A stretch of DNA of 14,964 bases, taken from positions 1 through 14,964 of the forward strand of contig CAZJQD010000062.1 of the NCBI GenBank assembly GCA_964548165.1, written 5' to 3'. The notes beneath the pieces are model-generated. The model saw only the letters and a list, made by a program, of their open reading frames with translations. It was not told the origin of the DNA and ran no database searches. Positions 1 through 14,964 of this stretch are shown one piece after another (position 1 is the stretch's first letter; each line of letters opens with the position of its first letter). Made by a program: the position numbers and the translations under genes. Source of the DNA: an uncultured bacterium (GTDB lineage Bacteria > UBA8481).

Positions 1-322
1 TGATGCCGTAGAACGTCAACGTGACGAAGAAGATCCAGCGCGCGACGGTCGCGAGCAGGGCCGGGACGGTCAGGATGTGGGCCAGGGCGAAGACCGAGAC
101 CGCGACCAGGACCGGCGTCGAGGCGCGATCGAGGAGATCGAGCAGGCAGTCGTCCATGACCGTCTCGGTCCGCGCGGCCAGCTTGCGTAGGCGCCGGCTG
201 ACGAACGAGGCGTAGACGCGCGCCGCCACGGCCAGCGCGACCACGACAACGAAGGCCACCGCGTATTCCCTCAACGAGTTGCGATAAAAAACCCGGTCCC
301 AGACCGGGTGGGTCAGGAACAT
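1..322 (-). CDS. MscS-family mechanosensitive channel protein, N-terminal ~107 codons; gene continues past the left window edge
   Basis: The minus-strand frame is open from ATG (complement of 320–322) to position 2 with no stop. It is absent from the ORF track only because the stop lies outside the window. The translation MFLTHPVWDRVFYRNSLREYAVAFVVVVALAVAARVYASFVSRRLRKLAARTETVMDDCLLDLLDRASTPVLVAVSVFALAHIL has the typical MscS-like N-terminal layout: a TM helix, a basic stretch, then a T-x-T-x-x-DD-x-L motif. An alternative GTG start (complement of 257–259) has a better SD, GAGGGA at spacing 7. Confidence 0.5.
   Translation of the reverse strand, partial: MFLTHPVWDRVFYRNSLREYAVAFVVVVALAVAARVYASFVSRRLRKLAARTETVMDDCLLDLLDRASTPVLVAVSVFALAHILTVPALLATVARWIFFVTLTFYGI
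284..309 (-). terminator. Intrinsic-terminator-like hairpin 34 nt downstream of the glgB stop
   Basis: Read on the minus strand this is 5'-ACCCGGUC UGG GACCGGGU UUUUUUAU-3'. It has a perfect 8-bp GC-rich stem (plus 291–298 / 302–309) with a 3-nt loop, immediately followed by a U6 run (plus 286–291 A-run). glgB's stop is at 343–345. Confidence 0.45.
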
Positions 323-342
323 ACCCGGATCCCACGCCCCCT

Positions 343-2574
343 TCACGCCGGCCTATCTCCATGCCCGTCGGACCGGTACATCAGCAGGGACAGGGGCGGG
401 AGCGTCAGGACGACGGAGTGGAGGAGCCCGTGGTGGGCTCGCCCCTCCTCCGCCTTCACCCCCGGGAAGTTCCCGATGTCACTGCCCCCATAGATCGACG
501 CGTTCGTGTTGAAGATCTCGCGCCAGTAGCCGGCACGAGGAACGCCGACGCGATATCCCGATCGCGGGACGGCCGAGAAGTTCGCCACCACCAAGACCAC
601 CCGCCGCTCCTCGCTGCTCTTGCGGAGAAACGAGATGATGCTCTGCTCCATGTCGCGATTGTCCACCCACTGGAACCCCCGGTCCCAGTGATCCTCCTCG
701 TGCAGCGCGGGCTCGTCGCGGTACACGTGGTTGAGGTCCTTCACCAGCTTCTGGATCGACTCGTGCTCCGGTTGCTCCAGGAGCTCCCAGTCGAGCTCGC
801 GGTTCACGCCCCACTCCCCCGCCTGCGCGAACTCGCCGCCCATGAAGAGGAGCTTCTTGCCGGGGTGGGTGTACTGGAAACCGTAGAGCATCCGGAGGTT
901 GGCGAACTTCTCCTCCTTCGTCCCCGGCATCTTCTTCAAGAGCGACCGCTTGCCGTGCACGACCTCGTCGTGCGACAGGACCAGCATGTACTTTTCGCGG
1001 AAGGCATAGTCGAGCATGAAGGTCAGCTTGCCGTGGTGGTAACGGCGGTAGTAGGGCTTGCGGGTCAGGTACTCCAGCGTGTCGTGCATCCAGCCCATGT
1101 TCCACTTGTACGAGAACCCCAGGCCGCCGACGTAGTAGGGCTTGGAGACGCCGCTCCACGCCGTCGATTCCTCGGCGATCGTCACGACGCCGGGATGTCG
1201 CTCGTGCACGGCCTTGTTGAGAGAACGCATGAAGGCGATCGCCTCCAGGTTCTCGTTGCCCCCGTACTTGTTCGGCACCCACTGGCCGGGCTTGCGGGAG
1301 TAATCGAGGTAAAGCATCGACGCGACGGCGTCGACCCGGATCCCGTCCACGTGGTACTTCTCGACCCAGAAGAGCGCGCTGGAGATGAGAAAGCTCTTCA
1401 CCTCGTGGCGGCCGAAATTGAAGATGGCCGTCTTCCAGTCCGGGTGGAACCCCTGGCGCGGATCCGCATGCTCGTAGAGATGCGATCCGTCAAACCGCGC
1501 CAGGCCATGCGGATCCCGGGGGAAGTGCGCGGGCACCCAGTCGAGGAGCACGCCGATGCCGGCCTTGTGACACTCGTTGACGAAAAACATGAAGTCGTCG
1601 GGTGTGCCAAAGCGGCTGGTGGGCGCGAAATAGCTCGTCACCTGGTAGCCCCACGACTCGTCCAGCGGATGCTCCATCACCGGCATCAGCTCGATGTGCG
1701 TGTAGCCCATCTCCTTCACGTAGGGAATGAGATCCTCGGCGATCTCGCGGTAGTTGTAGAACGGCTGCTCGGGGGTGCCCTTGCGGATCCAGGACCCCGG
1801 GTGCACCTCGTAGACCGTCATGGGGCTGTGATAGTGCTTCGCGCCGGCGCGGGCCTTGAGCCACTCCTCGTCCTGCCAGGCGAACTTCTCGAGGTCCCAG
1901 ACGATCGAGGATTTCTTGGGCCGGAACTGGGCCGCGTAGGCGTAGGGGTCGCTCTTCACCAGCGTCTTGCCATCTCTCGACCGGATGACGAACTTGTAGA
2001 GCGATCCCTCCTTGAGGCCGGGCACGAAGAGTTCCCAGAGGCCGTTGCGGCCCGTGTAGTGCATCGGGTGCGTGCGCCCGCTCCAGCCGTTGAAGACCCC
2101 GGCGACGCTGACGTATTTCGCGCACGGAGCCCAGACCGTGAAGTTCACCCCCGGGACCCCCGCGTTCTTCGCGATCCGCCCCCCCAGCACCCTGTAGATG
2201 TCCGGGTGATCGCCGGCGACGAAGGCGTCGATATCCTCTTTCTTAAGCATCGACTTGAACTTGGGGTTGTAGGCGTCCTCGACCGTCCGCGCCTTGCCGT
2301 CGCGGCGGACGATCGCGATCTTGTAATCGAAGATCTCGGTGCTCGACGGAAAGCGGGCCTCGAAGAGCCCGTCGCCATGGAGCTTCTCCATGGGCGTGCG
2401 CTCTTTCGTCTCCGCGTGGACGACCTCGGCCGACTCCGCGCCGAGATCGAAGAAGCGGAGAGCAAGCCCCTTGTCGGCGCCGCGCGTCACGCGGTGAAGG
2501 CCCAGGACGGAGTGCGGGTACTTGTACTGCGCGGAGAGAAGCTTGGCGATCTGGACGCCCGTGAGTCGGCTCAT
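343..2574 (-). CDS. glgB: 1,4-alpha-glucan (glycogen) branching enzyme, GH13
   Basis: The 743-aa ORF has GlgB hallmark segments throughout, including N-terminal LGxHxV, the GH13 catalytic region (GIRVDAVASMLYLDY, HDEVVHGKRSL, EESTAWSGV) and FMGGEFAQ in the C-terminal region. Length and domain order match bacterial GlgB. The ATG is at complement 2572–2574. Confidence 0.95.
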   Translation of the reverse strand: MSRLTGVQIAKLLSAQYKYPHSVLGLHRVTRGADKGLALRFFDLGAESAEVVHAETKERTPMEKLHGDGLFEARFPSSTEIFDYKIAIVRRDGKARTVEDAYNPKFKSMLKKEDIDAFVAGDHPDIYRVLGGRIAKNAGVPGVNFTVWAPCAKYVSVAGVFNGWSGRTHPMHYTGRNGLWELFVPGLKEGSLYKFVIRSRDGKTLVKSDPYAYAAQFRPKKSSIVWDLEKFAWQDEEWLKARAGAKHYHSPMTVYEVHPGSWIRKGTPEQPFYNYREIAEDLIPYVKEMGYTHIELMPVMEHPLDESWGYQVTSYFAPTSRFGTPDDFMFFVNECHKAGIGVLLDWVPAHFPRDPHGLARFDGSHLYEHADPRQGFHPDWKTAIFNFGRHEVKSFLISSALFWVEKYHVDGIRVDAVASMLYLDYSRKPGQWVPNKYGGNENLEAIAFMRSLNKAVHERHPGVVTIAEESTAWSGVSKPYYVGGLGFSYKWNMGWMHDTLEYLTRKPYYRRYHHGKLTFMLDYAFREKYMLVLSHDEVVHGKRSLLKKMPGTKEEKFANLRMLYGFQYTHPGKKLLFMGGEFAQAGEWGVNRELDWELLEQPEHESIQKLVKDLNHVYRDEPALHEEDHWDRGFQWVDNRDMEQSIISFLRKSSEERRVVLVVANFSAVPRSGYRVGVPRAGYWREIFNTNASIYGGSDIGNFPGVKAEEGRAHHGLLHSVVLTLPPLSLLMYRSDGHGDRPA

Positions 2575-3695
2575 GCATTCACCTCGGATCTTCCCGCCAT
2601 CGCGGGCCGGCTGTCGCCGGGCGCGCGTACCTCCAGGTGCTCGGGCCGGCGCTCCGGAGGACGATACCGTACGGCGAAGCCCCGGGCACGGGGAATGGCG
2701 AGGAGCGCCTCCAGATCGCTCTCGATCCGGGCGCCCGCCTTCTCGGTCACCTCGTCCTCCAGCGGGAGGTCGAAATCGTCGGCCCCCCAGTCCAGCGCGT
2801 CGAAGGCGGCCTCGTTGAGCGTCAGCACGGAGGTCCGGACGTGGCGGACATTATCGAGGACGATGCGGCTCAGGGCGATGTGCCGGCAGTATTCCTCCGA
2901 GGAGACCTCCGAACCTCCCAGGGCCGTTGCGTAGGGCTTGTAGGTCCACGCCAGGAAACTGAAGAGCGCCCCGTCATTCTCGTCCTGGAAGCGGCGCGTC
3001 CGCTCCAGGTGCTCCAGCCGCTCGTCGATCGTCTCGTCGAACCCGATCACCATGGTCGCCGTGGTCCGAAGCCCCGCCGCGACGATGGCCTTCTGCGCCG
3101 CGAAGAACTCCGCGACCGTGTACTTGTACTTGGCGTGGCGACGCCGGAAGTCCTCGGTCAGGATCTCGGCGCCGCCGCCCGTGATCCAGTGGACGCCCGC
3201 GTCCCCGAGCCGGCGCGCCGCCTCCATGCATGTCACGCCGGCGCGCTCGGCCAGGTAGAGAAACTCGGCGATCGTCAGCGCGTAGAACTCCACGCGCCCC
3301 CCGTAGCGGCGCCGCACCCGCGCGAAGAGGTCGCAGTAGAAGTCGAGCCCGACGCCGGGGTCGAATCCGCCGTTGAAGCCGACGAGGTCGCCGCCGCGCG
3401 CGACGAGGTCGTCGATCTTCTGGAAGATCTGCTCCTCGGTCAGGCGGTAGGCGCCCGCCGCCCCCGGCAGGACGTAGAAGGCGCAGTAGTCGCACTGGGC
3501 CACGCACGTGTTCGTGTAGTTGATGATGCGCATGATGGTGTAGGTGGCCGCGCGGGGATCGTGCCAGCGGGCGCGGACGATGCCCGCCAGTGCCTTCAGT
3601 TCGCCGGGATCGGCGGACTGCCAGAGCGCGCGCGCCTCGACGATCGAGATCCGGCCTCCGTCGGCGAGCCTTCGCCCGAGAACGCCGCCCGTCAT
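2571..3695 (-). CDS. Radical SAM enzyme of the MqnC/MqnE/CofH family (futalosine-pathway menaquinone biosynthesis-like)
   Basis: The 374-aa ORF carries a CxxxCxxC cluster inside the family-specific box IINYTNTCVAQCDYCAF (NYTN-C-x3-C-x2-CAF). It also has a glycine-rich GG motif (GFNGGFDP) and a size of about 370 aa typical of MqnC/MqnE. Its stop TGA (2571–2573) overlaps the glgB ATG (2572–2574) as ATGA. Confidence 0.8.
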   Translation of the reverse strand: MTGGVLGRRLADGGRISIVEARALWQSADPGELKALAGIVRARWHDPRAATYTIMRIINYTNTCVAQCDYCAFYVLPGAAGAYRLTEEQIFQKIDDLVARGGDLVGFNGGFDPGVGLDFYCDLFARVRRRYGGRVEFYALTIAEFLYLAERAGVTCMEAARRLGDAGVHWITGGGAEILTEDFRRRHAKYKYTVAEFFAAQKAIVAAGLRTTATMVIGFDETIDERLEHLERTRRFQDENDGALFSFLAWTYKPYATALGGSEVSSEEYCRHIALSRIVLDNVRHVRTSVLTLNEAAFDALDWGADDFDLPLEDEVTEKAGARIESDLEALLAIPRARGFAVRYRPPERRPEHLEVRAPGDSRPAMAGRSEVNA

Positions 3696-3769
3696 CGCTC
3701 GCTCATGATTGCCACGCGCTTAGTAGCGTCGCTGGTTCTTCGACGCCGGCGCTCATCGGCATAGCCCCA

Positions 3770-5446
3770 TCATGCCGGCCCGCGCTCCCAGACCTCGGCC
3801 ACCAGCGACTCCAGTTCCAGGGAGAGCGGGCGCGCCGCCTGCCGTAACGGCGAGCCGTCGCTCGGAGATGAAACCGAAGAAGCGTCTCGCGGCTCCGCGG
3901 CCGAAGCCACGTCGGCCGGGGGCGCCAGATCGCCAGCCTCGGTCACCGCGCGCTCCACCGGCGGCAGGACGACGTGCGTGGTCTCGACGATGGGAACCAG
4001 CCGGGACTGCACGAAGGCGTCGTAGGCCTTGAGGCGCCGCGCCAGCACTTCCATGATCCGAAGCGCGATCGCCGGAGCGCTCCGGATGATCGTCTCGAAA
4101 TCGGCGGCGCCGATGCGGATCGCGCGCAGGGGCTCGATGGCCCGGACGGTGGCGAACCGCGGCGCGCCGTCGAGGAGCGACATCTCGCCGAAGAAGGCGC
4201 CCTTCCCGAGCAACGCGAGGACGCGCTCTTCTTCGCCCCCCGCGCGCGTGACCCGCGCCACGCCGTCGAGAATGAAGTAGAGATCGCGATCCGCGGAACC
4301 CTCCCGGACGACGATCTCACCCGCACCGTACGAACAGCCGTGACGCGCAAAGAGAGGCTCGAAGTTCACGGCCCACTCCACGGTCTCGGTCGTGGACCCG
4401 ATGCCGGCGGACTCCACGAGGCCCGCGCCTGCCGGGCGCTCGCCTGCCGGGCGCTCGCCTACCAGGCGCTCGACCGGGCGCGGAGGCGACGCGGGCAGGG
4501 GCTGGCTGAAGACGCGATCGGGTGGCTCGGCGACCGGAGAAAACGCCGACTTCGTCGCCGGCGAAGACGGAGCCGGGGGCGGCTGCCCGGACGGCAGGGG
4601 CACGGGCACCCCCGGAGGCGCGGCGGCCGCCACGCCCGGATCCACGGCTTTCAGGAGCGGCTTGAGATCCTCGATCTTCACGCGCAGCTCCGCGCTCCCC
4701 GATCGCGAGACCGCCTGCAGGGACATGCTCAGGAACTTCAACGCCCGCGCATGCCGCGCCGCCCGATCCGTTCCCGGGGCCTCGAGAAGCATGTAGTTCG
4801 TCGCGGCGATCATGTAGGGAATCGCCTCCTGGCCGAAGTTAACGCCATAGTCAGGGCCCACATACAGGCCGTCCGGGAGGCTCTCCTTCACGTACCCCTG
4901 CTCGAGAAATTCGTCCGCTGTCACCAGGGCGTCCGTCACGGCGCGGCCCGCATCCCACGGCAAGGTCATGCCCGACGCCGCCGCAAGCTCGATCATCCAC
5001 GCGCGGCGATAGGCGATCCAGCCGATCCGAAAGGCGCGGATCGGCCCGCTCCGGGCGCGATACCAGGTGTCGGCCAGGAGATAGGAGACAAGCCCGAGGC
5101 GCAGGTCGCGCGTCGCTTCCAGGGCCGCCGACGTGATGCCCCACTTCTTGAGGAGCGCTCGTCCCTCGTGGGCCGCCGACTCGCGGACGGCCGTGTCGAT
5201 CTTGATCCGCGCGTCGTCGAACTCGGACTCGACGGCGGTCAGCGTGCAGGCCGGACAGATCGCCAGCGAGTAGACGAGGGGATCCGGCATACCGCCCGGC
5301 AAGGCGTCGTAGACGTTGCGGAGCCGCCAATCGCGCGCCTTGGCCGCCACCTTGCGCGTCAGCAGTTTCTCGTAGGAGAAGGCGCAACTGCACGCGGGGC
5401 ACATCTTCGCCACCTGGTAGGTCCAGGTCGTCAAGCGGTCGGCCAT
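3770..5446 (-). CDS. Fusion protein: N-terminal DUF2225-like zinc-ribbon/helical domain + Pro/Ala-rich linker + C-terminal cyclic-nucleotide-binding (CAP-effector) domain
   Basis: The 558-aa ORF has a strong SD (AAGGGGGAG) 7 nt upstream of the ATG. The N-terminus has two CxxC pairs in the DUF2225 pattern (KMCPACSCAF ... DPLVYSLAICPACTLTAVESEF), followed by helical TPR-like sequence. Residues ~355–475 form a canonical cNMP-binding fold with phosphate-binding cassette FGEMSLLDGAPRFATVRA (G-E-x-S-L-L-x-x-x-P-R-x-A-T-V-x-A). A Pro/Ala-rich linker (res. 270–345) contains ERPAGERPAG repeats. Confidence 0.85.
   Translation of the reverse strand: MADRLTTWTYQVAKMCPACSCAFSYEKLLTRKVAAKARDWRLRNVYDALPGGMPDPLVYSLAICPACTLTAVESEFDDARIKIDTAVRESAAHEGRALLKKWGITSAALEATRDLRLGLVSYLLADTWYRARSGPIRAFRIGWIAYRRAWMIELAAASGMTLPWDAGRAVTDALVTADEFLEQGYVKESLPDGLYVGPDYGVNFGQEAIPYMIAATNYMLLEAPGTDRAARHARALKFLSMSLQAVSRSGSAELRVKIEDLKPLLKAVDPGVAAAAPPGVPVPLPSGQPPPAPSSPATKSAFSPVAEPPDRVFSQPLPASPPRPVERLVGERPAGERPAGAGLVESAGIGSTTETVEWAVNFEPLFARHGCSYGAGEIVVREGSADRDLYFILDGVARVTRAGGEEERVLALLGKGAFFGEMSLLDGAPRFATVRAIEPLRAIRIGAADFETIIRSAPAIALRIMEVLARRLKAYDAFVQSRLVPIVETTHVVLPPVERAVTEAGDLAPPADVASAAEPRDASSVSSPSDGSPLRQAARPLSLELESLVAEVWERGPA
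4426..4470. repeat. 15-bp tandem repeat x3 (cgcctgccgggcgct / cgcctgccgggcgct / cgcctaccaggcgct), coding
   Basis: The repeat is directly visible in the sequence. On the minus strand it encodes (V)GERPAGERPAG within the inter-domain linker of the DUF2225–cNMP protein. Confidence 0.8.
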
Positions 5447-5467
5447 GTATCTACTCCCCCTTGATCA

Positions 5468-6766
5468 TCAACGGTGCGCCGCGGTCGTGGCCGACGACGG
5501 CGCGCCGGGCGTCGCCAGCGCGCCGGGCGCCGCCAGCGCCCGCCACCGACGCTCAGCCTCACGCGCGGCCACCTCGGGCCTCGTCCCCGCGAAGACGCGG
5601 TCGAGGCACCCGGGTTCCCCGGTCACGTCATCGCGCATCATCACGGTCCAGACGTGCTGCATCTGGACATCCGTCGGCATCAGCACCGCCGAGTCCCAGA
5701 AGACCTGCGGCCGCGCGGTGAGCGGATGGCTCGAGAGCGCGTCGAACTCGTAGGCCCGGCGATTCGCGGGCATGTATCCCGCCACGACGTTCATCAGGCA
5801 CCCGCTGAAGGGCGACGTGAGGTGGCGCATCACCTCGACGGCCAGGTCCACCCGCGGCGAGTGCGCGGCAACCGCGAACGCCTTCACCCCGAGAAACGGC
5901 GCCGGGTGCCGGCGCGAGGGTGATAACAGCGGGAGCGGTGCGATGCCGATCGGGATGCGGTCCCATGCCAGGCTCCCGTAGGCCCAGGGGCCGCTGATGA
6001 GAAAGGGCGCGCGGCCGCTGTTGAAGATCGCCATCTGCCGCTCCCAATCCACCGTGTCCGGGATCACGTGCTGAACGCGCGCCAGGTCCCGGGCGAAAGC
6101 GAGCGACTTGAGCATCGCGGGGCTTCGCACGGCGAAGTTGCCCCTCGCGTCGAAGACCTGGCCGCCGAACCCGTGCAACCACATCGCATGGAAGTAGAAG
6201 TTGGCGCGTTCGTACACGATCCCCCAGCGATCCCGGCGCGGGTCCGCGAAGCGCCGGGCCGTGGCCAGCATCTCGTTGGTCGTCCGCGGCGCGCGGTCGA
6301 CGAGGTTGCGGTTGTAATAGAGCATCAGCGACTCGAACGAGAGCGGGAGTCCGTAGAGCTTGCTCTCATGGCGAAGCGGGGTCACGCACTGCGGGATGAA
6401 ATCGGAAAGCTCGGCCGAGTCGATCCGCGAATCGAGCGGCAGGAGCCACCCGCGCCGCGCCCAGGGCACGATCTTGTCGTGGGCCCAGACCACGAGGTCC
6501 GGCGATCCCGCCCCCGGCTCCGCCAGCGCCGACTCGACCCGGGCTATGTACTCGGCCCCGTCGATGGCAACGAGCTTCACCTGGTTCTCGTGAGCCTCAT
6601 TGAAGGCCGCGACCGCCGTCTCCAGGGCCTCCGCCTCGCGTCCCCGGAAGGAGTGCCAGAGCGTCACCGCTTCCGCGGACGCCGGCGCGGTGAACGACAG
6701 GATGAGAGCGAGCCCGAAAAGGCCGGCGACGAAGCCACGGGCGACCGTGCGGATCATGCGAAGCAT
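5468..6766 (-). CDS. Periplasmic ABC-transporter substrate-binding protein, family 1 (MalE/maltodextrin-binding-like), orphan
   Basis: The 432-aa ORF has an N-terminal signal peptide (MLRMIRTVARGFVAGLFGLALILSFTAPASA-EA). The mature N-terminal region aligns by eye to the MalE N-lobe: LWHSF...ALETAVAAFNE...VKLVAID...GSPDLVVWAHDKI...GWLLPLD versus MalE LVIWING...FEKDTGIKVTV...GPDIIFWAHDRFG...GLLAEITP. No permease or ATPase genes are adjacent. There is an Ala/Pro-rich C-terminal tail. Confidence 0.8.
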   Translation of the reverse strand: MLRMIRTVARGFVAGLFGLALILSFTAPASAEAVTLWHSFRGREAEALETAVAAFNEAHENQVKLVAIDGAEYIARVESALAEPGAGSPDLVVWAHDKIVPWARRGWLLPLDSRIDSAELSDFIPQCVTPLRHESKLYGLPLSFESLMLYYNRNLVDRAPRTTNEMLATARRFADPRRDRWGIVYERANFYFHAMWLHGFGGQVFDARGNFAVRSPAMLKSLAFARDLARVQHVIPDTVDWERQMAIFNSGRAPFLISGPWAYGSLAWDRIPIGIAPLPLLSPSRRHPAPFLGVKAFAVAAHSPRVDLAVEVMRHLTSPFSGCLMNVVAGYMPANRRAYEFDALSSHPLTARPQVFWDSAVLMPTDVQMQHVWTVMMRDDVTGEPGCLDRVFAGTRPEVAAREAERRWRALAAPGALATPGAPSSATTAAHR

Positions 6767-6810
6767 GTTCGCAGGTTCAGGTCAACGGGTCAGCAGAATT
6801 CAGCCCCGCT

Positions 6811-7548
6811 CTACCCCTCGATGGCGAAGTTGATGGTCACGACGGCCATGGCTTCCTTGTCGCGGCTGGAGGTATCCAGCATGCCGCCGTCGGAGACCTC
6901 CGTGGAGTTGACGGGCCGGACCTGGAAGACGCCGACGCGCACGCCGCGCGCGGTGCCCAGCGTCGATCCCGTCTTCGTCGCGATCGCGGTCGCGCGCTCC
7001 CGGGCGTTCGCGGCGGCCTCGCCGGCCAGCTCGATCTTCAAGGCCTCGAGCCCCGTGAAGAAGTACTGCGGCTCGTCGGACTCGAAGTACAGGCCCTCCT
7101 CCAGGAGGTCCGTAGCCGAGCTGGCCAGCTTGACGAGGAAGTCGACGTCGCGGGACGTGATCTTGAAGTTGAGCGTCAGCTGGTAGCCGATCACTTCCTC
7201 GGTCGTGCCGTACCCATTGGGGTTGGGTTTACGGATGGCCTCCGTGTTCAAGGGCGGGATCTCGATGTCCGAATCCTTCACACCCTGGCGGCGGAAATAC
7301 ACGAGCACCTTCTCGCGCGCCGTCTTCAACGCCGCGTAGGCGCTCTGCACGTCGGCTCCACGGACCCGGATGCGCGAGTTCCAGACGGCCATGTCGGAGC
7401 TGATGGGACGGATGGCCGAACCCGTGACCGTCAGCGTCTGCCCCGACGCCTTCAATTCAGCGAGGGGCCCAGCGAGGATGAACGCGGATAGGGCCAGCCC
7501 GGCGGCGAGCACCAACCCGAAGACAACAAGACCTGGTTGACGATTCAT
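6811..7548 (-). CDS. SIMPL-domain (DUF541; BP26/OMP28 / YggE-like) periplasmic protein
   Basis: The 245-aa ORF has a signal peptide or TM anchor. The C-terminal motif GVFQVRPVNSTEVSDGGMLDTSSRDKEAMAVV matches the conserved SIMPL core. SD GGAGAAGG lies upstream of the ATG. Confidence 0.8.
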   Translation of the reverse strand: MNRQPGLVVFGLVLAAGLALSAFILAGPLAELKASGQTLTVTGSAIRPISSDMAVWNSRIRVRGADVQSAYAALKTAREKVLVYFRRQGVKDSDIEIPPLNTEAIRKPNPNGYGTTEEVIGYQLTLNFKITSRDVDFLVKLASSATDLLEEGLYFESDEPQYFFTGLEALKIELAGEAAANARERATAIATKTGSTLGTARGVRVGVFQVRPVNSTEVSDGGMLDTSSRDKEAMAVVTINFAIEG

Positions 7549-7659
7549 AATTCACATTCCTTCTCCGGCGGCGTCCTGCGCCTCACCGGTCACTCACACC
7601 CGTTGGACCAGCCGGACTCCCCGAAAGTTCCAGACCCCGGCTCTTCTGACCCTTCCTCC

Positions 7660-9570
7660 CTACCGCGCGTGGGCGTCCTCCAGGTAGGTGTACCCCGAGA
7701 GCCCCGACTCGTAGAAGCGAAGGAAAAGAGTCGCTTCCTCGACCGTCATCTTCTTGGCCCGGACGGCCTGCTCCACGTCCTTGCGGATCGCGTTGAGCAT
7801 CTCGTCGGGATTGTACTCCACGAAGGAGAGAACCTCGCGAACCGTGTCCCCCTTCACCACGTGGTCGATGGAGACCTCGCCGTCCTCGTCGATGGAGACG
7901 TGCACGGCGTTGGTGTCCCCGAGGAGGTTATGCAGGTCCCCGAGGATCTCCTGGTAGGCGCCGACGAGGAAGGCCGCGAGGTAGTAGTCCTTGCCGTCGT
8001 AGGGATGGAGTTCCAAGGTCTTCTTCACGTCGTGGAGCTCGATGAAGCGATCGATCTTGCCGTCAGAGTCGCAGGTGATGTCCGCGAGGATGGCCCGGCG
8101 CGTCGGTTCTTCCGTGAGCCGGTGGATGGGCATGATCGGGAAGAGCTGGCGGATGGCCCAGCTGTCCGGCATCGACTGGAAGATGGAGAAGTTGCAGAAG
8201 TAGGTGTCCGAGAGCTGGCTCTGGAGGTTCTCCATCTCCTCCGGCACGTGCTCCATGTCCTGCGTCATCTTCAGGATCCGCCCGCAGATCGACCAGTAGA
8301 GGCTCTCGACCTGGCACCGCTCCTTGAGGTTGAGGTGGCCGAGGTTGAAGAGGTTGAGCGCGTCCTCGCGGAGCTGTTGGGCGTCGTGGTAGACCTCGTT
8401 GACGTTCTTCGCCGTGATGGTCTTGGCGACCTCGAAGAGCTCCTTCAAGGGCATCGAGGCGTCCGGCAGGGGCGCCTCGGGAACGCGGAAGTCGTCGAAG
8501 CGGGCGACGCCGAGGACGTTGAAGATCAACGCGCTGTGGTAGGCCACGACGGCGCGGCCGGACTCGGAGATGATCGTCGGGTGGGGAATGCCCGCCTGGT
8601 CGCAAACGGACTTCACCCGGAAGACGATGTCGTTGGCATACTCCTGGAGCGTGTAGTTGACTGAGGACTCGAAGTTCGACTGCGAGCCGTCGTAGTCGAC
8701 GCCGAGCCCGCCGCCGACGTCGATGTAGCAGAGCCCGGCGCCGCTCTGCTTCAGCTCGGCGTAGATCCGGCAGGCCTCCGTCAGCGTCTCCTTGATCTTG
8801 CGGATGTTGGTGACCTGGCTCCCCATGTGGTAGTGCAAGAGCTTCATGCAGTCGGCCATGCCACGGTCCTGGAGGTACTGAAGCGCGTTGGAGACCTCCA
8901 TCACGGTCAGGCCGAACTTGGATCGGTATCCGGCCGAGAGCTCCCAGCGCCCCGACCCCTTGCTGGCCAGTTTAACCCGCACGCCCAGCTGGGGGCGCAC
9001 CTGGTGGATCTCGGCGTATTTCACGATCAGCTCGAGCTCGGTGAACTTCTCCACGACGGGGATGATGTTCCGGCCGATCTTCTGCGCCAGGATCACCGTC
9101 TCGATGAACTCGTCGTCCTTGAAGCCGTTGCAGATGATGGGGACCTTCATGCCGGCCGTGCACGCCAGGACGGCGAGGAGCTCGGGCTTGGAACCCGCCT
9201 CGATCCCGAAGCCATACTCCTTGCCGAAGTCGAGGATCTCCTCGACGACGTGTCTCTGCTGGTTGACCTTGATCGGGTAGACACAGCAGTACTCGCCGCG
9301 GAACTCGTACTCCTGGATCGCGTTGCGAAATGCCTGGGCCACGTCGCCGAGGCGGTGGCGGAGGATGTCGGTGAAGCGGATCAGGAGGGGCGCGGAGAGC
9401 CCGCGCAGCTCGAGCTGCTTGACGAGCTCAGGAAGGTTGATGGCGTGATCGGGACGCTTGTCCGGATGCACGGTGACATTGCCCTCGGGACTGACGGCGA
9501 AATAGCCCTGTCCCCAGTTCTTGATGTTGTAGCAGTCGATGGAATCCTGGACCGTCCACTTGATATCCAT
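7660..9570 (-). CDS. speA: Biosynthetic arginine decarboxylase (PLP-dependent, fold III)
   Basis: The 636-aa ORF begins with MDIKWTVQDSIDCYNIKNWGQGYFAVSPEGNVTVHP, which is the SpeA N-terminal signature. A YPIKVNQQRHVVE motif carries the PLP-binding Lys, and the Orn/Arg/DAP-decarboxylase barrel and C-terminal domain are present. Length matches SpeA (~630–660 aa). Confidence 0.95.
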   Translation of the reverse strand: MDIKWTVQDSIDCYNIKNWGQGYFAVSPEGNVTVHPDKRPDHAINLPELVKQLELRGLSAPLLIRFTDILRHRLGDVAQAFRNAIQEYEFRGEYCCVYPIKVNQQRHVVEEILDFGKEYGFGIEAGSKPELLAVLACTAGMKVPIICNGFKDDEFIETVILAQKIGRNIIPVVEKFTELELIVKYAEIHQVRPQLGVRVKLASKGSGRWELSAGYRSKFGLTVMEVSNALQYLQDRGMADCMKLLHYHMGSQVTNIRKIKETLTEACRIYAELKQSGAGLCYIDVGGGLGVDYDGSQSNFESSVNYTLQEYANDIVFRVKSVCDQAGIPHPTIISESGRAVVAYHSALIFNVLGVARFDDFRVPEAPLPDASMPLKELFEVAKTITAKNVNEVYHDAQQLREDALNLFNLGHLNLKERCQVESLYWSICGRILKMTQDMEHVPEEMENLQSQLSDTYFCNFSIFQSMPDSWAIRQLFPIMPIHRLTEEPTRRAILADITCDSDGKIDRFIELHDVKKTLELHPYDGKDYYLAAFLVGAYQEILGDLHNLLGDTNAVHVSIDEDGEVSIDHVVKGDTVREVLSFVEYNPDEMLNAIRKDVEQAVRAKKMTVEEATLFLRFYESGLSGYTYLEDAHAR

Positions 9571-9738
9571 GGTTGGCGAATCGTCTCCCGTCGGCGGTTC
9601 AACATGCTGCGGGCGGGAGCGACTCCGACCGGAGGCCGGGACCGTGACCCCGACCGATCGCGAACATTAGCGCCCGTCGTCGCTCGCGCAATACAAATAT
9701 GGCGTAGGGACGGCGATAAACTTGTTACACTTCTCACC
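9571..9738. promoter_or_regulatory. Divergent intergenic region (speA <- -> hypothetical/dsbD) containing an AT-rich island
   Basis: This 168-bp non-coding gap lies between two divergently oriented start codons. Positions ~9690–9738 (caatacaaatatggcgtagggacggcgataaacttgttacacttctcacc) are markedly AT-rich relative to the ~70 % GC background, as expected for promoter or regulatory DNA. No confident -35/-10 hexamers could be assigned. Confidence 0.3.
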
Positions 9739-10737
9739 ATGCTCCTCGGTCCGCACAGTCTCCTGGTCCTCGCCGTCCTTCTCGTGGGCGCCGGCTTGTA
9801 CCATCGCGAGACCGTGCCGACACCGGGCCTTACCCAGGCGGCCGCGGGGGTCGAGTCTCCCGTGTCGGTCGCGCCGCAGCCTGTCACACCGCCCGTGTCA
9901 GTCGCTCCGCAGGCGGGTGTCACCACCGCGCCCCTTCCGGCCACGCTCCAGGCCGCGATCGACCAGGCCCTCACGAGCGGTAATCCCGCGCCTCTTGGAA
10001 ACAGTCGCCTCCCGCGCCTCGGCGACCTCACCCCGCCTCAACTCGAAGGCGTCGCCCGACGCTTCGCCGCCTGGCCGGCTCCACGACGAGCCGCCGCCTT
10101 CGCCTTTCTCCTGGTCGGGACTCCCTACAGGAACGGACCCCTGGGCGAAGAGGCTCCTCCCGATACCGATCCCCTGTTCGCCACCCGCCCCGTCGACTGC
10201 GCCACCGTCAATCTCGTTGCCATGTCGCTCGCTCACGTCCCCGAGTCGGGCACCCCGCGCGAGGCCATGCGCCATGCGAACTATCGCCATGGGCGCATCG
10301 GCTACGCGACTCGCCTGCACTTCACGACTGACCGCCTCGACGTCAGCCCCTACAACAAGGACATCACGCGCCTCATCGGCGGCCGGGCGACGCGATCCCG
10401 CGTCGTCACGCTGAACCGCCGCCCGAACGGCACACCGTGGATTCCCATCGAGTGGCGACGAACGCGCAGGGTCTGGTACATCCCCATCGCCGAGGCGCGA
10501 AACTTCGCCGCTCGCTGGCGTGAAGGGCGCCTGCCGGAAGCGGTCGGCGTCGCCTTCGTTTCCGAAAGGATGATGGCCCAGGGGCTCGACGTGATCCACG
10601 AGTCGCTTCTCTGGCAGGGGCAGACCCTCCTGCACGGCTCCAGTAGCGCCGGCAGCGTCTCCACCGTGGACTGGAACCATTACCTGGACAGCCAGGGATC
10701 GCGCATCGACGGCGTGGTGGTCTTTGCGTATCGCTAG
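9739..10737 (+). CDS. Hypothetical membrane-anchored periplasmic protein: N-terminal TM helix, Pro-rich repeat linker, ~230-aa globular domain with single Cys (possible papain-like/NlpC-P60-superfamily-like hydrolase)
   Basis: The 332-aa ORF is the sense-strand portion of track ORF 8827..10737, which upstream of 9739 is antisense to speA. It starts MLLGPHSLLVLAVLLVGAGLY, a hydrophobic anchor. Residues 40–60 carry the PVSVAPQ repeat. The globular region has the motif GTPY-x(20)-VDCATVNLV followed by His residues (H179, H184, H194, H288), which is reminiscent of G-x-PY...DCSG-hydrophobic in NlpC/P60-like Cys hydrolases. Its 3' end overlaps dsbD by 14 bp. Confidence 0.65.
   Translation: MLLGPHSLLVLAVLLVGAGLYHRETVPTPGLTQAAAGVESPVSVAPQPVTPPVSVAPQAGVTTAPLPATLQAAIDQALTSGNPAPLGNSRLPRLGDLTPPQLEGVARRFAAWPAPRRAAAFAFLLVGTPYRNGPLGEEAPPDTDPLFATRPVDCATVNLVAMSLAHVPESGTPREAMRHANYRHGRIGYATRLHFTTDRLDVSPYNKDITRLIGGRATRSRVVTLNRRPNGTPWIPIEWRRTRRVWYIPIAEARNFAARWREGRLPEAVGVAFVSERMMAQGLDVIHESLLWQGQTLLHGSSSAGSVSTVDWNHYLDSQGSRIDGVVVFAYR
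9859..9924 (+). repeat. Imperfect 33-bp tandem duplication encoding PVSVAPQ(P/A)VT Pro-rich repeats
   Basis: cccgtgtcggtcgcgccgcag-cctgtcacaccg / cccgtgtcagtcgctccgcag-gcgggtgtcacc. It lies inside the linker of the hypothetical protein. Confidence 0.7.
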
Positions 10738-12664
10738 AGCCCTGATCGCCGCCGCGCTCCTTCTCGTCGGCATCGTCTCCACCGCGACAGCCTTCGGGCC
10801 TGCTCCGTTCGCCGTCACCGCGACGATCGCGAATGACCTCGCCCTCGCCAGCTCCGGCACCCTGGTCGTCACGCTTGACGTTCCACCCCATCTCCACGTC
10901 AACGCCGCCCGACCCACCTTCGACTACTTGATCCCGACCACGATCGCGGTCGAAGGCGCGCCTGGCCCAGGCGCGCCCGGGGTCCGGATCGGAACGCCGC
11001 GCTTCCCCTCCCCGAAGATGCTCGCCGTCGGGGGCATGAACGAGCCCATTGCCGTCTACGACGGCTCCGTCCGCATCCGCGTCCCAATCACGGTCGATCC
11101 CGCCGCCTCGCCCGGACCGCGCACGCTTCGCGGGACAGTCCGCTACCAGGCCTGCGACGACCAATCCTGCTATCCTCCCGTCGAGGTCGCCTTCACCACG
11201 ACCTTCACCGTAACCGACGCCCGGTCGCCGATCGCGGAGCCGGAGCCCGCGTTTCTCCTCCCGCCGCCCGCCGACGAACTTCCGGTCGACGATGCTCTCC
11301 CCCCCACCGCCGATACCGCGGGTTCCGCAGCCGGCGCGAGCGCCGTCCCGACCGCGGTCGTGCCCCTCCCCGGATCCACGCCCGGCCTCCCCCTCATGCT
11401 CCTCTTCGCCTTCCTCGGCGGACTCCTCCTCAACCTCATGCCCTGCGTCCTGCCCGTGCTCTCGCTCAAGATCATGAGCCTCATCAAGAACGCGCACGAA
11501 TCGCGCGGCCGAGCCGCCGCCCTGGGGCTCGCCTATACCGGAGGCGTCCTCGTCTCCTTCTGGTCCCTCGCCGCGCTCATCCTTGTCCTGCGATCCGCCG
11601 GCGCCGCGGTCGGCTGGGGCTTCCAGTTCCAGAATCCCCACTTCGTCACCGTCCTCTCCGGGATCGTCACCGCCTTCGCCCTGAGCCTCTTCGGCGCCTT
11701 CGAGATCAACCTGCCGGGCGCGGCGGGTACCCGCATGGCCGCGGCCTCCTCGCGCGAGGGCGTCCCGGGCGCCTTCCTCGGCGGCGTCTTCGCCACGCTC
11801 CTCGCGACGCCCTGCACGGCCCCCTTCCTCGGCGCCGCCATGGGGTTCGCCTTCGCCCAGCCTGCCGGCATTCTCATCGCCGCCTTCACCGCCGCCGCCC
11901 TCGGGCTCGCTCTCCCCTACCTCCTCCTTGTCATCACGCCCGCCGCTCGACGTCTCCTGCCGCGACCCGGCGCCTGGATGGAACGGCTCAAGCAGGGCTT
12001 CGGCTTCCTCATGCTCGCCACCCTCCTCTGGCTCTGGTTCGTCCTCGGCCAGCAGGCCGGCGTCCTCGCCCTCATCGCCGTCGCCGGCTGGAACCTCGTC
12101 GCCGCCTTCGCGATCTGGTCCTCCTTCGCCGCCGCCGGGCTCGATGCCGGCGCCGCGAAGCGATGGACGGCGCGCCTCGTCATGGTCGGAGTCATCGTCG
12201 GCAGTTGGTTCCTGCTCGTCTCTCCCGCGCTGGTCCCCGCGCCCGCCTCACCCGACGGCCGCACTCCCCTCAGCACATATGCCAGCATGGCCCCGGAAGA
12301 TATCCCGGCAGGCACCTGGATCCCCTACGACGCCGACCTCCTCGCGAAGCTTCGCGCCGCCGGCCGCACCGTCTTCGTCGATGCCACCGCCGACTGGTGC
12401 CTCACCTGCAAGGTCAACGAGCGCACCGTGCTCAAGACGGAGCGCATTCAAGAGGCCTTCCTCCGAGAGAACGTCGTCCTGATGATCGCCGACTGGACGC
12501 TCCAGGACCATGCGGTCACGGATCTGCTCGCCGGCTTCGGCCGCGCCGGCGTCCCGTTCTACGTCCTCTACCCGGGTACCGCGAATCCCATCACGCTCCC
12601 GGAATTGCTGACAGCCTCCATCGTCGAAGACGCTCTCGCCCGGGGTCGTCCCCCGACGCCCTGA
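10724..12664 (+). CDS. dsbD: Thiol:disulfide interchange protein DsbD (three-domain: DsbD-alpha, CcdA-like TM beta, thioredoxin-like gamma)
   Basis: The 646-aa ORF begins at a TTG start at 10724, followed by a signal peptide (RIARALIAAALLLVGIVSTATA-FG). The alpha-domain Cys pair is QACDDQSC (C144/C149). The TM core has the conserved Cys residues LMPCVLPVL and ATPCTAPFL. The C-terminal thioredoxin fold carries WCLTCK (CxxC). The exact start is uncertain, as there is no in-frame ATG nearby. Confidence 0.9.
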   Translation: MRIARALIAAALLLVGIVSTATAFGPAPFAVTATIANDLALASSGTLVVTLDVPPHLHVNAARPTFDYLIPTTIAVEGAPGPGAPGVRIGTPRFPSPKMLAVGGMNEPIAVYDGSVRIRVPITVDPAASPGPRTLRGTVRYQACDDQSCYPPVEVAFTTTFTVTDARSPIAEPEPAFLLPPPADELPVDDALPPTADTAGSAAGASAVPTAVVPLPGSTPGLPLMLLFAFLGGLLLNLMPCVLPVLSLKIMSLIKNAHESRGRAAALGLAYTGGVLVSFWSLAALILVLRSAGAAVGWGFQFQNPHFVTVLSGIVTAFALSLFGAFEINLPGAAGTRMAAASSREGVPGAFLGGVFATLLATPCTAPFLGAAMGFAFAQPAGILIAAFTAAALGLALPYLLLVITPAARRLLPRPGAWMERLKQGFGFLMLATLLWLWFVLGQQAGVLALIAVAGWNLVAAFAIWSSFAAAGLDAGAAKRWTARLVMVGVIVGSWFLLVSPALVPAPASPDGRTPLSTYASMAPEDIPAGTWIPYDADLLAKLRAAGRTVFVDATADWCLTCKVNERTVLKTERIQEAFLRENVVLMIADWTLQDHAVTDLLAGFGRAGVPFYVLYPGTANPITLPELLTASIVEDALARGRPPTP

Positions 12665-12677
12665 ACCACCACGCGGG

Positions 12678-12708
12678 TTGACAAGGCACAAAGAGCTGTT
12701 GTTTGATA
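12678..12708 (+). promoter_or_regulatory. Candidate sigma70-like promoter for the flotillin gene
   Basis: A perfect TTGACA sits at 12678–12683 in the 117-bp dsbD–flotillin gap. Downstream candidates TTTGAT or TTGATA lie at 12702–12708, giving an 18–19-nt spacer. The -10 is weak, so this is tentative. Confidence 0.3.
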
Positions 12709-12781
12709 GGCGCACACGTCCAGCTCACGCCGCCCGCCACGCTCTCCCGAACGATAGACGACATCCTTGCGGGGGTAGTTC

Positions 12782-14920
12782 ATGTCCACAATCATCGGCT
12801 TGATAGGCACGGTCATCGGCGGCCTCATACTCCTGGTCATCGTCTACGGTGTCCTGCGTCTCGTCGTCGGCTGGACCTATCGTATCCCCCAGCAAGGACA
12901 GGCCCTGGTCCGGACCGGCCTCGGCGGCATCAAGGTCGCCTACGAGAGCGGCATCTTCGTGATGCCCATCGTCCACAAGCTCGAGATCATGGACATCGGC
13001 ATCAAGCGCGTCGAGATTCACCGCCACGGGGCCACGGGCCTCATCTGCAAGGATAACCTCCGGGCCGACATCAAGGTCACCTTCTACGTGCGCGTCGATT
13101 CCAGCAACCCCATGAACACCGTGCACGTCGCCCAGACGCTCGGCTGCGTCCGCGCCTCCGACGCCCAGGTGCTCGCCGAGCTCTTCGAGCCCAAGTTCTC
13201 GGACGCCCTCAAGACGGCGGGACGCGAGTTCAACTTCGAGGACCTCTTGAACAAGCGCGTCGAACTGCGCACCGCCATCAAGCGCCACGTCGGCACCGAC
13301 CTCAACGGCTACGCGCTCGACGACGCCGCCATCGACCTCCTGGAACAGACAAAGGTCGAGATGCTCGATCCCAACAACATCCTCGACTCCGAAGGCATCA
13401 AGCTCATCACCGAGAGAACCGCGACGCAGTCCATCCTCACCAACGAGCGCAACCGCGATCGCGAGCGCGAGATCAACAAGAAGGACGTCGAGACCCGCGA
13501 GATCATCCTCGAGCAGAACCGCCAGCTCGCCGAGGCCGAGGAGAAGCAGAAGCGCGAGATCGCCTCGATCAAGGCGCGCGAGGACGCCGAGACCGTGCGG
13601 TTCCAGCAGGAACAGCGTCTCAAGGCCGAGAAGGCCCGCATCGCCTCGGACGAGGAGCTCCAGGTCGCCGAGGAGAATCGGAAGCGCCAGGTCATCGTGG
13701 CCGAGCGCAACCGCGAGTCCACGGACGCGGTCGAGAAGGTCCGGGTCGAGAAGAACCGCCAGATCGAGGACATCGAGCGCGACAAGATCGTCTCCCTCGC
13801 CGGGATCGAGAAGCAGAAGGTCGTGGAGACCGAGCAGAAGAACATCCAGGAGGTCATCCGCGCCCGCGTGATGGTCCAGAAGGACGTCGTGATCGAGGAG
13901 CAGAAGATCAAGGACACCGAGGCGTTCGCCACGGCCGATCGCGAGAAGAAGGTGCTGCTGACGATGGCCGAGGCCGAGGCCGAGCAGGCGGTCGTGAAGA
14001 ACATCAAGGCCGCCGAGGCCGCCAAGAAGACGGCCGAGCTCAAGGTCGACGCCGACGGCATCGTGCTCGTCCGGAACGCCGAGGCCGCCAAGAAGGCCGC
14101 GGAACTGAGAGCCGACCAGGACGTGCTCGTCGCGGTGAAGGGCGCGGAAGCCCAGAAGAAATCGGCCGAGCTCATCGCCGAGAAGGTCGTCATCGAGGCG
14201 GAAGGCGAGCAGAACGCGGCCGCCCGCATCTCCACCGGCAAGAAGGTCCTGGCCGAGGGCGTCTCGGCCGAGCAGGCGGCAACCGGGCTGGCCGAGGCGG
14301 CCGTCATTGAGGCAAAGGCGGCGGCGTTCGGCAAGCAGGGCCAGACCGAGGCCGAGGTCGCTCGCCTCAAGGCCCAGGCCGAGGCCGACGGGATCGTCAA
14401 GAAGGCCGAGGCCATGAAGCTCTTTCACGAGGCCGGGAAGGAGCACGAGGAGTTCAAGATCACGACGCAGACGGAGAAGGACATCGCCCTCGCCGAGATC
14501 GGCATCCGCAAGGATATCGCGGAAAGCCAGGCCAAGGTCGTCGGCGCCGCGCTCGCGAACGCTCGCGTCGATATCGTCGGCGGAGAGACCCAGTTCTTCG
14601 ACCGCATCGTCAACGCGGTTACGGGCGGCAAGGTCGTGGAGCGGACGATCGAGAACTCCCGGACGCTCTCAGGCCTTCGCGACACCCTCTTGGACGGCGA
14701 CCCCGAGGCCTGCCGCCACCGGATCCGGGAATGGGTCGGGCGGTTCGGCATCTCCTCCGAGGACCTGAAGAACCTCTCCATCGCCGCCGCGCTCACGCGC
14801 ATGCTCTCGCTCGCCGGCGATGCCGAATCCAAGAGGTCGGTCCGGGGACTCCTCAAGCAGGTGAAGGACGCGGGGATCGGCGAGGAACTCATCACGGGCA
14901 TCATCGGTAAGACCGAGTAA
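12782..14920 (+). CDS. Flotillin-family SPFH/Band-7 protein (YqiK/FloT-like) with extended coiled-coil
   Basis: The 712-aa ORF has an N-terminal TM helix (MSTIIGLIGTVIGGLILLVIVYGVL). The SPFH core (QALVRTGLGG...FVMPIVHK...DIKVTFYVRV) is followed by a very long E/A/K/R-rich coiled-coil with flotillin-type EA repeats. SD GGGGG sits 9 nt upstream of the ATG. Confidence 0.9.
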   Translation: MSTIIGLIGTVIGGLILLVIVYGVLRLVVGWTYRIPQQGQALVRTGLGGIKVAYESGIFVMPIVHKLEIMDIGIKRVEIHRHGATGLICKDNLRADIKVTFYVRVDSSNPMNTVHVAQTLGCVRASDAQVLAELFEPKFSDALKTAGREFNFEDLLNKRVELRTAIKRHVGTDLNGYALDDAAIDLLEQTKVEMLDPNNILDSEGIKLITERTATQSILTNERNRDREREINKKDVETREIILEQNRQLAEAEEKQKREIASIKAREDAETVRFQQEQRLKAEKARIASDEELQVAEENRKRQVIVAERNRESTDAVEKVRVEKNRQIEDIERDKIVSLAGIEKQKVVETEQKNIQEVIRARVMVQKDVVIEEQKIKDTEAFATADREKKVLLTMAEAEAEQAVVKNIKAAEAAKKTAELKVDADGIVLVRNAEAAKKAAELRADQDVLVAVKGAEAQKKSAELIAEKVVIEAEGEQNAAARISTGKKVLAEGVSAEQAATGLAEAAVIEAKAAAFGKQGQTEAEVARLKAQAEADGIVKKAEAMKLFHEAGKEHEEFKITTQTEKDIALAEIGIRKDIAESQAKVVGAALANARVDIVGGETQFFDRIVNAVTGGKVVERTIENSRTLSGLRDTLLDGDPEACRHRIREWVGRFGISSEDLKNLSIAAALTRMLSLAGDAESKRSVRGLLKQVKDAGIGEELITGIIGKTE
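14009..14209 (+). repeat. Three tandem ~66-bp (22-aa) coding repeats in the flotillin coiled-coil
   Basis: AEAAKKTAELKVDADGIVLVRN / AEAAKKAAELRADQDVLVAVKG / AEAQKKSAELIAEKVVIEAEG. The nucleotide units gccgccgaggccgccaagaagacggccgagctc... recur with ~66-bp period. Confidence 0.75.
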
Positions 14921-14964
14921 TCGCCGTCCGACGGATGGCTCCTGAAGACGCCAGGTTGATGCAC

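Follow-up and report, generated by a model that had tools for sequence, protein, structure and literature searches.

A C-terminal cyclic-nucleotide-binding domain joined to DUF2225: a candidate second-messenger receptor from an uncultured bacterium

The window, by which we mean the whole 14,964-nucleotide stretch of DNA analyzed here, encodes a soluble, cytoplasmic protein of 558 amino acids (aa) in which a DUF2225 module is followed by a cyclic-nucleotide-binding (CNB) domain. We hold it somewhat probable that this protein is a cytoplasmic second-messenger receptor, with the CNB domain as the sensor that controls a DUF2225 output. In the mechanism we propose, the C-terminal CNB domain would bind a 3',5'-cyclic nucleotide (cAMP being the most probable one), and the bound ligand would shift the long conserved C-helix and may move the acidic terminal helix as well. 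The contacts of the sensor with the mildly basic DUF2225 module would change, within the chain or across a dimer, and DUF2225, with its zinc ribbon and TPR-like array, would be the regulated output that engages or releases a partner.

Both domains lie in a single open reading frame (Table 1), as a sequence-only reading of this DNA had claimed. The Pfam DUF2225 model (PF09986) matched aa 15-189 with 42.9 bits (cutoff 21, E 6.2e-11, profile positions 7-156 of 214), and cNMP_binding (PF00027) matched aa 372-455 with 73.5 bits (cutoff 27.5, E 1.4e-20). The N-terminal region scored for DUF2225 and not for a known output domain in Pfam or NCBIfam, and neither collection gave a match of the protein to helix-turn-helix, kinase, cyclase or phosphodiesterase models, in agreement with that earlier reading; thus, DUF2225 is the sole candidate effector. 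Its observations on the Shine-Dalgarno sequence, the paired CxxC motifs, the repeat-containing Pro/Ala-rich linker and the neighboring genes were likewise borne out. No transmembrane hydrophobic segment was apparent when the sequence was read by eye. Public collections hold a protein, P0001, that is identical to the one in the window.

Table 1. Features of the fusion gene, its product and its neighborhood, in positions of the window
Feature	Residues (aa)	Position	Strand	Remarks
Complete ORF, 558 aa plus stop		3770..5446	(-)	ATG start; parts in order: DUF2225, linker, CNB domain, acidic tail, terminal helix
Shine-Dalgarno GGGGGAG		5454..5460	(-)	7 nt upstream of ATG; direct sequence reading
DUF2225 module	1-265	4652..5446	(-)	Pfam, clade alignment, AF2
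CxxC motif 1, C16-P-A-C19	16-19	5390..5401	(-)	Invariant in clade; at least 90% conserved in 150 DUF2225 representatives
CxxC motif 2, C64-P-A-C67	64-67	5246..5257	(-)	Invariant in clade; at least 90% conserved in 150 DUF2225 representatives
Pro/Ala-rich linker	266-350	4397..4651	(-)	Variable length, not conserved; clade alignment
GERPA, twice, in linker	330-339	4430-4459	(-)	
CNB domain	351-492	3971..4396	(-)	N-terminal helix, beta-barrel, long conserved C-helix (aa ~458-487); Pfam, PDB matches, AF2 of P0038
Phosphate-binding cassette FFGEMSLLDGAPRFATVRA	418-436	4139..4195	(-)	G420, E421, R430
Acidic low-complexity tail	493-537	3836..3970	(-)	pI 4.1, not conserved; clade alignment
Acidic C-terminal helix (L-x-L-E-L-E-S-L-V-A-E-V)	538-558	3773..3835	(-)	Conserved; clade alignment
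MalE-like solute-binding protein gene, upstream		5468..6766	(-)	Probably co-transcribed; same order in L086
MqnC-like radical-SAM gene, downstream		2571..3695	(-)	Score below equivalog cutoff; same order in L004, L086
glgB (glucan branching enzyme)		343..2574	(-)	Overlaps radical-SAM stop by 4 nt
Terminator-like hairpin after glgB		291-309		

The sequence shows that the CNB domain is equipped with all the residues required for contact with the ribose-phosphate moiety of a cyclic nucleotide. Its PDB sequence matches were PKA R subunits, PKG, SthK, MloK1 and CRP. The cassette FFGEMSLLDGAPRFATVRA, whose E421 and R430 are kept on alignment as the sequence-only reading of an intact cassette implied, is one of the best conserved parts of the protein in the alignment of the window clade, with F418, F419, G420, E421, R430, A432, T433 and V434 invariant. 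In such cassettes, Gly-Glu holds the ribose 2'-OH and Arg the phosphate. The columns match those of PKA RI alpha and RI beta without gaps at both sites A and B, where the counterparts of E421/R430 are, in the established numbering of PKA RI, E200/R209 and E324/R333. Furthermore, the Gly, Glu, Arg and following Ala are kept in all 12 proteins examined with the order DUF2225>CNB, which comprise the window clade and two other lineages. Regarding the ligand, Thr after the cassette Arg is typical of cGMP-selective sites, and here Phe, Ser or Val occupies that place. In addition, Y475, which does not vary within the clade, falls in the same column as Y371, the Tyr of RI alpha site B that stacks on the adenine. 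For these two reasons, cAMP is favored.

The fold of the sensor was followed on the AF2 model of a homologue with a short linker, P0038, since about 130 disordered residues in the window protein would blunt its pTM. In the CNB part of this model, strands occupy aa 303-377 and helices aa 295-302, 379-388 and 390-422, mostly with pLDDT of 86-97, and the C-helix has about 33 residues; the eight-stranded barrel was thus seen on P0038. The pTM was 0.69 despite high pLDDT in both domains, a value that leaves their relative position unfixed and speaks neither for nor against a fixed interface. The acidic terminal helix is also predicted there (aa 429-445, pLDDT ~65), and in the clade alignment its L541, E544, L545, L548 and E551 are invariant. 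The N-domain has a pI of 8.0-9.1 in all members and the tail with the terminal helix one of 4.1-4.5, a charge complementarity that we count in favor of contact between sensor and DUF2225. The linker of the window protein (Pro 25%, Ala 16%) has a counterpart of just ~20 residues in P0038, within a clade range of ~20 to 100, and the length and flexibility of the linker speak against a rigid contact that the domains would have to keep at all times.

The DUF2225 module (aa 1-270) was modeled by AF2 with a pLDDT of 94.3 and a pTM of 0.92. The model has a zinc ribbon at aa ~1-80, formed by two beta-hairpins with the CxxC pairs, followed by ~7 TPR-like helices, so that the C-terminal TPR-like array was found in the window protein itself. 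Seven residues, C16, C19, C64, C67, Y46, P56 and Y59, are at least 90% conserved in the 150 DUF2225 representatives and lie on or beside the two hairpins, and the four cysteines of the ribbon are a predicted zinc site. A GPDY(G)xNFG loop at aa 197-205 of the module is conserved too. No solved DUF2225 structure was found when the N-domain profile was compared with PDB sequences (best match E 1.7). The structural neighbors of the model were TPR arrays that bind proteins or peptides, related as generic helical repeats only. The likeness to TPR receptors of the RNPP/Rap type (NprR, RapH and PlcR) is a generic TPR likeness, with 5-13% identity over 120-130 aligned residues and no sign of homology, and those receptors, unlike DUF2225, are without a zinc ribbon.

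DUF2225 occurs in many bacterial phyla and has one published phenotype and no mechanism: in Leptospira biflexa, LEPBIa0550 is associated with reduced soft-agar motility, and spiral spirochaetes have DUF2225 as a core gene with a connection to motility (PMC12236494). The stand-alone proteins of PF09986 resemble the window protein in the zinc ribbon and its two pairs of CxxC cysteines, in three conserved motifs (LRxxY, PLxY and GPD) and in their TPR-like tail, whereas the window protein adds a sensor domain. Its DUF2225 is a divergent branch, with 20-25% identity to the nearest stand-alone proteins compared, and its Pfam score compares with 90-200 bits in typical members; other members of its clade reach up to 77.7 bits over profile positions 6-212.

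The window clade is rare and divergent, with ~10 sequence clusters from Hydrogenedentota, Lindowbacteria and metagenome-assembled genomes (MAGs), all in the order DUF2225 then CNB and all with a canonical binding cassette. Across these clusters, which are 33-66% identical, neither of the two domains has been lost, nor have the C-helix and the terminal helix, and the linker varies in length, which indicates purifying selection on the whole architecture. The N-domain profile, run in a word-indexed search, brought in one more member, a scan of GTDB species returned one genome, and two scans of metagenome contigs gave no further members. A gene-fusion artefact was rejected, as the same single ORF is present in ~10 independent clusters from different samples.

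Beyond this clade, an exhaustive profile search of 1.84 billion proteins was used to survey the fusions, and the best 150 DUF2225 representatives were inspected. A cNMP-binding domain is present in 32 of these 150 (24 as CNB>DUF2225 and 8 as DUF2225>CNB), and a receiver (REC) domain in 5, on either side, one of which is a REC-GGDEF. The pairing therefore recurs across DUF2225 proteins and is no one-off, and the architecture is already in databases, where the automatic annotation of JGI names it 'CRP-like cAMP-binding protein/uncharacterized protein (DUF2225 family)'. These counts overturn two earlier statements, that DUF2225 normally stands alone and that the fusion is unusual. The proposal of a candidate receptor with a DUF2225 effector retains its footing in the two real domains, the cassette Glu and Arg and the lack of another output, but loses its rarity. 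Since the DUF2225 parts of different fusions fall in different DUF2225 lineages by their BLAST neighbors, the fusions are independent events. The CNB>DUF2225 proteins (~400 aa; P0085 from a Dehalococcoidia MAG, P0154 and P0165) have both Pfam domains of the window protein, but in the reverse order, with a canonical rather than a divergent DUF2225 and an origin independent of the fusion in the window clade. The cassette Glu and/or Arg is lost in 17 of the 24, which means that a large part of the wider family has a CNB-like domain unfit for classical cNMP sensing; this counts against the receptor reading.

This recurrence strengthens the view of DUF2225 as a module under signal-receiver domains. 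DUF2225 may be a generic output or adaptor, which different lineages have coupled to a cNMP sensor, to a phospho-receiver or to a receiver with GGDEF. A broader proposal, which we advance tentatively, is that DUF2225 is a widespread, unrecognized signal-output module, wired independently under cNMP, REC and REC-GGDEF inputs, which controls a conserved cellular machine, possibly related to motility in view of the Leptospira mutant. The window clade would then be its ligand-switchable form, given the canonical cassette in every member.

The gene neighborhood gives another possible view of the function. The stop of the MalE-like gene, at 5468-5470, is 21 nt from the start of the fusion gene, no transporter genes lie beside the MalE-like gene, and a gap of 74 nt separates the fusion gene from the radical-SAM gene. 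The order fusion > radical SAM > glgB is repeated in L004 (41% identity), where a stop and a start overlap and a pullulanase gene follows, as well as in L086 (55%). The protein could be a regulator of carbon metabolism that couples cAMP to glycogen or maltodextrin metabolism, DUF2225 contacting a co-transcribed neighbor. The tight same-strand spacing, the repeated order and the position of the only good terminator-like hairpin, after glgB, speak for such a role. However, the linkage to radical SAM and glgB is absent in four more distant contexts (L002/L003, L085 and L087/L088), the three syntenic loci also have speA, dsbD and AmiA-like genes in common, so that they look like inherited gene order and not a functional operon, and stand-alone DUF2225 genes are without such neighbors; we therefore regard this role as unlikely. 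The neighborhood is conserved in closer relatives only, not family-wide. No family-wide conserved partner gene was found in six fusion contexts and three stand-alone DUF2225 contexts, a result that counts against the receptor reading. The SpeA of the window has its best named relative in a Hydrogenedentota MAG (76% identity), and Acidobacteriota MAGs have 73-74%, so any phylum assignment is tentative. In favor of the receptor reading, second-messenger genes lie near some homologues: L002 has a class III cyclase together with a stand-alone CNB protein, L004 a GGDEF gene, L085 one for an HD_5 phosphohydrolase and L088 one for a CNB protein. Against that reading, the 15-kb window has no cyclase domain.

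The CNB-like domain may also be no sensor at all, being a structural or dimerization partner of DUF2225 or binding a different small molecule. CNB-fold domains of bacteria are able to bind other ligands, a point against the receptor reading, and the persistence of the fusion in CNB>DUF2225 proteins with degenerate cassettes implies that the pairing can last without classical cNMP binding. On the contrary, the full retention of Gly, Glu, Arg and Ala in the DUF2225>CNB proteins and the rank of the cassette among the best conserved stretches make this, too, an unlikely account of the window protein. A non-canonical transcription factor, with dimerization by the C-helix as in CRP and with the basic DUF2225 ribbon as the nucleic-acid-binding element in place of a helix-turn-helix, seems quite unlikely: zinc ribbons are frequent nucleic-acid binders, the N-domain is basic throughout and the long conserved C-helix resembles that of CRP/FNR dimers, but no DNA-binding model of Pfam or NCBIfam matched, the structural neighbors are not DNA binders, the order is reversed relative to CRP, the linker is long and floppy, and the net charge is just mildly basic. 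Additionally, the protein could be a Pycsar-like anti-phage effector in which the CNB domain senses a cyclic pyrimidine from a defence cyclase and DUF2225 is toxic, since PycTIR and other effector models of PADLOC match (E 4e-15 to 9e-6) and the L002 cyclase, two genes away, has weak similarity to PycC (E 3e-12). These matches cover the CNB part only (aa 373-481; profile positions 42-146) and are no stronger than those to PKA and SthK. No cyclase adjoins the gene in the window, L004, L085, L086 or L087, and that of L002 is divergent; the gene lies among housekeeping genes in conserved synteny; and no TIR domain was found with Pfam, nor an apparent transmembrane segment. The DUF2225 part had zero matches in 72,556 plasmids and 50,697 phage records, and in spiral spirochaetes it is a core gene tied to motility (PMC12236494). 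The defence-system reading was rejected on the CNB-only PADLOC matches and the lack of DUF2225-like sequences in the plasmid and phage collections, and we consider it highly improbable.

Under the receptor reading, the three kinds of fusion, a clade with a canonical cassette and a fold without a solved relative together provide a testable hypothesis, that of a ligand- or phosphorylation-gated adaptor. If it is true, the window clade would allow the partner of DUF2225 to be isolated in the presence and absence of cAMP, and a nucleotide-switchable protein would be the simplest way to that partner. This benefit is limited, since databases already contain the architecture and the mode of action of the sensing half is well understood.

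Compared with known systems, the best PDB sequence match is site B of the PKA regulatory subunit (E 9e-17), with its gapless cassette, but PKA R has two CNB domains where the window protein has one, and the latter lacks the inhibitor and dimerization-docking segments and the kinase partner. Three features link the window protein to the CRP/FNR proteins, namely its CNB fold, its Gly-Glu...Arg cassette and the long C-helix that follows the barrel (NCBIfam CRP, E 3.8e-11, CNB only); the CRP, NtcA and FtrB models of NCBIfam matched the CNB part only and far below their cutoffs (42.8 vs 266 bits), and the window protein has no helix-turn-helix (no HTH_Crp_2 match) and carries its partner domain N-terminally. 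Another group, all among the sequence matches of the window protein, comprises the mycobacterial CNB-GNAT acetyltransferase Pat (PDB 4ava), the CNB-EAL protein Bd1971 of Bdellovibrio (PDB 6hq5) and the MloK1 and SthK channels. Their effector activities are known, whereas DUF2225 is a family without an assigned activity, and the window protein differs in its C-terminal sensor and a tether of up to ~85 residues; like it, they join, within one chain, a single canonical CNB domain whose phosphate-binding cassette is intact to an effector that does not bind DNA.

The fusion gene is real and was delineated correctly in the sequence-only reading: a single ORF encodes both domains, and its N-terminal region scores for DUF2225 and for no known output domain. 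As had been claimed, neither Pfam nor NCBIfam gave a helix-turn-helix, kinase, cyclase or phosphodiesterase domain in the protein, and matches to the NCBIfam CRP, Pat, NtcA, FtrB and other models were confined to the cNMP-binding (CNB) part, far under their cutoffs.

Features of the fusion gene, its protein (aa) and the rest of the window (nt)
Feature	Coordinates	Strand	Description
Fusion ORF	3770-5446	-	Single ORF, ATG start, 558 codons
Shine-Dalgarno GGGGGAG	7 nt 5' of fusion-gene start	-	
DUF2225	aa 15-189		Pfam, 42.9 bits, E 6.2e-11, above curated cutoff
cNMP_binding	aa 372-455		Pfam, 73.5 bits, E 1.4e-20, above curated cutoff
N-domain	aa 1-265		Mildly basic, pI 8.5 (composition analysis)
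Linker	aa 266-350		25% Pro, 16% Ala; GERPA twice (composition analysis)
CNB domain	aa 351-492		Composition analysis
Tail	aa 493-537		Acidic, low complexity (composition analysis)
Terminal segment	aa 538-558 (3773-3835)	-	Acidic (composition analysis)
Radical-SAM gene	2571-3695	-	Best score MqnC, 279 bits against an equivalog cutoff of 428; overlaps glgB start by 4 nt
MalE-like solute-binding protein	5468-6766	-	No adjoining permease or ATPase genes
Mechanically called ORF	8827-10737		Too long at the AmiA-like gene; antisense to speA
AmiA-like amidase gene	9823-10737	+	PF07313, E 8e-18
Long ORF	9898-10917	-	No family match
Long ORF	10406-11641	-	No family match
Long ORF	12725-14446	-	No family match
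712-aa ORF	12782-14920	+	N-terminal hydrophobic segment, very long Glu/Lys/Ala-rich helical region; no Pfam match at E < 1e-3; strong AT skew, +0.3 to +0.4

HMMER alignments to PDB sequences placed the phosphate-binding cassette (aa 418-436, FGEMSLLDGAPRFATVRA) without gaps opposite FGELALIYGTPRAATVKA in site A and FGEIALLLNRPRAATVVA in site B of PKA RI. The cassette is thus intact on careful alignment, as first read, with E421 and R430 at the positions of the Glu and Arg that bind ribose and phosphate, respectively, roles established for the CNB fold. Additionally, the clade-invariant Y475 aligns, with moderate local confidence, to RI alpha Y371, which stacks on adenine in site B. The cassette Arg is followed by Phe here and by Ser or Val in two homologues, whereas cGMP-selective sites typically have Thr; this favours cAMP as the predicted ligand. 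Both Glu and Arg are kept in all 12 proteins with DUF2225 before CNB, against 7 of the 24 with the reverse order; of the DUF2225-CNB forms, the clade of the window protein is thus the best candidate for a genuine cyclic-nucleotide receptor.

Among 5.8 billion clustered proteins there was an identical one, along with six homologues at 39-57% identity that share both domains and their order, and an N-domain profile added P0038, a protein of 446 aa whose linker has only about 20 residues. Since only seven of the 275 proteins matched by this profile at E up to 1e-3 fell below 1e-30 (exhaustive HMMER, 1.84 billion representatives), the clade is small, with about 10 clusters when the 90%-identity clusters of the two clustered-protein searches and the 50%-identity representatives of the HMMER search are pooled. 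Its named members come from Hydrogenedentota and Lindowbacteria MAGs; SpeA of the window shares 76% identity with a protein from a Hydrogenedentota MAG, which makes this phylum the tentative source. Among 185,579 GTDB species representatives, a single one has a clade member, and none was found in the JGI metagenome-contig collection. The clade alignment is invariant at C16, C19, C64 and C67, in the GPDY...FG loop (aa 197-205), at cassette residues F418, F419, G420, E421, R430, A432, T433 and V434, and in much of the long post-barrel helix (P458, A461, I464, M465, L468, R471, Y475, F478, V479), as well as at L541, E544, L545, L548 and E551 of the terminal-helix motif. Linker and tail show no conservation and vary in length. 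The extreme C-terminus is a conserved acidic amphipathic helix (LxLELESLVAEV), separated from the CNB domain by the non-conserved acidic tail and kept in all clade members, the short-linker form included.

The DUF2225 module was modelled confidently with AlphaFold2 (aa 1-270, 56-sequence alignment; pLDDT 94.3, pTM 0.92), with the CxxC pairs borne on two beta-hairpins, followed by seven long helices, two of which are joined by a conserved 17-residue loop (aa 188-204). Foldseek gave no match below E 0.04 and a sequence profile no solved relative; the class of the modelled fold suggests binding of proteins or peptides but no specific function. Family-wide, conservation peaks in the zinc-ribbon region and the Tyr and Pro residues it contains. 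For domain packing, the short-linker P0038 was modelled, to keep disordered segments from hiding the signal. Both domains were confident (overall pLDDT 89), the linker fell below 50, the terminal helix reached about 65, and the pTM of 0.69 lay between the values for two independent domains and for a fixed assembly. An intramolecular contact of the DUF2225 module with the tail and terminal helix is plausible because their charges are consistently complementary (pI 8.0-9.1 and 4.1-4.5, respectively). In Leptospira biflexa, deletion of the DUF2225 gene LEPBIa0550 reduced soft-agar spreading and left growth and cell shape unchanged (2025 preprint, PMC12236494); we found no other experimental data on DUF2225 in the literature.

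Such fusions are not unusual, contrary to the sequence-only reading: in a Pfam scan of the 150 best DUF2225 representatives, 149 matched DUF2225, 32 cNMP_binding, five Response_reg and one GGDEF. The description of DUF2225 as normally stand-alone was likewise overstated, as this form accounts for about two thirds of the sample (97/154). By local HMM coordinates, CNB precedes DUF2225 in 24 proteins and follows it in eight, while a receiver domain (REC) lies C-terminal to DUF2225 in P0109 and P0153, N-terminal in P0151, and heads a REC-GGDEF-DUF2225 architecture in P0081. When only the DUF2225 parts were compared by BLAST, the window's clade proved self-contained, and the other two DUF2225-then-CNB proteins (P0098, P0159) grouped with canonical DUF2225, beside REC-fused, CNB-fused and stand-alone forms; the fusions to signal-receiver modules thus arose several times, independently. 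Consequently, the proposal that DUF2225 is a ligand-regulated effector loses its premise of rarity and gains good comparative evidence. The CNB-then-DUF2225 class (within P0085-P0185) has retained the fusion, though the cassette Glu, Arg or both are gone in 17 of 24 representatives. Several more proteins, each about 400 aa long (e.g., P0121, P0138), carry some 150 additional N-terminal residues without a Pfam match, perhaps a CNB or receiver domain that has degenerated.

The minus-strand order is speA, SIMPL, solute-binding protein, fusion gene, MqnC-like radical SAM and glgB, confirming the neighbours first reported, with a terminator-like hairpin 3' of glgB. The fusion gene starts 21 nt after the stop codon of the solute-binding-protein gene, and this pairing also occurs in L086. 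The segment from fusion gene to glgB, including the MqnC-like paralogue beside glycogen genes, recurs in two homologous loci, L004 (with speA, an AmiA-like gene and dsbD nearby, like the window) and L086, apparently through shared ancestry of gene order among related genomes. In the more distant members, the fusion gene adjoins a class III cyclase, a CxxCxxCC protein, mutY and a small CNB protein (L002/L003), follows relA, a radical-SAM gene, cpYpsA and aroE and precedes an HD_5 protein (L085), or follows a pterin dehydratase gene (L087/L088). In L002 (7361-9966 and 12510-12995), from a Hydrogenedentota MAG, the CxxCxxCC protein and DUF5939 class III cyclase are divergent from the fusion gene, which is followed by mutY and a stand-alone 161-aa CNB protein; together these genes might form a local cluster for cNMP signalling. 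Stand-alone relatives had no common neighbour among the contexts examined, no partner gene was identifiable across the fusion and stand-alone loci, and the scattered second-messenger genes are suggestive at best.

In the remainder of the window, the 712-aa ORF looks flotillin/SPFH-like by eye, and the three long minus-strand ORFs look like high-GC antisense artefacts. GC skew is -0.16 to -0.25 over 9500-13000 (the AmiA-like/dsbD region), against about 0 elsewhere.

The best-supported reading, which we hold with a little more confidence than doubt, is a cytoplasmic, probably cAMP-gated adaptor whose CNB domain controls DUF2225. A role in carbon metabolism, linked to the neighbouring glgB, might hold for the closer relatives but is unsupported by the family as a whole, and we regard it as unlikely. 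Equally improbable is a CNB-like domain that senses nothing, which would suit many of the opposite-order proteins but does not fit the window's clade. A CRP-like transcription factor reading DNA through its zinc ribbon has no positive support and seems quite improbable. Least credible is a Pycsar-like defence effector, as PADLOC similarity extends over the CNB domain only, there is no adjacent cyclase, the gene lies within housekeeping synteny, and the DUF2225 part had no match in plasmid and phage collections. The window protein represents a divergent version of an architecture already in databases and never studied, offering no new sensing principle but a clean experimental handle on the widespread, uncharacterised DUF2225 domain.

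Follow-up and report, generated by a model that had tools for sequence, protein, structure and literature searches.

The window, our term for the whole 14,964-nucleotide stretch of DNA that was analysed, comes from an uncultured bacterium and carries on its forward strand two consecutive genes, one for an AmiA-like amidase (ORF1) and one for a DsbD (ORF2), downstream of a divergently oriented speA (Table 1). The two frames differ and share 14 nt. The preliminary description had read this junction as a sign of co-transcription, and we agree that the genes form an operon, given the overlap and a pair that is retained both by the nearest relatives and by a distant lineage of low GC.

Table 1. Coordinates of the genes, domains and key codons in the window
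Feature	Position	Strand	Details
speA	7660-9570	-	Pfam: arginine decarboxylase
Intergenic region, speA/amidase gene	9571-9738	.	between divergent genes
Amidase gene (ORF1)	9739-10737	+	332 aa; ATG 9739, stop TAG 10735-10737
N-terminal hydrophobic helix	9739-9813	+	residues 1-25; signal anchor, or cleaved/uncleaved signal peptide
Pro/Val/Ala-rich disordered linker	9814-9936	+	residues 26-66; PVSVAPQ twice
Helical N-terminal subdomain	9937-10110	+	residues 67-124, conserved; AF2 and alignment A1
Catalytic core, NlpC/P60	10111-10734	+	residues 125-332
Catalytic codons	Cys154 10198-10200 (TGC), His287 10597-10599 (CAC), His299 10633-10635 (CAC)	+	codons verified
Overlap	10724-10737	+	dsbD TTG within the last five codons of the amidase gene (F-A-Y-R-stop)
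dsbD (ORF2)	10724-12664	+	646 aa; TTG start 10724
DsbD signal peptide	10724-10795	+	
DsbD alpha domain	10796-11218	+	Pfam DsbD_N 7e-10, residues 85-157
Alpha Cys codons	C144 11153-11155, C149 11168-11170	+	YQACDDQSCYPP; codons verified
DsbD beta (membrane) domain	11375-12247	+	Pfam DsbD_TM 3e-29, residues 225-437
Beta Cys codons	C241 11444-11446 (LMPCVLP), C364 11813-11815 (TPCTAPF)	+	codons verified
DsbD gamma (thioredoxin-like) domain	12311-12661	+	Pfam Thioredoxin_7 1.5e-16, residues 535-617
Gamma Cys codons	C559 12398-12400, C562 12407-12409 (WCLTC)	+	codons verified

Third-position composition (GC3 of 0.82 for ORF1 and 0.87 for ORF2) supports both as coding frames. The ATG of ORF1 matches the start of the database protein P0001 and also that of P0002 (74% identical), and the in-frame stretch 5' of it shows a non-coding pattern, with a GC3 of 0.61 against 0.82-0.93 in genes. 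For dsbD, the TTG at 10724 is a sound start: the frame is open after a stop at 10592, the sole other in-frame start (TTG 10928) would lose the signal peptide (MRIARALIAAALLLVGIVSTATA) as well as the first conserved residues of the alpha domain, and M1 is aligned in at least 90% of 26 DsbD homologues. In the 42%-GC relatives L011, L120 and L121 an ATG stands where the window has its TTG, likewise 14 nt ahead of the amidase stop. An SD-like GGTGG lies at 10716-10720, embedded in the codons of a conserved D-G-V-V motif. The overlap and TTG start in the preliminary description thus stand. That they are an artefact of annotation, with dsbD mis-started and no true overlap or with both ORFs belonging to one frameshifted gene, is scarcely conceivable: TTG starts are rare and the gene caller picked a later ATG in L079 and L163, but in L079 that ATG removes the signal peptide and a TTG at the 14-nt overlap brings it back, and the amidase and dsbD frames differ, with both proteins complete in all relatives.

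The operon promoter must lie between speA and the amidase gene, although no match to the sigma-70 consensus was found in 9400-13000. At about 9662-9693 there is a bipartite motif, GAACATTAGCG-N16-CAAT, whose sequence and spacing are both maintained in the window, L079, L080/81, L164 and L163, and which is more weakly conserved in L008. Its minus-strand reading is TTGCGC-N16-TAATGT, so it would more likely be the promoter of speA.

The amidase encoded by ORF1

ORF1 matches Pfam PF07313 (AmiA-like, formerly DUF1460) with 64.8 bits (cut-off 27; E 9.8e-18). The match spans residues 125-316 and profile positions 6-196 of 202, and the same family is recorded in 91 of 92 ORF1 homologues. Profile matches in the PDB were to 2im9, 2p1g and 4h4j. 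When the AF2 model (pLDDT 85.5) was compared with known structures in Foldseek, the top six were again of this family (2im9, 4h4j, 4q5k, 4q68 and two chains of 2p1g), with a probability of 1.0 and, the query being a predicted model, a target-normalised TM of 0.60-0.67. The model therefore predicts for ORF1 the NlpC/P60 papain-like fold of the solved DUF1460 structures. A resemblance to papain-fold cysteine hydrolases had been proposed from the bare sequence, with DUF1460 among the families named, and both the profile search (E 1e-17) and the structure prediction bear it out; ORF1 is no longer an uncharacterised hypothetical protein, as its family includes one biochemically characterised member.

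The single cysteine of ORF1, C154, lies within VDCATVNLV after GTPY and is invariant in 76 of 76 relatives. In alignment A1 (31 sequences) it is nearly invariant, and H287 and H299 are invariant. The three residues have their aligned counterparts in the DC, H and HASS motifs of 2p1g, and a Cys-His-His triad has been reported for DUF1460 (PMC10318531). By homology, then, ORF1 carries the triad C154/H287/H299, in agreement with the catalytic Cys/His arrangement suspected earlier. Preceding the core, residues 67-124 form helices 68-80, 84-87, 99-108 and 114-124 in the AF2 model at high pLDDT, and contain the motifs LPRL and RRVAA.AFL conserved in A1. This subdomain is specific to the window clade and partly common to Legionella 2im9, which aligns from profile position 67.

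The N-terminus begins with a hydrophobic segment (Kyte-Doolittle mean 2.09 over residues 1-21; AF2 helix 5-25), followed by a linker that is rich in Pro, Val and Ala (P9 V8 A7 in 41 residues) and unconserved in A1, with pLDDT below 50 for residues 24-44. Because the N-terminus lacks a positively charged n-region, its topology is judged from the homologues, which have Arg/Lys-bearing, signal-peptide-like N-termini at the same place in A1. The helix and Pro-rich stalk of the preliminary description are present, while the periplasmic location that it drew from them is a prediction that leans on these homologues. Together, helix and linker (roughly 40 residues) would hold the catalytic domain close to the inner membrane, on its outer side.

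Among the solved family members, B. uniformis AmiA (4h4j, 4q5k, 4q68) is an N-acetylmuramoyl-L-alanine amidase specific for GlcNAc-1,6-anhydro-MurNAc-peptides (PMC4600125), periplasmic in the proposed Bacteroides pathway, whereas 2im9 (Legionella) and 2p1g (B. fragilis) are uncharacterised. ORF1 shares their Pfam family, predicted fold and triad but is only 17-20% identical to them, and compared with AmiA it has three extras, namely the helical subdomain, the Pro-rich tether and the membrane helix. The characterised B. uniformis enzyme is no more than 17-18% identical to ORF1, so the substrate of ORF1 is a prediction from homology: it would cut the MurNAc-L-Ala amide bond in peptidoglycan turnover fragments, using C154, H287 and H299. 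A family role in peptidoglycan turnover is supported by PMC4600125, and also by the sister clade, in which the amidase gene lies between a GH3 (NagZ-type)/beta-lactamase fusion and a NamZ exo-muramidase gene. The sequence distance, the additional conserved subdomain and a window free of peptidoglycan-recycling genes would leave room for a misleading family name, with ORF1 catalytically inert, serving DsbD as an accessory, or working as a hydrolase or transferase on some other component of the envelope. We regard this as very improbable in view of the strictly conserved triad, the Foldseek match to DUF1460 and the NagZ-type and NamZ neighbours in the sister clade.

The DsbD encoded by ORF2

ORF2 had been named DsbD, and it is indeed a complete three-domain protein with the six canonical cysteines. 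DsbD_N, DsbD_TM and Thioredoxin_7 all score above their Pfam cut-offs, in the order alpha (Ig-like)-beta-gamma, and residues 218-508 contain several hydrophobic, putative transmembrane segments whose overlapping ranges preclude an exact count. There are exactly six cysteines (144, 149, 241, 364, 559 and 562), each invariant in 26 homologues. The gamma domain aligns to E. coli DsbD-gamma structures, CxxC included; the match of the alpha domain to E. coli DsbD-alpha (3pfu) is weak (E 0.0075). Against the NCBIfam DsbD model NF001419, ORF2 scores 185.8 bits (E 1.3e-54), below the cut-off of 330, and is therefore a distant member of the DsbD family and no equivalog. Its homologues are variously named DsbD, ScsB or 'thioredoxin family protein' in their sources; the single alpha domain of about 140 residues with YQAC...CYPP favours the DsbD class over ScsB.

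Compared with E. coli DsbD, ORF2 has the same domain order, two cysteines per domain, YQ(A/G)C...CYPP, PC in two membrane helices and WCxxC, but its alpha cysteines are separated by four residues instead of five. E. coli dsbD is not known to be paired with an amidase. Judging from its conserved cysteines, the protein would pass electrons from cytoplasmic thioredoxin through Cys pairs in the beta, gamma and alpha domains to periplasmic clients.

Distribution of the gene pair

The amidase-dsbD pair occurs with a tight junction in eight distinct lineages (the window, L079, L080/81, L164, L163, L008, L001 and L011/120/121), and is thus not due to chance. The 14-nt overlap recurs in L079 and L080/81 (with TTG) and in L011, L120 and L121 (with ATG and a GGAG 9 nt upstream); the genes overlap by 1 or 4 nt in L008 and L164 and by 4 nt in L163, and are 3 nt apart in L001. 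The pair is still present where identity has dropped to 43% for the amidase and 26% for DsbD, and the linked lineages range from 42% to 70% GC. Its flanks vary: for example, the divergent upstream speA of window-type loci is absent from L011-type loci, which have a CLC channel downstream. Such persistence of a pair while its flanks change is usually read as functional coupling.

The pair and its overlap are conserved in the nearest relatives and the distant low-GC lineage, but the pairing is not general. About 37 loci of the largest sister clade (derived, soil) lack the link, as do L010 and every more distant DUF1460 clade; there was likewise no DsbD match in a locus titled B. fragilis (L059), in line with Bacteroides amidase genes that have no adjacent dsbD. 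Unlinked amidase loci have heterogeneous neighbours: no family recurs in more than three of the 69 loci, and just three have a thioredoxin-fold neighbour, so the amidase can do without an adjacent DsbD. DsbD orthologues of 43-54% identity are found in unrelated contexts without the amidase. In an NJ tree (no support values), linked genes occupy all basal branches of the clade except L010, a pattern consistent with an ancient linkage and two or more later losses, one where the large soil clade arose and one in L010.

Proposed redox protection of C154 and its alternatives

Because the weak TTG of dsbD lies 14 nt within the amidase gene, ribosomes that finish the amidase probably re-initiate there, and the two proteins would be made together through translational coupling. 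C154 would sit in an oxidising compartment, prone to sulfenylation or mixed disulfides, and we postulate that electrons derived from DsbD keep it reduced or return it to that state, as the most likely reason for the coupling to have been retained. The electrons would reach C154 directly via the alpha domain, or via a DsbG/DsbC-type mediator encoded elsewhere; no DsbG/DsbC-like or thioredoxin-fold gene was found among the ORFs of the window or in the linked loci L079, L163 and L164. Since the pairing recurs in several distant uncultured bacteria, DsbD may keep the amidase's cysteine working. A two-gene operon of an exported amidase and a DsbD that maintains its C154 is our tentative best explanation, and redox protection is a reasonable if unproven proposal.

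Precedents exist for parts of this arrangement. DsbG and DsbC, when fed by DsbD, keep single periplasmic cysteines reduced and shield them from sulfenylation (Depuydt et al. 2009, as cited in PMC4624244 and PMC3322552), AraF being a known client (PMC4624244). Our locus likewise combines a DsbD with a predicted periplasmic enzyme whose only cysteine is invariant and, by homology, catalytic, but the mediator genes are missing from the window and linked loci and oxidation of C154 is putative. L,D-transpeptidases are also clients of DsbG/DsbC protection; neither they nor AraF belong to the NlpC/P60 amidases, and neither are known to be encoded alongside dsbD. There are also operons that join a DsbD-family gene to the gene for its periplasmic client, such as scsB-scsC (Cho et al. 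2012, PMC3322552), and the same paper includes stand-alone alpha-domain proteins like that of L001 described below. In those operons the partners are thioredoxin-fold proteins or peroxiredoxins, whereas the partner in the window is a papain-fold hydrolase, encoded upstream of dsbD and overlapping it. Among the loci analysed here, L168 has a thioredoxin-like gene just upstream of its DsbD. Cysteine amidases are activated in vitro by thiol reductants (PMC8586454).

It is also quite possible that dsbD simply makes use of the promoter of an envelope housekeeping gene upstream and of the ribosomes translating it, with an amidase that has no special need of DsbD and a DsbD that serves its usual clients (isomerases, cytochrome c maturation etc.). 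DsbD is a general electron hub (PMC3322552), so co-transcription with an envelope gene need not imply a specific client; the free-standing amidase genes of most relatives and all other DUF1460 clades, the DsbD orthologues in unrelated contexts and the lack of a mediator gene among the window ORFs all suit such an operon of convenience. It accounts less well for a pair and tight junction that hold across such divergence in identity, GC and flanks, or for L001, where the gene after the amidase encodes a stand-alone, membrane-anchored DsbD-alpha-like domain keeping YQACDAVRC, so that only the part of DsbD that contacts substrates in E. coli (PMC3322552) remains beside the amidase.

A further-reaching version of redox protection, in which the DsbD alpha domain acts on the amidase directly and has it as a dedicated client, seems unlikely. 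The known clients of this domain are all thioredoxin-fold proteins, a point against redox protection of C154 in general too, and the amidase would be the first DsbD substrate outside that fold. Cytoplasmic thioredoxin, acting through DsbD, would in that case power or gate the processing of peptidoglycan fragments, and L001 would represent a minimal version of the module. Less probable still is a redox switch, in which oxidation of C154 holds the amidase off and DsbD electrons turn it on, so that fragment processing would depend on the energy and redox state of the cytoplasm as conveyed by thioredoxin. The lone cysteine and conserved coupling would speak for a switch equally, as protection and regulation look alike at the sequence level, but stoichiometric co-translation suits constitutive maintenance better and the operon contains no sensor or regulator.

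The alpha-only arrangement of L001 comes from a single MAG. A related stand-alone alpha protein is encoded in L170 with no amidase adjoining.

The amidase gene and its overlap with dsbD

The flagged region carries a coding GC3 signature on two plus-strand ORFs, ORF1 (amidase) and ORF2 (dsbD), which lie in different frames and have 14 nt in common. The overlap observed in the preliminary description is confirmed, because both starts checked out. P0001, the database protein of the window amidase, and its homologue P0002 (74% identical) start at the same Met as ORF1. Upstream of 9739 the open frame has a non-coding GC3 pattern and rare codons and overlaps speA on the opposite strand, which ruled out the longer starts at GTG 8827 and ATG 9604. 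TTG 10724, already proposed for dsbD, is the first ORF2 start past the stop at 10592; the sole alternative, 10928, would cost the protein its textbook signal peptide and the earliest conserved residues of the periplasmic alpha domain. The TTG is upheld and independently supported by an ATG at the homologous position in a low-GC lineage (L011, L120 and L121). Antisense ORFs at 9898-10917 and 10406-11641 were rejected on GC3 and zero Pfam matches. GC across the window is 62-73%, and other long antisense ORFs (361-2934, 2637-3764 and 3974-5464 on the plus strand, 12725-14446 on the minus strand; up to 857 aa), sometimes exceeding the real gene opposite, have an inverted GC-by-codon-position pattern and zero Pfam matches; they are artefacts of high GC content.

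Positions of the gene pair and its neighbours in the window
Feature	Position	Strand	Details
glgB, radical-SAM MqnC/CofH-like gene, cNMP-binding, solute-binding and SIMPL proteins, speA	upstream of ORF1	-	
ORF1 (AmiA-like amidase)	ATG 9739 to TAG 10735-10737	+	332 aa; GC3 0.82
ORF2 (dsbD)	TTG 10724 to 12664	+	646 aa; GC3 0.87
712-aa orphan ORF	12782-14920	+	117 nt past dsbD; GC3 0.93

The ORF1 product had been described as a hypothetical protein, possibly a DUF1460-type hydrolase; that suspicion was correct, as it matches PF07313 (AmiA-like, formerly DUF1460) in Pfam (E 1e-17, residues 125-316), a domain also present in 91 of 92 database relatives. First, a profile from 31 ORF1 relatives matched 2im9, 2p1g and 4h4j, all three solved members of the family, in a PDB search. 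Second, in the AlphaFold model (pLDDT 85.5) a membrane helix (5-25) leads through a disordered, Pro-rich stretch to a helical subdomain (68-124) and then an alpha/beta core, and DUF1460 structures top the model's Foldseek list (probability 1.0), bearing out the anticipated papain-like fold. Lastly, C154 is, as claimed, the sole cysteine and is invariant in 76/76 full-length relatives, and neither H287 nor H299 varies in the alignment of 31 homologues; all three fall on catalytic motifs in 2p1g and agree with the Cys-His-His triad that PMC10318531 gives for DUF1460. The n-region of ORF1 is atypical; signal peptides are clear in homologues. In its linker the heptapeptide PVSVAPQ occurs twice (SPVSVAPQPVTPPVSVAPQ; 9859-9915, residues 41-59), a short internal duplication that homologues do not have.

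A family role in peptidoglycan fragment breakdown is suggested by a sister clade (~30% identity; L012, L014, L017, L133, L136-138 and L142), since its AmiA-like gene lies between a gene for a GH3 (NagZ-type) domain fused to a beta-lactamase domain (~980 aa), which precedes it, and a NamZ exo-beta-N-acetylmuramidase gene, which follows. Such a layout is a compact peptidoglycan-fragment breakdown cluster and fits that role. A separate arrangement, a ~100-aa ORF, a DUF1460 gene and then TsaD, occurs in 13 sampled loci (L018-L077) from gut alphaproteobacterial MAGs, Candidatus Enterousia among them.

ORF2 encodes a complete DsbD, with DsbD_N, DsbD_TM and Thioredoxin_7 domains (Pfam) and exactly six cysteines in the expected motifs, every one invariant in 26 homologues. 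Its thioredoxin-like gamma domain can be aligned to that of E. coli DsbD; the alpha domain alone gave zero phmmer matches against the PDB, and a 26-sequence profile of it gave a weak DsbD-alpha match. The protein scores under the NCBIfam DsbD cut-off and is therefore a distant DsbD member, not an equivalog. The window holds neither DsbC nor DsbG, nor any other gene of the thioredoxin fold.

Conservation and loss of the linkage

Genome and metagenome collections yielded 161 related loci, to which we added contexts by exact protein look-up. The proposed conservation of the gene pair stood in part: an amidase gene is directly followed by dsbD in the window, L079, L080/L081, L164, L163, L008 and the 42%-GC loci L011/L120/L121, and not in a large soil clade, L010 or the more distant DUF1460 clades. 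All junctions of linked loci are tight, with a 14-nt overlap in the window, L079 and L080/L081 (TTG start) and in L011/L120/L121 (ATG start), a 1- or 4-nt overlap in L008 and L164, a 4-nt overlap in L163 when the earliest ATG is taken (the gene caller's start lies 66 nt past the stop), and a 3-nt gap in L001. The automatic DsbD start falls at a downstream ATG in L079 (1440-1500) and L163 (6912-6981); in L079 this later ATG cuts off the DsbD signal peptide, which the TTG with the 14-nt overlap brings back. The flanks are unconserved, divergent upstream speA being confined to window-type loci, and the window and L011 share 43% identity in the amidase and 26% in DsbD.

In L001, from a MAG labelled Hydrogenedentota, the next gene after the amidase (6862-7560, +) encodes a stand-alone protein of 232 aa. 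It begins with a signal peptide and ends in a membrane helix; its DsbD-alpha-like domain retains both cysteines (YQACDAVRC), and neither beta nor gamma domains occur within 6 kb of it. As a single case seen in sequence, this hints that the alpha domain may be the relevant part. No further stand-alone alpha domains were recovered beside amidases, the only other one (L170) sitting in an unrelated context.

Linked genes form all basal branches of this amidase clade except L010 in a neighbour-joining tree that carries no support values, and one large derived soil clade (~37 loci with enough downstream sequence; Candidatus Eisenbacteria where labelled) is wholly unlinked. The simplest history would be an ancient link that disappeared on at least two occasions, in L010 and at the root of the soil clade. 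Neighbours in the soil clade are heterogeneous (each Pfam family in at most 3 of 69 flanking proteins), and no consistent alternative redox partner was found beside unlinked amidases, with thioredoxin-fold neighbours in 3 loci only. DsbD orthologues (43-54% identity) are located after GH57, AbiEii, TPR or thioredoxin-like genes. Amidase and dsbD may thus form an operon of convenience, co-transcribed with no specific redox tie, a serious possibility that falls somewhat short of an even chance; if co-transcription is all that links them, the arrangement is ordinary, two known families adjoining.

Second cysteines also vary in the 76-protein alignment (window residues 203, 218 and 269). DsbD-linked amidases have no conserved one, the unlinked soil clade carries Cys218 in nearly every case and frequently Cys203 as well, and a Marinimicrobia-type clade of AmiA-like proteins has a conserved Cys269; the pattern of linkage against second cysteines rests on 2-3 evolutionary events only. 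The extra cysteines could form a structural disulfide, or could supply a resolving cysteine and so make a neighbouring reductase dispensable. Two unrelated loci have an AbiEii toxin-family gene directly upstream, preceding the unlinked amidase in L162 (5378-6888) and the unlinked dsbD in L166 (2107-3033).

A possible redox dependence of the amidase

We tentatively favour, at close to an even chance, a coupled amidase-DsbD operon in which the catalytic thiol depends on electrons from DsbD; the dependence is suggested by the conserved coupling. A single transcript would start in the 168-bp spacer after speA, and ribosomes ending at the amidase stop codon would re-initiate at the dsbD TTG; an SD-like GGTGG lies within conserved D-G-V-V codons. 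The amidase would be exported and held by its N-terminal helix and linker, a tether that is predicted here, homologues having clear signal peptides. DsbD would pass electrons to the periplasm, and the lone catalytic thiol would rely on them.

The clients known for the DsbD pathway are mostly thioredoxin-fold proteins, and the best-known single-cysteine enzymes that it protects are cell-wall L,D-transpeptidases. Shielding of single cysteines by DsbD-fed DsbG/DsbC is a precedent described in PMC3322552 and PMC4624244, and cysteine amidases are thiol-dependent in vitro according to PMC8586454. Like scsB-scsC, a DsbD-family/client operon in PMC3322552, the window pair places a DsbD-family gene with a partner in a probable operon, but here the partner is a papain-fold hydrolase. 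By sequence assignment both genes belong to families already known; in the literature on DsbD with NlpC/P60 or DUF1460 we found no paper linking these proteins. If the functional link is true, cysteine peptidoglycan hydrolases would join the enzymes dependent on periplasmic reducing power, and the pair would be a concrete enzyme-reductase couple in uncultured phyla about which little is known (Hydrogenedentota/Eisenbacteria-type MAGs). The window protein also extends the DUF1460/AmiA family to a form with a predicted membrane tether and an additional helical subdomain.

Flanking gene and regulatory signals

The downstream 712-aa ORF lies outside the module, because it is absent beside the pair in all related loci. 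It has zero Pfam, NCBIfam or PDB sequence matches. Its product combines a membrane helix at the N-terminus with a long helical region that is charged and rich in Glu/Lys/Ala, and by eye it is a candidate look-alike of flotillin/SPFH-type proteins.

No Rfam matches were found in the window, and scans of 9400-13000 gave no sigma-70-like promoter by consensus and no convincing terminator between ORF1 and ORF2. The speA-amidase spacer holds a conserved bipartite motif, GAACATTAGCG-N16-CAAT(A/G)A (9662-9693). Its minus-strand reading, TTGCGC-N16-TAATGT, is a sigma-70-like -35/-10 pair aimed at speA that the stricter consensus scan missed. The motif recurs in L079 (~430-462), L080 (~1510-1541), L164 (~521-553) and L163 (~5911-5942), with a spacer of constant length (16 nt) that is GC-rich, variable in sequence and hairpin-prone.
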